A stretch of 48,520 nucleotides of DNA from a virus. Lineage: Duplodnaviria > Heunggongvirae > Uroviricota > Caudoviricetes. This document shows positions 1 through 48,520 of the stretch, one piece after another. Positions within the stretch are counted from its first letter, which is position 1, and each line of letters begins with the position of its first letter. A model generated the notes under the pieces. The model did no database searches, was not told where the DNA came from, and was given only the letters and a program-made list of their open reading frames with translations. The stretch lies in the IMG/VR virus record IMGVR_UViG_2711768004_000012; one strand, given 5' to 3'. The translations under genes and the position numbers were made by a program.

Positions 1-212
1 CACAACATCCGAGGACAGCATCGTCCGCTGGCCCACAGAAGTCCGGAAAGTCATGGAAGGTCGTTGTTGGGAGGAGGTACAAATTCTCTCATGCAAAAAA
101 TACGTAAAATCGATAATAGCTGGAAATAATTCAATACATGCACTCTCGAAAGTGCATCAGCCAACCGCAGAACGTTATTGCATACAACGTTTCTGCGGCA
201 TAATCCCAATGA

Positions 213-797
213 TTACTCCCTGACAGGGTTCGTAGGCCACTCAATATCAGGTGCAGTTGACGTATCAACACGGTTCAGCAATACCCGATACTTTTTCCAT
301 GCTTCCAGCAACGAGATTTCTTCCTCCGTTGCAATTTCCAGATCTGCAGCATCCTGAAGCGGCGCAATATGCTCACTGGCTACCTGCATCAGGTTGTTTT
401 TTGTTTCTTCCGCCTCCCGGATCCGGAACAGTTTTTCTGCTTCCGTATCCTTCACCCAGGCTGTGCCGTTCCACTTCTGAAACTCCCCTTCCGGCGATAA
501 CCAGGTAACATTTTCCGGTAACGGACCGAGTTCAGAAATAAATAACGCGTCGCCGGAAGCCACGTCATAAACCGTTTTACCCCGATGATCTTCAACGAGA
601 TGCCACGATGACTCATCACTGTTGAAAACAGCCACGAAGCCAGCCGGAATATCTGGCGGTGCAATATCGGTACTGTTTGCTGGCAGACCTGTATGAGGCG
701 GAATATATGCATCACCTTCACCAATAAATTCATTAGTTCCGGCCAGCAGATTATAAATTTTTATGGTCCGTGGTTGTTCACTCATTCTGAATGCCAT
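213..797 (-). CDS. tfa: Tail fibre assembly protein (Tfa)
   Basis: 194 aa ORF starting [24 protein letters not shown], characteristic of lambdoid Tfa; immediately downstream of stf with ATGA 1-nt overlap. Confidence 0.85.
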
Positions 798-3685
798 TAT
801 GCAAGCCTCACAATATAGTTAAATGCGATGTTTTTGACGGTGTTTTCCGCGTTACCAGCAGCGTTAACGGTGATGGTGTGTCCATGTGAACCAATCGCAA
901 CGGAGTGCGTATGAGCACCAATACCGACAGTATGCGCGTGTGCACCTGCAGATGCTGCTGTGCCGGACAGTGAATGGCTATGATTACCATCTATACTGGT
1001 ATTCGCTAACCACCCCGTAGACATACCTACTGAGCCTTGTACACCCCAGGTATTTTGACCTGAGCTTGTATAACCATATTGATAAGTATCTTTAAAAACA
1101 CTGGGGTTAAATCGACGGCCATCTCTATGGCTGTGATTACCAGCTGCATTCGTGCTGCCACTTAAACTATGGGTATGCGCACCAGTGTTATTCGTGGATT
1201 TAGTGCCGTAATCAAACGACGATGTGGTTTTCGTCCCCAAATCCGTACTGGATGCGCTGGCGCTGTGGGTATGCGATTTAATGCCGTCCTGTTCCTGAGA
1301 CAATACGGCCCGACCACTGGCAGGTTTGCCCTTAATCGTCCAGCCACGCATATCAGGGATCACGCCTGACGGATAAGCCGCTGCAAGTTTCGGGTATGCA
1401 GATTTGTCAAAAGCCTGCCCCTGCATCAGGGCATAGCCAGACGGAACGGTATCTGATGGCCACGGGATTGGTGCGCCAGGCGGATAAAACTGCTCTGATG
1501 GCGTATAGAGTGAATAAACTGTACCGTCCGTTAACCCTTCCGGCTTATTAGCAGAATATGCTGGTGACGTATGAATCGTCACGCTGGCATTACTGGTATA
1601 ATCCCATTGAATATTTACACCAGTCGCATAATTTCCGATTGCAACGTAAATATCGTAAGTATCACCAGATGTATTAACCCAGGCAAAATTTGTAAACCCT
1701 GTCAATGTGCGCTGCCATAAAGCACCAGTAATCCCCTTCGGATTACCATTACCTGCACGTAAAACAAGTTCAGATATACCTGCCTGTTGAGGTGACCCCA
1801 CGTTAAATCCAGCGCCACCAATCAACGTAATTGAAACAACAGAACTCGCCTGTGGCATGGTTACCGTTGCTAATTTGAACCAACCAGCACCACCGCTGAA
1901 TGACATTGTTGTTGAGTTAAGCGTACCAATATCTTTCGGCGTCAGTGTTATATCCGCTGAAAGCGCCTTACCATTCACCTTACGGGCAGAAGGTACCCGA
2001 CCATTCGCATTGTCATTAGCTGCTTTCACTGCTTTCGGTGTCGCAGCAAGCGTTTCAGATGTGCTGTTGGTTGCACTACTGAGCTGGACAATTCCTTTTT
2101 GTGCTGTCGTAGCGTCCTGTGCGGTGTATTTCCCGTTAGCCAGGTCATACGCGGCCTTAACGGCTTTTGGCGTTGCCGCCTGTGACTCGGAAGTGCTGTT
2201 AGTCGCACTGCTGAGCTGAACTATCCCTTTCTGTGCTGTCGTTGCATCCTGTGCGGTGTATTTCCCGTTAGCCAGGTCATACGCGGCCTTAGCTGTCTCG
2301 GCGCGCGTTGCCGCGGATTCCGCCGTACTTTTGCTCTGTGCTGCCGCTGCCGCACTGCCAGCAGCCTCTGTCGCCTTCGTGGATGCCGTCGTGGCGCTGC
2401 CCCTCGCTGCTGACGCCTGTCTGGTCGCCTCATCTTTTGAAGCAGACGCAGATGATGCCGATGACGCCGCCGAACTGGCGGACGATGCGGCAGCCGTTTT
2501 TGAGGATTCTGCGCTGGTTTCCGACGCTTTCGCGTTCGTTTCGGATGTCTTCGCTGCGGAAGCAGACCTCGCTGCTGCGCTGGCCTGTTCAGTGGCTTCG
2601 CCAGCCTTCGTTGTGGCTGTTGAAGCGGATGATGCGGCGCTTTCTGCCGATTTTCCGGCGGCGGTGGCACTGACTGCTGCCTCCTCTGCCTTAATGGACG
2701 CCTCACGGGCCGATGATGCAGCTGCTGTCTCAGAGTCTGCCGCAGCTGAGGCGCTCTGTTCCGCTGCCGTTTCAGAAGACTTAGCATTCGTCTCGGACGT
2801 TTTTGCCGCCTTCACGGAATTTCCTGCCGCCGTTGCCGAGGAGGCTGCACTGCTGGCGCTTGTGGAGGCGTTCGTTTCTGATGATTTTGCCGCCTCTTTG
2901 GAGGCCGCCGCATCTCTGGCTGAAGTGGCGGCTTCTGACGCTTTCGTTGTCGCNNNNNNNNNNNNNNNNNNNNNNNNNNNNNNNNNNNNNNNNNNNNNNN
3001 NNNNNNNNNNNNNNNNNNNNNNNNNNNNNNNNNNNNNNNNNNNNNNNNNNNNNNNNNNNNNNNNNNNNNNNNNNNNNNNNNNNNNNNNNNNNNNNNNNNN
3101 NNNNNNNNNNNNNNNNNNNNNNNNNNNNNNNNNNNNNNNNNNNNNNNNNNNNNNNNNNNNNNNNNNNNNNNNNNNNNNNNNNNNNNNNNNNNNNNNNNNN
3201 NNNNNNNNNNNNNNNNNNNNNNNNNNNNNNNNNNNNNNNNNNNNNNNNNNNNNNNNNNNNNNNNNNNCAGATGTGCCGGCATCACTGGCTGACTTCTTCG
3301 CGGCTGCCGTGTTCTGTGCCACCGCGGACGCGTTACGCGCCACCTCTTCCACCATCAGTTCAAAACGGCGCAGAGCCTCCGGACGGGCATCATCCTCCGT
3401 CATGGCACCGAGAAAATCATTCAGCGTACCGGGTCGGGAATCTTCATACACAGTGATGGTCCCGGCATGTGACGGCGGGAATCCTTCCACCAACAGAATA
3501 ACGCTGTACTGACCGTACTCAACGTCCATGCTGTAACGCCCGGCTTCATCCGGATTTTCTGAGGCCAGCGTGTTCACCACCACCGTGGTGCTGTTACGTT
3601 TTGCTTTCAGCTGGATTGTGCAGTTCTGTACCGGTTTTCCTGTGCCGTCTTTCAGTACACCTGAAATCTTTACTGCCATATTCAC
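797..3685 (-). CDS. stf: Side tail fibre protein (Stf-like); interrupted by N run 2954-3267
   Basis: 962 aa ORF; N-terminus [29 protein letters not shown] resembles lambda Stf; long Ala/Ser/Thr-rich central region; C-terminal His/Gly-rich receptor-binding region; followed by tfa. Confidence 0.8.
2040..2300. repeat. Direct tandem repeat inside stf, period about 132 nt (2 copies), encoding a duplicated ~44 aa block
   Basis: Nearly identical DNA, e.g. gtgctgtt...cccgttagccaggtcatacgcggcctta at 2061-2160 and again 132 nt later; protein shows [35 protein letters not shown] twice. Confidence 0.8.
2954..3267. other. Run of N (masked/undetermined, 314 nt) inside stf
   Basis: Literal n characters in the sequence. 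Confidence 1.
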
Positions 3686-3690
3686 CCCAC

Positions 3691-3717
3691 AAAAAAGCCC
3701 GCCTGAACCGGCGGGCT
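3691..3717 (-). terminator. Candidate intrinsic terminator between lom and stf (minus-strand sense)
   Basis: On the minus strand: stem agcccgcc / ggcgggct with 6-nt loop followed by TTTTTT; lies just after the lom stop. Confidence 0.6.
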
Positions 3718-3743
3718 GTCATAACACTGTGTTACCTGGCTAA

Positions 3744-3908
3744 TCAGAATTTATAACCGACACCCACGATGAAACCGTCAGTGCGCCAGTCGCCACTGCC
3801 GGAGCCTTCATAAGCAATATCAATGGCCACGGATTCGGTCGGGTTAAACTGCACGCCAGCTCCCCACGCCAGAGACGTGTTGCTGTGGCGACCGTCATCA
3901 CTTCCGGT
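3744..3908 (-). CDS. lom: Lom/Ail/PagC-family outer membrane protein, 3' end only (5' part lost in N run)
   Basis: Reverse translation of 3744-3908 gives ...TGSDDGRHSNTSLAWGAGVQFNPTESVAIDIAYEGSGSGDWRTDGFIVGVGYKF-stop, a beta-barrel C-terminus ending in Phe like lambda Lom; position between J and stf matches lambda. Confidence 0.7.
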   Translation of the reverse strand, partial: TGSDDGRHSNTSLAWGAGVQFNPTESVAIDIAYEGSGSGDWRTDGFIVGVGYKF

Positions 3909-4491
3909 NNNNNNNNNNNNNNNNNNNNNNNNNNNNNNNNNNNNNNNNNNNNNNNNNNNNNNNNNNNNNNNNNNNNNNNNNNNNNNNNNNNNNNNNNNNN
4001 NNNNNNNNNNNNNNNNNNNNNNNNNNNNNNNNNNNNNNNNNNNNNNNNNNNNNNNNNNNNNNNNNNNNNNNNNNNNNNNNNNNNNNNNNNNNNNNNNNNN
4101 NNNNNNNNNNNNNNNNNNNNNNNNNNNNNNNNNNNNNNNNNNNNNNNNNNNNNNNNNNNNNNNNNNNNNNNNNNNNNNNNNNNNNNNNNNNNNNNNNNNN
4201 NNNNNNNNNNNNNNNNNNNNNNNNNNNNNNNNNNNNNNNNNNNNNNNNNNNNNNNNNNNNNNNNNNNNNNNNNNNNNNNNNNNNNNNNNNNNNNNNNNNN
4301 NNNNNNNNNNNNNNNNNNNNNNNNNNNNNNNNNNNNNNNNNNNNNNNNNNNNNNNNNNNNNNNNNNNNNNNNNNNNNNNNNNNNNNNNNNNNNNNNNNNN
4401 NNNNNNNNNNNNNNNNNNNNNNNNNNNNNNNNNNNNNNNNNNNNNNNNNNNNNNNNNNNNNNNNNNNNNNNNNNNNNNNNNNNNNNNNNNN
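3909..4491. other. Run of N (583 nt) covering the J 3' end and lom 5' end
   Basis: Literal n characters. Confidence 1.
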
Positions 4492-7400
4492 TTTTGGTCA
4501 CAATCACCGTACAGTCGGTGATATTGCCTGCCCCCTGATTGCCTTTCTGGAAAATCTTAAACTCCAGAGTGACGCTACCACCACCACTAGGCATATCAAT
4601 AACTGCACTGTAACTACCGGGAATGGCCCCTTTAGTTTCTCTGGATGCGATTAATACGCCGTTTTTGCGAACTTCAAAACCATAACCCGTGTATCGCGTG
4701 CCTCCTGGGTTATTTCCGCTCCCCGGATCGTCATACGCTATACCGTTAAAAATAATGGGCGGAATAATAATCTGGCGGTCAAAGTTATGATCATCGCTGA
4801 TGGTGACTGTAACCGTACCGTCTGGTGTTTCCGTGTTACCCCACGTACCGACTTTTTTCGGGAAGGCTTTTGATACAGCTTTAACGAAATCCCCTCTGAC
4901 CTGGGTCGCCTCCAGCATGCCCTTAATCGTACAGTTCTGGTTAATCGTGACATTGTTGAGCGTTCCTGAGTTCGCATTCACACTACCACTGATATCCGCA
5001 TTTTTAGCGGTCAGCTTTCCGTCTGATGTCAGGGAAAATACCGGAGGACTGCCACCGCTGGTAATGGCGGGGGCTGTCAGGCGCTTCAGGAACACGTCGT
5101 TCATGAATATCTGGTTGCCCTGCGCCACAAACATCGGCGTTTCATTCCCGTTTGCCGGGTCAATAAACGCGATACGATTGGCGGCAACCAGAAACTGGCT
5201 CAGCTTGCCTTCCTCCGTGTCCTCCATGCTGAGGCCAATACCCGCGACATAATGTTTGCCGTCTTTGGTCTGCTCAATTTTGACGCCCCACATCGCATTC
5301 CATTTATCGTTAGCGTCCTTCCACTCTTTCGAAAACTCATCCAGTCTGCTGGCGTTATCCTCCGTCAGATCAACTTTTTCCAGCAGCTCTTTACCGAGAT
5401 GGGATTCGGTTATCTTGCCTTTGAAAAAATCCAGGTAACCTTCCGCATCATCGCTCGCCCGACCGACGGCCTCCACGAATGCCGATTTGCCAACGGTGTT
5501 CACACTGCGGATATAAAAGTAATAATCATGGCCCGGTTTGATATTGATACTGGCGGCTATCCAGTACAGCCCCGCGCCAAGGTAGCGGGCTGTGGTTTCA
5601 ACCTGCCTGATATCGGTAATCCGCGTTTCCGAGAACCAGAACTCAAACTGTACCGTCGGATCATAAACCGCAAGATGCGGCGTGGCAGTTATCTGAAAAT
5701 AGCCCGGCGTCAGCTCAATCCGCGACGGTGCTACCGGTGCGGCAATCCTGAACGATACCGACGCCGGATCGCCCTGCTGTCCCCAGGCATTTACCGCCCG
5801 GACTGTCAGCGTGTACCGTCCCAGCGCCAGTTGCGTGAAGCGGTATGTGGTTTCCGTCGTCCGGGCCGTGCTGACCAGCCGCTCACTGCCGTCATCCGCT
5901 GCCACGGTCAGGCGAAGCATAAAGCTCACCCCCTTCACCACCTTCGGCGTGTCCCAGCGCGCCAGCACCTGATATTCCCCGCTGTCTGCGGTGACTTCGG
6001 CAGTCAGGTGCTGCACCGCTGGCGGCGTGACACCATTCACCGTGCCGCTCTGGTCGCCGTCAAAGTGCGCCCCGTTATCCACGATGGCTTCTTTTTCCGG
6101 TACATGCTGCACGGCAGTGATGGCATACGTGCCGTCATCGTTCTCACGGATACTCACACAGCGGAACAGGCGCTGGCGCAACGTCGGCAGCTTCAGCCCC
6201 CACACGCTGTATTCAGCAACGCCGTCAGGAACACGGCTCACTTTCACCTTCACGCCGTCGGTGACGGACTGAACCTCCACGCTGACCGGATTGCCACTTC
6301 CGTCAACCAGGCTTATCAGCATGGTACCGGAGGATGGCAGCGTGATTTCACGGTCGAGCGTCAGCGTCCGGGTCTGGCTGTTTACCGCCAGCACGCGCCC
6401 GCCGATGCTGATACCCGCATAGTCATCATCACAGATTTCAATGACATCGCCCGGCACATGGCGAAGCCCTTCTGCGCCCACGCTGAAGTCCACGGTCTGC
6501 GTTTCCAGCAGTTCTGTTTTAATCAGCCACAGCCCGGCGCGGTGTGCCTGCCCCCGGCTGGTACAGCCAAAAGCATCCATCTTCGTGACGTTACGACCGT
6601 AACGGGCAATGGCCTGCGTATCCTCCACAAGCTCTGTCGCCGTCTCCCAGCCGTTATCCGGGTCAATCCAGTTCACCTCAACGGCATTATGGCGGTCNNN
6701 NNNNNNNNNNNNNNNNNNNNNNNNNNNNNNNNNNNNNNNNNNNNNNNNNNNNNNNNNNNNNNNNNNNNNNNNNNNNNNNNNNNNNNNNNNNNNNNNNNNN
6801 NNNNNNNNNNNNNNNNNNNNNNNNNNNNNNNNNNNNNNNNNNNNNNNNNNNNNNNNNNNNNNNNNNNNNNNNNNNNNNNNNNNNNNNNNNNNNNNNNNNN
6901 NNNNNNNNNNNNNNNNNNNNNNNNNNNNNNNNNNNNNNNNNNNNNNNNNNNNNNNNNNNNNNNNNNNNNNNNNNNNNNNNNNNNNNNNNNNNNNNNNNNN
7001 NNNNNNNNNNNNNNNNNNNNNNNNNNNNNNNNNNNNNNNNNNNNNNNNNNNNNNNNNNNNNNNNNNNNNNNNNACACCAGGCCATGTTGTTGCTGTATGC
7101 TGGTTTTAACGTTCCGTCCCAGATACCGCTGTATTGTCGCGTCTGCGGGTTATAGTTCGACGGCACCTGCAGAATGCGCCCGCGAAGATGATAATTACGA
7201 CTCACCTGCTGGCTGCCGAACTGCTCCGAGTCCACCTGTACGCCGACCAGTGCAGTGTTCGGGTAGCACTGTTTCACATCGATGATTTCGGTGTATGACG
7301 ACCAGAGCGTTTTGTTCTGCAGCTGGTCTGTGGTGCTGTCCGGTGTCATCCTGCGCATCCGGATACTGAACGGGCGCGGAGGCAGGTTATCCACCACCAC

Positions 7401-7898
7401 CGAGACCAGATACTGCGAGGTGGTTTTGCCCTTAATGGTGATGTCTTTTTCCGTCACCCAGCCACCGTTACGCTGTATCTGAACCAGCAGGCGGACTTCC
7501 GACGGATTCCTGTCTCCCTTTGAGGTGGTTTCCACCAGTGCCTGTACACCGAAGGTAAAGCGCAGACGGTCGATGTTTGCCGACGTGATGGTCCGGGTGA
7601 TCGGCGTGTCATATTTCACTTCCGTACCCAGCACCGTCTCGGAGCCGGAGGATTCAAACCCCTCCGGCGGTGACTGCTCCTGCTCACCTGCCCGGAACAC
7701 CACCGTGACGCCGGAGATGTTGGTATTCCCCTCATTGTCCAGCACCGGCGTACTGTTCAGCAGCACGCTTTTTAATCCATCCACCGGACCTTCAACCGGC
7801 CCTTCACTGATGGCATCGATCACACTCAGCAGCTGCGTGGACTTCAGGTTGTCCTTCGCTTCGCGCGGGGTATGCCCCTTACTGCTGCCTTTACCCAT
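4492..7898 (-). CDS. J: Host specificity / central tail fibre protein J (3' end in N run; also interrupted by N run 6698-7073)
   Basis: N-terminus [34 protein letters not shown] matches lambda J; large continuous ORF across the region in two frames separated by a frame-breaking N run. Confidence 0.85.
6698..7073. other. Run of N (376 nt) inside J
   Basis: Literal n characters; length is not a multiple of 3, so the frame is not preserved. Confidence 1.
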
Positions 7899-7958
7899 TC
7901 CTCACGCTCCATAAACGACAAAACCGCCCGCAGGCGGTTTCTCATAAAACATTTTGCA

Positions 7959-8567
7959 TCAGCGACCAATCACCACAACCTGACCACCATCCCCTTCGTC
8001 TGCCGTGCTGATCTCCTGAGAAACCACACGTGACCCCACGCGCATTTCCCCGTACAGAACAGGCAGAACATTACCCTGGGCAACCATGTTATCCAGTGAC
8101 GAGAAATACGTGTTCTGTTTGCCGTTATCTGTACTGGCTGCCGTGGGCGTCCTGGCTTTCGGTGCCAGCATCTGCGCCACACCACCCAGGATCATACTGG
8201 CCCCTGCTGCATACATACCCGATACAGCCGCGGCCCCCAGCCAGCCCACAGGGTTCCACCATGCCACCGCAATCAGCGCCGCACCCAGCACCGCCTGAAA
8301 CACACCGCCACTTTTGGCACCCGCCAGACGCGGAACGATGTGGATCACGGCACCATTTGCCAGCGGTTCATTAAGACGGGCAGATAATTCATTTTCGCCT
8401 GCATCACGCCCGGCAATGCGCACCTGATACCAGCCGTCGCTCAGTTTCTGACGAAATGCCGGGAGCTGTGTGGCCAGTGCCCGGATGGCTTCGGCCCCCG
8501 TTTTCACACGAAGGTCGATGCGGCGGCCAAATCGCTGCAAATCCCCGTAAAGGCAGATGCGTGCCAT
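7959..8567 (-). CDS. I: Tail assembly protein I
   Basis: 202 aa ORF MARICLYGDLQRFGRRIDLRVKTGAEAIRALATQ..., Gly/Ala-rich hydrophobic C-terminal half, located between K and J as in lambda. Confidence 0.8.
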   Translation of the reverse strand: MARICLYGDLQRFGRRIDLRVKTGAEAIRALATQLPAFRQKLSDGWYQVRIAGRDAGENELSARLNEPLANGAVIHIVPRLAGAKSGGVFQAVLGAALIAVAWWNPVGWLGAAAVSGMYAAGASMILGGVAQMLAPKARTPTAASTDNGKQNTYFSSLDNMVAQGNVLPVLYGEMRVGSRVVSQEISTADEGDGGQVVVIGR

Positions 8568-8590
8568 GCCCGGTGACGCCAGAGGGAGTG

Positions 8591-8678
8591 NNNNNNNNNN
8601 NNNNNNNNNNNNNNNNNNNNNNNNNNNNNNNNNNNNNNNNNNNNNNNNNNNNNNNNNNNNNNNNNNNNNNNNNNNNNN
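8591..8678. other. Run of N (88 nt) at the K/I junction
   Basis: Literal n characters. Confidence 1.
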
Positions 8679-9304
8679 TCTCGTTTACTCAGTTGTTCAG
8701 GAATATGGTGCAGCAGCTCGCCGTCACCACAGTAAATGGCGGCATGATTCGGCACCGATGAACCAAAACAGCACAGCAGCACATCGCCCGGCTGCGCCGT
8801 TGACAACGGCACCTGATACAGCCCTGTAGCCTCCAGATTATCCAGATAGAGATTCTGACCATTACGCCACCAGTCGTCCTCACGATGAAAATCTGGCATC
8901 TCAATTCCCGCCAGATGGTAAGCGTCCCGGAACAGCGTGTAACAGTCCGTCACCCCGTGCTCAAAGCGCCGCCCGGTGAGATGCGGCACACAGCGGAACT
9001 TGTGAATCGCCCCGCGGCAGACCAGCCACCACGACAAATCACTCTGCACCTGCAGCCGCCGGTCGGCCTCACTCAGCCAGGGCAGACCACCGGGGTGGCT
9101 GTGGACCAGCGCCACAATCTCACCCTGCATCTCTGCCTGCAGCCAGTCCTCCGGAGCCATCCGGAAATACTCCTCCGGCTCACCGGAGATATTCACGCAG
9201 GGAAAATATCTTTCCCCCTCCGGTGTTCTCACCACGAAGCCGCACGACTCCGCTGGCGCACATCGCCGGGCGTGCGCCAGAATCGCTGATTCTGTCTGTG
9301 TCAT
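8679..9304 (-). CDS. K: Tail assembly protein K (JAB/MPN + NlpC/P60-like); 3' end in N run
   Basis: MTQTESAILAHARRCAPAESCGFVV...ALVHSHPGG (MPN-like HSHP motif) followed by a Cys-containing C-terminal domain ...VTDCYTLFRDAYH...; lambda K-like; sits between L and I. Confidence 0.8.
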
Positions 9305-9309
9305 GGGAT

Positions 9310-10008
9310 TTACTGCGAAAGTTTGTTAATGGAAAGGAAGCCGCCAAAGTTGCCGACGTTATTGCGGAACTTACAACCGCTCAGGCATTTGCTGCATTTA
9401 TCCTTCGTGATATCGGACGTTGGCTGGTCATATTCATCCGCGACAGCCGGACCGTGATAACCGCACTCATCACCGCGATAGGTCCAGGTGCAGGTATTAG
9501 CAAGCATGATGCGCCCCGGAAAAACAGCGCCGTCCGTTTCCGTCGGCGTGGACAGTACAAAGGAGGCACTGACCGCGCTCAGTTCGCTGCACTGCTCAAT
9601 ACGCCAGCGGCTGATCACCTCCTGCTCCGGATCGGCGTCACTGTTTCCGTTGACGAAGTTCACCGCATCCAGAAAACGGGCGTAAACCTTACGCCTGACC
9701 ACCGTTCCGCCGACCAGACTCTGCAGGTCTTCCGCCATCCCGGTGACCATGCCGTGCAGATTAGAGACTTTCAGCGTTGGCCTTGCACTGGCACCTTTGC
9801 CGTTCATCTCAAATCCACTCCCCTGAATGGGATAGGCCTGATACTGCCGACTCTGCCAGGTGACAGACTCTCCTTTCTCGTTCTGCTCATTGCAGAAAAA
9901 GTAGCGATCCCCGCCTACCTCGGTCAGGTCGATTTCCCAGAGCACCACGCTGGCCGACTGCTCCGCACGAATGCATTCATTCAGCGTTTCCTGTTGTATG
10001 TCCTGCAT
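9310..10008 (-). CDS. L: Minor tail protein L
   Basis: 232 aa [36 protein letters not shown]..., lambda L-like, with C-terminal Cys cluster; located between M and K. Confidence 0.85.
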   Translation of the reverse strand: MQDIQQETLNECIRAEQSASVVLWEIDLTEVGGDRYFFCNEQNEKGESVTWQSRQYQAYPIQGSGFEMNGKGASARPTLKVSNLHGMVTGMAEDLQSLVGGTVVRRKVYARFLDAVNFVNGNSDADPEQEVISRWRIEQCSELSAVSASFVLSTPTETDGAVFPGRIMLANTCTWTYRGDECGYHGPAVADEYDQPTSDITKDKCSKCLSGCKFRNNVGNFGGFLSINKLSQ

Positions 10009-10346
10009 CAGATCACCACTTCGTCAAACTGACACGAAAAATCGGTATAGGTGATATGTTCTGTCGCTGACCACGTTCGACACACCACTCTGATTTTTCT
10101 GTTAATACCCGGCGGGCGCCAAAAAAAAGATTTATAGCCTTCATGCCGGGCTAAAAATTTTTCAAATGAATCACGTTCATTCGCCTCAACTTTGAAATCA
10201 CAGGTGAAAACGCGCAGAGAATGATTAAGTCCATTTGGACTTCGTTGCTCATAACCATCACCAAATCTTACAGTTTTTATCGATGGTTTATTTTCTGTTT
10301 TCATTCCATCCTCTGGTAACCAGTGAAATTCTTCCGTATTAGCCAC
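10008..10346 (-). CDS. M: Minor tail protein M
   Basis: 112 aa ORF containing [16 protein letters not shown]...KSFFWRPP, resembling lambda M; ATGA overlap with L. Confidence 0.75.
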
Positions 10347-13300
10347 TTAACATTCCCCCATCACGTCGCATATTTAACAGATTGCCCTGCACCCGCTGAT
10401 CAACCATCCCCATAAGTGCTTTTATTGCCTGAGGGCCAATCTCTCCATTCTGGCCGTCATTTTGAATAGTGATTTGGTATACAGGGGCATAGGTAATATC
10501 TCCGCCTCCATTACCACTTTTACTATTAATAGCTCTGACACCAAGAGAACCATCGGAAGTTCGTGTTAATGGCATAATGGCTTCCGGTCCAGCCTCACCA
10601 AAAACACCAGCCCCTTTTGCAAAAGCAAAAAATTGCGGGGAATCATAAATACCGTTCGAATACGTGCTCAATGACGGAGACTCATAAACACCGCCCTTTG
10701 CATTCGGAATAAATTTACTAATAGCACTCCCGATAGTTCCTAAAATCCCCCCAGAAGAACTGTTACTAATGCTGTCGAAAATCCCAGTAATTGAAGCCTT
10801 TAATGCTATTCGACTAAGATCCGAAATCACGGAAGTAGCGAAAGAACGAAAATTTGCCTTGCCTGTCGTGACAAAATCACCCAGCGCATCGGTCATCCCA
10901 TCAAACATCTGAGTCGTGGTTGATTTTATCTGCTCACTGATATCCTTAGTGTCATCCAGCCAGTTATTGAATCCCTGGGAGGCACCACTAACCCAGTCTC
11001 CTGCCTGAATATCGAGCTGCTCGTTTTTCTGTCTGACAATTTCTTTTTCCCGTTCCAGAGCATCATTCAGAGCCTGCATTTTCTCTTGAAAAACATGATC
11101 TGACATTCCACGGGATTTATCTGCATAGTCACGTTCAAGTTGCAGACGCTGATTGTTATATCCATGTTCAATCCGCAGTAATTCCTGCTGGCGTTGCTGA
11201 TTTTTATCGCCAACCCCATAACCAGCAATCTGAATATCATACCCCTGCTGACGATTATCAATCGAAGCCTGCAATGAATCACGCCATGCTGTTATTTCGG
11301 CGGATTCCTTGATTAGCCTGTTATTTTTTTCAATCGCAACATTTTTCTCCATCAACGTGGTTATTTCTTCCCGGTGTAAGAGAAGCGATTTCTGATCCTG
11401 GGTTAATTTCGATGATGGTCGTGACTCTAGGTCGGCAATCCGCTGACGCCACTTAACCAGTTCCTGTTCAGAGGAACTTAATTTAACGGTCAACTCAGCT
11501 TGTGAACTTAGTAACGCATTCTGTTGATTCAGATGATCAATCATTCGTTGGGCTGCATCATCAGAATAACCTTTCGCCTTTGGTTGCTTTGGATCTTTAT
11601 AACGCTCATTTATTTGAGCGATAAGATTATTATATTCTTCCTTTGAATACTGATTCTTTAGCTTTTCCAGTTTTGCAAGTTCACTAGCTCTCTGCTGCTC
11701 CCGGGTCTGATATTGTTTTGAAAAGGCATCTGCTCTCTGTCTGAGTTCAATTCCTTCCTGTTGTCGCTTGTTGTAATCGTTTATTGATGAATTTAGTACG
11801 TCCTGAGCAATTTTTTCTGCTTGAAGTACGCCCAATTGCTGCTTTAATCGTGCCAGCCTTTTATTTTGAGCTCCGCCATCTCCAATGCCACCTAACCCGA
11901 AAACTCCGGGTCGGGTATTTTTTTCTATTTCATCAATTTGACGGAGAACATCTGAGATTTTTTGATCAAGGGAGGCCTCACGGCCAATATCCAGCATGGA
12001 ATCCCATGCCCATTTTGCGGAGTCTGCGACAGCTTTCCATGCAGTCTCAAGATAACCAAGATTTTCTTTAATCTGGTTGGTGCGCTGGATCATTGAGGAT
12101 GAGTATTCTTCTGTCGCAATGCGGGCGGCCTCCTGCTGGTTCCCTTCATCCTGTAGCGCCTTAATCTGGTTATAAGTCGCAAGTGTCAGAAAATGGTACT
12201 GATCATTAAGTTTTGATATGGCACTGACAGGATCCTTTGCAATTTCATTGAAGTCATTAACCAGTTGTTCGGTTGATATTCCTGTTACTTCGCTCGTTTT
12301 TACTATCGCTGTCGTCACTTGCTCCAGCGAACTGCTCGCTACCTTTCCCGAACGCACAAGCTGATTTAATACTGCCGCCGCAGCACCAGTTGTCGAATCA
12401 GCCGCATTCCCGGCACGTTGAGCTATATCGCCCAATTGCCCGCTGGTTGTCCCCAACTGATTTCCGGTAAGAATAAGAGATTTATTAAATTCGTCCTGCT
12501 CCTGAGAGCCTTTATAGTAAGCCAGTCCTAAGACCCCAACGGCTGCTGCGGCCAGGGTAAAAGGATTAATTAATCCCAGCACATAAGAACCTACACCTTT
12601 GATCGCCGGGCCAATCCCACCGAACATATCTTTTAGCTGGCCGCCCTGCTGCATTAACACCATAAATGGCGACTGACCAGTGGACAACCCAACAACAATA
12701 TCCGTCATTTGTACAGGCAACATGCGCATAGCAAAAGCCGTTTGTTTTGCCGACATTCCGGTTTTGCTTAATTGTGATTGAGTAACCTCAAGCTCACTCC
12801 GCATAGCACGAAGTTTTCCAGAAAGCTCCTCATACATTTCAGGAGAAAGCATCCCCTTAGCTTTTGCTTCATTGAGCTGTTTCTGTTGTTCTACCAGACG
12901 ATTAAAAGCAGTTCCGACAGGATCAAGTTGAGCAATCAGACGTTGCAAAGCAACAACCTGTTCATCATGCGCTTTTGCTGCTTCTCGCTCTGCCTGAGCC
13001 TCTCCGGTAAGCTCTCGCCGTGTTTCCTGTATTTTTCGGCTATAATTCTCAAACTGAGAACCATTTATTTTCCCGGATGCAAACGCAGCATTAAGTTCAT
13101 CATGCTGTTGTTCAAGATTTCTTAGCGCCGCAGCCAGAGGGTCGATCTTGTCCAGCATTCTTTGAAAGGCCTGAGCCTGCGCTTCCTGCTGGGCGGCAGC
13201 AAGTTTTCCGGCCTTCTCGGCTTCTCTCTGCGCTTGCGCAACCCCGCTCAATTCCTCTGTGGTTTCATTAAGTTTACGGACAAGAAATTCATATTCTTCT

Positions 13301-13572
13301 TTATCAATAAGCCCTTTATCGAAAAATTTCTTTAATTCAGAATAGCGTCGACCGACAGTATCAATTGCGGCACCAACTGGATCAATAGCTGCTTTTAATT
13401 TTGCGAGCGCGTTCTTCTCATCTTCTGTTGCCTTAGTCACTTTCCCTGCGCTATTTGCAGCAGTTTCCCCAGCCTGCGTCATTTTGACTAATGAGGAGGT
13501 CAGATTGTCAGCATTATTTTTCGCTCCAGTGCTATCAATAATTATTGCGAGACGCGAGGTTTGCTCTGCCAT
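10339..13572 (-). CDS. Tail tape measure protein
   Basis: 1077 aa ORF, coiled-coil-rich (repeated E/K/Q/L heptad-like stretches) with a Gly-rich hydrophobic central segment; located between the chaperone G/GT pair and M. Confidence 0.85.
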
Positions 13573-13737
13573 TTATTAAAACTCCTGACAACAAAAAACC
13601 CACCGCGAAGTGGGTTTCAGGCGACATAATAGTAGATATAGCGATTACGAGGCCACGCAATGCTTTTCTCCAGGAGCATCATCGATTTAATTAAAGACAC
13701 CATCACATCTCTGTAACAGAGTGTACGTAATTAACAA

Positions 13738-14507
13738 CTACACACACTGCTCCTGAAAATACTGGTCATCCAGTGCAAAGATCACTGCTTCAAATTCATC
13801 GCGCTCAATCAATACCGGATGAGTGGCTAAATATTCATTTATCTCTGTCAGAGATAAAGGCAAAGGCACCCCAGCCATTCCAGCATAACGTCGGGCACGG
13901 GATATTACCGAATAGGCGTACAACAACTCCTTAAGCACCGGGTCTATTTCTGGTTCCGGTATCGGTGGCAACCTGAGTTTTTCTCGCTTCCATCTTGCCT
14001 TTTCCCCCCTTTCTCCCCCGAACTCCGATAACCACCGCTGGGCAGCTATGGCTTTTTTATCGTATCCTGCTTCTGCTGCTCTTTACCCTGGGCGATGCTG
14101 GCTGCTTCTGCAAGGATCTGCCAGTACAACTCTGGATTCTGCTTAAGCAGCGCGATCCCTCGTTCTGCCGTATATTCCAGTGCAACCTCAACACCATTAA
14201 CCAGTTCACCAACCCCTTTCCAGTCTTTCAGCAGATAACGAGCGGCATTATCAATGAGTAAATCATCAACAGAATCCACCTCGGAAACCTTTGAAATATC
14301 AAACTCCTTCGTTCCGACGTGCAAACTGGCATCCATTTTCTCAATGTGGCGACGGATTAATGCATTACGGGAGCGATACTGATCGTTATCGCTGCTTGCC
14401 ACCAACAGTTTTAACCCGTCTACAGGTTTTAAGTCCTTCATTGGCGTAAACCAGCGTTCTCCACCAATGATAATTTTCTGATTAAGAATAAACATCCATA
14501 ACCTCAT
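13738..14507 (-). CDS. Tail assembly chaperone G-T fusion, made by programmed -1 frameshift at 14052-14058
   Basis: The -1 frame after the AAAAAAG heptamer continues open for about 100 codons (AIAAQRWLSEFGGERG...) to a stop at 13738; the downstream ORF lacks its own ATG; position immediately upstream of the tape measure gene. Confidence 0.65.
14046..14507 (-). CDS. Tail assembly chaperone (G-like, zero-frame product)
   Basis: 153 aa acidic ORF directly upstream of the tape measure gene, ending ...QDTIKKP with the slippery heptamer A_AAA_AAG spanning the last codons. Confidence 0.7.
   Translation of the reverse strand: MRLWMFILNQKIIIGGERWFTPMKDLKPVDGLKLLVASSDNDQYRSRNALIRRHIEKMDASLHVGTKEFDISKVSEVDSVDDLLIDNAARYLLKDWKGVGELVNGVEVALEYTAERGIALLKQNPELYWQILAEAASIAQGKEQQKQDTIKKP
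14052..14058 (-). other. Slippery heptamer A_AAA_AAG (programmed -1 ribosomal frameshift site)
   Basis: Plus-strand cttttttat; on the coding strand ATA AAA AAG CCA TAG, the same heptamer class as E. coli dnaX. Confidence 0.65.
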
Positions 14508-14555
14508 TCAATGCGTCCCCCTGTAGGGCAGTACCACAGGAGGAATAACGGAAAA

Positions 14556-15518
14556 TCAACTAATCGCCTCAGCACTGGCTTTTGCGATCACGGCAGCCGG
14601 GGAATTTTTTTTTCTGGTTATCGTAGGTGCTTCATCTGCTGCGGTAATGCTCAATTGAACCTGGATAATGTCGCTATTACCCCCATCAGGCCATTCACCT
14701 GACACCTGAACCTTCGGGAAACTGAAAGTGTATGCCCCCTCTCCATTCGAAAGCGTGAAGCTGAACGGAACTGTTTCTCCAGTCAGTGTTTTACTCCAGA
14801 TTTCCCACGCGGCTTTAGACCATGAAAGCGTCACCGTACCGGACGGTGTAAAAGTAGTCGGAATATTTGCTCCTGCATAAGGCGAGCCAGTCCCGATACA
14901 ACGCTGTGTCTGGAGTTTGTTATCGAACTGAATATCAAAACTGTCGATACAAAAACCGTTACCTCCGGCAACACCATTCAGGCTTACTGCTGAAACCTCC
15001 TTAAACGAATAACGTAGCTTTCCTGCACTATCCACAGGTTCGCCTTTGATAAAATTCGTATCATCGGCCTTTGATTCCCAGTCCAGTCCGGCAAAGGTTA
15101 CGGTCGCTGTAATATCGCCGTCGTTAGGGATCTGCATTTTCCATGAGCCAACCTGCGCTCCTCTGACGACAGAGGCAATTCCGACATCGGACGCATAGGT
15201 CGCCAGAGAAAATGTTATTCGCTCATTCCCCATTGTCAGAGAATCGCCTGACCATTCCGCGCCGAAACAGGATGCAAGAAAATCATCATGTTGACCCCAG
15301 CGAAATTTGGTACCAACATCACCGCCGACATCCACAGTGCCAGGCGTCGCCCCCTGAGCCATCCGGGAGCCACCAATCTCATTATTTTCGCCTTTATTCT
15401 GGGTGGGTTTTACTCCCCAGCTTGTGCGTTTTAATAAACTCCAGTCACCACTTGCTGGCGTAGTGCCTGCAACCGTCTCCCGGATAAATGCCGAGATAAC
15501 CTTTGCACCTGAACTCAC
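14556..15518 (-). CDS. Major tail (tube) protein
   Basis: 320 aa ORF between head-tail joining genes and the chaperone pair; Gly/Thr/Ser-rich beta-type composition typical of tail tube proteins. Call is by position and composition. Confidence 0.6.
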   Translation of the reverse strand: MSSGAKVISAFIRETVAGTTPASGDWSLLKRTSWGVKPTQNKGENNEIGGSRMAQGATPGTVDVGGDVGTKFRWGQHDDFLASCFGAEWSGDSLTMGNERITFSLATYASDVGIASVVRGAQVGSWKMQIPNDGDITATVTFAGLDWESKADDTNFIKGEPVDSAGKLRYSFKEVSAVSLNGVAGGNGFCIDSFDIQFDNKLQTQRCIGTGSPYAGANIPTTFTPSGTVTLSWSKAAWEIWSKTLTGETVPFSFTLSNGEGAYTFSFPKVQVSGEWPDGGNSDIIQVQLSITAADEAPTITRKKNSPAAVIAKASAEAIS

Positions 15519-15544
15519 AGGAGCCTCCTATGTCATTAATTGCG

Positions 15545-15937
15545 CTAGAGCGCGCGATATGGAATTTGAAGATTAAGCTGGAACCAGCCATTCTTTTCGC
15601 CAACGGCTATTGAGGAAACAGCCTGGTAACTGAGACGATCGTCATCCTGAAACTCAAACAGTTCCCGCAATTTATCGGCTGTCTCAGTAATGAGTTTTGA
15701 ACCAGAACCTGCGGGGACAAATAACTGAATAATGATTATCCCCGTGCGATAAACAACCGGCCCCGCGCCAATTTCATTAACTCCAGCCTGCCCGGGAATA
15801 TTACTTAACCGCGCCCAGATTAACTTACCGGAAGGATCGAACGTTGGCCCGTTCGGATACAATACGTCTTTTCCATCAATAATCGTCTGTGCCGTCATTC
15901 TGGAAATAACCGTATTTCTGATTTCAGTAAACTTCAT
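15545..15937 (-). CDS. Tail terminator / tail completion protein (by position)
   Basis: 130 aa ORF immediately upstream of the major tail gene. Confidence 0.45.
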   Translation of the reverse strand: MKFTEIRNTVISRMTAQTIIDGKDVLYPNGPTFDPSGKLIWARLSNIPGQAGVNEIGAGPVVYRTGIIIIQLFVPAGSGSKLITETADKLRELFEFQDDDRLSYQAVSSIAVGEKNGWFQLNLQIPYRAL

Positions 15938-16314
15938 TTGTAAGCCTGTAAAACACCATGAAAAGCGTTGGCATACACGCCAGTTGGCGCTTGTTGTGAA
16001 TGACCGTTTTCAAGAGCCTCTGCATAAGGAAGGTTATTCTGGATATAAATAACCCCGTAATTTGCAGCTTTCGAAATAACCCCGATCCCACGCTGAACAG
16101 CAATCGTACCGTTCGGATCCACGTTATCAGATATACCAAAATCGGGATGCTGTAACGACACCAGGTTGTTATTTCTGAAACGTCCGGTATCAACCGGAGC
16201 AGCAATATCAATAGCAGTAAGAATCTGCATAGCGATGTAGCGAATCTTCAGCCCTACATCTTCCTCAATCATCCCGGCAAATATTGACGGTTCTATATCC
16301 CATGCCTTTGCCAT
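15934..16314 (-). CDS. Head-tail joining protein (HK97 gp10-like, by position)
   Basis: 126 aa ORF in the connector gene block; ATGA-type coupling with neighbours. Confidence 0.45.
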   Translation of the reverse strand: MAKAWDIEPSIFAGMIEEDVGLKIRYIAMQILTAIDIAAPVDTGRFRNNNLVSLQHPDFGISDNVDPNGTIAVQRGIGVISKAANYGVIYIQNNLPYAEALENGHSQQAPTGVYANAFHGVLQAYK

Positions 16315-16698
16315 TTACGCTCTCCTTAACTGGATAGAGTAAACTGATGCGGAAGGATCTACACTTGCTGTAATTACCTCGTATCGTTGTAACTGCCTTG
16401 ATACAGGATCATAAATCTCAATAATATGGTCGACAGCTGGTTTATCCGTAACCTCGCATACCAGAGCGGTTAATTTAAGGTCACCATGCAAAATATTAAT
16501 CCCATCAATTCTGCCCAGCTTATAACGTGTCAACACGCCTCGCCCGGTATAGATTGCGGTTGATTCGCCGCCAGTTTCCGTCACAGGATCCCAGTGCCGG
16601 TGCGTAACGTAAGAACCAGAAAAATCACTCACGGCGTCCGCTAAATCCTCATCAAAAGCAGCGGCAACCTCTGACTGAATCTCTTCACGAAGCCCCAT
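16315..16698 (-). CDS. Head closure / head-tail adaptor protein (by position)
   Basis: 127 aa ORF in the connector block between capsid and tail genes. Confidence 0.45.
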   Translation of the reverse strand: MGLREEIQSEVAAAFDEDLADAVSDFSGSYVTHRHWDPVTETGGESTAIYTGRGVLTRYKLGRIDGINILHGDLKLTALVCEVTDKPAVDHIIEIYDPVSRQLQRYEVITASVDPSASVYSIQLRRA

Positions 16699-17093
16699 TA
16701 TCCCCCCCTCACAACCCTGACTTGTGAGCGACTAAGTCCGTACGGTTTCAGCAGTGCTATCGCAAGCTGTAAATCGGGTTCAAGCAATGCAGTGCTGTTT
16801 GCTGGCAACTCAGAAAATGATTTCGATACACTGACCCCGTCAGCCGACACGGCTTTACTGATAACAACGCCAGAATCATTTTTCTGCTGAAACAACTTAC
16901 CGAATGAGGCAATTCTGGCTGCATATGCTCCCGCAAGTTTTACCTCTTCCGGAATACGGGATGGGTTAATTTTCAGGTTGAAGCCATTAAGCCAGGCATT
17001 AGCCATTAAAACAGCTTTATTTTTAGCGTTCTCACTCGTCCAGGCGTTCCCAAACGCATTATCAACGTCATCACAGGTCACGTAAGTGATCAT
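16698..17093 (-). CDS. Head-tail connector protein (by position)
   Basis: 131 aa ORF downstream of the capsid gene, overlapping the next gene by 1 nt. Confidence 0.45.
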   Translation of the reverse strand: MITYVTCDDVDNAFGNAWTSENAKNKAVLMANAWLNGFNLKINPSRIPEEVKLAGAYAARIASFGKLFQQKNDSGVVISKAVSADGVSVSKSFSELPANSTALLEPDLQLAIALLKPYGLSRSQVRVVRGG

Positions 17094-17096
17094 GTG

Positions 17097-17273
17097 TTAC
17101 TCCTGAGTTTTCCAGCCCATAGCCTTCCAGTTGTCAACTTCATCAGGATGAACATTAGCGATAGTTGGTGCGCCGGGAAACATCTGATAATCGGTCACCA
17201 TAACCACTAACTCAATTTGCGTTTTTTGTGCGGCTTCACGCTGTGCTCTTTGCTCTTTAGTTAATCCGGCCAT
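17097..17273 (-). CDS. Small hypothetical phage protein (58 aa) between capsid and connector genes
   Basis: ORF MAGLTKEQRAQREAAQKTQIELVVMVTDYQMFPGAPTIANVHPDEVDNWKAMGWKTQE read by hand from the minus strand; fills the gap in the operon; below the ORF-track size cut-off. Confidence 0.4.
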   Translation of the reverse strand: MAGLTKEQRAQREAAQKTQIELVVMVTDYQMFPGAPTIANVHPDEVDNWKAMGWKTQE

Positions 17274-17315
17274 ATGCCCCCCATTAAAAATGGGGCCGAA
17301 GCCCCGTTTGAATGT

Positions 17316-18455
17316 TTAACCAAGAATCAGACAACCATGTGCCGGCTTCACTGATGAAACACCCCATGCCAGTCCAACTTCATAGCGCACCTGGCGATAC
17401 TGACGATACAGTGCAATCTGGAACGTAATCCCTGAAATCGGGTCCGTAACATTCATTACATCATCAGCATTATCGCCACCTTCCGGCATTGCCGGAGTAC
17501 GGGATGCCAGCAGAAACGCGTTGCGATCAAACGCCATATTTGCAGTAAAGGCCCCAACAACTGTGATGGCAGTATCATCGGCCAGATCCTGACGCAGTCC
17601 GGGCGCTGCAAGAGTAATCAGATTGCTGGTCGCTGCTGCCACAACATACTGATTCGGATCACCAGCGAACGTAACAATCTGACCTGCAGAAATACTCCCC
17701 GAACCAGTATCAATGGAAATAAGAACATCGCCTTCTTTTTTCTCTCCATTCACGAGATAACCAGTTGCAGCAACCTTTGGCGCTCGTTTCACACCTGCCG
17801 AACTGTGAATATTGAATCCCTCCAGACGCCCCAACACGCCCTCACGCAGTAGCTGTTCAGTGCCGGATTCATTCACTTTAAACAATACAGACTGTTTTCC
17901 GCGCAAATTAGCAATGGCAGTGGAGCCAAGCACCATCTGCAGATCGGTTGTCGGTGCGCCGTTATCCTCCAGAACCTGACGAGCCAGAGCAGCATCAGAA
18001 AGATCATCTTTAACACCAAACGGCGTTGTCCCTGCGGTTCCCACGGCGCGGGAAGCACCGAAATACAACGCACCAAGATCAGCCTCAACCTCGTTTGCAA
18101 GGGCGCGAAAAGCCTGCTTGAACTGATCAGCCAGAATGGTGTTGTAAGTCCCTGAAGGGCCAAGAGCCAGTTGTTCTTCACCATTCCATTTAACCGGTGC
18201 CATTTTGGATTTAGTAATTTTTACATCAACAGTGCCAATATTTTGATCACCGGTATTCGGAGCTGACGGCCCCGGTACGATATCTTCGGTTTTCGCCTCA
18301 GGCGCAACTGGCGCGGTTACCGTCTGATCTTTTGCTGCGGCGTCAGCTTTTGCGTTTTTTGCTACCGCAGGGATAAAACCTACCTGCTCACGGGATACAA
18401 CATCCAGGGCGGTATAAATAGTCGGGATCAACCCGGTCAGGGTATTTCCAGCCAT
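17316..18455 (-). CDS. Major capsid protein (probable start at MAGNTLTG; ORF track extends to 18548)
   Basis: Large ORF downstream of the scaffold gene, Ala/Gly/Thr-rich as in capsid proteins. Assigned by position and composition. Confidence 0.65.
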   Translation of the reverse strand: MAGNTLTGLIPTIYTALDVVSREQVGFIPAVAKNAKADAAAKDQTVTAPVAPEAKTEDIVPGPSAPNTGDQNIGTVDVKITKSKMAPVKWNGEEQLALGPSGTYNTILADQFKQAFRALANEVEADLGALYFGASRAVGTAGTTPFGVKDDLSDAALARQVLEDNGAPTTDLQMVLGSTAIANLRGKQSVLFKVNESGTEQLLREGVLGRLEGFNIHSSAGVKRAPKVAATGYLVNGEKKEGDVLISIDTGSGSISAGQIVTFAGDPNQYVVAAATSNLITLAAPGLRQDLADDTAITVVGAFTANMAFDRNAFLLASRTPAMPEGGDNADDVMNVTDPISGITFQIALYRQYRQVRYEVGLAWGVSSVKPAHGCLILG

Positions 18456-18553
18456 AATTAAATATTCCTTAAAAATTTGCGTAATTGTGAATAGATGGAG
18501 TAATGAGCTATCCAGCCCTGACACCAGCTCCCATCCGGAAGCTGACAAATGTG

Positions 18554-19318
18554 TTAATCAACGATTGTGATACCGTCTTTCAATGCGTTTTGCTTACCTG
18601 CAACATCCAGTGCATCAAAAGCAGAGCGTTTCATCGTTTTCTGACCAATATCATGCTGTGTCGGACGGGAGCCGCCGCCATTGTTGCCACTGGCTTTCAG
18701 GATGTAGTCTTTCTGAGGGTAATTTTCGACAAGGAACTCCAGCGCCTCATCAAACTGCGCCAGTTCGCCAGGCTTCGCGCGGGAATAAATTTTGTTGCCG
18801 GAAGCGTCATAAGCAACGATCCTCCCTTCTTCCACTTTGAATGCCTGCCCGAAGCGGGCTTGTAATAAATCTGCCGGGATCGCAATTTTATCGGCAATAT
18901 ATTTTGAACCCGCAAAACTACCGCCAATCATAGAATCGTAAAGCTGCTTCTCCAGCATCTGAGAGCGTTGCTTTTCTTCATCTAATTGCTGCTGAAAATT
19001 TTTCGTAATTTCTGCCTTAACCTGGTCAACCTGTCCCGCATCGAGCAGCTTTTTCTGGTCGATTTTTGACAGCATTTCCAGTGCCTCGATCGCCTTCTTC
19101 GGGTCTTCGATAGCGGCAAACTTAGCCAGTTTTTCCTCTGCAGCTTCTTTAGCCAGGCGATGATTTTTTGCCTCGCCATTAAGCTCTGTAATTTTTTTTG
19201 TCGCCAGCGGTGCATCGAAGCCAATTTCTTTACCATCGTCGTGCACATAAACTGGCAGGCCAGCAGTATCAATTTCTGCGTATTGTTTTCCGTTAATCTC
19301 GACCGTTTTCAGTTTCAT
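18554..19318 (-). CDS. Capsid scaffolding protein (probable start MKLKTVEINGK)
   Basis: Highly charged, coiled-coil-like (EEKLAKFAAIEDPKKAIEALEMLSKIDQKKLLDAG...), between the head morphogenesis and capsid genes. Confidence 0.6.
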   Translation of the reverse strand: MKLKTVEINGKQYAEIDTAGLPVYVHDDGKEIGFDAPLATKKITELNGEAKNHRLAKEAAEEKLAKFAAIEDPKKAIEALEMLSKIDQKKLLDAGQVDQVKAEITKNFQQQLDEEKQRSQMLEKQLYDSMIGGSFAGSKYIADKIAIPADLLQARFGQAFKVEEGRIVAYDASGNKIYSRAKPGELAQFDEALEFLVENYPQKDYILKASGNNGGGSRPTQHDIGQKTMKRSAFDALDVAGKQNALKDGITIVD

Positions 19319-19422
19319 ATTAGTACCTGGTTTAAGTCTTCCGACAGTTACGCTGCTCACCATCCGGATCGCAGCAATAAAAAAGGCCACCCGAAGGTAG
19401 CCTGTTGTAATAAATGATTTAT

Positions 19423-20538
19423 TTAAATCCCTGCTTTTCTGAATACCTGTGCATCACGCTCACGGAGCTGCTTCAGCGTCAGCCATTCGCCTTTATCGGT
19501 GTAAAATTCATCTGGCGACATACCACCATCCCGAATCAGCTTTGCTCGGCTTTCCCCCACAATCTGTTTTTGTCTGGTGTAAGGCTGACGCAAAAACCAT
19601 TCCCTGTAGGTTGTATCTCCGGCCACCACGCCATCCATGCTGGCCCGCTCAGCCGGGGAAATATCGCGAACATCAATACCCAGTTCCTTCGCTGATTTCA
19701 GAATGAACGTTTCCGTTGAGCGGCAGCAGAAATGAATTTTTCCCGGCCCCTGCAAATAAGGCACGCTGTGACCTACAGGTTTATTATTCAGCGTATATTT
19801 GAGGCGATCCCTGATTCGACATTGTGGCGTAGTACGATTATCAAGCGTTGATAACCATTGCTTACCCTTAATCAAATCATTATTCGCGCTGGCAAAACTC
19901 TCACGGGCAGTAGCAGCAAGATGTCCAACCGCTGTTTTTGCAATGCTGGCCGCATTAGCCCGGCTCATCTGCAATGCACCATCCTGAAATCCCTTACTGA
20001 CATGTCCCCGAATTTTTCTTGCGATCTGCTCATTGGTATCCCCCAGCAAAAAACCCTGACGCACTGTATTTGTTATGCGTCTGAGCCGATCCGCCTCAAG
20101 ATCTGAGGCCCACTCACTGAGCAGTCGTCCCTGGAATGGTCGCGCCATTGCAGCGGCATAAAGTGCATCAGGAGAGATACCAACCAGAGGGTGAACATCA
20201 GCAACAAAATCAGGTAGCATAGAATCAAACAGACTTAACTGATAACCAGCCTCATAAATTGCCAGCTCGTTCAGCTCTCCGGAGAGACTGGTAAACATGC
20301 TGTTAATAGCAGTGCGGTTAACCTCTCTGACGCTCGCCAGAAGTGACTCCAGGCGCTTAACGGTAAAACTACCTGGATCGAGGCTGTCCAGTGCTATCAG
20401 CAGGCGAGCAGTAAGTTCCGCATCGCTGTCATTCAGTATTTTCACCATTCTGGCAGCCACGCCAGTGCTATAGCGGGATATCCAGACTGCATGAGCAATT
20501 GATTCATCACGCAGCCGTTCATTCACGGTTTGCATCAT
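19423..20538 (-). CDS. Head morphogenesis protein (SPP1 gp7 / Mu F-like)
   Basis: 371 aa ORF immediately downstream of, and overlapping, the portal gene; typical position of the minor head protein. Confidence 0.6.
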   Translation of the reverse strand: MMQTVNERLRDESIAHAVWISRYSTGVAARMVKILNDSDAELTARLLIALDSLDPGSFTVKRLESLLASVREVNRTAINSMFTSLSGELNELAIYEAGYQLSLFDSMLPDFVADVHPLVGISPDALYAAAMARPFQGRLLSEWASDLEADRLRRITNTVRQGFLLGDTNEQIARKIRGHVSKGFQDGALQMSRANAASIAKTAVGHLAATARESFASANNDLIKGKQWLSTLDNRTTPQCRIRDRLKYTLNNKPVGHSVPYLQGPGKIHFCCRSTETFILKSAKELGIDVRDISPAERASMDGVVAGDTTYREWFLRQPYTRQKQIVGESRAKLIRDGGMSPDEFYTDKGEWLTLKQLRERDAQVFRKAGI

Positions 20539-21925
20539 TGATTTCCATCAGCATTACACTCTGATTTTTTAATTCATCGATCACTTCCTCTGGACGGGAA
20601 TCCTGATCGATAAATTTCAACGCCTGCAACACCCGAACCGCATCAATCTGACGTATATCACCGCCCTGACGCAATGACTGAACAGCCAGCGCGGAGGATG
20701 AGTCAAACACCTGGGCAGATACATCCAGTTCAGTGCGCACATCCACATTGCCACCGCAACTCTCTCCGATCCATTCCGCCATTATCTGGAGAATATTATC
20801 GAGGGCATCTTCGAGGGAGTTCGCCATTGTATAAAGCGGCGAGTTTTCCTGCATTCGCTCTTCATTAGTCTGATCAACAGATTTGGTGGATGTATTTTCA
20901 GCACGCAGAAGTTTAGCGCCGGCATGACGCATCTGATTTTCCAGCTTCTCAAGTGATGTTTCGCCAGATTCTATCGCTGCGCCACTATGTTCAACATATT
21001 CGAGGCCATTTTTTGTTCTGTCCTCAAAAATCGTAGCGGTGGATGCACCAACCGTCAGTTCTTCATTCCTGTCCAGCCCGTAGGCCACCAGCAATGGAAC
21101 GCGGGCAACATGAAGAATATTGTCCTGCTCGCTCTGGCTTTGCCAGTGCTTGATATTCAGCAAGCCAAGATTAAGCAATGGCGGTGTACCACGCATAAAT
21201 CCTGTTTTCTTCGTGTACAGTGTTACCAGAGGAATATCATCACGGCTGGTATTCCATGACTCATGAAGCGTCCAGACAGATTCGCCATTAGTGCCTTCGC
21301 TACGTCGATAAATTTCAACTCGACGGGGCATAATATGGCGGATCTGCTCCACCTTCTTCTGCCCGAAATCATCACCATCAATAATGATGACCTCTTTTAT
21401 ACGCAAATCAGTGAGAACAACTTTCCCTTTTTCAACTTTCGATTTCCATCCAATAACCTGGCGTGGATTCAGCATCGTAACGTACGGACGACCACCGGTC
21501 GCGTTTTCATCGGCTTTTGTCCGAATCTCTTTCATATCCGTTCGTGGATAGTCCACCAGCGCATGTGCCACACCATACTGAAATGCGAGGCTGAAAAATT
21601 GCTGCGCCCACACATCCAGTCGGCTCCCCTCCATGTCGATATTTTCTGCATATTCCCTGATTTTTGCCGGCGTTTCCTCACTCAATACTGTCGGCTCTGC
21701 AAATATGCGCCCAATATTTTGCTTGATGCTTTCTTCATACACAGGAAGTAGCGTAGCCACAGACAGGCGTTTTTTATAAGCGTCTTCATCTTCGTTAGGC
21801 CATTTTGGGAGATAATTTTCCCCCTGCCTGCGCATTTCAAGCGTACCGCCCATCAGTGCGTCGTTAATATCCCACGCCTCCAGCATATCGTTATAGTCGA
21901 GGTTGGGTGTTGATATATCAGCCAT
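20519..21925 (-). CDS. Portal protein
   Basis: 468 aa acidic ORF directly downstream of the large terminase gene. Confidence 0.75.
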   Translation of the reverse strand: MADISTPNLDYNDMLEAWDINDALMGGTLEMRRQGENYLPKWPNEDEDAYKKRLSVATLLPVYEESIKQNIGRIFAEPTVLSEETPAKIREYAENIDMEGSRLDVWAQQFFSLAFQYGVAHALVDYPRTDMKEIRTKADENATGGRPYVTMLNPRQVIGWKSKVEKGKVVLTDLRIKEVIIIDGDDFGQKKVEQIRHIMPRRVEIYRRSEGTNGESVWTLHESWNTSRDDIPLVTLYTKKTGFMRGTPPLLNLGLLNIKHWQSQSEQDNILHVARVPLLVAYGLDRNEELTVGASTATIFEDRTKNGLEYVEHSGAAIESGETSLEKLENQMRHAGAKLLRAENTSTKSVDQTNEERMQENSPLYTMANSLEDALDNILQIMAEWIGESCGGNVDVRTELDVSAQVFDSSSALAVQSLRQGGDIRQIDAVRVLQALKFIDQDSRPEEVIDELKNQSVMLMEINDANRE

Positions 21926-21927
21926 AA

Positions 21928-23238
21928 TTAAATCCGAAGTGATGTGACTCTTCCGGTCGGTTTGACAATAGGGAATTGCTTAACGATGAAATAACCTCCG
22001 GCATCATTCGGGTGATCATTGCCAGATTTTTTATCAGGCTCCCCCTTCTCATCCCAGACCTGTTGCTCCAGAGATTCGGCATATAACGGGCAACGCTTCA
22101 CATTAACTTTATAGCGACGCTCACCATTGGCATTGCAGAACATTGCATTCATTGAGTTAACGCGATCTTTTACTGGCGGGTTCGAGCTGTTCACCACAAC
22201 GTTAAAACCAGCCTGCTTAAGCTGGGCTATATCCGTCGTACTTGCGTTACTTGATTTTCTGGAATCCCCGGAAGCATCTGGATAAATATAAATTTCCCTC
22301 ACTTTCCGGTAATCATTCCCATCATACAGCCAGAAGCGTTCTTTAATGATGCGGATCATATCCGGCGTATCGTAGGCATTGATGATTTCAGTTACCGCAC
22401 ATGGAAGCCCCAAACGCAGCACATGGACGATTCCCGCCATCTTTCCAACGTTAAAATCCATCCCAATATAAATCGGCTCCCCTGGCTGCTCCACTTCTTC
22501 GCAATTATTCAGTTTCCGGTCAAACTGATGGTAAACAGTACCACTTGTCAGGTTAGTAAACTGTCCTCGAAGATAGGCTTTAATCAGCTCTGGAGGGTAT
22601 GATTCAAGAAGCGAAGGAATGTAATCTGCTGGCAGGTTCTTTTCATTATCGAAAGTAGATGCCTGCACCAGACCATACAGTGAGGCCAGCTCTGTTTTTT
22701 CACGCACGGCTTTAACAAACTGCTCGTAGACAAATTTGAATCCTTCCGGCGTGGTTGTAACGTCAATACCGTTGCGAAGTCCATCAATCTTATAACGCAT
22801 ACGTGCAATTATCTTGCGCCACGCCGTTCTGGCTTTTTCCTTCGGCAAAATGTCCAGTTCATCCACCAACGCATTACCAATTTTGAAACCGACGATCGTT
22901 TGTGGCTTCTCCATCGATCTGCAGATAGTGGTTCCCCGATACTGGCGTCCGTAATAAAAGTGAACCTCTTTATTTCCCTCATTAATTTTTACGTTCAATC
23001 CCCAGTCAGCAGCAACTTCTTCCACTGTAGGGTAAAAAATATCGCGAATTTGGGGATACGTTGGCGCAAAATATCCCTGATTTATACCTGGATGCTCCCA
23101 AATCCCCTTGCATATGCCGCCACACCCAACCCATGTTTTGCCCGAGCCAAAACCAGCAATATAGGCTTTAAATTTATGGGGCATTGAAAGAAATCGCGCC
23201 TGAGGCACATTAAGCGTCGGAGAGATCATCTTCATCAC
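21928..23238 (-). CDS. Terminase large subunit
   Basis: 436 aa; Walker A-like motif AGFGSGKT near the N-terminus; acidic nuclease-type C-terminal half; overlaps the small-subunit gene. Confidence 0.85.
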   Translation of the reverse strand: MMKMISPTLNVPQARFLSMPHKFKAYIAGFGSGKTWVGCGGICKGIWEHPGINQGYFAPTYPQIRDIFYPTVEEVAADWGLNVKINEGNKEVHFYYGRQYRGTTICRSMEKPQTIVGFKIGNALVDELDILPKEKARTAWRKIIARMRYKIDGLRNGIDVTTTPEGFKFVYEQFVKAVREKTELASLYGLVQASTFDNEKNLPADYIPSLLESYPPELIKAYLRGQFTNLTSGTVYHQFDRKLNNCEEVEQPGEPIYIGMDFNVGKMAGIVHVLRLGLPCAVTEIINAYDTPDMIRIIKERFWLYDGNDYRKVREIYIYPDASGDSRKSSNASTTDIAQLKQAGFNVVVNSSNPPVKDRVNSMNAMFCNANGERRYKVNVKRCPLYAESLEQQVWDEKGEPDKKSGNDHPNDAGGYFIVKQFPIVKPTGRVTSLRI

Positions 23239-24304
23239 TCCTTACTCTGGCATCAACCACATTAATATTGATCGCCACAGGCTGGGGATGTTCATTATCT
23301 TCCACCGTTTCGATCTCTTTGCGCAGCTTCTGGTTTTCCATTCTGCGCCGTTCAATTTCCAGTTCCCGTAGCCGCTTATCTGCACATAAAGCCCCGCCAG
23401 CAGAAAACAAACGCAACAATTCACGCCGGGCGGCAGCCTTATCCTCCAGCAGGATCTCAACGCCGAATTTTCCGAATTTTGCCCCTGCATATAATTGCCG
23501 CGCATCCCCATCAAGCAGAGTGGTATCAGCCATATAAAGCTGTCCCGTTCCCTCACCGCAGCACTTCGGGCAGTCCGGATTGGGTATGGCGTTATCAACA
23601 AAGCCGAGGCCTCCATATTCCGGTTCGGGTTTGCCATCTCTGGAAGCCTGCGCCGCTGCCTTGTCGAATTCTGCTATATCGCGCCACTGGTAGAGATGAT
23701 TCTCGCCCCAGCAATAACGGCAGTTAACACGGCGAAATTGTGCAAGCTGATTGGGGTCGGCCAGGACAATAGCCATCAACTGACTCACTAGTAAATCCAG
23801 GTCTGCGGTATAGCGTTTCTGGTACTGATTGCGGAAGTAGCTGATAGCGCGAAAAACCCTGGCATTTCTAAGCATACGACTGGCGTTGCTGTTAGCTGTC
23901 GCACCTTGCCCCTCATAACCGGCTAGTCGGTACGCCTCTGTCGGCTTTTTACCCTGAGCAACAAGCATCGCAAACTTAGCCTGCTGGTCAGAAATGCCGA
24001 ATTCATCGGGACAGAACGAAAATTCCTCCGCGTCGCCCTCATTCAGGCCCGCATCGAATACTGGCTTTTTTTCCTGAGATTTTTCGTTCCGCTTTTGTGC
24101 AGTCTGCGCAGATTTTTTCTGCGCACTTTTTTGCGCAGTTTTGCACATTTCTGTCTGCGCATTTTTCGGAGTTTTTTTGATGTAACGACGGGCTGTTGCG
24201 TAATTCAGTCCCCTTGCTTCACACCATGCCACCGGAGATATACCGGAGCGGGTGTATTCAGCAATATACTCCTGCTGCAACGCCCCCCAGTCCGGTCTGC
24301 TCAT
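23210..24304 (-). CDS. Terminase small subunit (DNA-recognition subunit)
   Basis: 364 aa ORF with N-terminal HTH-like segment (ISPVAWCEARGLNYATARRYIKK) and a basic/charged middle; immediately upstream of, and overlapping, terL. Confidence 0.65.
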   Translation of the reverse strand: MSRPDWGALQQEYIAEYTRSGISPVAWCEARGLNYATARRYIKKTPKNAQTEMCKTAQKSAQKKSAQTAQKRNEKSQEKKPVFDAGLNEGDAEEFSFCPDEFGISDQQAKFAMLVAQGKKPTEAYRLAGYEGQGATANSNASRMLRNARVFRAISYFRNQYQKRYTADLDLLVSQLMAIVLADPNQLAQFRRVNCRYCWGENHLYQWRDIAEFDKAAAQASRDGKPEPEYGGLGFVDNAIPNPDCPKCCGEGTGQLYMADTTLLDGDARQLYAGAKFGKFGVEILLEDKAAARRELLRLFSAGGALCADKRLRELEIERRRMENQKLRKEIETVEDNEHPQPVAININVVDARVRSDEDDLSDA

Positions 24305-24307
24305 CAG

Positions 24308-24559
24308 TTAGTCCTGATTTTTATCCACCCTGAGTAGTTCGCGCAGAGCAAAGGCATCCCCTTTTCTGGCAAGCTTAAACAATGCCGCTCGTAACTCGGC
24401 TTCACCTTTCGCTCTGCCCTTACGGATGGCCGCATAAAAATCTGTCATTGCTTCCCGATTTTCTTTCAGTCGGTTCAGATCAACATCCAGAACGTCAGCG
24501 ATTTGTTGTGCAGTCATCCGGCACGCTGCCAGAGACTCGACTTTCGAATACGGAATCAT
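24308..24559 (-). CDS. Small hypothetical protein with HTH-like segment
   Basis: 83 aa ORF (MTAQQIADVLDVDLNRLKENREAM...) directly upstream of terS; overlaps the 3' end of the upstream gene. Confidence 0.4.
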   Translation of the reverse strand: MIPYSKVESLAACRMTAQQIADVLDVDLNRLKENREAMTDFYAAIRKGRAKGEAELRAALFKLARKGDAFALRELLRVDKNQD

Positions 24560-25445
24560 TTGTCACCCCCATTGATATGCAGGGTGTCTTCTTCCTGTAT
24601 TTTTCGTGAAGGATTTTTACTGCAGCGTTGTTCCAGGTGACCTGATGGTGAATGCGTTTATGACTGGCACCCATAAGTGAGATTTTTACGCACGACGGCG
24701 CATACATGACGGAGTAAAAACTTTTAACGTAGGTTCCGGAATCCAGATACAGCTCGGTCATTCCGCCGCTGTTTTTCTGCGTCTGTTTCTGCCCTAACTG
24801 GACAGCACCGATCGTCATAAACAATTCACCACAGCGACCGAGATTCGTGTACGTATTCACATCCTCGTTAATGCGCCCCATGAATGAGAACGGTCGATCA
24901 ACCGAACAGATAAAGCTGTTCATTGCCTTGCGTTTCACCCACGAAGCATGGCCGCCATTGTCACCAAGAAAATCCCCGCCCTGCGACATAGCGATGGAAA
25001 GAGCAGGTATTGATTCGTAGTACGCAAGCATTTCAGAAAGGATCTCATCCAGTTTCCTTATCGGGAAATAGGCCTGGTCATAGTTGCGATCCACCCGAAA
25101 CTGGAACTCGTGATAATCATCATCGAGCTGAATGAAGTATTTACACCCGACCAGTTTTGCCTGGTCGAAACAGGCATTACGGGCGTAAAAAATTGAGCGG
25201 CGGTCACTAAAATTATCGGCTTCGTCAAAACGACTAGCAATATCGGCTTTGGAAAATACCAGCACCTGTTCACCAAATTCAGCCATGTACTGATGCCGTG
25301 TCTTATCTTCATCATCAACAACGATAAAAATTTTCCCGGTATAGCCAGCACGACGCAACGTCCGGTAAGTCAGAACTTTGTCCGGTCGCCCGTGAGTCAG
25401 AATAAAGGCGCAAAAATCATCACGCATATTCCTCCTCCCCGCCAT
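24495..25445 (-). CDS. Hypothetical protein with DxD-type motif (possible glycosyltransferase-like fold); start may be at MRDDF (25427)
   Basis: 316 aa ORF; motifs IFIVVDDEDKT and YFIQLDDDYHEF resemble GT-A nucleotide-sugar transferase DxD signatures. Assignment is tentative. Confidence 0.4.
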   Translation of the reverse strand: MAGRRNMRDDFCAFILTHGRPDKVLTYRTLRRAGYTGKIFIVVDDEDKTRHQYMAEFGEQVLVFSKADIASRFDEADNFSDRRSIFYARNACFDQAKLVGCKYFIQLDDDYHEFQFRVDRNYDQAYFPIRKLDEILSEMLAYYESIPALSIAMSQGGDFLGDNGGHASWVKRKAMNSFICSVDRPFSFMGRINEDVNTYTNLGRCGELFMTIGAVQLGQKQTQKNSGGMTELYLDSGTYVKSFYSVMYAPSCVKISLMGASHKRIHHQVTWNNAAVKILHEKYRKKTPCISMGVTNDSVFESRVSGSVPDDCTTNR

Positions 25446-26208
25446 GCATGATCTCCACCATGCGCTGCGTCATTCGGACAAATCCATTTTCAATAGCCTG
25501 CTGATAATCAATGATCACCAGCGCCGACTCCTCGAAAAGGCACTGAATTTCAGCGGGGGCATGAGCGTAATAGTCCGCAATTCTGCTGAAATTAAACACC
25601 GTGTGACGTTCTGCTGCACACAGGAGGAATTTCTCAATATCAGGATCAAGGGACGCCGAACGTATCCGGCTGATCAGCTCCTGAGTTTTCGTATCGTCGT
25701 ACAGTTCACTGATATCCGGTTTACCGCCTGACGGCTCATAAACAGGCGTATCAATTTTCGTCGTATACGGCTCCTCCTCATTTCCTGTACCGGGCAAAAC
25801 ATCCGTCAACAGTTCATCAATTTCTGCCGGGATGAAGCCTGTCAGGGAGACATCAAAATCAGCATTGATTAGGTCCGACAGCTCCATCCGCAACAGATCT
25901 TCATCCCAGCCAGCATTCATCGGCAGGCGATTATCTGCCAGGCGGTACGCCTTTTTCTGCTCATCCGTCAGGCCAGACAGAACAATGACCGGAACAGAAT
26001 CCATTTTGAGCATTTCAGCCGCCATAACACGACCGTGACCCGCAATAATTTCGCCCTTTTCGTCAATCAGCACCGGATTAGTCCAGCCGAATTGCTTAAT
26101 ACTTTCTACCAGTTGTGCCACCTGCTCAGTACTGTGCGTCCTGGCGTTGTGCGCATACGGTGACAATTCTTGTAATGGGCGATAGACTATCTTTAATTTC
26201 TCGCTCAT
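25420..26208 (-). CDS. ParB-like nuclease domain protein
   Basis: 262 aa; N-terminal region ...NPVLIDEKGEIIAGHGRVMAA... resembles the ParB N-terminal (sulfiredoxin-like) GxGR-type motif common in phage ParB nucleases. Confidence 0.65.
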   Translation of the reverse strand: MSEKLKIVYRPLQELSPYAHNARTHSTEQVAQLVESIKQFGWTNPVLIDEKGEIIAGHGRVMAAEMLKMDSVPVIVLSGLTDEQKKAYRLADNRLPMNAGWDEDLLRMELSDLINADFDVSLTGFIPAEIDELLTDVLPGTGNEEEPYTTKIDTPVYEPSGGKPDISELYDDTKTQELISRIRSASLDPDIEKFLLCAAERHTVFNFSRIADYYAHAPAEIQCLFEESALVIIDYQQAIENGFVRMTQRMVEIMHGGEEEYA

Positions 26209-26345
26209 ACAGCCTTGCTTTATGAATAAAACGCACCCCAGCAGCCAGTGCTACTGGGGGCGGAGGTGTTGCTGGTAAAGTTAGGTATTGGATCAATGAG
26301 TGAGTCAACATAATATTAAACTCACAATTATAAATCAGCCATATA

Positions 26346-27821
26346 TTAGGAGCGCCAAAAAAAACCTGAAAACAATATAATAACAGGATAAATTTCAAGG
26401 CGACCAAGAATCATAGCTATGCACATTAAATATTTTGCAATGTCATTAAGCACTCCGAATGACGATGCAGTAGCCCCAAAACCTAATCCCATATTATTAA
26501 TACATGCAGCCACTGTTGCAAATGATGTAAGAAAATCATATCCCATACCATTTAACACCAGTATAAAAAACACCGTGAAGAGAGTATAAAGAAAAAAGAA
26601 ACTCCATACAGACCTCATTACACGATCTGTAACTATCTTCCCTCCTACATTTACACTCAACAACGCTCTGGGATGAGAAAGCTGATTTATCTCGTGTTTG
26701 CTTTGTTTGAAAAGTATAAGAAATCGAAGTGACTTAATTCCACCACAGGTTGAACCTATACATCCCCCAAAGAAACTTGACAACAGCAAAAACACTATCG
26801 TGTGCGTGGGCCAGTTTGCATAATCCTGCGTAGCTAAACCATTATCAGTGAGCATGGAGCTGGCAAGAAAAAACGAATGAATAAAACTTCCATGCAAGTC
26901 ATACATACCTATATGCCAGACCTGGAAAGAGGTAACAATGATCACCCCTAAGGCTATTAACAGAAAGAAACGAAGTTCAATATCTCTGATTAAAGGTTTT
27001 ATCGTTTTTCTGCTAATAACAATATACCAAAGAGTGAAGTTGAAAGCCGATAGCAGGGAAAAAGAACCAGCCACCAGCTCAACCAAATAGTTATTAAAAT
27101 ATCCGATACTCTCGCTATGAGTTGAGAAACCACCAAGCGAAACTGTGGAAATCCCGTGACAAATAGCATCAAACAAAGGCATTCCTGCAAGTCTATAACA
27201 GACAATACAAGCAATACCTAATAAAGAATAAGTTATCCACAGTGTCCGTGACGTATCGGCCAGGCGGGGAGTGAGTTTGTCATCCTTAAATGGCCCCGGC
27301 ATTTCTGACTGATAAAGCTTTGCACCACCAATACCCAATAATGGCAATACTGCAACCGCCAGAACAATAACTCCTAAACCACCTATAAAATTTAACTGTG
27401 ACCGATAGTACAAATATGCCCGAGGTAATGAACTAACATCATCAATTACAGTTGCTCCTGTTGTTGTTATTCCAGAAACCCCTTCAAACAGAGCATCAAT
27501 GAACGTTAAATTAAGTTCTGAGTCAATCCATAAAGGGAATGCACTAATAACAGAAAACAAAATCCAAAACATTACAATTATAATAAACCCATCACGGGTA
27601 CGTAATTGAATGCCAGATTTCTTAGTTGTATACCACGCTCCGCCACCAATGCAAAAAAATATAACGAAAGTTATAAAGAAAACGAACAGGCTTTTTTCTT
27701 TATAAAACAATGCTACAACCATTGGTGGCAACATTGAAAGACTATAGAGCCAAACCAGGAACCCACACATATGAGTAACAACTCTTACATGAGATGTATT
27801 CATATCTAAATATTCTTTCAA
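26346..27821 (-). CDS. trkG: TrkH/TrkG-family K+ uptake membrane protein (moron); possible start at MNTSHVRVV (27803)
   Basis: 491 aa polytopic membrane protein matching my recollection of Rac TrkG (MNTSHVRVVTHMCGFLVWLYSL...); markedly AT-rich compared with flanking phage genes. Confidence 0.8.
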   Translation of the reverse strand: MKEYLDMNTSHVRVVTHMCGFLVWLYSLSMLPPMVVALFYKEKSLFVFFITFVIFFCIGGGAWYTTKKSGIQLRTRDGFIIIVMFWILFSVISAFPLWIDSELNLTFIDALFEGVSGITTTGATVIDDVSSLPRAYLYYRSQLNFIGGLGVIVLAVAVLPLLGIGGAKLYQSEMPGPFKDDKLTPRLADTSRTLWITYSLLGIACIVCYRLAGMPLFDAICHGISTVSLGGFSTHSESIGYFNNYLVELVAGSFSLLSAFNFTLWYIVISRKTIKPLIRDIELRFFLLIALGVIIVTSFQVWHIGMYDLHGSFIHSFFLASSMLTDNGLATQDYANWPTHTIVFLLLSSFFGGCIGSTCGGIKSLRFLILFKQSKHEINQLSHPRALLSVNVGGKIVTDRVMRSVWSFFFLYTLFTVFFILVLNGMGYDFLTSFATVAACINNMGLGFGATASSFGVLNDIAKYLMCIAMILGRLEIYPVIILFSGFFWRS

Positions 27822-27940
27822 TTATAACCACCTTGCTGCAATATTATGATTATACTGTATAAAATTTAACTCCTCTTAGATCTTACTTCACTGTTCCTTA
27901 TGAAACAATCATCAAAATGAATCATATTGTAGTTAAGATT

Positions 27941-28262
27941 TTACTTTAAACACTGCTCGGTTATGTATTGCTGAGCACCTTCAAGTTGGGCCTGCATCAT
28001 TACCAGTCGTTCCCGGAGGGTGAAATAATCCCGTTCAGCGGTGTCTGCCAGTCGGGGGGAGGCTGCATTATCCACGCCGGAGGCGGTGGTGGCTTCACGC
28101 ACTGACTGACAGACTGCTTTGATGTGCAACCGACGACGACCAGCGGCAACATCATCACGCAGAGCATCATTTTCAGCTTTCGCATCAGCTAACTCCTTCG
28201 TGTATTTTGCATCGAGCGCAGCAACATCACGCTGACGCATCTGCATGTCAGTAATTGCCGCG
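27941..28262 (-). CDS. Rz i-spanin (5' end in N run)
   Basis: C-terminal ...AALDAKYTKELADAKAENDALRDDVAAGRRRLHIK..., typical Rz coiled-coil; contains embedded Rz1 in the +1 frame. Confidence 0.8.
28000..28185 (-). CDS. Rz1 o-spanin lipoprotein (embedded in Rz)
   Basis: 61 aa MRKLKMMLCVMMLPLVVVGC TSKQ... with lipobox VVGC and a Pro-rich mature region (PPPPPAWIMQPPPDW), fully nested in Rz in another frame. Confidence 0.8.
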   Translation of the reverse strand: MRKLKMMLCVMMLPLVVVGCTSKQSVSQCVKPPPPPAWIMQPPPDWQTPLNGIISPSGNDW

Positions 28263-28512
28263 NNNNNNNNNNNNNNNNNNNNNNNNNNNNNNNNNNNNNN
28301 NNNNNNNNNNNNNNNNNNNNNNNNNNNNNNNNNNNNNNNNNNNNNNNNNNNNNNNNNNNNNNNNNNNNNNNNNNNNNNNNNNNNNNNNNNNNNNNNNNNN
28401 NNNNNNNNNNNNNNNNNNNNNNNNNNNNNNNNNNNNNNNNNNNNNNNNNNNNNNNNNNNNNNNNNNNNNNNNNNNNNNNNNNNNNNNNNNNNNNNNNNNN
28501 NNNNNNNNNNNN
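28263..28512. other. Run of N (250 nt) covering the R 3' end and Rz 5' end
   Basis: Literal n characters. Confidence 1.
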
Positions 28513-28898
28513 TTGATATCGCCCTGGTTTATTTTGCGAAGAAGCGTCGATGTTCTGAAATTGCCAGCACCCACGTTGTAAACGAATGAGTAAAGAGCGC
28601 CGCGCGTTGTTTCCGGTATATCGACTTTGATGTACGGGTTAATTTGTCTGGCGACAGTGGCAAGGTCTTTATTCAAGAGTGTTTTGCATTCTGCTTTGGT
28701 ATACGTTTTACCGAGCATGATGTCTTTTCCTGTATGCCCGTGACATACAGTCCATACACCAACAATATCTTTGTATGGTATGTAGCTGACACCTTCCAGA
28801 CCATCGTTACCACTTGGGCCAGTGATTAACACTGATGCTATAGCAATTGCTCCGCCACCAATAGCAGCAGCAACGACTTTTCGTAATGATGGAGGCAT
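28513..28898 (-). CDS. SAR-endolysin (phage 21 R-type lysozyme), 3' end in N run
   Basis: [44 protein letters not shown]...: N-terminal Gly/Ala-rich signal-anchor-release domain followed by lysozyme-like region; ATGA overlap with holin. Confidence 0.8.
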
Positions 28899-29113
28899 TA
28901 TTCACCTCTCGCAGCCTTGCGCTTATCTTCTTTAATCTTGAAATAAAGGTTTGTCAGGTACGTCAGCAGGCCAAATACCAGACTACCCAGCACACCGATT
29001 GCAGCCCACTGTGACGGAGTTACTCTATCGAGCAACTGTAAAAACCAGTAGCCAGCACTGCCTGCGGAGGTGCCGTAGGCAATGCCTGTTGAAATTTTGT
29101 CCATGGATTTCAT
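28898..29113 (-). CDS. Pinholin (phage 21 S-type) with dual-start motif MKSMDK
   Basis: [71 protein letters not shown]: two TMDs, charged C-terminus, Met-Lys-x-Met dual start typical of holin/antiholin pairs. Confidence 0.8.
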
Positions 29114-29214
29114 AGCCTCACCTCCGCACGGAACGGATGGCATAGTTATTATGTGTAGGCTTTCAGACACATCAATCAGAGCCTTAATTGATATATATGC
29201 TGGAGACGATGCAA

Positions 29215-29239
29215 TATAAAAAGCTCGCCGTAGCGAGCT
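29215..29239 (-). terminator. Candidate intrinsic terminator downstream of lipoprotein gene 29365-29760
   Basis: Minus strand: stem agctcgc / gcgagct (loop 4 nt) followed by TTTTAT. Confidence 0.5.
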
Positions 29240-29364
29240 AATAAAATGTATTTCTCTGATATTATGTTTATTTGTATTAGCTCAGACTTGACATCACAGG
29301 TTTCGTATATAGAACATCATCAAATCTGTCAGTTTGCTATGAATGAGATATAGTAATTGAAGAG

Positions 29365-29760
29365 CTAACCTCGCATGTCAAAGCCAGATTTCTGAAAATC
29401 TCTGTAGACTTCCGGATTGTTGAAGGCCGGAAATTTGGCTTTATGAGCTGCGGACTTTATCGCTTCGCAATAGGCTTTATCACCGTTACTGGTAGATATT
29501 TTTAACGCCGTGCCATCCTGAGAGAATTCCATATGCAACCTGCATTTTTTCCCTTTCCAGTTATGCGGCTCATCAAGTTTGGCATTAATTGCAGCTCTGA
29601 TTCCCCGCGCTTGCGCCCCCCATTCATCCTGATCATCCCAGCGTCCTGAACTGCAACTACCTGTAGCAGTAGTTTTGTGGCAATCTGAAGGGTGTAAAGG
29701 TGTGCATCCCGCAACAAAACCGACCCAAAAAGTCAACATAACGATTTTCTTTAATCCCAC
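29365..29760 (-). CDS. Lipoprotein with TolA C-terminal domain (domain III)-like region
   Basis: 131 aa; signal peptide plus lipobox (FVAGC); mature part ...KKCRLHMEFSQDGTALKISTSNGDKAYCEAIKSAAHKAKFPAFNNPEVYRDFQ... resembles TolA-III (two Cys, PxxxxVY motif). Confidence 0.7.
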   Translation of the reverse strand: MGLKKIVMLTFWVGFVAGCTPLHPSDCHKTTATGSCSSGRWDDQDEWGAQARGIRAAINAKLDEPHNWKGKKCRLHMEFSQDGTALKISTSNGDKAYCEAIKSAAHKAKFPAFNNPEVYRDFQKSGFDMRG

Positions 29761-29910
29761 TTCTTGCTCCTCAATCCATTAAAATCTCAGCAATAGTAGT
29801 TGTTACGTCCGCCACTGGCTCAGAGCTGACTATCCGCTAAATTTAGCTCAGTGCCGTAGCTGTGTCAGAACAAACCTAAGCCGAAACCGTTTATTACAAA
29901 ACAATAAATA

Positions 29911-30339
29911 TCAGGGTTTAAAATCCAGCACCCCATTTTGAAATACTTTATATACTTCCGGCGAAGGGGGGGCAGGTATATCAGCATTCTTTATCGCATT
30001 CATCGCTTCACGACATAAATCGAGGTCTCCACTTTCTCTTTTAACCTCCAGTAGAAGGCCATTCGGGGCCATATGCATTCTCAGTGTACACTCTTTTCCT
30101 GAATACTTACTCGCATCCCCGAACTGTTTTTCGATGGCGCTCTTGATTTGATGGGCATACAGACGGATATCCTCACTAACATCAGAAGTACGTTCAGATG
30201 AACTCACATACTGTGTCTCTATTGCTTTATCGGAGTAATATGATGTACGGTCATGATAATTTGTCGATACAGCATCAGTGCACCCGATAATAATCCCACT
30301 AATAATCAACGTAAGAATTGATGCGCTACGAAAACCCAT
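29911..30339 (-). CDS. Lipoprotein with TolA domain III-like C-terminus (closer TolA mimic)
   Basis: 142 aa; signal peptide plus lipobox (IIGC); C-terminus YAHQIKSAIEKQFGDASKYSGKECTLRMHMAPNGLLLEVKRESGDLDLCREAMNAIKNADIPAPPSPEVYKVFQNGVLDFKP closely parallels the E. coli TolA C-terminus as I recall it (YAGQIKSAIESKFYDASSYAGKTCTLRIKLAPDGMLLDIKPEGGDPALCQAA...PSQAVYEVFKNAPLDFKP). Confidence 0.75.
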   Translation of the reverse strand: MGFRSASILTLIISGIIIGCTDAVSTNYHDRTSYYSDKAIETQYVSSSERTSDVSEDIRLYAHQIKSAIEKQFGDASKYSGKECTLRMHMAPNGLLLEVKRESGDLDLCREAMNAIKNADIPAPPSPEVYKVFQNGVLDFKP

Positions 30340-30936
30340 TTTTCCTCACATATGTCATATAGTAAAGGATTATATATACCGTTGTTTTGGACGCTCAAAC
30401 AGCGAATCAGATCAAATAAAACGCACATTTGTTAACATTTACACAAAGTCTGCGTGGGATATTCTGAAAGAATATCCATAATGTGGAGAGAATCTATTGA
30501 AGTGCATGGTGCCGGGTGCCTCCCGGTGAACAAAATGTTCGTGATACCTGTCGGCGACAGAAAAGGTTAATGGTATCACCCCACCGCACAGGGGGATTCA
30601 CCATGCAGGAGTTTTCTTAGCAAACTCACTGCGCGCCCGGCAACTCCCAACCACATAAAATGCGGAGTTTGTGGCATTTATGCATATAACTCGCAGGAAT
30701 TATCTTAAAAAACTGATGTCGATCCGGATTAAAAAGAAGCAGGTCATCATCAGATGACTGGAAAAAAGGAAAACAAAAAATACTCATCATACAGTTTTGA
30801 TTGCAGGGATGAGCCTGCTATGCACAATATGCAGAATATAAGCAAGATAAAAATATGCAGGCATATTATTTCGGATCTTGTTATTAACACAACCTTTTTA
30901 ATAATCATTTGGCATACAATAAACCAGCCCAAAAAG

Positions 30937-30956
30937 AACCGCCTAAACAGGCGGTT
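30937..30956 (-). terminator. Second candidate intrinsic terminator in the Q-to-lysis leader (minus-strand sense)
   Basis: Minus strand: aaccgcc tgttta ggcggtt followed by CTTTTT. Confidence 0.4.
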
Positions 30957-31276
30957 GGTCAATACAAAGGATGCTTCGTCTTTATTATAGTAATCTGAGG
31001 CGTCGGGTGTCTTGTATCAGACAACATATTGTCCCGCTAAACAGCGAATTACAAACCACCCTGCAATGATCTCTCATCTCATTTTATATGAGTTGACGAC
31101 ATCAGGATAACGCATCATCAGCCCCTGCCAAGAAATATCAAAACTCCCGCCAGCAATGTGTTATCACAATATTGTAAAAAAAACACAGCACCGAAACTAT
31201 AACTGGTCTCTGTTATAATTTGGAGCAGAAAGACCAGTTGCCCAACTAGCAGCATTCTCCCCTGCTTTCCTGACGT

Positions 31277-31303
31277 AAAAAAACCGCATTAAGCGGTTTT
31301 TTT
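31277..31303 (-). terminator. Intrinsic terminator downstream of Q (tR'-like; A-run / hairpin / T-run, potentially bidirectional)
   Basis: gtaaaaaaaccgcattaagcggtttttttacg: 7-bp stem aaaccgc / gcggttt flanked by A7 and T7; about 80 nt downstream of the Q stop, as expected for the late-promoter terminator that Q-modified RNAP reads through. Confidence 0.7.
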
Positions 31304-31306
31304 ACG

Positions 31307-31383
31307 ATGTCCATGTCTGCAATCCGCCTCGCGATACAGCTTTGCGAAGCATAGCAAAATTGAAGCAGTTTATACGTAAGAAA
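31307..31383 (-). promoter_or_regulatory. Candidate late promoter (pR'-like) / Q-utilisation region between Q stop and terminator
   Basis: Position only (between Q stop and the tR'-like hairpin); -10-like TATAAA on the minus strand at 31374-31369. No strong consensus identified. Confidence 0.35.
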
Positions 31384-31926
31384 TCAAGCCATTTTCTCAG
31401 CAAATGATTCACGCATGGGAATATATAGGGCATACTCAGCAACAGCTAACCAATTAGCAATCCGTTTTTCGCATGTGCTAAAACACCACTCTGGGTGTGC
31501 ATCATTTAGCAATTCAGCCATTTTGCGCTTAGTCATCCCCCGCCCTTCATAGCGTTGCCGGAGAATGCAAATCAATCCTGGATGCTCTGCCAGCACCTCA
31601 CTTATGACTCGATCAATACATAACGCCTCTGCATCAGTACAATGCGCCAGCCAGCTCTTTTGCTTGCCGTTGATCATCTCTCGCAAAAACGCTTCCAGCT
31701 CAGCTTTCTCTATTCCCGCTTTTTTCATTCTGCGCAGGGCTTCATTAATGGCTGTTTTCGTCAGTTTTTTGGATGCCAACAACTGATTGAACATATTCCC
31801 TGACCTGCCACCGCCAATATACGACCAGCGCCCCCACATACGTAGTTTTCCCTGAATCCAGACACTTTCCAGCGTGGTGAGGCGAAGGTGTTCTCCGCTT
31901 TTTCCTGTATTCGTTGGGTAAATCAT
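31384..31926 (-). CDS. Late-gene antiterminator Q-like protein
   Basis: 180 aa ORF at the end of the nin region, immediately upstream of an intrinsic terminator and the lysis cassette; sequence is not lambda Q-like, so the call rests on position and size. Confidence 0.55.
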   Translation of the reverse strand: MIYPTNTGKSGEHLRLTTLESVWIQGKLRMWGRWSYIGGGRSGNMFNQLLASKKLTKTAINEALRRMKKAGIEKAELEAFLREMINGKQKSWLAHCTDAEALCIDRVISEVLAEHPGLICILRQRYEGRGMTKRKMAELLNDAHPEWCFSTCEKRIANWLAVAEYALYIPMRESFAEKMA

Positions 31927-32213
31927 AAATGACCTTTCTTTCTCCAGATTTCTTGTGTGCGAAAAACCCCTTCAGCATGCATCAGGCGCAATTCTTCTTT
32001 GGTGTAATCGCTGGTTTTTACCCGCCCGTCGATTAGATCGTGGCATGAGCTACAGGCTATCGCCGCCTGCATATCATGTGGTTTTGTCGCTGTTCCGCAC
32101 GTCCCCGCCAGCCTGTAATGCGCCAGCACAGAGGTTTCGGGATTGTGATTGCAGTAGCCAGGGATTCTGATCTGGCACATCTGGCCTTTAGCCGCTTTAC
32201 GTAAATTCACCAT
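31923..32213 (-). CDS. YbcO-like (DUF1364) nin-region protein, Cys/His metal-binding
   Basis: 96 aa with CQIRIPGYCNHNPETSVLAHYR...IACSSCHDLIDGR, resembling DLP12 YbcO-type proteins. Confidence 0.55.
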   Translation of the reverse strand: MVNLRKAAKGQMCQIRIPGYCNHNPETSVLAHYRLAGTCGTATKPHDMQAAIACSSCHDLIDGRVKTSDYTKEELRLMHAEGVFRTQEIWRKKGHL

Positions 32214-32812
32214 TACGCAAACTCCAGTAGTTGTGCGGCCACATTTTCAACTTCCTCCTGAGAGGAGAATTTACGGAACAGAATCCAGTTCCACAGCACA
32301 TTCAGTACAGATTTATAAACCTGCTGAAACTCGACTTCGTCCATATTCGCAAAAGCGATGGATTTTGCCCGACGCCCACGGCTACCGTCCGGATAAATAT
32401 GCTCGGTGTAAAATCCGGCCTGAATGGTTACCCACTCGCGGAAAGCCTCAAACGACTTTAGCAACGCCGTATCCCGGGTTCTACGAGTCGCAACGGTGTT
32501 AAGGTATTGCTCTGCGGCATCACTCAGGGCTGGCGTGTGTTCCCGACCAACTGATTCGCACAGGTAATCAACGAAACCAGACAGCAGTTCTCGTTCGCGA
32601 GGCGTGATCGCCCCACCGACCGGAGTCCAGTAATCGAATCCCAGTTGCAGGAGTTTGAAAAAACGCTTGTGGAATGCGTAGTTACGCACACGCTTAAAGT
32701 CTGCGTGTATCCACTCACCTATTTTGATTTGATGCAGAAAATCGCAACTCTCCGGCGTCGCCGGGAGAAGTAAACCAGAAGAGGTTTGTTTGACCAGTTG
32801 TATATGCGCCAT
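32213..32812 (-). CDS. Nin-region hypothetical protein (DUF1367-like)
   Basis: 199 aa ORF, 1-nt overlap with the downstream gene; phage backbone composition. Confidence 0.5.
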   Translation of the reverse strand: MAHIQLVKQTSSGLLLPATPESCDFLHQIKIGEWIHADFKRVRNYAFHKRFFKLLQLGFDYWTPVGGAITPRERELLSGFVDYLCESVGREHTPALSDAAEQYLNTVATRRTRDTALLKSFEAFREWVTIQAGFYTEHIYPDGSRGRRAKSIAFANMDEVEFQQVYKSVLNVLWNWILFRKFSSQEEVENVAAQLLEFA

Positions 32813-33092
32813 TTCTCAATCTCTCGATGGCGCAGCGCAGCAGATGCCAGTTGTTCAGGCTGACGAATAAAGTATAAATAAACTGGCTATGGTGTAAAGC
32901 CCCACATAGCATGAACAAACACTACATATCAAATAGCTGGTACAAGGATAGAAATACGACACTTATTATTAAAAACGATTAGATAAATTACATTTTAATG
33001 TTATGCAAAAGTTCTTTTTTATCATAACATTTCAATAAAAGCATTACAGATGCAATCATCCCGTCATCATCAATTATTTAAGGTGGTTAAAC

Positions 33093-33179
33093 ATGGAAAA
33101 TAACAAGTTCGCACATCTCGCTCCTTTTTTATCCGTAATCCTTTTCGCTTGTTGTTTTATATGGGCATTATTTTTATAA
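33093..33179 (+). CDS. Candidate small hydrophobic peptide (28 aa) MENNKFAHLAPFLSVILFACCFIWALFL
   Basis: ATG preceded by strong SD AAGGTGG at 33080-33086 with 6-nt spacing; single predicted TM helix; inside the AT-rich island. Confidence 0.35.
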   Translation: MENNKFAHLAPFLSVILFACCFIWALFL

Positions 33180-33587
33180 AGTAGCCACATGATAAGTTGC
33201 TGGAATCATATTTCCCACTCAAGTCATTAACATTTGATAAGATATATCTAAAAGGACGCCTTTACATTATTTATGCGTATATAATTTATTTATATACACA
33301 GTAAAGGTATCCTGGGAAAATATTTATCGTTAAAAAATACATCATAAATAATTAAGCTGAAATTTCAGAACACAACTAATACACACAATAAGGTTCAGTA
33401 ACAGTAATCTATGTGGACTACATCGAGATTTTTTGATTAAACTTTAATAACTTATTCCTAACACACAGAATGCATAAACTAAAAGTAAAACAAATAGTTA
33501 TACGAAAAACAACCATATTTATTCTATCTTCTCCTCTAATCAACATATCAATTATGTGTTTCATAACAGCTTGACATAACCCTCCAA

Positions 33588-33610
33588 AAGATGCATTTTT
33601 AATGCATGTT
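33588..33610 (+). promoter_or_regulatory. NsrR-type operator-like inverted repeat upstream of the yeaR-like gene
   Basis: aagATGCATttttaATGCATgtt: first half AAGATGCATTT is identical to the NsrR half-site consensus as I recall it; ATGCAT-based 11-1-11 palindrome; a perfect TTGACA lies at 33571-33576. Confidence 0.5.
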
Positions 33611-33625
33611 TTGGAGGAGGTGGTT

Positions 33626-33964
33626 ATGACACACAAGAGAATTCCTAAAGATTGGGTAATCAAACGCTCAACTCCGTTCTTCACAAAAGAGAACGTACCT
33701 TCAGCGTTATTAACACATCATAATACAGCAGCAGGTGTTTTTGGGCAGTTGTGCGTAATGGAAGGCACTGTAACATATTATGGTTTTACTGATGAGAATG
33801 CTACTGAACCGGAGATAAAAGTAGTCATTAATGCTGGCGCTTTTGCAACAAGCCCACCACAATACTGGCACCGTGTTGAACTAAGCGATGATGCTCAGTT
33901 TAATATTAACTTTTGGGTCGCTCCAGACTTTTCGGGCGAAAAAGTCTATAGCACCAAAAAATAG
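33626..33964 (+). CDS. YeaR-like DUF1971 protein (moron)
   Basis: 112 aa MTHKRIPKDWVIKRSTPFFTKENVPSALLTHHNTAAGVFGQLCVMEGTVTYYGF...FNINFWVAP parallels E. coli YeaR (…RSTPFWNK…MHGAVKYLGY…YFNIDFFVAP); strong SD GGAGGAGGTGG upstream. Confidence 0.7.
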   Translation: MTHKRIPKDWVIKRSTPFFTKENVPSALLTHHNTAAGVFGQLCVMEGTVTYYGFTDENATEPEIKVVINAGAFATSPPQYWHRVELSDDAQFNINFWVAPDFSGEKVYSTKK

Positions 33965-33993
33965 ATGATCATATTAAAAATGCTTTAACAGTC

Positions 33994-34031
33994 AGACCCG
34001 GCAGGGCTATCCCCGACGGGTCTCATTTTTG
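33994..34031 (+). terminator. Candidate terminator after the yeaR-like gene
   Basis: agacccg...cgggtct inverted repeat followed by cattttt; the loop is long (16 nt), so strength is uncertain. Confidence 0.4.
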
Positions 34032-34584
34032 TAAATATATTGGTTCTACATTGACAGGAGACTTCAACCATAAGAAGTAATCTGAATACTTGAGCAATAA
34101 ATTTACTTAAGATTAATGAGCGCACCTTGCCGGACAAAGATAAACCAAGGTAACACCTTTTTTCTAGCCAGTATGTAATCAATCAGAAAGCCGCTCCATA
34201 AGAACAACAGCAAGACAATAAATTGCCATTACAGCCGCAATAGCCAGCGCACATTTGAGAACCAGCACGACAACCCCCTGTATTAGACGCACACCAGTCC
34301 TGATAAATATGAGGCTGTCTCGTCAGTGATTCAATACAACTATTGGGTATAGTTTCTGTGATTTTATTCTGTAGAAATGGAACACAACAACCAGTCACCA
34401 CCAGCACTTCCTTAAATGCTCTAAGTCAGAAACAAGCCAACATTTTAGTCCGCTTTGAGCGATCTGCAGACATTGCTAGCAGCCTTCTGTGTGAATTCTC
34501 AGGGAGCAGGTCGGCATAGCATCACGTTGAGGCTCTTACCCTACTTGTTCACACCAACCCTAACTCCACAGACTGATTCATAAA

Positions 34585-35586
34585 TTAGTAATCTGCGTGT
34601 TTCGCACTTTTCAGAAATGCTTTCATATTTTCATTAGGTCGCTCAATTTCGAAGTTACTTCCATATAACTCTTGTAATTTTGGCCATAACTTACTTAATA
34701 ACCCTCTCCTGCGATAAAATGGATGTATCCAAACGGTAGATAGGTACGGAGAATTTGCATTTGAATTGTTTATTGTGACCAGCCCAACTAAACATTGTCG
34801 ATAACCACTATTATCCATTGATTGTATTTCTTCGACGAATGGATACGCGATTACATCAGTCCAACCATGATCGGTTGTATCCCATTGCATTCCGTCATGA
34901 CATTCCTTCGACTGATAGCGGCGTAAAGCTACACACGCGAGCTTTTGCCAATCTGGAGAATTAATTGTGATCTCTTCATCGTATGACGCGCCTATTGGAG
35001 CGGGTATTGGTCTGATTAATCCAGCATGGCATTCATCATAGAACTTCATGTTTCCCTCAGAAACGTTGTGTACGTTGGGTTGCTCCATGTGTGCGCCATT
35101 CAAAAATAGCTCTGATAGTAGTGTATCTACACTGTAATCTTTATTGATTATTGTCGGCTTAGAGTTTTTCTTATTAAGGCCGCGAGTAACGATTTTTTGA
35201 TCAATGTTAACAACATGGAATAATCCGTCGGGGAGGCTAGCGAACCACGATGGGGCATCGGACCAGAATAGCATGCCTTTTGTACTTCTTAAGAGTTTAA
35301 TTAAGTTAATACAAGCTTCTTCACTAGTCTTGCCGTTGATGCGAAGTATGTTAGGACTAAAGTAATATTCATCCATATCAGGGAATGCAGCTTCGCAAAA
35401 CTCCTGTACATAATTTAGCACCTGGATTCTACAGAGATCATCATAGCTGGTAATAACTAAGGGGGTATCTTCATTACTATTATGATTATCAATAATGCAA
35501 TCTATAGCGAGACTTACTGCTTTGCGTATCACTTCAGTTGAATCTAACGACTCTAAAAATTTTGTCTTTCGTGTGCGAATATCCAT
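34585..35586 (-). CDS. Hypothetical protein with GNAT-like acetyltransferase C-terminal domain
   Basis: 333 aa; C-terminus ...CLVGLVTINNSNANSPYLSTVWIHPFYRRRGLLSKLWPKL... fits GNAT motif A (beta strand then R-x-x-G-x-hydrophobic); AT-rich; 15 nt downstream of the preceding gene (operon). Confidence 0.5.
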   Translation of the reverse strand: MDIRTRKTKFLESLDSTEVIRKAVSLAIDCIIDNHNSNEDTPLVITSYDDLCRIQVLNYVQEFCEAAFPDMDEYYFSPNILRINGKTSEEACINLIKLLRSTKGMLFWSDAPSWFASLPDGLFHVVNIDQKIVTRGLNKKNSKPTIINKDYSVDTLLSELFLNGAHMEQPNVHNVSEGNMKFYDECHAGLIRPIPAPIGASYDEEITINSPDWQKLACVALRRYQSKECHDGMQWDTTDHGWTDVIAYPFVEEIQSMDNSGYRQCLVGLVTINNSNANSPYLSTVWIHPFYRRRGLLSKLWPKLQELYGSNFEIERPNENMKAFLKSAKHADY

Positions 35587-35601
35587 GTATGACCTGCGCT
35601 A

Positions 35602-36562
35602 TTAAAATTCATGAATGAACGGTTTGTCATCTGGTTGCAAAATGGTGGTTTTATTCGTTGCTACATTTAAACTGTTGTAGAGCATAATTGCCAGGTTCGA
35701 TGCATTTTCAATCAGCGTTTCAAGATCCTGGTCTGTAATCACTACGAGGTTCCCTTCTTTATCCTTTCCACCACGATGCACTAAGTGATTTCGATTGAGG
35801 GTTGCCAATTCAATAGCTTCTATCGGACAGTCTTTTTGTACTTTTATATCGAATGTAGCTTCATAGCGGTCGATTACCTTTTTAGTGCTATGCCAGCTTG
35901 CACTGATCAAGTGTTCCTTGATTGACCTGATTAGCTCTCCCCTAATTTTCTCGATGGGTTCACCCTTGAAAGGCAACGCAGCAATATCTTTGCTTACTTT
36001 AAATTCAGTCTTACCTTTTTCTATACAATTGGCTATGTAGACATCATCTTTCTCTATAGAATTAATGAATAGCTCAACATAAAGCGTTTCCAAAGCTGTA
36101 ATAACATTCGTGTAGAGCAAACTAAGCAAGTGGTTTTTTTGCTGTTGTTCAGTTTTATCTTTTGCAAGTTTTTTTATTTTATCGATATTATCAATGAATT
36201 TTAAATACGGATTACCGGAAGACGTTACAGCGTCGTAGATATCATCATCGTACCAATCATCTATATTATTTGAGTTTCCAGACCAGTCAAAACATTGTGT
36301 TTGTAATTCATCTACTAATTCCTCAATATACTCAGATTTAACATATTGACCGAAGATGGATTGTAGTTCTTCGCTCGCATCATACGGCCCGCCATATATG
36401 TAAGCATAGCCACCTTCTCTACTTTCATACGGACAAGCATTTGCCGGATCTTCAAAGTTTTCAAAGAACCAGTTTTTCATTACTTCGAGTTGATCTTTTT
36501 TGCTTATGTATTTTAAAGATTTTAGTGGAACTTTCTTTCCATTAACCTCGAAAACAATTTTC
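35602..36562 (-). CDS. Hypothetical protein with HEPN-like R-N-x3-H motif (probable GTG start; ORF track extends to 36693)
   Basis: About 320 aa; C-terminal region ...ELATLNRNHLVHRGG... contains R-N-H-L-V-H (Rx4H); SD AAGGGAG before GTG AAA ATT; AT-rich; first gene of a two-gene operon. Confidence 0.45.
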
Positions 36563-36762
36563 ACGATGTAACGCTCCCTTGTATCAATTGCGCAACTATT
36601 ATACCACAGCGAAATACAGGGCATAACCTGCCTCCTTAAACTAACATACCATGAGCCAGCAATGTCCGCTATTGGCACAAAGCGGACAACCACGCTAGCT
36701 CTCCCCTGTGCCAGAAAAATGTCAATTTACATATGAACTAATGCTCTTTGATCTAGTAACGT

Positions 36763-37179
36763 CTATAAATACCGAAGATTTCCTTGATAAAATGCCAGTA
36801 CACGTTTCATAACTTCACTCTTCCGGCACTCGCGACAGATTATGTTCTGACGCCTGTCATAGCGGCGTATTTCTCCGTCTGGTAATGACCAGATAAGGTC
36901 AGGATCAACCACAACCGTTTTTTTCACCTTTGCCCTGGATAGTTTTTTGCGGGCGTTTTTCCAATCCTTACGAGCCTGTTCAGACGGGAATAACCCATAG
37001 CCAGAGTTGTATACATCGCCACTGGCAACCAACTCTCTGGCAAGAATGCTCATCAGATATCTTGTCGCACCTGTCTTGGCCTCCAGTTGCCTTAACGTCT
37101 CGCGCCCACTCTGGCGTACCAACTCAACAACCTGCTCCTTAATTTTTTCACGCTCTTCCTGTGTAAAAACTTTTGCCAT
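36763..37179 (-). CDS. Hypothetical protein with HTH-like region and CxxC (CRECRK)
   Basis: ORF starting MAKVFTQEEREKIKEQVVELVRQSGRETLRQLEAKTGATRY...; backbone GC content; lies between the replication module and the AT-rich cassette. Confidence 0.45.
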   Translation of the reverse strand: MAKVFTQEEREKIKEQVVELVRQSGRETLRQLEAKTGATRYLMSILARELVASGDVYNSGYGLFPSEQARKDWKNARKKLSRAKVKKTVVVDPDLIWSLPDGEIRRYDRRQNIICRECRKSEVMKRVLAFYQGNLRYL

Positions 37180-37194
37180 AAGCGCCTCCGGCAA

Positions 37195-37956
37195 TCACTT
37201 TTCCGACACAATACGACTGGAGGAATCGACAATCTGTCGGACAATATCCCGGTGCTTGTTCAGCTCCCGCAGCGCGGCGCAGACTCGCTCCCACTTCTGG
37301 ACATGATTTTTCGCCCGACGCAGTTCGCGGTTTGCCATATGCAGCGATGGTAAAACTAGGTCATCCGCTTGCGTTTCAGTAAACGATGGCAGCGACTGCA
37401 CAATGTCCGCCACAGTTTCTGTTTTAATATCTTCCTGTGTTGCCGCTTCCTGTACTGGTAACGCAACACCGGCTGGCTGAGGAAAGGCTTTACCATCAGT
37501 TTCCGCTACCGATGCAGCTTTCGGCTCTGCTGGTAAATTATCGCCCGGCATGCAGTAACGAAATTTACTGTTCTGGTTTACGCGAATCAGGCGTCCTTTG
37601 CTGATTGCCATTGCCAGCGTTGAAGCAACTTTGCGGGATGTTGTACCGAACAGCGTAGCCAGTTCATCCGCCGTTTGTGGTCCGCGTTGTTCAATCGTCG
37701 CGGTTAAATCGCACTCTGAGATTTTCACTACAGTTGCCGTGGTGGTTTCTTCCGGCAGTTCTGCCTGCATTGGCTGTTCCTGCTGAACGTTGTTATCAGC
37801 CACACGCCAGGTGTACGCGCTTTTATCAACGAAACCAGCTTTTTTCAGTTCCCATAGTTCGTTCAGCACTTCTTCACGACTGATATCAAGTCGCGCAGCA
37901 AGTTCTATGGATGTGGCTTTTCCCATTGCTTTCAGTGCGTCAAAAACAGTCTCCAT
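37195..37956 (-). CDS. YdaW-like replication-module protein (winged-helix N-terminus)
   Basis: [43 protein letters not shown]...; downstream of the DnaC-like gene as in Rac. Confidence 0.5.
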
Positions 37957-37978
37957 AAAAATTTCCTCCCGGTAAAAA

Positions 37979-38725
37979 TTACTTCTCAATTCCTGGCTGG
38001 ACGACATTCGGACGCCAGCTCTCCCAGTTAAAATTCACCCATCGCCCGCCGTTCATGGTCATGCGATCCATAATCCGCTCGCCGAGCAATGTTTTCATGG
38101 CCTCATAGTTCAGGTTTGTCAGCATCCCCACGCTGCGCATCGACGCTGTCCGGCGATCAACAATCTGGTGCAGCACCACCTGCTCGTTTTTCGTCTCGCG
38201 CTGAATGCCAATTTCATCAAGAACCAGCAGATCCACTTCGCATAGTTCCCGCAAAAATTTTTCGCCTGACTGCCCATCGTCATAGCTGGCGTGCAGGGCA
38301 CTCATAACATCAGCCACGGTAACCACAATCACTGTCTGACCGTCTTTCAGCAGGCGATTCCCGATAGCTGCCGCTAAGTGGTTCTTCCCGGTACCAGGTT
38401 TTCCGCTGAACGCAAAATTTGTACACCCGGTCATCAGTTCATCAGCGATGGATTTCGCCTGACTCAACGCGTATCGCTGCGCTTCGTTCTGCACCTGGTA
38501 ATTCGAAAACGAGCATTTGCGGTGCAATGGCTGGATGCCAGAGCGATTCAGAATTTTTTCCACCCGCAACTGACGATTCTGACGGTTGATCTCCTCACAA
38601 CGTTTCTGGCCTTCGGAAAGTTGCCACTCGCGCCACTCCGCTACCGTCTTGAATGGCGCGGTTACATGTGACGGGGCCAGTCTGCGGATACGTTCAAGAA
38701 CGTCGCCTGTCGCAATATTTTTCAT
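37979..38725 (-). CDS. DnaC/IstB-like helicase loader ATPase (YdaV-like)
   Basis: 248 aa with Walker [18 protein letters not shown] and Walker B LLVLDEIG. Confidence 0.8.
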
Positions 38726-38731
38726 GGTCAG

Positions 38732-39589
38732 TTACCCCCTGAAGCCTGGCGGGATCGCACTATCCGGTAACGAGACGGTGTTAACCTGTCGGAGTAACGT
38801 CTCAGGTCGAACACCTTTCGGCGCGAACAAGCCCTGGTATTCATTGGCGATGCTGTGTCGAATCACCTGCTCAGGTGAAAAACCCTGCTGGCGGAATTTT
38901 TCCAGCTCCCGTATCGCCCCGTTAGCGCCCTGCTCCGTTCGAATCGGTTTTCGCAATGCCTGGCGAAATTCAACCCACTCACGCCAAAGCGAGACAGAAA
39001 TCCAGTTCGGCAAAGCAATATCCAGAGGGTCAAACTTTTTGACACCTCGATTCCCCCGGGGGGGATTTAGGGGGGGATCTGTTTTTAGATCTTTATCTGT
39101 ATCTTTATTAGTTGCCTTTGTGTTGACATCATGTTCAAACACCACTTCAACATCTGTTTGAACACCTGTTAAATTTCTCTCTTGTTTTGTTTGAACATCT
39201 GCTTCCTTTCTGCTTCTTCTGGCCTGAACAGATGCTTTTCCTGCGGCTGATTTTTTGGTTAATTTTTCCCTGACTGATGCCAGATCTTCCTCAATCCGAA
39301 GATGCACCCATTCCTCGCCGTTATCGCAAAAAAACTCCTGCAAGGATGGTTCAACATCAGCCCATCGCTCGTTAGTCAGACGGGCAATTTTTGCCAGCCT
39401 GTTTTTAGGTATTGGCTTTCCTGTTTGCCAGTAATTGAACATCAGCAACAAATACGCACCATGCTCCTCTGCTGACAAATGCATGGTGTCAGCCAGGTAA
39501 TCAGCTATGTACAGTTGCATGTATGGTAATGCGGCCATAATTGCCCCGTATGATGCTGCCCGGTGGCTTAGAATAAGCACAAACAGCAT
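38732..39589 (-). CDS. Replication initiation protein (YdaU/DUF1376-like; start may be at MAALPYMQLY, 39538)
   Basis: ORF upstream of the DnaC-like gene; N-terminus MAALPYMQLYIADYLADTMHLSAEEHGAYLLLM is typical of DUF1376 phage replication proteins as I recall them. Confidence 0.55.
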   Translation of the reverse strand: MLFVLILSHRAASYGAIMAALPYMQLYIADYLADTMHLSAEEHGAYLLLMFNYWQTGKPIPKNRLAKIARLTNERWADVEPSLQEFFCDNGEEWVHLRIEEDLASVREKLTKKSAAGKASVQARRSRKEADVQTKQERNLTGVQTDVEVVFEHDVNTKATNKDTDKDLKTDPPLNPPRGNRGVKKFDPLDIALPNWISVSLWREWVEFRQALRKPIRTEQGANGAIRELEKFRQQGFSPEQVIRHSIANEYQGLFAPKGVRPETLLRQVNTVSLPDSAIPPGFRG

Positions 39590-39601
39590 GGAAACTTTTG
39601 C

Positions 39602-40024
39602 TTAATGAACAATGACAGAATCGTCGGAAGACCCGCCGCCGCTGAAATGCGCTTTCCGGTAAACGGCTTGGACTGCATCATCATGCGCATCAATTGCCGT
39701 ACTTAACGCTTCCTGCGCCGCCAGTAATGCACGGCGTTCCAGGGTATCGAAGATGCAGAGTCGGTGACGCAGCTCGCGCGGAAGGATTGCCAGAATTGCT
39801 GGGATCAGCTTCTGAATTTTTTCTCTTTGCGTTTTCGTTTCACCTTTCAACCAACGGTGATAGATATTCTGCTGATTATTCCAGTCCTTGCCTGGTACCA
39901 GGGGCAATTCGCCGCCCCCCTGGCGCAGATATTCTTCAGTAATGGCATTGGCTACCCATGCCTGCCCTTTTTCGGCTGCCAGGGCTAACAACACTGACTC
40001 GATGTGCTCATGCTTGATTTTCAT
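39602..40024 (-). CDS. YdaT-like protein (second gene of the cro-side operon)
   Basis: 140 aa ORF immediately downstream of the Cro-like gene with 4-nt overlap; Rac-type ydaS-ydaT arrangement. Confidence 0.55.
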   Translation of the reverse strand: MKIKHEHIESVLLALAAEKGQAWVANAITEEYLRQGGGELPLVPGKDWNNQQNIYHRWLKGETKTQREKIQKLIPAILAILPRELRHRLCIFDTLERRALLAAQEALSTAIDAHDDAVQAVYRKAHFSGGGSSDDSVIVH

Positions 40025-40275
40025 GAATCAACTCCCATCAGCTTTTTCGTAGTAGTTTTATTTCTGCCAATAGTTAAAATTACATCAGCAGAAAATAATC
40101 CGTTTGATGCATGAGCGATTTTTTCAGCGTAATTTGTTTCGCCGGTATATTCTGTGCGAGGCAATTTTCCGTTATCCATCCATTTGTAGATTGCTCTTTG
40201 GCTGACACCACAAACGTCGGCCACAACAGAAACGCGAACAGTTTTGATTACATCTTCAAGTGTTTTCTGGTTCAT
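40021..40275 (-). CDS. Cro-like HTH regulator (YdaS-like)
   Basis: 84 aa from MNQKTLEDVIKTVRVSVVADVCGVSQRAIYKWMDNGKLP (HTH); divergent from the repressor gene. Confidence 0.65.
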   Translation of the reverse strand: MNQKTLEDVIKTVRVSVVADVCGVSQRAIYKWMDNGKLPRTEYTGETNYAEKIAHASNGLFSADVILTIGRNKTTTKKLMGVDS

Positions 40276-40354
40276 ATCACCCTCACAATGTGAACTTTGA
40301 GTACATGCTATAACAGAACTGACAGTACATTCAAGAGTGAATATCATTGAACTT
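40276..40354. promoter_or_regulatory. Divergent promoter/operator region of the immunity switch
   Basis: 79-bp spacer between divergent HTH genes; contains three GAACT repeats (about 40292, 40316, 40349) and two GTACAT repeats. Confidence 0.5.
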
Positions 40355-40774
40355 ATGGTTCATGAAGATAAAGCGCGTAAAGAGTTCGCCAGTAGGCTTG
40401 CGCTAGCCTGTGAAAACGCTGGTTATGAACAACATGGAAGGCAGGCAGAAATTGCCCGTCGAATGAAATTAACACCAAAAGCGGTTAGCAAATGGTTTAA
40501 TGGCGAAACAATTCCTCGCCGAGAGAAATTAAGGGAATTAGCAACACTCATTGGAACAACACCAACCTATCTTTTGGGAGAGGATACAGAAGAAAGTGGA
40601 CAGGTACGTTTCTATCAGGAGTTAAATCCAAGACAAAAAATCATCATTGACCTTCTGGACGAGCTCCCTGACAGTGAGACAGATGAACTTTTAAAAACTC
40701 TTGAGGAGAAAAAACAGAAGTACAATGCAATTTACGAAGAGCTAGCACGAAAGAAAAAACAAAAAGCCTCTTAA
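40355..40774 (+). CDS. Prophage repressor, XRE-type HTH (RacR-like); alternative GTG start at 40337
   Basis: HTH segment GRQAEIARRMKLTPKAVSKWFNGETIP; divergent from the cro-like gene. Confidence 0.65.
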   Translation: MVHEDKARKEFASRLALACENAGYEQHGRQAEIARRMKLTPKAVSKWFNGETIPRREKLRELATLIGTTPTYLLGEDTEESGQVRFYQELNPRQKIIIDLLDELPDSETDELLKTLEEKKQKYNAIYEELARKKKQKAS

Positions 40775-41064
40775 ACCAGCATAAATCCGGTAGCGTCCCC
40801 CTCCGGGTTTGTGCTTCACTTTATCCCATCTCATTTTTTTACACACAAAATGTACTTATAGTACTTTACATCAATGAACACAAAGTACATTATATACCTA
40901 CCAACCCACCCCGCCCCACAGAACGCAGGGCAATACTTCGAGTTACCAGGCAGTGGTCAGGGGTTAAGTAGCCAGCCCGAGGCGTATGAACATGACGGCA
41001 GGGTTCAGATTTTGCAGTGCAGCAGGTTTCAGTTCCGCCACCCGGCGTTAAGGGGAGAGATAAG

Positions 41065-41199
41065 ATGGTGCATTACGAAGTAGTTCAGTATTTGATGGAT
41101 TGTTGCGGTATCACTTACAACCAGGCTGTGCAGGCTTTACGCAGCAACGACTGGGATCTCTGGCAGGCAGAAGTCGCTATACACAGCAACAAGATGTGA
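41065..41199 (+). CDS. Small protein (YdaF-like), 44 aa
   Basis: MVHYEVVQYLMDCCGITYNQAVQALRSNDWDLWQAEVAIHSNKM; position after the repressor as in Rac. Confidence 0.45.
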   Translation: MVHYEVVQYLMDCCGITYNQAVQALRSNDWDLWQAEVAIHSNKM

Positions 41200-41209
41200 G
41201 ATTCGCAAA

Positions 41210-41365
41210 ATGCAAAAAATCGACCTCGGCAACAACGAATCCCTGGTGTGCGGCGTGTTCCCCAACCAGGATGGAACGTTCACTGCCATGACGTATACCA
41301 AAAGCAAAACATTTAAAACCGAAACTGGTGCGCGCCGATGGTTGGAGAAGCACACAGTAAGCTAA
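41210..41365 (+). CDS. Small protein (YdaG-like), 51 aa
   Basis: Hand-translated MQKIDLGNNESLVCGVFPNQDGTFTAMTYTKSKTFKTETGARRWLEKHTVS; below ORF-track cut-off. Confidence 0.45.
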   Translation: MQKIDLGNNESLVCGVFPNQDGTFTAMTYTKSKTFKTETGARRWLEKHTVS

Positions 41366-41850
41366 CGATTAAAACGTCTACTCCTGCTGTTCCAGAATAA
41401 CTTCATAAAATGGGAGTATTTTTCGGTGACGAGATAATAAGAACAGTTTGCGCTATCACTCTGATGTTGAATGATGCCCTTCCGTTCTAATTTTTTCATA
41501 ACCGGGTTACGGCAAGGAGAAGTGATAATAAGATTTCCTGTTTTAAGGAAATCTTTAAATACAGCGATTTCTTTCTCAGATAAACGAAGCAATACTCGTT
41601 GCTCTGGTAGTAATGAATAATGCTTTTGAATATGTGCTCGCAATCTTGAGAAGGAAATGGCGACCACGAAAGAAAAGGCAAAAACGATAATCTGAAAGAG
41701 CCAAGGTATTTCAGTATAAGCATTGAATGCGACAGTAAACTCTTTCGGTATCAGCCAGAGAGTGAGACCAAAAATGATAATCGTATACATAAGTATTTCG
41801 AGTGGCTCGTTAGCAAAAAGTTTCAACAATGGAGTAAATACATCCAACAT
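41362..41850 (-). CDS. sieB: Superinfection exclusion protein B (SieB-like), 162 aa
   Basis: MLDVFTPLLKLFANEPLEILMYTIIIFGLTLWLIPKEF...: N-terminal TM helices, location in the immunity region on the opposite strand, size matches SieB. Confidence 0.65.
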   Translation of the reverse strand: MLDVFTPLLKLFANEPLEILMYTIIIFGLTLWLIPKEFTVAFNAYTEIPWLFQIIVFAFSFVVAISFSRLRAHIQKHYSLLPEQRVLLRLSEKEIAVFKDFLKTGNLIITSPCRNPVMKKLERKGIIQHQSDSANCSYYLVTEKYSHFMKLFWNSRSRRFNR

Positions 41851-42291
41851 ATCAATAACTCTCAACTGTAAGGGTATTGAAATGTTAACACAAGCTCTCG
41901 CTGTAGGGGTATAGCCGAGACCACCGAAGCCCGGAGGTGGTGAAATAAAACCGGGCACAACACGAAGGCGCATTTCCGATATCCATAAAGAGTCGGTCTT
42001 GTCTGTTAAATTTAAATGGTGGGAGTGCGCCTCCGGTTGTAAATAACGACATTGCTGTGTGTAGTCCTGGCGGCATCAGTTTTTTTCTTGAAGTTCGGCT
42101 GATGTCCGCCCTTTTTAAAGTGAATTTTGTGATGCGGTGAATGCGGCTAAGCGCACGTGGCACAGTTAAAAGTCATGTTAGTCCTTATTGGTTTGGGTGG
42201 GAAAGCCGACTGTAATTGTTAACTGGTTGCAGTCACCTGGAGGCACCAGGCACCGCATCAACAAAGTTCATTTGTAAAAATGGAGATAATT

Positions 42292-42513
42292 ATGATTGCA
42301 CATCACTTCGGAACTGATGAAATACCACGTCAGTGTGTGACTCCTGGCGATTATGTTCTTCATGAAGGCCGGACATATATTGCCTCGGCAAACAATATTA
42401 AAAAGCGAAAACTATATATTCGTAACCTGACCACAAAAACATGCATTACTGACCGCATGATTAAAGTCTTCCTCGGTCGTGATGGTTTACCTGTAAAGGC
42501 GGAGTCATGGTGA
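42292..42513 (+). CDS. kilR: Killing protein KilR (FtsZ inhibitor), 73 aa
   Basis: [46 protein letters not shown]..., matches my recollection of Rac KilR; first gene of the left operon. Confidence 0.75.
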
Positions 42514-42683
42514 TGACTAAGAAAATAAAATGTGCTTACCACCTTTGCAAAAAAGACGTTGAAGAAAGCAAAGCTATTGAAAGAATGCTTCACTTCATGC
42601 ACGGGATTTTATCAAAAGACGAACCGAGAAAATATTGCAGTGAAGCTTGTGCCGAAAAAGACCAGATGGCACATGAACTTTAA
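42513..42683 (+). CDS. ydaE: YdaE-like small Zn-binding protein (56 aa)
   Basis: Hand-translated [56 protein letters not shown]; TGATG overlap with the kilR stop. Confidence 0.65.
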   Translation: MTKKIKCAYHLCKKDVEESKAIERMLHFMHGILSKDEPRKYCSEACAEKDQMAHEL

Positions 42684-42757
42684 TTAATTGACTATTCGAA
42701 ACTGAATTTATGCCAGAAATGGCAGGTATTCGCTCAACCTTAATTAAGGAGAAAAAC

Positions 42758-43033
42758 ATGATTACCAATTATGAAGCCACTGTTGTAACTACCGATGACA
42801 TTGTTCACGAGGTGAATCTGGAAGGAAAGCGCATTGGCTACGTAATTAAAACAGAAAATAAAGAAACCCCATTCACTGTGGTTGATATCGATGGTCCATC
42901 AGGCAACGTAAAAACACTTGATGAAGGTGTCAAAAAAATGTGCCTGGTGCATATCGGAAAGAATCTGCCCGCAGAAAAAAAAGCCGAATTTCTGGCAACT
43001 CTAATTGCAATGAAATTAAAAGGTGAAATCTGA
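42758..43033 (+). CDS. racC: RacC-like protein (91 aa)
   Basis: MITNYEATVVTTDDIVHEVNLEGKRIGYVIKTENKETPF...; upstream of recE as in Rac. Confidence 0.7.
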   Translation: MITNYEATVVTTDDIVHEVNLEGKRIGYVIKTENKETPFTVVDIDGPSGNVKTLDEGVKKMCLVHIGKNLPAEKKAEFLATLIAMKLKGEI

Positions 43034-43134
43034 AAGAAATAGCCTGCGTATGGCGCAGGCTATGAACAGTGTGTATCCGGCAAGATCATTCACTGAACAA
43101 AACGAATTTTAATCTGAGTTGAGGTTAAAAAACA

Positions 43135-45735
43135 ATGAGCACAAAACCACTCTTCCTGTTACGGAAAGCGAAAAAATCATCCGGTGAACCTGACGTCGTC
43201 CTGTGGGCAAGCAACGATTTTGAATCGACCTGTGCCACTCTGGACTACCTGATCGTTAAGTCAGGTAAAAAACTGAGCAGCTATTTTAAAGCTGTTGCCA
43301 CGAATTTTCCTGTCGTTAATGACCTGCCCGCTGAAGGTGAGATCGATTTTACCTGGAGTGAACGCTATCAACTCAGCAAAGACTCCATGACATGGGAACT
43401 AAAACCGGGAGCAGCACCAGACAACGCTCACTATCAAGGCAATACCAACGTCAACGGCGAAGACATGCCTGAGATTGAGGAGAATATGCTACTCCCAATT
43501 TCTGGCCAGGAACTGCCCATTCGTTGGCTTGCTCAACACGGCAGCGAAAAACCGGTAACGCACGTTTCACGCGACGGACTCCAGGCATTACACATTGCTC
43601 GGGCTGAAGAACTACCGGCTGTTACTGCCCTGGCTGTTTCCCACAAAACCAGCCTGCTCGACCCGCTGGAAATTCGCGAACTCCACAAACTGGTTCGTGA
43701 CACTGACAAAGTTTTCCCTAATCCTGGTAATTCAAACCTGGGACTGATAACTGCTTTTTTCGAAGCATACCTGAACGCTGACTACACCGATCGAGGACTG
43801 CTGACAAAAGAGTGGATGAAGGGTAATCGTGTTTCACACATCACTCGCACGGCTTCCGGTGCTAATGCTGGCGGCGGAAACCTCACCGATCGCGGCGAAG
43901 GTTTCGTACACGATCTGACGTCACTGGCGCGGGACGTAGCCACTGGCGTACTGGCCCGTTCAATGGATCTGGACATCTATAACCTTCATCCGGCACACGC
44001 TAAACGCATTGAGGAAATTATCGCTGAAAATAAACCGCCCTTTTCTGTTTTCCGCGACAAATTCATCACCATGCCTGGCGGGCTGGATTATTCCCGCGCC
44101 ATCGTGGTTGCGTCCGTAAAAGAAGCACCAATTGGGATCGAGGTCATCCCCGCGCACGTCACTGAATATCTGAACAAAGTACTGACTGAAACCGATCATG
44201 CCAACCCTGATCCGGAAATCGTGGATATTGCCTGCGGTCGCTCCTCTGCCCCGATGCCGCAGCGAGTAACAGAAGAAGGAAAACAGGATGATGAAGAAAA
44301 ACCGCAACCATCTGGAACAACGGCAGTTGAACAGGGAGAGGCTGAAACAATGGAACCGGACGCAACTGAACATCATCAGGACACGCAGCCGCTGGATGCT
44401 CAGTCACAGGTAAATTCTGTTGATGCGAAATATCAGGAACTGCGGGCAGAACTCCATGAAGCCCGGAAAAACATTCCATCAAAAAATCCTGTCGATGCCG
44501 ATAAATTGCTTGCTGCATCACGTGGTGAATTTGTTGACGGAATTAGCGACCCGAACGATCCGAAATGGGTAAAGGGGATCCAGACTCGCGATTGTGTGTA
44601 CCAGAACCAGCCAGAAACGGAAAAAACCAGCCCGGATATGAATCAACCTGAGCCAGTAGTGCAACAGGAACCGGAAATAGCCTGCAATGCCTGCGGCCAG
44701 ACTGGCGGGGATAACTGCCCTGACTGTGGTGCGGTGATGGGCGACGCAACATACCAGGAAACATTCGATGAAGAGAGTCAGGTTGAAGCTAAGGAAAATG
44801 ATCCGGAGGAAATGGAAGGCGCTGAACATCCGCACAATGAGAATGCTGGCAGCGATCCGCATCGCGATTGCAGTGATGAAACTGGCGAAGTCGCAGATCC
44901 CGTAATCGTAGAAGACATAGAGCCAGGTATTTATTACGGAATTTCGAATGAGAATTACCACGCGGGTCCCGGTGTCAGTAAGTCTCAGCTCGATGACATT
45001 GCTGATACTCCGGCACTGTATTTGTGGCGTAAAAATGCCCCCGTGGACACCACAAAGACAAAAACGCTCGATTTAGGAACCGCTTTCCACTGCCGGGTAC
45101 TTGAGCCGGAAGAATTCAGTAACCGCTTTATCGTAGCACCTGAATTTAACCGCCGGACAAACTCCGGAAAAGAAGAAGAGAAAGCGTTTCTGAGGGAATG
45201 CGCAAGCACAGGAAAAACGGTTATCACTGCCGAAGAAGGCCGGAAAATTGAACTCATGTATCAGAGCGTTATGGCTTTGCCGCTGGGGCAATGGCTTGTT
45301 GAAAGCGCCGGACACGCTGAATCATCAATTTACTGGGAAGATCCTGAAACAGCAATTTTGTGTCGGTGCCGTCCGGACAAAATTATCCCTGAATTTCACT
45401 GGATCATGGACGTGAAAACTACGGCGGATATTCAACGATTCAAAACCGCTTATTACGACTACCGCTATCACGTTCAGGATGCATTCTACAGTGACGGTTA
45501 TGAAGCACAGTTTGGAGTGCAGCCAACTTTCGTTTTTCTGGTTGCCAGCACAACTATTGAATGCGGACGTTATCCGGTTGAAATTTTCATGATGGGCGAA
45601 GAAGCAAAACTGGCAGGTCAGCTGGAATATCACCGCAATCTGCGAACCCTGGCTGACTGCCTCAATACCGATGAATGGCCAGCTATTAAGACGTTATCAC
45701 TGCCCCGCTGGGCTAAGGAATATGCAAATGACTAA
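43135..45735 (+). CDS. recE: Exodeoxyribonuclease VIII (RecE), full length 866 aa
   Basis: [42 protein letters not shown]... and C-terminal nuclease domain ...[11 protein letters not shown]...; length and sequence match RecE as I recall it. Confidence 0.9.
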
Positions 45736-46537
45736 GCAACCACCAATCGCAAAAGCCGATCTGCAAAAAACTCAGGGAAACCGTGCACCAGCAGCAATTA
45801 AAAATAACGACGTGATTAGTTTTATTAACCAGCCATCAATGAAAGAGCAACTGGCAGCAGCTCTTCCACGCCATATGACGGCTGAACGTATGATCCGTAT
45901 CGCCACCACAGAAATTCGTAAAGTTCCGGCGTTAGGAAACTGTGACACTATGAGTTTTGTCAGTGCAATCGTACAGTGTTCACAGCTCGGACTTGAGCCC
46001 GGTAGCGCCCTCGGTCATGCATATTTACTGCCTTTTGGTAATAAAAACGAAAAGAGCGGTAAAAAAAACGTTCAGCTAATCATTGGCTATCGCGGCATGA
46101 TTGATCTGGCTCGCCGTTCAGGTCAAATCGCCAGCCTGTCAGCCCGTGTTGTCCGTGAAGGTGACGAGTTTAATTTCGAATTTGGCCTTGATGAAAAGTT
46201 AATACACCGCCCAGGAGAAAACGAAGATGCCCCTGTTACCCACGTCTATGCTGTCGCAAGACTGAAAGACGGAGGTACTCAGTTTGAAGTTATGACGCGC
46301 AAACAGATTGAGCTGGTGCGCAGCCAGAGTAAAGCTGGTAATAACGGGCCGTGGGTAACTCACTGGGAAGAAATGGCAAAGAAAACGGCTATTCGTCGCC
46401 TGTTCAAATATCTGCCCGTATCAATTGAGATCCAGCGTGCAGTATCAATGGATGAAAAGGAACCACTGACAATCGATCCTGCAGATTCCTCTGTATTAAC
46501 CGGGGAATACAGTGTAATCGATAATTCAGAGGAATAA
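45728..46537 (+). CDS. recT: Recombinase / single-strand annealing protein RecT (269 aa)
   Basis: [59 protein letters not shown]...; overlaps the recE stop (ATGACTAA). Confidence 0.9.
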
Positions 46538-46592
46538 TTCAGCCTGGCGGTGTAATGCACCGCCAACTTGAAATATTTTTATGAGAAAAATT

Positions 46593-46742
46593 ATGAGATA
46601 TGACAATGTTAAACCATGTCCATTTTGTGGTTGTCCATCAGTAACGGTGAAAGCCATTTCAGGATATTACCGAGCGAAGTGTAACGGATGCGAATCCCGA
46701 ACCGGTTATGGTGGAAGTGAAAAAGAAGCACTCGAACGATGA
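46593..46742 (+). CDS. ralR: Restriction alleviation protein RalR/Lar-like (49 codons to an in-frame TGA; see findings)
   Basis: MRYDNVKPCPFCGCPSVTVKAISGYYRAKCNGCESRTGYGGSEKEALER-TGA; Cys4 zinc-ribbon; an in-frame ATG also lies 12 nt upstream (46581). Confidence 0.6.
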   Translation: MRYDNVKPCPFCGCPSVTVKAISGYYRAKCNGCESRTGYGGSEKEALER

Positions 46743-46779
46743 AATAAACGAACCACTGGAAATAATAATGGAGGTGTTC

Positions 46780-46968
46780 ATGTATAAAATTACCGCCACT
46801 ATTGAAAAGGAAGGTGGCACTCCTACTAACTGGACAAGATATTCAAAATCTAAACTAACGAAATCAGAATGCGAAAAAATGCTCTCAGGTAAAAAAGAAG
46901 CAGGCGTTTCCAGAGAGCAGAAAGTAAAACTGATAAATTTTAATTGCGAGAAACTTCAGTCCTCGTGA
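46780..46968 (+). CDS. ydaC: YdaC-like small protein (start may be at 46768, MEVFMYK)
   Basis: MYKITATIEKEGGTPTNWTRYSKSKLTKSECEKMLSGKKEAGVSREQKVKLINFNCEKLQSS; between ralR and xis as in Rac. Confidence 0.55.
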   Translation: MYKITATIEKEGGTPTNWTRYSKSKLTKSECEKMLSGKKEAGVSREQKVKLINFNCEKLQSS

Positions 46969-47067
46969 ATTGCATTGTATTCAAATTAAAACTTCATAGC
47001 TGATTATTAATAATCAACATCGGGCGTCAATTTAAGTCTAACATTGGCGCCTGCCAGAGGTGATGCG

Positions 47068-47283
47068 ATGGCACAAGTAATCTTTAATGAAGAGTGGATG
47101 GTTGAATACGGCCTGATGCTTCGCACTGGTCTGGGGGCCAGACAAATTGAAGCATACCGCCAGAACTGTTGGGTGGAAGGCTTCCACTTCAAACGAGTAT
47201 CTCCTTTAGGGAAGCCAGACAGTAAGCGAGGGATTATCTGGTATAACTATCCAAAGATAAATCAGTTTATCAAAGACTCATGA
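47068..47283 (+). CDS. xisR: Excisionase (Xis; YdaQ-like)
   Basis: [43 protein letters not shown]...; immediately upstream of int with 1-nt spacing. Confidence 0.7.
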
Positions 47284-47284
47284 T

Positions 47285-48520
47285 ATGTCTAAATTACCAA
47301 CAGGTGTCGAGATTCGAGGTAAATACATTCGCATCTGGTTCATGTTTCGAGGAAAACGATGTCGGGAAACATTGAAAGGCTGGGAGGTTACTAACAGTAA
47401 CATTAAAAAAGCCGGGAATTTAAGAGCGTTGATAGTTCATGAAATCAATTCCGGTGAGTTTGAGTATTTAAGACGTTTTCCCCAGTCCAGCACTGGGGCA
47501 AAAATGGTGACAACGAGGGTCATAAAAACGTTCGGGGAGCTTTGTGATATCTGGACAAAAATTAAAGAAACAGAGTTAACAACAAACACAATGAAGAAAA
47601 CGAAATCACAATTAAAAACACTCAGGATAATAATTTGTGAGAGTACTCCGATATCGCATATTCGTTATAGCGATATCTTAAACTACCGGAATGAACTGCT
47701 GCATGGAGAAACGCTTTACCTGGATAATCCAAGATCCAACAAAAAAGGAAGAACCGTGCGCACAGTTGATAACTATATCGCCCTGCTCTGTTCGTTGTTA
47801 CGTTTTGCGTATCAGTCGGGATTTATATCAACCAAACCATTTGAAGGAGTAAAGAAATTACAGAGAAACAGAATAAAGCCTGACCCGTTATCTAAAACAG
47901 AATTCAATGCATTAATGGAAAGTGAAAAAGGACAGAGCCAGAACTTGTGGAAATTTGCCGTATACTCCGGGCTTCGTCACGGGGAACTGGCTGCTCTGGC
48001 GTGGGAGGATGTGGATTTCGAGAAGGGAGTTGTGAATGTCAGAAGAAACCTGACGATACTGGATATGTTCGGTCCCCCAAAAACAAATGCGGGGATCCGG
48101 ACGGTAACACTACTGCAGCCTGCTCTTGAAGCACTGAAGGAGCAATACAAACTGACCGGGCATCATCGCAAAAGCGAAATCACTTTTTATCATCGGGAGT
48201 ACGGCAGAACCGAAAAGCAAAAACTGCATTTTGTTTTCATGCCCAGAGTGTGTAACGGAAAACAGAAACCTTATTACTCGGTAAGCAGTTTGGGTGCGAG
48301 ATGGAATGCAGCAGTAAAACGTGCTGGTATTCGCCGCCGTAATCCGTACCATACGCGGCATACTTTTGCCTGCTGGCTGTTGACGGCAGGAGCGAACCCG
48401 GCGTTTATAGCCAGCCAGATGGGGCATGAAACTGCGCAGATGGTGTATGAAATTTACGGTATGTGGATTGATGACATGAACGACGAACAGGTAGCCATGT
48501 TGAATGCGCGGTTATCGTAG
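47285..48520 (+). CDS. intR: Tyrosine integrase (IntR-like), 411 aa; stop at the last three bases of the window
   Basis: N-terminus MSKLPTGVEIRGKYIRIWFMFRGKRCRETLKG; C-terminal catalytic region with ...RHTFACWLLTAGANPAFIASQMGHETAQMVYEIYGMW... (R...HxxR...Y tyrosine recombinase signature). Confidence 0.9.
   Translation: MSKLPTGVEIRGKYIRIWFMFRGKRCRETLKGWEVTNSNIKKAGNLRALIVHEINSGEFEYLRRFPQSSTGAKMVTTRVIKTFGELCDIWTKIKETELTTNTMKKTKSQLKTLRIIICESTPISHIRYSDILNYRNELLHGETLYLDNPRSNKKGRTVRTVDNYIALLCSLLRFAYQSGFISTKPFEGVKKLQRNRIKPDPLSKTEFNALMESEKGQSQNLWKFAVYSGLRHGELAALAWEDVDFEKGVVNVRRNLTILDMFGPPKTNAGIRTVTLLQPALEALKEQYKLTGHHRKSEITFYHREYGRTEKQKLHFVFMPRVCNGKQKPYYSVSSLGARWNAAVKRAGIRRRNPYHTRHTFACWLLTAGANPAFIASQMGHETAQMVYEIYGMWIDDMNDEQVAMLNARLS

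Follow-up and report, generated by a model that had tools for sequence, protein, structure and literature searches.

An STM1808-type DUF1971 gene behind an NsrR-type operator: a predicted nitric oxide-responsive cargo cassette on a Rac-type prophage of Escherichia coli

Two genes of the DUF1971 family represent the closest described systems for the locus treated here. STM1808 of Salmonella is reportedly regulated by NsrR and encodes a protein said to bind zinc in dependence on H32 and H82, and it is also said to support growth under nitrosative stress and in mice. The E. coli yeaR-yoaG operon is reportedly activated by NarL and repressed by NsrR. A third point of comparison is provided by the classical lambdoid morons, including bor and lom of lambda, the Fur-controlled stx1 and prophage sodC, which are dispensable for the phage and employ a host transcription factor as a switch. 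They likewise carry their own promoter and terminator and deviate from their surroundings in orientation and composition.

STM1808, annotated as a 'putative cytoplasmic protein', is cited as an NsrR-regulon and virulence gene in passages of two articles (PMC7527575; PMC7082413), and a passage of the former also cites it for nitrosative-stress resistance and virulence (PMC7527575). A tehB homologue was predicted to belong to the NsrR regulon in enterobacteria and Photobacterium by Rodionov et al. 2005 (PMC1274295).

The gene described here lies within a viral DNA stretch of 48,520 nucleotides (IMG/VR record IMGVR_UViG_2711768004_000012), which is referred to as the window. It contains runs of N at 2954-3267, 3909-4491, 6698-7073, 8591-8678 and 28263-28512, where analysis of ORFs and motifs is blind. 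Our main reading, to which we assign a probability of roughly 0.75, is that the gene forms a prophage moron plugged into the nitric oxide (NO) regulon of the host repressor NsrR and would provide the lysogen with an extra NO-inducible defence gene. Unlike the classical morons, its proposed switch is the NO sensor NsrR, and its cargo is a conserved regulon member for which the host species has no chromosomal copy. The features of the cassette are as follows.

33181-34163, plus strand: cargo cassette (moron), defined against related prophages with hokD at the same slot
33571-33576, plus strand: -35 hexamer TTGACA, read directly and invariant in 13 of 13 prophage promoter variants
33581-33617, no strand: extended 37-bp palindrome with 17-nt arms (33581-33597 and 33601-33617) and one mismatch
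33588-33610, no strand: NsrR-type operator, an 11-1-11 inverted repeat AAGATGCATTT-T-TAATGCATGTT, 27.3 bits on the weight matrix
33594-33599, plus strand: predicted -10 hexamer CATTTT, weak (3/6), with a 17-bp spacer and within the left operator half-site
33613-33620, plus strand: Shine-Dalgarno (SD) region GGAGGAGG, read directly, its 3' part invariant across variants
33626-33964, plus strand: coding sequence, annotated likewise in RefSeq, of a DUF1971 protein with 112 aa that belongs to the STM1808-type orthologues
33994-34031, plus strand: intrinsic terminator, a GC-rich hairpin (33994-34023) followed by CAUUUUU, -19.4 kcal/mol, z -2.5

The DUF1971 protein and its orthologue group

A preliminary description, made from the sequence without database searches, had placed a DUF1971 gene on the plus strand opposite to the surrounding phage genes. 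Both parts of this claim proved correct since all neighbours of ORF 33626-33964 lie on the minus strand and the product matches the full Pfam DUF1971 model (PF09313, profile positions 1-80 of 80) with an E value of 2.3e-26 and 92 bits against a cutoff of 23.1. The single NCBIfam match of the 112-aa protein, to the N-terminal part of TehB, is sub-threshold, and the corresponding PHROGs entry, phrog_34268, is annotated as function unknown. The ORF is under purifying selection, with dN/dS values of 0.03-0.2 among the prophage alleles.

The fold has in effect been solved in PDB entry 3DL3, the Vibrio fischeri 'tellurite resistance protein B', which aligns over residues 1-111 (E 3.5e-59) and is a structural-genomics entry without an attached function. 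The N-terminal domain of Haemophilus influenzae TehB (3M70) is also held in common with the prophage protein (E 5e-11), whereas TehB proper continues into a C-terminal SAM methyltransferase domain that the 112-aa protein lacks. His32 and His82 are both present and are conserved in 3DL3, YeaR and H. influenzae TehB; they would be candidates for holding a metal. 3DL3 itself falls into the orthologue group of the prophage protein described below. Most Vibrio orthologues lack a nearby NsrR site, in contrast to the prophage copy.

The earlier label 'YeaR-like' holds for the family, and PDB 3BB6, YeaR, is matched with E 1.6e-24, but it does not hold for the closer relationship. The protein is 41% identical to K-12 YeaR, as against 75-82% for the best 80 of the 321 species-level genomes in which relatives are encoded, among which are Kluyvera, Leclercia, Citrobacter, Klebsiella, Raoultella, Salmonella, Vibrio, Aliivibrio, Photobacterium and Shewanella. 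Consequently, the promoters of yeaR are the wrong comparison for this locus and those of the STM1808-type orthologues are the right one. The Salmonella orthologue (P0014/P0019) is a 113-aa protein, 79% identical, and is encoded directly after fadR-nhaB-dsbB, as judged from the Pfam matches of the neighbours; we take this gene to be STM1808. The H32/H82 numbering fits both the 113-aa Salmonella protein and the 112-aa prophage protein exactly, while the corresponding histidines of YeaR are H30 and H83. On these alignments, and taking the dsbB neighbour to be STM1808, the prophage gene is an STM1808-type orthologue rather than a copy of yeaR. Chromosomal synteny is not kept within the group, the prophage copy being located at ttcA and others beside dsbB or murQP-like genes, the latter in the Kluyvera chromosome.

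Comparison of the three genes brings out both likenesses and differences. Salmonella STM1808 shares with the prophage gene the two histidine positions, the single-gene unit and an NsrR 11-1-11 site a short distance before the ATG. It is, however, chromosomal and its site lies 39 bp from the ATG, whereas the gene on the Rac-type prophage has its site at 27 bp, together with a different upstream promoter region and a longer palindrome, and its regulation and phenotype are predicted ones. The yeaR-yoaG operon belongs to the same Pfam family, conserves both histidines and carries an NsrR site AAATGGTATTTAAAATGCAAATT in its promoter, but this site, of 23.9 bits, lies about 70 bp from the ATG, and the prophage gene, with 27.3 bits at 27 bp, has no yoaG partner.

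Prophage setting and exchangeable cargo

The prophage is of the Rac family and is located at ttcA in E. coli. The surrounding 1-1.8 kb are 100% identical to E. coli chromosomes, in which the gene is annotated as 'DUF1971 domain-containing protein'. The prophage gene order runs cI/cro-ydaT-ydaU-ydaV and, further on, two hypothetical genes, the DUF1971 gene on the opposite strand, DUF1367/NinB, YbcO, a Q-like gene, the lysis genes and trkG. The DUF1971 gene is antisense to the early-right operon and lies between the replication genes and Q. Its neighbours are listed below.

31384-31926, minus strand: DUF1133/Q-like gene
31923-32213, minus strand: YbcO gene
32213-32812, minus strand: DUF1367/NinB-like gene
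34585-35586, minus strand: hypothetical gene, phrog_16994, function unknown in PHROGs
35602-36693, minus strand: hypothetical gene, phrog_17908, function unknown in PHROGs

The limits of the cassette were defined by blastn against two related prophages carrying hokD (L121 and L122). Homology ends at 33180 and resumes at 34164, such that 983 bp replace a 459-bp hokD segment, and the GC content of the cassette is 26-40% as against about 49% in the flanking phage genes. The opposite strand, a -35 hexamer, operator, SD region and terminator of its own, an exchangeable slot and an atypical composition are together the properties of a moron, and they bear out the earlier proposal of a separate unit carried by a prophage. 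The unit is predicted to be transcribed independently of the flanking phage operon, and nitrosative-stress-regulated lysogenic conversion, as proposed in the preliminary description, is a well-founded prediction from these data.

The gene was found in 466 of 5426 complete E. coli genomes, always with at least 90% identity and only in prophages, and a search of the same 5426 genomes, sensitive to about 65-70% identity, yielded no diverged chromosomal copy. It follows that, where an STM1808-type gene occurs in E. coli, it is the prophage that supplies it. The gene also occurs in 37 IMG/VR contigs, three induced phages and one Shigella flexneri genome, and since the phage GenBank records contain only three related induced phages, there is little diversity on the phage side. 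Literature searches on NsrR/yeaR/prophage, STM1808 and DUF1971, of incomplete coverage, produced no article that describes the gene in a prophage or an NsrR site belonging to such a copy.

An STM1808-type gene with an NsrR-type operator is found on a Rac-type prophage in about 9% of complete E. coli genomes and in some Shigella. STM1808, which has no E. coli chromosomal counterpart, is cited in passages of published articles as needed for nitrosative-stress resistance and systemic infection. If the predicted regulation is true, the locus would illustrate cleanly how a phage can enlarge a stress regulon of its host, namely by bringing in a gene together with the cis-regulatory site that controls it. 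As a candidate fitness factor the gene might then matter in the inflamed gut or the urinary tract, and the natural allelic series of NsrR operators (17-28 bits) would lend itself to the study of repressor tuning. The cassette does not reveal a new kind of system.

NsrR control could also be real and the protein serve another end, either that of the phage, by sensing inflammation for the timing of its development or by an anti-defence activity, or tellurite or metal homeostasis. The family is annotated as 'TehB / tellurite resistance', Fur-box-like sites at the Kluyvera, Leclercia and Photobacterium orthologues hint at a link to metals, and the cassette, sited between the replication genes and Q, converges with early-right transcription. 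We consider such roles unlikely, if still credible, given that a passage of PMC7527575 cites the nearest characterised relative for resistance to nitrosative stress and for virulence, that the cassette is insulated by its own terminator, and that hokD is exchangeable with it at the slot, which points to optional cargo rather than to a phage developmental gene.

Some further observations concern the flanks. The region 32813-33625, between the NinB-like gene and the cassette, comprises about 800 bp of 26-34% GC without a credible ORF, and its left part, to about 33180, shows about 77-93% identity with other lambdoid prophages. On the other side, 34164-34462 (L121 2321-2619, L122 2501-2921) is about 90-97% identical to the hokD flank of other lambdoid prophages and is possibly a remnant of the upstream region of a hok/sok locus; an Rfam search of this segment gave no match. 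The two hypothetical genes between 34585 and 36693 produced sub-threshold GNAT and HEPN/RES-NTD1 matches, and no match in PADLOC. Strain LD39-1 is 99.7% identical across 32000-34496 and holds different genes at 34585-36693, which marks the latter as a variable cargo spot, and the two hypotheticals are possibly an undescribed defence pair.

Operator, promoter and terminator

The TTGACA hexamer reported earlier is present at 33571-33576. The ATGCAT-based inverted repeat reported downstream from it required revision only in its extent, the arms being longer than described, and the identity of its first half to an NsrR half-site stands: the left half, AAGATGCATTT, has the very sequence of the NsrR half-site that scores highest in ytfE and hmp (Mehta et al. 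2015, PMC5320621, Table 2). A symmetrised position weight matrix was constructed from 26 distinct 11-1-11 sites of E. coli CFT073 (Mehta et al. 2015, PMC5320621, Table 4), and the scan that had been suggested as a check placed positions 33588-33610 far above threshold, at 27.3 bits (analytic p ~6.6e-11; 3e-6 such sites expected per window). The second-best NsrR-like site in the whole window scores 12.3 bits, 15 bits lower than the operator. On the same matrix the weakest accepted CFT073 sites yield 12-14 bits, and the operator ranks below ytfE alone (31.9 bits) and above hcp, tehA, yeaR and hmp. With ytfE, hmp, yeaR and tehA removed from the matrix it still scores 26.6-26.8 bits, above all remaining training sites.

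The CFT073 ChIP-seq tables contain no site matching the operator (Mehta et al. 2015, PMC5320621), and this strain therefore apparently lacks the cassette. NarL heptamers (TACYYMT pairs) and Fnr-type sites were sought by eye against the consensus sequences and none were seen, and the nitrate arm of yeaR regulation should therefore not be carried over to the prophage gene. Two other operator types were considered by eye and rejected, an ARG box because there are five central bases rather than four, and an IscR type 1 or 2 motif because the sequence is unlike the consensus.

The operator is widely conserved. When the 250 bp upstream of each of the 80 best species-level orthologues were scanned, about 50 of the 80 carried an NsrR site of 17.6-30 bits, among them almost all the Enterobacterales and two Photobacterium, and no nearby site was found for most Vibrionaceae orthologues. 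The centre of the site is 27-39 bp upstream of the ATG in Enterobacterales and 39-55 bp upstream in Photobacterium, and the upstream site is the single best one in each 8-kb orthologue locus. The prophage gene has diverged from these orthologues to saturation at synonymous sites (pS 0.8-0.98; pN 0.10-0.14), and the retention of a near-consensus 23-mer over such a distance argues that the operator has been kept by selection. Moreover, the segment that blastn aligns with the Kluyvera chromosome runs from 33588, where the operator starts, to 33972, just past the stop codon, which indicates that gene and operator travelled as one unit. Judged from these comparisons, the pairing of the two is old and conserved.

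The orthologues have the promoter geometry in common as well. The -35 hexamer is 11 nt from the operator, the same distance as for TTTACA or TTGACN in the chromosomal orthologues, whose predicted promoters read TTTACA-17-TATTTT in Kluyvera and Leclercia and TTGACC-17-CATATT in Klebsiella. A predicted -10 hexamer of the form (C/T)AT(A/T)TT, at operator positions 7-12 and with a 17-bp spacer, is common to the orthologues. Transcription is predicted to start at about 33606, and the operator covers both the predicted -10 and this start, a geometry conserved in the orthologues; the AGGAGG of the SD region lies 5 nt before the ATG. A promoter and terminator scanner applied to 32800-34700 called neither a plus-strand promoter nor a terminator, the former being missed on account of its weak -10 and the latter because its loop exceeds 8 nt. 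The hairpin and T-run which the preliminary description had placed after the gene are indeed there and are conserved: no prophage variant has lost the hairpin, whose inner stem shows one compensatory change from GGG/CCC to GAG/CTC, and a divergent downstream version found among the variants has an analogous hairpin.

From these elements the following course of regulation may be proposed. In a lysogen without NO, the host [Fe-S] repressor NsrR would occupy 33588-33610 and block RNA polymerase at a sigma-70 promoter (TTGACA, 17 bp, CATTTT) whose -10 and start fall inside the near-consensus 11-1-11 operator. NO would nitrosylate the NsrR cluster, NsrR would leave the operator, and the released promoter would generate a short monocistronic mRNA with a leader of about 20 nt and a strong SD sequence. 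This transcript would end at the terminator, 33994-34031, before running antisense into the phage early genes. Its product, an orthologue of STM1808, would be a 112-aa DUF1971 beta-barrel with two conserved histidines and might confer a fitness benefit on the lysogen.

A second regulatory element was noticed at some chromosomal orthologues, where a Fur-box-like sequence (e.g. GATAATGAGATTCATTATC) with 14-17 of 19 matches is located about 60-85 bp before the ATG and immediately ahead of the -35 (background maximum, 14/19). It occurs in loci L004-L025, which represent Kluyvera, Leclercia, Pantoea sp. IMH, Pseudescherichia, Silvania, Buttiauxella and Enterobacter pasteurii, and in the Photobacterium loci L056 and L074, and suggests dual control by Fur and NsrR there. 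The best Fur-box match in the window, 11/19, is at background level, and the Kluyvera/Leclercia element has not been carried into the prophage. NsrR-like sites of 17-22 bits, some of them in tandem, were also seen in Neptunomonas and Parendozoicomonas (L067 1962-2019, L068 3315-3361, L075 2966 and 5069); they are not directly upstream of the DUF1971 gene and may belong to neighbouring NO-response genes.

The extended palindrome and its alleles

The palindrome around the operator extends past the NsrR 23-mer by 7 bp at either end, and its right arm ends in the GGAGG of the ribosome-binding region. As RNA it would fold with -25.1 kcal/mol (z -5.7), provided that the transcript starts upstream of 33581. 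The palindrome might, then, act mainly or additionally as RNA, with CCUCC of the left arm pairing with GGAGG and blocking translation of transcripts started upstream of 33581; this would amount to translational control or to silenced read-through, and NsrR would not be the sole switch. A CCTC-type anti-SD sequence is present in all promoter variants, and one variant shows the double change CCATC with GATG. However, the left arm occupies the interval between the conserved -35 and -10 and is absent from the mRNA expected from the predicted promoter, whose 20-nt leader (from about 33606) is unstructured, and no upstream plus-strand promoter was called by the scanner. Covariation among the prophage variants is weak and not significant: both partners are altered in three pairs, and a score as high as the observed one arises in 17 of 500 shuffles. 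The paired changes include C-G to A-T as well as CCATC with GATG. Furthermore, the Kluyvera and Klebsiella orthologues have no extended palindrome, and a pattern of this sort could arise from hairpin-templated mutation with no function behind it. Taken with these points, a role as RNA appears distinctly unlikely. Rfam searches of 32700-34700 at permissive E-values found no known RNA family, the only hit being a chance miRNA-hairpin match on the palindrome. The pattern seen in the prophage may stem from selection on a hairpin, formed by RNA or DNA, or from hairpin-templated mutation.

The two functions could also be combined in a two-level switch, for which we see quite a small chance. Here the palindrome would be an NsrR operator as DNA and an anti-SD hairpin as RNA, silencing transcripts that do not originate from the NsrR-controlled start, and the variability of the alleles, some with paired changes, would reflect selection tuning the NO threshold. 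Since the cassette is sited between the replication genes and Q and would be transcribed towards the early-right transcripts, NO could then feed into the lytic programme of the phage. That the inverted repeat is instead the operator of another regulator or a neutral palindrome, with the gene constitutive or phage-controlled and the likeness to NsrR sites fortuitous, would suit the simplicity of AT-rich ATGCAT palindromes and the variation of the operator region between prophage copies, but is very improbable in view of a chance match at p ~7e-11, the recurrence of the motif at this position in dozens of genera whose synonymous sites have diverged to saturation, the poor fit by eye of ARG-box spacing and IscR type 1/2 motifs, and the citation of the Salmonella orthologue as NsrR-regulated in passages of PMC7527575 and PMC7082413.

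Against a moron controlled by NsrR, which remains our preferred reading, stand the variation between alleles, the weak -10 and the lack of a nearby site at most Vibrionaceae orthologues. The operator and palindrome constitute a diversity hotspot in a cassette that is otherwise 97-100% conserved (window versus L001-L003 and L083-L119). Among 39 prophage copies the bins covering 33578-33617 are the most variable of the cassette, with a mean pairwise difference of 0.11-0.13, as compared with mostly <0.09 in the other bins. There are 13 operator variants, ranging from 17 to 28 bits, with alleles at 27.3, 26.2, 25.1, 19.2 and 17.0 bits among them; in all 13 the -35 and the SD-proximal bases are invariant. 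The commonest allele in the IMG/VR contigs, AACACGCATTTATAATGCATGTT, has a degraded left half, AACACGCATTT, and scores 19.2 bits; it carries a perfect TATAAT 21 bp from the -35, in a different register. Both the strength of control and the promoter register may therefore differ between prophage alleles.

Palindromes of this kind are not confined to the prophage. In Citrobacter and Yokenella (L026, L027, L029, L032, L043, L047, L049, L051 and L060) the NsrR site is embedded in a perfect palindrome of 43 bp, which may act as an extended operator, form a cruciform or RNA hairpin, or have arisen by hairpin-templated mutation. Its flanks show clearly compensatory differences between species, namely GGCATTTAT/ATAAATGCC, GGCATCTAT/ATAGATGCC and GGCACCTAT/ATAGGTGCC.

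Follow-up and report, generated by a model that had tools for sequence, protein, structure and literature searches.

A HEPN-GNAT gene cassette in a Rac-type prophage of Escherichia coli is the anti-phage system DS-33 and joins two autonomous genes

Two adjacent genes in a prophage, one encoding a HEPN-like protein and the other a GNAT-like protein, raise the question of whether they form an unnamed two-component defence system, as suggested by an original prediction made from the sequence alone. The genes lie in a stretch of viral DNA of 48,520 nt (hereafter, the window), which we identified as a complete Rac-type prophage of E. coli. Its right side carries the integrase gene, xis, ralR, recT, recE, racC, kilR and sieB. 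On the minus strand, the replication genes ydaU and ydaV are followed by DUF1627 and DUF977 genes, and nin-like, lysis and structural genes are found farther to the left. The RefSeq copies of this prophage are located at ttcA. The cassette itself has the replication genes (ydaU/ydaV/DUF1627/DUF977) on one side and the nin-like genes (DUF1367/DUF1364/DUF1133) on the other.

As predicted, the cassette consists of two co-directional genes on the minus strand, the upstream gene A (35602-36564, stop codon included; 320 aa; PHROG 17908) and the downstream gene B (34585-35586, stop codon included; 333 aa from an ATG; PHROG 16994), and the 15-nt gap between them (35587-35601) is exact. The mechanical open reading frame of A extends from a GTG at 36693 to 35602. 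Because every aligned homologue starts with MK(I/V)VF and the RefSeq protein (WP_014639476.1) has 320 residues, we took the GTG at 36564 as the true start; a 340-aa version from an in-frame ATG at 36624 with an AGGAGG, used in some annotations, was dropped in its favour. The cassette end originally given, 36562, was accordingly 2 nt short. The cassette had also been described as much more AT-rich than its flanks. The difference is real, with a GC content of 0.378 compared with 0.454 in the whole window, 0.47-0.53 in the replication genes on the right and 0.41-0.42 in the left flank, but it is only moderate: 7% of 2-kb windows are as low in GC or lower (7th percentile), and the region at 32813-33601 (0.305) lies below the cassette.

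The short spacer between A and B, which has the same offset in approximately 50 paired loci, implies an operon with close coupling. The intergenic region upstream of A (36565-36762, minus strand) contains a TTGACA at 36720-36725 without a convincing -10 element, and a promoter scan returned no site in 36565-36762; the cassette may therefore be read through from the early operon. Two terminator-like hairpins occur downstream of B on the minus strand (34190-34244), with a scan count not above chance, and the counts of promoter and terminator scans around the cassette as a whole were likewise not above shuffle expectation. Rfam and tRNA scans detected no element in or beside the cassette.

The proposal that this slot is a variable cargo site was borne out, since identical flanks hold other genes in other E. 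coli strains. The cassette was carried by 201-205 of 5,426 complete E. coli genomes, while the DUF977 flank was found in thousands. In genomes that retain both flanks, the alternative cargo included a RelA/SpoT-domain gene matching the PADLOC candidate PDC-S33 (E 5e-119), a LysR regulator with a cyclase, and an IS3 element with a gene for a 269-aa hypothetical protein. The left junction of the slot (34151-34465) is conserved, with partial matches in genomes carrying other cargo that start at query positions 167-183 and extend to about 480. In a Megablast search against deposited phage genomes, the DUF977 flank was the only match.

The cassette proved to be already known. Protein A is identical to DS-33A (WP_014639476.1) at 320 of 320 residues, the GTG-encoded initiator aside, and protein B is identical to DS-33B (WP_000354965.1) at 332 of 333, the sole difference being proline in the window versus leucine in the published protein at residue 289. 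DS-33 (working id GNAT) was taken from an E. coli prophage (NZ_QOWT01000046.1, 6922-8901) and is marked "defensive = TRUE" in Table S6 of DeWeirdt et al. (DefensePredictor, Science 2026, PMC13092281). Its published gene coordinates, 6922-7884 and 7900-8901, give the same gene order and the same 15-nt gap. The original prediction had recognized no named system of this composition; the name in fact exists, but DS-33 is not discussed by name in the main text of PMC13092281, and the literature match comes from its supplementary tables only. Because DS-33 had been found, named and tested earlier, the cassette adds little as a discovery.

The published phenotypes (PMC13092281, Tables S6 and S7) establish that the cassette is an anti-phage module, as had been proposed. 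Protection by DS-33 spans 2-6 logs against T7, T3, Bas67 and Bas26, and the first screen gave 4.7 for Bas26, 3.0 for T7, 3.5 for T3 and 2.3 for Bas67 (PMC13092281). Table S7 reports log10 protection in MG1655 with two replicates per construct. Wild-type DS-33 gave 3.78/2.60 against T7, 3.30/2.40 against T3, 4.0/1.98 against Bas67, 5.0/5.9 against Bas26 and 0.77/0.08 against T5, and the corresponding values for ΔHEPN were 0.08/-0.30, -0.48/0, 0/-0.18, 0.52/0.30 and 0.54/0.08 (PMC13092281). The substitution of the Rx4H arginine, one of the checks suggested for the cassette, was among the published constructs and abolishes defence: R258A gave 0.78/0.46 (T7), -0.30/0.30 (T3), 0.52/0 (Bas67), 0.74/0.43 (Bas26) and 0.37/0.30 (T5). 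In ΔGNAT, protection was 4.78/4.30 against T7, 3.30/3.30 against T3, 4.0/3.30 against Bas67, 5.0/4.9 against Bas26 and 1.73/0.55 against T5 (PMC13092281). The published genetics thus make the HEPN gene necessary, and sufficient with B deleted, and make R258 essential. In Table S8 of the same study, the DefensePredictor log-odds are 9.45 for A and 1.08 for B, and DS-33A has a remote HHblits match to PD-T4-2_B (probability 96.1, coverage 0.55).

The Rx4H motif of protein A, R258-N-H-L-V-H263 (35776-35793, minus strand), lies within a HEPN domain spanning approximately residues 119-308 (35641-36210), in which the four-helix up-down HEPN fold was found. R258, H263 and R264 (RNHLVHR) are invariant across 56 homologues, which supports the predicted HEPN identity of the upstream protein; this conservation of its Rx4H site, judged from the alignment, is far beyond a chance motif match. 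Further invariant residues in the same alignment are E159 and W224-H225, together with P45, G58-G59-P60, F71 and W94 in the N-terminal domain. This domain, approximately residues 1-115 (36220-36564, minus strand), corresponds to HEPN/RES-NTD1 (Pfam PF18870), a computationally defined, largely helical domain of roughly 100 aa that occurs in fusions with HEPN, RES and other effectors (Anantharaman et al. 2013, PMC3710099). In A itself, PF18870 scored E 1.9e-4 and 22.2 bits, under its 27.4-bit cutoff. In a Pfam survey of 40 aligned homologues, down to 25% identity, it matched all 40 at E up to 0.01 (best E 1e-6). HEPN_RiboL-PSP (PF18735) matched 19 of the same 40 homologues (best E 1e-9), and the A protein of the window had no match to it. 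The Ribo L-PSP-HEPN family, likewise defined by computation, retains Rx4-6H and has AbiD and AbiF as distant relatives (PMC3710099). In the genome scan, the N-terminal domain of A also matched proteins with other C-terminal regions (loci L055-L081), and it is presumed to be a sensor or regulatory module. No PADLOC 2.0 system was assigned to A, the best hit (E 0.009) being to an unrelated PglX model; NCBIfam gave no match for A or B, and sequence searches of the PDB with the cassette proteins gave none.

Protein B comprises two parts. The prediction of a GNAT fold was correct for its C-terminal part, approximately residues 180-333 (34588-35049, minus strand), in which Acetyltransf_1 is a borderline Pfam match at residues 264-311 (19.9 bits against a cutoff of 20.7). 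The motif-A-like segment, W286-I-H-P-F-Y-R-R-R-G-L-L297 (34696-34731, minus strand), contains P289, and none of W286, H288, P289 and R292 varies among 38 homologues. Aligned with motif A, R/Q-x-x-G-x-G/A, the segment reads R292-R-R-G295-L-L, where G295 is kept in 31 of 38 homologues and the last G/A is replaced by L, M or K. The closest structural neighbours of the domain are the protein-lysine acetyltransferases HAT1, MYST, ATAT-2 and ESCO1, at a weak Foldseek E of about 1e-3. In a profile search of 1.84 billion representatives, residues ~180-330 also turned up as independent proteins about 160 aa long (E 1e-37 to 1e-20). The N-terminal alpha/beta domain, approximately residues 1-175 (35062-35586, minus strand; AF2 secondary structure), had no Pfam or PDB profile match, and in the same search it was recovered only in full-length family members or fragments. 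The B family has 38 invariant positions and is under strong purifying selection, and B had no PADLOC match.

To what extent A and B belong together was assessed from their distribution. With the A alignment as query, a scan of representative genomes, one for each species, gave 79 loci with relatives of A, and B was absent from 76 of them. B adjoined A only at loci L002 and L003, where A is at least 98% identical, and A stood alone in Aeromonas taiwanensis and Yersinia alsatica, at 75-77% identity. All-against-all clustering of the flanking open reading frames in the 79 loci revealed no recurrent neighbour family of solo A. A Pfam survey of 100 neighbours of solo A was heterogeneous, with some Peptidase_M78, ResIII, DUF4238, AbiJ_NTD3 and integrases, and a search around solo A genes with an HMM of B uncovered no distantly B-like partner.

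We also scanned metagenomes, viral contigs and look-ups with the B alignment. B proteins of at least 73% identity were preceded by A (at least 83%) at the fixed offset in approximately 50 loci; one such pair, from Aeromonas caviae, is located in a mobilisable element with a relaxase, beside a SIR2 gene. B proteins of up to 56% identity, from Marinomonas, Shewanella and marine metagenomes, were always solo, and a B of 86% identity occurred without A in three loci. In a neighbour-joining tree of B, the paired state forms one derived clade within which solo B is nested twice, and all basal B genes are solo. A single origin of the pairing, in an Enterobacterales/Aeromonas clade, was followed by at least two separations (locus L151 and loci L103/L150). 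It is confined to that one clade, and the two genes do not co-occur across the range of their families. Solo B genes were found beside a full-length PD-Lambda-4_A (L150), a PDC-S06/PrrC-like AAA_13 ATPase (L122), Abi_2 (L085), a P4-type primase (L151) and a HerA-like ATPase (L125), the contexts at L085 and L122 being chromosomal and non-phage.

These results do not support the implied HEPN-GNAT partnership: defence is intact or stronger without the GNAT gene, and relatives of both A and B each occur solo. A and B are autonomous units that came together a single time and have for the most part not parted since, which explains the published ΔGNAT result. Because ΔGNAT still defends and the two families occur apart, we conclude that the cassette is not an obligate two-component system: the defence is a single HEPN gene, to which the GNAT gene is accessory. 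On the evidence of the published ΔGNAT construct, B is an accessory gene that is not needed for the tested defence. It is not an antitoxin in the usual sense, since the ΔGNAT strain grows and defends. Nor is it neutral in the published construct, in which T7 protection rose by 1.0 and 1.7 logs when it was deleted. This gain and the retention of B beside A leave room for a modulatory role. The pair has been kept, with the same spacer, down to 83% identity in A and 73% in B and in both prophages and a mobilisable element, suggesting some shared selection.

The cassette is thus very probably DS-33 carried as cargo of a prophage slot, with A as the HEPN effector and B co-transcribed but not needed. 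In the mechanism that we propose, A is the working part, and its C-terminal HEPN domain with R258/H263, by analogy with its family, would act as a metal-independent RNase. The N-terminal HEPN/RES-NTD1 domain most likely holds the nuclease off until infection is sensed, as may be expected from related proteins. Infection by T7-like and some other phages would then release the RNase, which would cut RNA and stop phage production. B belongs to an autonomous gene family and most likely serves as a modulator or as separate cargo.

The single substitution between the window and the published system complicates the reading of B. Each of the 38 aligned homologues has proline at position 289, as does each of 78 fetched loci. 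A 55-mer with the proline codon was present in 209 complete E. coli genomes, and the same 55-mer with the single-step leucine codon was present in none. The residue is part of W-I-H-P-F-Y-R-R-x-G, the counterpart of GNAT motif A. Because the published B carries L289 at a position that is otherwise proline, the dispensability of B was tested on an atypical allele. Judging from this conservation, the published tests of B, namely ΔGNAT and ΔHEPN with B alone, may have been made on an impaired protein, and "dispensable" is therefore unproven for the P289 allele of the window. The P289/L289 observation is a new caveat.

Several other explanations for the presence of B were considered. B may be a second, independent defence gene directed against phages outside the tested panel, which would make the cassette a two-gene mini defence island. 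This is somewhat unlikely, although the neighbours of solo B include known or candidate defence genes (L150, L122, L085, L151 and L125), the family is under strong purifying selection with its 38 invariant positions, and the N-terminal domain of its own gives B the usual sensor-plus-enzyme layout. The low DefensePredictor log-odds of B (1.08 versus 9.45 for A) and its lack of a PADLOC match argue against it, as does the failure of ΔHEPN, which keeps B, to protect against any of five phages; this last result weighs little because the B tested was L289.

We regard it as unlikely that the adjacency has no functional meaning and that two unrelated hitch-hiking genes have merely not been separated. 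The autonomy of both families and their separation on at least two occasions (L151; L103/L150) fit such an explanation, but the pair has outlasted 17-27% divergence of its proteins and moves from one element type to another, its spacer unchanged, and ΔGNAT alters the level of protection.

Another explanation is that B serves the prophage, either as an early acetyltransferase acting on a host or defence protein or by shielding the prophage's own lytic growth from A. A precedent for such an acetyltransferase is the GNAT anti-CRISPR AcrVA5. Standalone GNAT homologues of B do occur right after phage replication genes, a position equivalent to that of the cassette, as in one phage genome (L161) with the order ERF, DUF669, DUF3987, standalone GNAT and terminase, and the closest structural neighbours of B are protein-lysine acetyltransferases. 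However, this structural preference is weak (Foldseek E of about 1e-3) and solo B is also found in the chromosomal, non-phage contexts noted above, and we consider the explanation improbable.

The allele caveat leads to a further reading, to which we likewise give little credence: that B with P289 works as an acetyltransferase and modulates the HEPN defence, and that its published dispensability reflects a crippled L289 allele. Such an enzyme would acetylate, for example, A or the RNA or protein target of A, and would thereby set the threshold at which the defence fires or spare the lytic cycle of the prophage. If this were true, DS-33 would be a HEPN effector under acetylation control, an arrangement that we did not find in the literature searched.

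Finally, an obligate, toxin-antitoxin-like pair, in which the GNAT protein acetylates and so restrains the HEPN RNase, or activates it, as MNT does by AMPylation, is very unlikely: the tight operon with a 15-nt spacer fixed over approximately 50 loci and across element types, the ΔGNAT gain of 1.0-1.7 logs against T7 and up to 1.3 against Bas67, as expected of a brake, and the chance that the tested B allele is a hypomorph speak for it, but the strain without the GNAT gene is viable and retains defence, 76 of the 79 loci with relatives of A have no B, among them those with the 75-77% identical genes of Aeromonas and Yersinia, B lacks A in all basal lineages and in the nested 86%-identical ones, and the pair contains no MNT, RHH or other antitoxin-type domain.

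How DS-33 relates to known systems can be considered gene by gene. TacT, AtaT, ItaT and KacT are the GNAT toxins of GNAT-RHH modules, and B has in common with them and with AcrVA5 a GNAT fold in conflict systems on mobile elements. A GNAT-RHH module of the TacAT type was rejected for the cassette because the upstream gene encodes a 320-aa HEPN protein without RHH or DUF1778 and because B, at 333 aa, has an extra domain. A HEPN-MNT toxin-antitoxin system was also rejected, since no minimal nucleotidyltransferase antitoxin lies adjacent. Compared with type II/VII systems of that kind, the neighbour here has a GNAT fold and no NTase domain, the partner is dispensable, and A is about 2.5 times larger with an N-terminal domain of its own. 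In the abortive-infection proteins AbiD/AbiF/Abi_2, AbiJ and AbiU2, each encoded by one HEPN gene, and in DS-11 (CBS-HEPN), phage defence comes from one polypeptide that combines a regulatory N-terminal domain with a HEPN RNase whose catalytic R and H are essential, a layout presumed for A as well; their N-terminal domains differ from that of A.

Subunit B of PD-T4-2 (Vassallo et al. 2022) is a RiboL-PSP-HEPN protein and a remote homologue of the HEPN half of A, and both are anti-phage genes of E. coli. They differ in that A contains HEPN/RES-NTD1 and B has no PADLOC relative, and no PADLOC model of PD-T4-2 matched A or B at E up to 1. The architecture of A was predicted by computation among the HEPN/RES-NTD1-HEPN proteins of PMC3710099, in which Klebsiella KPK_1764 serves as type example for the N-terminal domain; there, the domain is paired with a MAE_28990-type HEPN, whereas the HEPN half of the A family scores as the RiboL-PSP type. 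The HEPN/RES-NTD1 domain of A could also provide a tractable model for N-terminal control of HEPN, RES and other effector domains.

The closest comparison is DS-33 as published, which is the same system, with A identical, B one residue apart, the same order and spacer, and dependence on HEPN and R258. The difference is that B in the window carries P289, the family consensus, whereas the published allele carries L289. The mechanism, distribution and evolutionary independence of the two genes are not discussed by name in PMC13092281. Our analysis adds the evolutionary autonomy of A and B and a map of their distribution, which covers Rac-type prophages, an Aeromonas mobilisable element and sites beside PD-Lambda-4 and other defence genes.

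The slot holding the cassette, a variable cargo site after the replication genes, carries other genes in related prophages. About 300 nt of non-coding sequence on its left side (window 34151-34465) was kept across prophages with very different cargo and looks like the left recombination junction of the slot. Two terminator-like hairpins were found on the minus strand within this segment (34190-34244), a count not above chance. In E. coli CH4793, a RelA/SpoT-domain protein of 341 aa (positions 2052-3077 of the fetched locus L158) lies between the same slot flanks and matches the PADLOC candidate PDC-S33 with an E-value of 5e-119. The same slot is occupied in another strain by a LysR regulator with a polyketide cyclase (L160), and in yet another by IS3 with a hypothetical gene of 269 aa (L159).

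B, the GNAT-fold gene, also occurs apart from A, the HEPN gene. On an IMG/VR contig (L150), a solo B that is 86% identical occupies positions 8001-9002, with a full-length PD-Lambda-4_A gene (3736-7329; PADLOC E = 0) approximately 670 nt upstream. Other defence systems may also be travelling companions of B. At another locus (L155, 7644-8606; protein P0148), a chimeric ORF of 320 aa joins residues 1-120 of the DnaC-like YdaV in frame to residues 133-333 of B. This chimera is a deletion derivative, in which the beginning of B is gone along with DUF1627, DUF977 and A.

The complete pair was carried on a relaxase-bearing element in Aeromonas caviae (L082-L084, 6221-8293), where it is adjoined on the opposite strand by three genes (SIR2-domain, cREC_REC and one of 239 aa) that may constitute a further defence module. 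In E. coli NZ_CP084096.1 and NZ_CP073936.1, the cassette region is broken by IS2 and ISSen4 insertions. A 100% identical E. coli cassette was also present on a 3.3-kb contig in a MAG labelled Collinsella sp., which is almost certainly a binning artefact.

Left of the cassette, window 32813-33601 has the highest AT content in the vicinity (GC 0.305); it contains no ORF of at least 110 aa and no Rfam match, and is unannotated in RefSeq copies. Because related prophages carry hokD, a type I toxin gene, at the corresponding position, this region may conceal a small toxin or sRNA locus. Separately, a full-length match to the gammaproteobacterial sRNA STnc100 (Rfam RF02076, 86.6 bits) was located on the minus strand at 30450-30636, within the prophage between nin-like genes and the lysis region.

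For A, an in-frame ATG at 36624, within window 36565-36693 and preceded by AGGAGG, leads certain gene callers to a 340-aa version (cluster P0001, 769 member sequences). We rejected this start, since homologues establish GTG 36564 as the conserved one. A 55-mer that spans codon 289 of B (window 34720-34722) carries the Pro codon in 209 complete E. coli genomes, and its counterpart with the single-step Leu codon was found in none. All 78 fetched loci specify Pro at this codon; the published DS-33B allele specifies Leu.

Follow-up and report, generated by a model that had tools for sequence, protein, structure and literature searches.

What kind of switch governs lysogeny at this locus, and to which branch of the lambdoid phages does it belong? 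Positions 39602 to 40774 of the window, by which we mean the whole 48,520-nucleotide stretch of viral DNA that was analyzed, hold three genes that an earlier note had read as an immunity region of the Rac type. The layout it described, in which a short XRE repressor and a Cro-like gene point away from each other and ydaT comes next, is borne out down to the coordinates. The repressor gene lies on the plus strand at 40355 to 40774 (139 aa; HTH, no S24 peptidase domain), the Cro-like gene on the minus strand at 40021 to 40275 (84 aa, also in RefSeq; HK022 Cro family; its ATG at 40275 is preceded by GAGGG at a distance of 4 nt), and ydaT on the minus strand at 39602 to 40024 (140 aa), its start overlapping the cro stop as ATGA. 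Exactly 79 bp, 40276 to 40354, separate the divergent pair. The starts of all three genes are those in the RefSeq annotation of the NCTC10444 prophage, to which the window is 100% identical, with intR and ttcA at the flanks, and whose terminase, tail, lysis and recET genes indicate a full-size element. The region is very probably where a full-size Rac-family lambdoid prophage at ttcA controls the choice between lysis and lysogeny, an immunity switch with a cassette of HK022 specificity.

The relation to Rac is close everywhere except in the switch itself. Prophage family, insertion site and gene order are those of K-12 Rac, there is a YdaT-box at the start of ydaT in both, ydaV is equal in length and position, and YdaU is 99% identical to its K-12 counterpart, although the K-12 prophage is truncated and the one here is full-size. 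In DNA alignment each flank is ~99% identical to K-12 Rac, whereas nothing aligns across an immunity cassette of ~870 bp at about 40030 to 40902, which comprises cro, OR, the repressor gene and OL. Relative to K-12, the genes for repressor and Cro are thus replaced together with every operator, with no meaningful similarity, and where ydaS and ydaT stand 22 nt apart in K-12, cro and ydaT overlap here. A Rac-type ydaS in another frame was considered and rejected, as the DNA of 40030 to 40902 cannot be aligned with K-12. From the alignments, an HK022-specificity cassette appears to stand in place of the K-12 racR-ydaS segment, which fits lambdoid module exchange in either direction.

The Cro-like protein shares 62% identity with Cro of HK022 (E = 2e-34). 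Compared pairwise with K-12 YdaS it gives an E value of 0.028, and the YdaS model PF15943 (cutoff 30 bits) does not match it while scoring 107.7 bits on the K-12 YdaS control, so what had been called a YdaS-like gene does not encode YdaS. A sequence search of the PDB with the Cro-like protein returned no matches. With the repressor at 47% identity to the HK022 cI N-domain (E = 6e-32), the cassette is a lambdoid cI/cro pair of HK022 type, and the statement that the region was not of the lambda cI/cro kind is off the mark, because the 79-bp intergenic length and the layout of the sites match HK022 as well. What survives of the Rac-type assignment is YdaT, which is genuine; the repressor and the Cro-like protein are not homologues of RacR and YdaS.

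Residues 1 to 74 of the repressor form an HTH of the cI type whose recognition helix resembles that of HK022; a linker leads on to a tail of two helices (92 to 138) similar to that of DicA. The recognition-helix residues T40 to E51 are invariant in the family except for V44I in HK022, and V44 is invariant with HK022 omitted. Pfam finds HTH_3 only (E = 2e-9), with no match to the S24 domain (PF00717), for which the HK022 cI control scores 69.5 bits, and alignment with long forms shows the SAGPG motif and the entire S24 domain to be missing from the short forms. Of the marks of a LexA-like lambdoid cI, the N-terminal HTH is present and the S24 peptidase with its Ala-Gly cleavage site is not. The protein instead fits the short, non-cleavable DicA/Gifsy type, whose members have ~135 to 150 aa, join an HTH to a conserved helical tail and carry no cleavage motif. 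Its identity to DicA is 29% across residues 30 to 137, tail included (E = 5e-15), and PHROG 5736 matches it to full length, residues 27 to 139 corresponding to profile positions 19 to 133 of 133. The tail is conserved between the short forms of E. coli and Salmonella (Salmonella homologues are 62 to 65% identical overall) and is modeled confidently by AF2 as two helices (pLDDT 75 to 87). Structural searches say little more: sequence comparison with the PDB gave weak matches to P22 C2 and the 434 repressor, and Foldseek of the model against the PDB gave generic HTH matches only, among them SinR/SinI, the SPC32H repressor and an arbitrium repressor with poor rmsd, leaving the tail without a structural assignment.

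The comparison with DicA has its limits. DicA of the Qin prophage of E. coli K-12 and the Gifsy-type repressors share with the protein here a short chain (135 to 139 aa), an HTH and a conserved helical tail, and lack the Ala-Gly and S24 elements; in Qin, too, the repressor gene is transcribed away from that of a Cro analogue, behind which comes a YdaT-like gene, ydfX being a YdaT-like fragment. However, the DNA-binding domain of DicA and its operators, which are of the TTAGT type, are of unrelated specificity, DicC has no similarity to the Cro-like protein, and the repressor scores 56.8 bits against the NCBIfam DicA subfamily model NF007257, below its cutoff of 101. By sequence, the repressor is a relative of DicA and not its orthologue. 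The description RacR-like holds to the extent that RacR is placed in the same short, non-cleavable class by Lemire et al. 2011 (PMC3121763). It fails as homology: 12 of 33 HTH residues align, and the RacR equivalog model NF049929 (cutoff 200 bits) gives no match at E <= 0.01, against 244.6 bits for the K-12 RacR control.

The intergenic repeats that had been proposed as operator half-sites, GAACT at 40292, 40316 and 40349 and GTACAT at 40301 and 40325, plausibly are such, being parts of three putative operators of the form TGAAC-N5-GTWCA. GTACAT occurs only five times on the plus strand of the entire 48.5-kb window, and GWAC-N5-GTWC matches the window eight times where 1.48 matches are expected; none of 100 shuffles reached eight. 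Five of the eight fall in two short noncoding stretches around the repressor gene, at 40292, 40316 and 40349 and at 40852 and 40876, with a spacing of 24 bp in both pairs (40292/40316 and 40852/40876). The same three OR sites, at offsets of +24 and +33, recur in six further immunity regions, with repressors that are 40 to 100% identical; 26 of 29 half-site columns are invariant compared with 12 of 42 of the remaining intergenic columns, and across the seven loci the half-sites are near-invariant and the central spacers of OR1 and OR3 vary. Given this enrichment, and the conservation of sites at the same offsets with invariant half-sites, the repeats lie far beyond chance.

The predicted sites can be placed individually. 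OR1 (TGAACTTTGAGTACA, 40291 to 40305) covers the start region of the predicted PR and aligns with its HK022 counterpart, OR2 (AGAACTGACAGTACA, 40315 to 40329) lies 24 bp away in the spacer of that promoter, and OR3 (TGAACTTATGGTTCA, 40348 to 40362), a perfect palindrome, overlaps the repressor ATG, and HK022 has the identical 13-mer where its cI gene starts. Beyond the repressor gene, OL2 (TGTACTTATAGTACT, 40851 to 40865) adjoins the -35 of a PL-like promoter and OL1 (TGAACACAAAGTACA, 40875 to 40889) lies 24 bp on, between its -35 and -10. As a set of three OR and two OL sites with TGAAC/GTWCA half-sites, these candidates have the HK022-type spacing. In HK022 the cro-cI intergenic region is also 79 bp long, with three TGAAC-N5-GTWCA sites at identical +24 and +33 offsets, and its two OL sites are likewise 24 bp apart (counterparts at 2432, 2456, 2489, 3264 and 3288 of the HK022 locus, L004); the identity of the HK022 operators is taken from our motif comparison and from the summary in PMC8053113.

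The promoter assignments have, in detail, about an even chance of being correct. The predicted PR of cro-ydaT-ydaU-ydaV, read from the sequence on the minus strand (40307 to 40334), would consist of TTGAAT (40334 to 40329), 16 nt, and TG-n-TATAGC (40312 to 40307); its -10 is nonconsensus, without the final T, and it was not reported by the promoter scan, and it aligns with TTGACT-16-CATAAT of HK022. The scan did report two plus-strand promoters, both overlapping operator sites and both with hexamers at the same places in HK022. A PRM-like CTGACA-17-TATCAT (40319 to 40347; 10 of 12 matched) corresponds to CTGATA-17-TATAGT and ends 7 nt before the repressor ATG, so the repressor mRNA may be leaderless. 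Its -35 (40319 to 40324) lies inside OR2, so that this assignment cannot account for continued transcription of the repressor gene with OR2 occupied. A PL-like TTTACA-17-CATTAT (40865 to 40893), facing ydaG/ydaF, kilR, racC, recET and xis-int, is conserved in HK022 as TTTACA-17-CATCAT.

Outside the shared operator layout, HK022 differs in several respects. Its cI has 235 aa, with an S24 peptidase and SAGPG, where the protein here has a helical tail of ~55 aa; cII follows cro in HK022, whereas ydaT does so here; and HK022 has an extra site between cro and cII (L004 2165) to which the window has no equivalent. An operator with a role in immunity, some 300 bp downstream of OR, is mentioned in the loopometer paper.

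The gene that stands in the place of cII had been called YdaT-like, and YdaT it is: a CII-analogous tetrameric transcription factor, 99% identical to K-12 YdaT, at 44.8 bits against PF06254 (cutoff 21), with a match to PHROG 163, "CII-like transcriptional activator" (E = 3e-37), and PDB relatives 3c4r and 8bt1. The residues H56, R57 and W58, named as key in PMC11879457, are present in the alignment. At 40014 to 40031, covering both the ydaT start codon and the cro stop codon, lies the YdaT-box, a perfect inverted repeat TTGATT-N6-AATCAA that is the sole zero-mismatch match in the window. Its K-12 counterpart at the same place, ATGATTCATGAAAATCAA, has one mismatch and was footprinted by YdaT (PMC11879457); the box here agrees with the CP-933P consensus (PMC9986795), and the function of such boxes has been described for K-12 and CP-933P (PMC11879457, PMC9986795). 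No PRE-like promoter was found by the scan on the plus strand inside cro, downstream of the box. By eye, a TAGTTT can be seen at 40053 to 40058, 21 nt past the box, to which we give no weight. Elsewhere in the window, a sequence resembling the box lies at 47000 to 47017, upstream of xisR. The mosaic joint with K-12 Rac falls at the first base of the YdaT-box, exactly where the cassette meets ydaT.

A related arrangement is found in Tritos, prophage 3 of AIEC LF82, which is a functional, plaque-forming phage (PMC9928086). Its repressor, annotated "CI repressor," is 100% identical to the one here, its cro, OR and OL are near-identical, and an identical YdaT-box stands at its cro/ydaT junction. 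It differs in carrying a CP-933P-type ydaT allele that is 33% identical and annotated "Rha family," other replication genes, a Qin-like dicF/dicB left operon and another integrase. In the lysogen, Tritos cI is expressed 24-fold over the prophage background; ciprofloxacin-induced prophages are named as Gally and Cyrano only, and trimethoprim slightly lowered Tritos production (PMC9928086). More broadly, the cassette taken alone occurs in 1047 of 5426 complete E. coli genomes (19%), at 95 to 100% identity in 1030 genomes, and its bearers include the pathogenic lineages O26, O103, O111 and AIEC LF82. It is essentially single-copy (1055 places in 1049 genomes), the pattern expected from homoimmune exclusion.

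We propose that an oligomer of the repressor would bind the three 15-bp OR operators (TGAAC-N5-GTWCA) and the two more just past its own gene, at OR blocking the rightward promoter of cro-ydaT-ydaU-ydaV and at OL the leftward promoter of ydaG/F, kilR, recET and xis-int, while OR3, lying over the repressor start codon, may provide negative autoregulation. The Cro-like protein presumably works the same operators in the opposite sense, and YdaT, as a CII analogue, would be expected to act at the box at the cro/ydaT junction to drive transcription of the repressor strand during establishment. Where HK022 cI has its LexA-like S24 cleavage domain, the repressor would have acquired a DicA/Gifsy-type helical tail, through which we infer oligomerization to occur, and with the cleavage domain replaced, induction should not depend on RecA self-cleavage. 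Induction might proceed through an antirepressor, in the manner of Rem on DicA, which has no Ala-Gly bond and is inactivated by Rem rather than RecA (PMC10448788), or through a stochastic or stress-driven flip of a bistable Cro/repressor switch. The antirepressor route, drawn by analogy, we offer only tentatively. K-12 Rem found no homologue by tblastn in the window and related loci at E <= 1, no antirepressor PHROG was found among ten accessory open reading frames scanned, and of LexA boxes, which would have pointed to an antirepressor under SOS control, CTGT-N8-ACAG is absent from the window and a relaxed 20-mer search gave only matches with two or three mismatches, none compelling. Antirepressors are small and diverse and may act in trans from other prophages (PMC3121763).

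Might the repressor instead serve chiefly to silence toxic YdaS/YdaT-like proteins, and be essential for that reason, the whole acting as an addiction module of an atypical, toxin-antitoxin-like kind? In K-12, RacR is essential and expression of ydaS/ydaT is toxic (PMC5700373, PMC5700377), and overexpression of YdaT, which is 99% identical here, causes filamentation and death via RcsA (PMC11879457). This framing, taken up in the earlier note, thus has reports from K-12 behind it; it is contested in the literature, where YdaS and YdaT are seen as Cro and CII analogues, through Jobling's critique and the work on CP-933P and Rac (PMC5917428, PMC9986795, PMC11879457). In the present case the Cro-like protein is not YdaS, the repressor of a full-size prophage would also silence kilR, recET and the replication genes, so that essentiality would not be specific to ydaT and would indeed be trivial in an element of this size, and the same cassette operates in plaque-forming Tritos. 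We regard a toxin module as very improbable. Still harder to credit is decay, in which the 139-aa protein would be a truncated, nonfunctional HK022-type cI in a locked or defective prophage. The protein is ~100 aa shorter than HK022 cI and lacks the S24 domain, and K-12 Rac is itself defective; against this stand a tail conserved in Salmonella homologues, homologous to that of DicA and with confidently modeled helices, a full-length family in PHROG 5736, an identical gene expressed in a functional phage, and the presence of the cassette at 95 to 100% identity in 1030 genomes. The truncated-pseudogene reading of the repressor was rejected on the conservation and DicA-like character of the tail.

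A closer competitor accepts the same switch with an operator specificity unlike that of HK022, the likeness of the motifs reflecting common ancestry only and the cassette being heteroimmune to HK022. Central spacers and flanks do differ from HK022, and the C-terminal oligomerization domains are unrelated, so that the two proteins could differ in cooperativity and in how they read the spacing of the sites; strong dependence on cooperativity is reported for HK022 binding, as cited in PMC8053113. The recognition helix, however, is identical save V44I, and the half-sites are invariant in the family, and we consider heteroimmunity to be rather unlikely. Less likely again, in our estimate, is a stronger form of the HK022-specificity reading: a natural domain swap in which a DNA-binding domain of HK022 specificity was joined to a non-cleavable tail like that of DicA, with a dominant function in "immunity hijack" or defense. 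This repressor, very common in E. coli prophages, would then share its operators with SOS-inducible cI proteins of HK022 type while being blind to RecA. If it were true, a resident Rac-like prophage could hold a co-resident or incoming phage of HK022 immunity repressed even during SOS, and the repressor and HK022 cI would form a natural test of cooperativity and looping rebuilt, with an unrelated oligomerization domain, on an unchanged operator layout.

For the preferred reading, an HK022-specificity switch in a Rac-family prophage, the consequences are more immediate. The cassette leaves the current view of lambdoid regulation unchallenged. This reading puts right the logic by which such a cassette, present in about one-fifth of complete E. 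coli genomes, is annotated: its genes are neither RacR/YdaS orthologues nor a toxin-antitoxin pair but a lambdoid switch of the HK022 immunity type, with a repressor of the DicA class that should be insensitive to SOS. It also makes operator and promoter coordinates concrete and testable. With an identical YdaT-box beside the 33%-identical ydaT allele of Tritos, we take the YdaT-box to act as a joint for the exchange of immunity cassettes between different ydaT alleles. Cross-immunity with HK022-type phages would be predicted, as would SOS-independent induction, which may be relevant to the pathogenic lineages that bear the cassette.

The three genes of the immunity region are arranged as an earlier note described, by the ORF listing and by direct reading. 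Two lie on the minus strand, of 140 aa (39602-40024) and 84 aa (40021-40275), and one of 139 aa (40355-40774) on the plus strand, with exactly 79 bp (40276-40354) separating the divergent start codons of the 84-aa and 139-aa genes. GAGGG stands 4 nt 5' of the ATG of the 84-aa gene, whose stop overlaps the start of the 140-aa gene as ATGA, and RefSeq annotates the same three start codons in identical DNA of E. coli NCTC10444, the chromosome of which matches the window at 100% identity, and O26:H11 11368. The window is a lambdoid prophage of full size, inserted at ttcA and carrying terminase, lysis genes, trkG, ydaU/ydaV, sieB, kilR, racC, recE/recT, ralR/RalA, xisR and intR, and its size, site and Rac gene set make it a relative of K-12 Rac, complete where the K-12 prophage is truncated. 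Elsewhere lie the RalA antitoxin sRNA (225 bits; 46786-46964, minus strand), over the ralR toxin gene region as in K-12 Rac; Rfam matches to IS009 (221 bits; 256-454, minus strand), near the tail-fibre end of the prophage, and to the sRNA STnc100 (86.6 bits; 30450-30636, minus strand); and adjacent large ORFs of 333 and 363 aa (34585-36693, minus strand), flanked by the replication genes on one side and the nin-like region on the other, which match only PHROGs of unknown function (16994 and 17908) and are possible cargo or defence genes.

A Rac-type immunity region "rather than lambda cI/cro", as had been proposed, is not borne out by comparison of the divergent pair, which points to a lambdoid switch of the type found in phage HK022. 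The 84-aa protein is 62% identical to HK022 Cro (E 2e-34), placing it by sequence in the HK022 type; it had no match to YdaS (PF15943), for which the K-12 YdaS control scored 107.7 bits, and the label YdaS-like therefore fails. The label RacR-like is likewise untenable for the repressor, as its alignment with RacR was limited to 33 HTH residues and it did not match the NCBIfam RacR equivalog (K-12 RacR control, 244.6 bits). Over its N-terminal ~76 residues the repressor shares 47% identity with HK022 cI (E 6e-32) and ~51% with the corresponding cI domain of 933W-type Stx phages. At full length it matches PHROG 5736, and its sequence is the same (100% identity) as that of the protein annotated "CI repressor" in Escherichia phage Tritos (prophage 3 of AIEC LF82).

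The window repressor ends at 139 aa, whereas HK022 cI has 235 aa with an S24 peptidase domain. In an alignment of long forms (HK022, Raoultella and Klebsiella; 235-240 aa) and short forms (E. coli, 88-100% identical; Salmonella, 62-65%), the N-domain is common to both, with recognition-helix residues T40-E51 invariant except for V44I. It is followed in long forms by SAGPG and the peptidase fold, and in short forms by a conserved tail, E-L-x-P-R-Q-x-I-I-I-D-L-L-D-E-L-P-x-S-E...K-K-K. This tail is homologous to the C terminus of the DicA repressor of cryptic prophage Qin, to which the protein is 29% identical over residues 30-137 (E 5e-15); the match to the NCBIfam DicA subfamily was below cutoff (56.8 versus 101 bits). 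An AlphaFold2 model (mean pLDDT 83) places five helices in the HTH (residues 1-74) and two in the tail (92-103 and 106-138), joined by a linker of low confidence, and a Foldseek search with the model returned generic HTH matches only. On these alignments, the repressor is a composite protein.

Alignment with K-12 Rac gave ~99% identity in two flanks, one running from sieB/ydaF/ydaG to window ~40903 and the other from ~40030 across ydaT and ydaU, with the ~870 bp between them unalignable. This block is made up of the divergent Cro-like and repressor genes, the 79 bp separating them and a further ~130 bp beyond the repressor gene, a cassette replacement that we interpret as classic lambdoid "imm" module exchange. 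Its right-hand joint coincides with the opening base of the YdaT-box described in the literature. Cassette and box recur in Tritos, where they adjoin a different, 33% identical ydaT allele, which suggests that the exchange joint is formed by the box together with MKIKHEHI, the conserved initial codons of YdaT. Tritos gene TRITO_35 (5245-5670 in its locus, L003), annotated "Rha family transcriptional regulator", encodes a mis-annotated YdaT-family protein, which matches PF06254 above cutoff and shares 33% identity with Rac YdaT, and the identical box lies where the gene starts. Among 5426 complete E. coli genomes, the cassette by itself (at least 80% coverage) occurs in 1047, almost always in single copy, and adjoins Rac-type ydaT/ydaU in 618 of them; the K-12 racR-ydaS cassette is about equally frequent (1085 genomes).

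The GAACT (three copies) and GTACAT (two copies) words in the intergenic region, suggested earlier to be operator half-sites, are parts of a 13- to 15-bp palindromic motif. The pattern GWAC-N5-GTWC occurs 8 times in the 48.5 kb, where 1.48 matches would be expected, and a count of 8 was reached in 0 of 100 shuffles. Five of the eight surround the repressor gene: 40292, 40316 and 40349 (putative OR1, OR2 and OR3) on its cro side and 40852 and 40876 (putative OL2 and OL1) just past its stop, with 24-bp spacing in both adjacent pairs. The 79-bp intergenic length and the motif offsets are identical in HK022 (locus L004), where the OR-side matches fall at 2432, 2456 and 2489 and the counterparts of 40852 and 40876 at 3264 and 3288. 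All further loci fetched, from Salmonella, Raoultella and a metagenome with homologues 40-89% identical, keep the OR triple at +24/+33, and in a seven-way alignment 26 of 29 half-site columns are invariant, against 12 of 42 other intergenic columns and 8 of 15 in the central spacers. Such conservation, together with the near-invariant recognition helix, argues that the whole repressor family, HK022 included, reads the same half-site, and motif counts and seven-locus conservation thus lend the half-site proposal good comparative support. As summarized in PMC8053113, HK022 cI binds adjacent operators cooperatively, with OL-OR looping, and uses an extra operator ~300 bp downstream of OR. In HK022 the motif recurs between cro and cII (L004 2165); no counterpart was found in the window. 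One of the three matches outside the immunity region, GAACAAAATGTTC (30528-30540), lies inside the STnc100 match, probably by chance. In the Salmonella prophages whose short repressor is 62-65% identical, the place of the window's OL/PL region, directly 3' of the repressor gene, is taken by a HigB-toxin/HTH-antitoxin pair (L006 4553-5220; L007 4588-5255), and no OL-type site was seen within ~200 bp.

Consensus scanning predicted a PRM-like promoter, CTGACA-17-TATCAT, on the plus strand, ending 7 nt before the repressor ATG, and a PL-like promoter, TTTACA-17-CATTAT, at 40865-40893, both with counterparts at aligned HK022 positions. On the minus strand, TTGAAT (40334-40329), 16 nt and TG-n-TATAGC (40312-40307), picked out by eye, align with HK022 TTGACT-16-CATAAT and are likely PR. 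OR2 occupies the spacer of this predicted PR and OR1 covers its start region, OL1 lies between the hexamers of the predicted PL with OL2 abutting its -35, and OR3 overlies the repressor start. The PRM-like promoter would give a leaderless repressor mRNA, like the lambda cI transcript made from PRM. Because its -35 hexamer (40319-40324) is wholly within OR2 (40316-40328), the simple lambda-style picture of OR2-bound repressor activating PRM does not fit; despite this arrangement, the identical repressor gene is well expressed in the LF82 lysogen (PMC9928086).

The 140-aa protein, which had been called YdaT-like, is YdaT: it shares 99% identity with its K-12 namesake, exceeds the Pfam cutoff and has a match to the PHROG "CII-like transcriptional activator"; YdaU is also 99% identical to its K-12 counterpart. 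YdaT has been characterized as a CII-like tetrameric activator that also switches on host rcsA, and in K-12 it footprints the YdaT-box ATGATTCATGAAAATCAA, which is needed to activate the reverse promoter feeding racR (PMC11879457). The box of the window, its sole exact match, is a perfect palindrome, TTGATTCATGAAAATCAA (40014-40031), equal to the CP-933P consensus (PMC9986795). A one-mismatch box, CTGATTATTAATAATCAA (47000-47017), lies in the gap preceding xisR-intR, ~50 bp 5' of where xisR begins, with TAACAT 21 nt past it, and is conserved in K-12 Rac (L001 2504-2521); by analogy, it could correspond to the lambda CII-dependent PI promoter. The 2025 YdaT paper makes no mention of xisR, excisionase or integrase. 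The repressor gene start, ATGGTTCATGAAGATAAA (40355-40372), found as inverted repeat I1 partnered with 40012-40030, also resembles the box (central CATGAA identical, 8 of 12 half-site bases matching). It may bind YdaT weakly, in the manner of the weak sites footprinted in the K-12 intergenic region, or the resemblance may be coincidental.

That the repressor silences toxic ydaS/ydaT, another claim of the earlier note, is reported for K-12, where racR is essential and ydaS/ydaT expression is toxic (PMC5700373, PMC5700377), but the YdaS half is inapplicable in the window because the Cro-like gene is a different gene. Jobling argued that YdaS and YdaT are regulators, not toxins (PMC5917428), a view backed by CP-933P work (PMC9986795), and in an intact prophage repressor loss would be lethal for ordinary reasons.

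The window repressor lacks an S24 domain. DicA, likewise without the Ala-Gly bond, is relieved by the antirepressor Rem, and its switch also flips spontaneously, independently of recA and rem (PMC10448788). Gifsy repressors of the same size class are inactivated by LexA-controlled antirepressors, and Lemire et al. assign DicA as well as RacR to this Gifsy-type short class (PMC3121763). Tritos, with the identical repressor, forms plaques and virions and transcribes cI 24-fold above prophage background; trimethoprim lowered its production 3.4-fold, and the ciprofloxacin-induced prophages named in that paper are Gally and Cyrano only (PMC9928086). A search of the window found no LexA box, no Rem homologue was found, and none of ten accessory ORFs scanned matched an antirepressor-type PHROG. 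Induction could proceed through an unrecognized or trans-acting antirepressor, or by stochastic or stress-driven switching.

Taken together, these comparisons identify the region as a lambdoid immunity switch of predicted HK022 specificity, with a DicA-class, putatively non-cleavable repressor, joined at the YdaT-box to a Rac-type ydaT. The switch is a new, uncharacterized example of well-known kinds, and its interest lies in the natural recombination of N-domain and tail and in a predicted SOS-blind cross-immunity with HK022-type phages.

What the first reader, a model, noticed from the sequence alone, without database searches (positions are those of the whole stretch)
46581..46787. ralR/lar-like ORF ends at an in-frame TGA, with the frame continuing for 14 more codons
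The Cys4 zinc-ribbon ORF terminates at TGA (46740-46742) after 49 codons, but the same frame continues as AAT AAA CGA ACC ACT GGA AAT AAT AAT GGA GGT GTT CAT GTA TAA. If the TGA were TGG the product would be 64 aa and would overlap the ydaC start. This could be a nonsense allele, a read-through site, or a sequencing error. A second in-frame ATG 12 nt upstream also leaves the true start ambiguous.
Basis: seen in the sequence. Interest (0 to 1): 0.45.

Follow-up and report, generated by a model that had tools for sequence, protein, structure and literature searches.

The report
Natural premature stop in ralR toxin
The TGA is a real, widespread natural nonsense variant (Trp50 to stop) of the Rac-prophage toxin gene ralR/lar, which most likely disables the toxin while its antitoxin RNA stays intact; it is an ordinary allele already present in public databases.

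Summary
The ralR/lar ORF (ATG 46593, or ATG 46581) stops at TGA 46740-46742, and the frame then runs 14 more sense codons to TAA 46785-46787, overlapping the ydaC/rcbA start. E. coli K-12 has TGG (Trp50) at this codon and makes a 64-aa RalR.

It is not a sequencing error. The exact CGA-TGA haplotype is in 310 of 5,426 complete E. coli genomes (O157:H7, O55:H7, O26, O103, O111 and others), in three phage records, and on at least 1,000 contigs. RefSeq names it as a 49-aa RalR (WP_001443846.1).

It is a derived premature stop, not the family's normal end. Trp50 and Asn51 are present in 57/57 full-length Lar-family proteins and Arg53 in 56/57, and none ends before this WNxR motif. TGA occurs only on one haplotype.

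Published mutagenesis shows that residues 49, 51 and 52 are needed for toxicity and DNase activity, so the 49-aa product is most likely inactive. The RalA antitoxin sRNA and its 16-nt target are intact.

No recoding signal follows the UGA. Basal read-through by Trp-tRNA would recreate the exact wild-type protein at low level, but nothing indicates this is selected.

Verdict: known gene, known allele, low interest.

The parts
46593..46742 (+). Truncated ralR/lar ORF (49 aa plus TGA), with the start as annotated in RefSeq and K-12
   Evidence: translation; Pfam Lar_restr_allev, 39 bits against a cutoff of 28.6, covering model positions 2-52 of 58; RefSeq WP_001443846.1
46581..46583 (+). Alternative in-frame ATG 12 nt upstream (would give 53 aa). 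No Shine-Dalgarno sequence precedes it
   Evidence: used as the start in phage record ON470616
46737..46739 (+). Arg49 codon CGA (K-12 has the synonymous AGA). It is completely linked to the TGA
   Evidence: haplotype counts
46740..46742 (+). Premature stop TGA, replacing TGG (Trp50) of full-length RalR
   Evidence: K-12 alignment; 310 genomes with TGA against about 1,636 with TGG; Trp in 57/57 full-length family members
46743..46787 (+). Orphaned 3' end of ralR: 14 sense codons (NKRTTGNNNGGVHV) plus TAA, identical to K-12
   Evidence: unchanged in four other TGA-bearing loci
46715..46730 (+). 16-nt RalA target repeat inside ralR (AAGTGAAAAAGAAGCA; codons Ser-Glu-Lys-Glu-Ala), retained upstream of the stop
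   Evidence: 14/16 match to the second repeat, 11 contiguous; Guo et al. 2014, PMC4041452
46786..46964 (-). RalA antitoxin sRNA gene, full length, antisense to ydaC/rcbA
   Evidence: Rfam RF02694, 225 bits against a gathering score of 170, model 1-179/179; identical to K-12 across this span
46887..46902 (-). The 16-nt repeat within RalA that pairs with ralR mRNA (+ strand reads AGGTAAAAAAGAAGCA)
   Evidence: It lies 62 nt from the RalA 5' end at 46964, matching Guo et al.
46780..46968 (+). ydaC/rcbA (DUF1187), 62 aa, with its own Shine-Dalgarno GGAGG at 46770-46774. It is no longer overlapped by a translated ralR
   Evidence: PF06688, 132 bits, full model; (WP_001302840.1)
45728..46537 (+). 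recT, immediately upstream (Rac recE-recT-ralR operon context)

Best explanation
This is a naturally occurring, derived nonsense allele (TGG to TGA, Trp50 to stop) of ralR/lar. That gene encodes the small Cys4 zinc-ribbon protein of Rac-type prophages, which acts as a DNase toxin and was first described as a restriction-alleviation factor.

The window carries a full-length Rac-type prophage integrated next to ttcA in related genomes. Translation from ATG 46593 ends at UGA 46740-46742 and yields a 49-aa protein. That protein keeps the zinc ribbon but loses half of the C-terminal helix, the family-defining W-N-x-R motif and the tail.

Because published single substitutions at residues 49, 51 and 52 already reduce toxicity or abolish DNase activity, the 49-aa product is most likely a non-toxic, inactive RalR (inferred, not tested). 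The antitoxin sRNA RalA and both 16-nt pairing repeats are intact, so the locus is a type I toxin-antitoxin pair with a disabled toxin.

The allele arose on a single haplotype (always CGA-TGA). It now sits in many E. coli lineages on an otherwise invariant recT-ralR-ydaC block with mosaic flanks, which implies spread by descent plus recombination or phage transfer (inferred).

A small fraction of ribosomes will read UGA with Trp-tRNA and so regenerate the exact wild-type 64-aa protein. This is the generic leakiness of UGA, not a programmed signal.
For: **Position and homology**
- K-12 ralR is 64 aa and has TGG where the window has TGA. Within ralR the only other difference is the synonymous CGA/AGA in the codon before.

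**A real allele**
- Haplotype counts in 5,426 complete genomes: CGA-TGA 310, CGA-TGG 127, AGA-TGG 1,509, AGA-TGA 0.
- The exact 49-aa protein is on at least 1,000 contigs and named by RefSeq and UniRef.
- Three phage records are 100% identical over the 431-nt query.
- It is present in O157:H7, O55:H7, O26, O103 and O111 at the same ttcA locus.

**A derived truncation**
- Salmonella and Citrobacter orthologues keep RWN(K/R)R.
- Among 57 full-length Lar-family proteins, W50 is 57/57, N51 57/57 and R53 56/57, and none ends before the motif.
- The Pfam score falls from 53.5 to 39 bits and the last six model positions are lost.

**Likely loss of function**
- The AlphaFold model places residues 43-54 in the single helix, and the stop cuts it.
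- Guo et al. 2014 report that changes at residues 14, 37, 39, 49, 51 and 52 reduce toxicity, and that the purified residue-52 mutant does not cleave DNA.

**Antitoxin intact**
- Rfam RalA scores 225 bits over the full model, and the repeats are conserved.

**No recoding signal**
- The 71 nt around and after the UGA fold no better than shuffles (z = +0.62).
Against: - No experiment on the 49-aa protein exists. It keeps all four Cys residues and still passes the Pfam threshold, so residual or altered activity cannot be excluded.
- RefSeq does not flag it as a pseudogene.
- The allele's persistence in about 16% of ralR-bearing complete genomes, including apparently complete prophages and phage records, could mean it is tolerated or even useful rather than simply broken.
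- The one-step progenitor (K-12-like flank + CGA + TGG) was not found in any of 1,740 genomes, so the order of the two linked changes is unknown.
- The orphan tail shows no decay. This is uninformative, because the whole block from 46400 to 46990 is invariant among the TGA loci examined.
Confidence: 0.85

Rival explanations
1. Leaky hypomorph. UGA is read at low frequency by Trp-tRNA, the natural near-cognate suppressor. Because the lost codon was Trp, read-through restores the exact wild-type 64-aa RalR. On this reading the allele is a dosage-attenuated toxin or Lar that selection keeps functional, not a null.
For: - UGA read-through through competition between Trp-tRNA and RF2 was measured at about 2% (37 C) and 4% (25 C) in a K-12 reporter (PMC10570021).
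- The 14 downstream codons and the TAA are intact in all five TGA loci examined.
- The allele is common and sits in full-length prophages.
Against: - There is no stimulatory structure after the stop.
- The intact tail carries no signal, since the whole block is invariant.
- UGA is found in one haplotype only and in no orthologue.
- The reporter values come from K-12, whose RF2 is unusually weak (own knowledge). The carriers here are non-K-12 strains, where read-through should be lower.
Confidence: 0.1
2. Separation of function. The 49-aa zinc-ribbon core is stable and keeps a non-toxic activity, for example alleviating EcoKI restriction or binding a partner. The truncation would then remove only the harmful DNase activity.
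For: - All four Cys residues and both beta-hairpins are retained.
- The product still scores above the Pfam threshold.
- The allele persists in inducible-looking prophages and phage records.
Against: - W-N-x-R is the most conserved part of the family outside the Cys ligands, so it probably serves the family's core function.
- Half of the only helix is lost.
- Guo et al. report that RalR did not inhibit restriction-modification in their hands.
Confidence: 0.08
3. Sequencing or assembly error in this window.
For: None beyond the single-base difference from K-12.
Against: An identical haplotype is found in 310 independent complete genomes, three phage records and at least 1,000 contigs.
Confidence: 0.005
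4. Programmed recoding: selenocysteine insertion or signal-dependent read-through at UGA.
For: An in-frame UGA with an open downstream frame.
Against: - No hairpin follows the UGA. The minimum-free-energy structure of the 71 nt is -6.2 kcal/mol against a shuffle mean of -7.9.
- The position is Trp, never Cys or Sec, across the family.
- The only Rfam match above its family's gathering score is RalA.
Confidence: 0.005
5. The G-to-A change was selected for a regulatory effect on the downstream gene, not for its effect on RalR. It improves a -35-like hexamer (ATGGAA to ATGAAA) of a promoter-like site at 46739-46766, and it uncouples ydaC/rcbA translation from ralR.
For: - A promoter-like match of 9/12 at 46739-46766 includes the SNP.
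- In K-12 the ralR stop overlaps the ydaC start, whereas here termination is 37 nt upstream.
Against: - The match is weak, and the scan finds 6 such sites against 2.3 expected in 1 kb.
- A transcript from it would start inside or after the ydaC Shine-Dalgarno sequence.
- ydaC has its own strong GGAGG with a 5-nt spacer.
Confidence: 0.03

Closest known systems
RalR (Lar) of the E. coli K-12 Rac prophage (b1348, NP_415864.1, 64 aa), paired with the RalA sRNA as a type I toxin-antitoxin system
   Same: - Same gene at the same position (recE-recT-ralR-ydaC-xisR-intR), next to ttcA in related genomes.
- 148 of the 150 nt of the short ORF are identical.
- Same RalA sRNA and 16-nt repeats.
   Different: - Trp50 codon TGG is TGA here, giving 49 aa instead of 64.
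- Synonymous CGA instead of AGA at codon 49.
- One T fewer in the T-run before the first ATG.
- ydaC/rcbA is 62 aa here against 69 aa in K-12.
- The prophage here is full length, not K-12's 23-kb remnant.
RefSeq WP_001443846.1, 'type I toxin-antitoxin system endodeoxyribonuclease toxin RalR' (49 aa, MULTISPECIES)
   Same: Identical protein. It is annotated in O26-type, O157:H7 and O55:H7 genomes at the same locus.
   Different: None in sequence. The database name implies an intact toxin, whereas the evidence here indicates a truncated and probably inactive one.
Lar_restr_allev family (Pfam PF14354)
   Same: CPFCG...C..C zinc ribbon followed by a helix. The protein scores above the gathering threshold.
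   Different: It lacks the family's near-invariant C-terminal W-N-x-R, which is present in 56-57 of 57 full-length members.
Chromosomal type I toxin genes that have decayed, such as the inactive hok homologues of K-12 mentioned by Guo et al.
   Same: A toxin gene disabled by mutation while the locus, including the antisense RNA, persists.
   Different: Here the lesion is a single nonsense codon that is widespread across lineages. Because it is UGA at a Trp codon, it is in principle leaky back to the wild-type protein.

Membership tests
Lar / RalR family (PF14354) | Match to the family profile above Pfam's gathering score | tested here: met
   the 49-aa product scores 39.0 bits against a cutoff of 28.6 but covers only model positions 2-52 of 58. 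The TGG-restored 64-aa form scores 53.5 bits and covers 2-58.
Lar / RalR family (PF14354) | Cys4 zinc ribbon (CPFCG ... C-x-x-C) | tested here: met
   C9, P10, F11, C12, C30 and C33 are invariant in 58 sequences and all present in the window's product.
Lar / RalR family (PF14354) | C-terminal helix carrying the W-N-x-R motif | tested here: not met
   W 57/57, N 57/57 and R 56/57 in full-length members. The window's ORF stops at the W codon. The motif is still encoded in frame after the stop.
Lar / RalR family (PF14354) | Rac-type synteny (recE-recT-ralR-ydaC-xisR-intR; next to ttcA in related genomes) | tested here: met
   window ORFs; annotated genomes.
Lar / RalR family (PF14354) | DNase activity or toxicity; alleviation of EcoKI restriction | not testable with these tools
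   Published for the 64-aa K-12 protein only (PMC4041452). Residues 51 and 52, needed there, are absent from the 49-aa product.
RalR/RalA type I toxin-antitoxin system | RalA sRNA gene on the opposite strand downstream of ralR | tested here: met
   RF02694 at 46786-46964 (- strand), 225.1 bits against a gathering score of 170, full model.
RalR/RalA type I toxin-antitoxin system | 16-nt complementarity between RalA and the ralR coding region | tested here: met
   46715-46730 against 46887-46902, 14/16 identical with 11 contiguous, as described by Guo et al..
RalR/RalA type I toxin-antitoxin system | Intact, active toxin ORF | tested here: not met
   a stop at codon 50 of 64; residues beyond the stop are required for toxicity.
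RalR/RalA type I toxin-antitoxin system | Hfq-dependent repression of RalR translation by RalA | not testable with these tools
   Known for K-12 only.
Programmed UGA recoding (selenocysteine or stimulated read-through) | Stable RNA element just 3' of the UGA | tested here: not met
   no pairing within about 35 nt after the UGA; z-score +0.62; 146 of 200 shuffles fold at least as well.
Programmed UGA recoding (selenocysteine or stimulated read-through) | UGA conserved at that position among homologues | tested here: not met
   all other alleles and 57/57 full-length family members encode Trp.

The most novel reading that the evidence does not exclude
The UGA-at-Trp50 allele is not a dead toxin but a 'dosage valve'. 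Because UGA is misread specifically as Trp, a growth-condition-dependent 0.1-4% of ribosomes would make the exact wild-type RalR. Toxin or Lar output would then depend on tRNA-Trp/RF2 balance and vary from cell to cell. Selection for this attenuated state would explain why one nonsense haplotype has spread through EHEC and other lineages on apparently complete Rac-type prophages.
Probability: 0.08. Interest if true: 0.45.

Novelty: already known. Interest (0 to 1): 0.15.

Why it matters
The value is mainly in annotation and interpretation. About one in six ralR-bearing complete E. coli genomes, including O157:H7, O55:H7, O26, O103 and O111 strains, carries a ralR that databases name as an intact DNase toxin. 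That version lacks the conserved W-N-x-R motif and residues shown experimentally to be required for toxicity. Studies that count RalR/RalA as an active toxin-antitoxin system, or as a restriction-alleviation function, in these strains should treat it as probably non-functional. It is also a clean natural example of a toxin gene disabled while its antitoxin RNA is retained. It does not reveal a new mechanism.

Tried and rejected
- **Sequencing error:** rejected by allele counts.
- **Selenocysteine or structured read-through signal:** rejected by folding and by the absence of any relevant Rfam hit other than RalA.
- **TGA as the family's normal stop:** rejected by the family alignment.
- **One-step progenitor haplotype** (K-12-like flank + CGA + TGG): none among 1,740 genomes. 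The sampled CGA-TGG genomes belong to a more divergent ralR lineage with a different recT.
- **Solved structures:** the sequence search and the Foldseek search against PDB gave only generic zinc ribbons (aIF2-beta, Elf1, RNA polymerase subunits) with no significant hit, so the structure says nothing about the nuclease mechanism.
- **Decay of the orphan tail in TGA lineages:** uninformative, because the whole block from 46400 to 46990 is invariant among the five loci compared.
- **Literature on truncated ralR alleles:** nothing relevant found. King & Murray 1995 (the original Lar paper) is not in the library and appears only as a reference.
- **First protein search (word-indexed):** reached only close relatives. 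The exhaustive representative search was needed for the family view.

Full report
**1. What is in the sequence**

The window's last 5.4 kb is the integrase-proximal end of a Rac-type prophage:

| Feature | Coordinates |
|---|---|
| recE | 43135-45735 |
| recT | 45728-46537 |
| small Cys4 ORF (ralR) | 46593-46742 |
| ydaC/rcbA (DUF1187) | 46780-46968 |
| xisR | about 47068-47283 |
| intR | 47285-48520 |

The rest of the window carries long minus-strand ORFs whose sizes and order fit a complete lambdoid phage (judged by ORF layout only).

ATGs lie at 46581 and 46593. There are 49 codons from the second ATG, then TGA at 46740-46742. Next come AAT AAA CGA ACC ACT GGA AAT AAT AAT GGA GGT GTT CAT GTA and TAA at 46785-46787, overlapping the ydaC ATG at 46780. 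Fourteen open codons after a stop are expected by chance about half the time, so the observation becomes significant only through homology.

**2. Identity**

The ORF matches Pfam Lar_restr_allev (PF14354), and the next ORF matches DUF1187 over its full length. RefSeq annotates the identical DNA as ralR, the 'type I toxin-antitoxin system endodeoxyribonuclease toxin RalR'.

In K-12 MG1655, ralR (b1348) is 64 aa. A base-by-base alignment shows the window differs from K-12 in ralR at only two positions, 5 nt apart. Position 46737 is C instead of A (CGA against AGA, both Arg49). Position 46742 is A instead of G (TGA against TGG, Trp50 to stop). The 45 nt after the stop are identical to the K-12 3' end.

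**3. Not an error: a common allele**

Queries of 36 nt centred on the two variable sites can only seed on exact haplotype matches. Counts in 5,426 complete E. coli genomes:

| Haplotype | Genomes |
|---|---|
| CGA-TGA | 310 |
| CGA-TGG | 127 |
| AGA-TGG | 1,509 |
| AGA-TGA | 0 |

- The exact 49-aa protein is on at least 1,000 contigs (the counter's cap). It has RefSeq 'MULTISPECIES' and UniRef names, and the 53-aa reading is annotated in phage vB_EcoS-673R7.
- Three phage records are 100% identical over the 431-nt query spanning ralR and ydaC.
- Carriers include O157:H7 (ATCC 43890, 86-24, ATCC 43894), O55:H7 RM12579, O111:H8, O26 and O103, plus assorted clinical and environmental strains.
- In three genomes examined (E2865, O157:H7 ATCC 43890, O55:H7 RM12579) the locus lies next to ttcA and has the same RalR, RecT, DUF1187 and XisR protein accessions.

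**4. Derived, and probably of single origin**

- TGA occurs only with CGA.
- Orthologues in Salmonella and Citrobacter keep RWN(K/R)R.
- An exhaustive search found 1,690 relatives. In an alignment of 57 full-length family members, W50 and N51 are 57/57 and R53 is 56/57. Position 52 is K or R in 45/57. No protein ends before this motif, and the shortest ends one residue after R53. TGG is therefore ancestral.
- The hypothetical one-step progenitor (K-12-like flanks with CGA-TGG) is absent, with 0 of 1,740 genomes at 99% identity or more to an 82-nt probe. The three CGA-TGG genomes sampled belong to a more divergent ralR lineage next to a different recT.
- Four other TGA-bearing loci are identical to the window from 46400 to 46990. 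They differ from it in recE, xisR and intR in block-like fashion, and E2865 shares K-12's variants in xisR. This indicates one haplotype block recombined into different flanks.

**5. Consequence for the protein**

- An AlphaFold model of the 64-aa protein (mean pLDDT 78) shows two beta-strands (17-22, 25-30), one helix (43-54) and a disordered tail (55-64). The stop removes the second half of the only helix, along with W-N-K-R.
- Guo et al. 2014 (PMC4041452) screened error-prone PCR mutants. Changes at residues 14, 37, 39, 49, 51 and 52 reduced toxicity, and a purified residue-52 mutant did not cleave DNA.
- Since the 49-aa product lacks residues 50-64 altogether, it is most likely non-toxic and DNase-inactive. 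This step is inference; nobody has tested the truncated protein.
- No solved structure or fold neighbour beyond generic zinc ribbons exists to refine this.

**6. The rest of the system is intact**

- Rfam finds RalA full length on the minus strand at 46786-46964 (225 bits against a gathering score of 170).
- The two 16-nt repeats through which RalA pairs with ralR mRNA are at 46715-46730 and 46887-46902. They match at 14/16 positions with 11 contiguous, and the second lies 62 nt from the RalA 5' end, exactly as published.
- The target site lies 10 nt upstream of the premature stop, so RalA could still act on the mRNA.
- ydaC/rcbA has its own GGAGG (46770-46774) with a 5-nt spacer. It does not need the translational overlap with ralR that exists in K-12.

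**7. Read-through**

- No structure follows the UGA (z = +0.62). No homologue has UGA at this position.
- Generic UGA leakiness is real. A K-12 reporter gave about 2% at 37 C and 4% at 25 C, through competition between Trp-tRNA and RF2 (PMC10570021).
- Because the lost codon is Trp, each read-through event would recreate the exact wild-type protein. This makes the allele formally 'leaky', but nothing indicates selection for that.
- From my own knowledge, K-12's RF2 is unusually weak, so read-through in the non-K-12 carriers should be lower.

**8. Start codon**

Both ATGs are in frame. No Shine-Dalgarno sequence precedes 46581, and a weak GAG lies 9-11 nt before 46593. RefSeq and K-12 use 46593. 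Orthologues from other genera start MRY.... This remains unresolved but does not affect the conclusion.

**9. Verdict**

Of the three interpretations, 'nonsense allele' is right, 'sequencing error' is refuted and 'read-through site' is unsupported as a programmed feature. Both the gene and the allele are already in public databases, although the name there implies an intact toxin. Interest is low.

Noticed in passing
window 46966-46968: ydaC/rcbA ends at TGA here (62 aa, matching the full 61-position DUF1187 model). K-12 has AGA at this codon and reads on to 69 aa. The three divergent-lineage genomes also have TGA, so the K-12 reference RcbA appears to be a stop-loss extension.
   Followed up: partly
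proteins P0012 and P0015: These are RalR-YdaC fusion proteins found in E. coli assemblies. Their junctions fall at the 16-nt RalA/ralR repeat (P0012) or at a nearby GAAAA(A/G)GAAG repeat (P0015). This suggests deletions by recombination between the short direct repeats, removing the ralR 3' end and part of RalA.
   Followed up: no
window 46546-46564: There is a 7-bp GC-rich hairpin (GGCGGTG-TAATG-CACCGCC) just after the recT stop and before ralR. The stem is conserved in the divergent O145-type lineage while the loop differs. The terminator scan did not call it, because no T-run follows directly.
   Followed up: no
window 46576-46580: The T-run before the first ATG is T5 here and T6 in K-12, a 1-nt indel. 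Its effect on ralR expression is unknown.
   Followed up: no
window 1-48520: The window looks like a complete Rac-type lambdoid prophage of about 48.5 kb (large minus-strand ORFs of tail, tape-measure, capsid and terminase size), and it ends exactly at the intR stop codon. K-12's Rac is a 23-kb remnant.
   Followed up: partly
window 46739-46766 (+ strand): A promoter-like site (ATGAAA-16 nt-AATAAT, 9/12) has a -35-like hexamer that contains the TGG-to-TGA change, which improves that hexamer's match from 3/6 to 4/6. It is probably a chance match.
   Followed up: no
window 47003-47030 (- strand): This is the best promoter-like site in the region (TTGACG-16 nt-AATAAT, 10/12). It lies about 30 nt upstream of the mapped RalA 5' end at 46964, so it could be a RalA promoter with a different start site or could belong to another transcript.
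   Followed up: no
L004-L006 (O145 RM9872, ML35, O157:H7 7.1_Anguil): A second ralR lineage (MRYEKVKP..., about 92% identical at the protein level, TGG intact) sits next to a different, longer RecT-family recombinase (1,053-nt CDS) and a longer recE. The xisR protein and the ydaC 3' half are the same as in the window. This shows mosaicism of Rac-type prophage ends.
   Followed up: partly
representative search, (e.g. P0050, P0055, P0071, P0156): Many distant relatives carry two to five tandem Lar domains in one polypeptide (100-430 aa), an architecture not seen in the Rac protein.
   Followed up: no
PMC4041452: The inactive control mutant is called K52Q in the text and figure legends and K52G in the plasmid table, for the same A154G change. 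With codon 52 = AAA, that change would give GAA, which is Glu. The residue number is consistent but the substituted amino acid is not.
   Followed up: no
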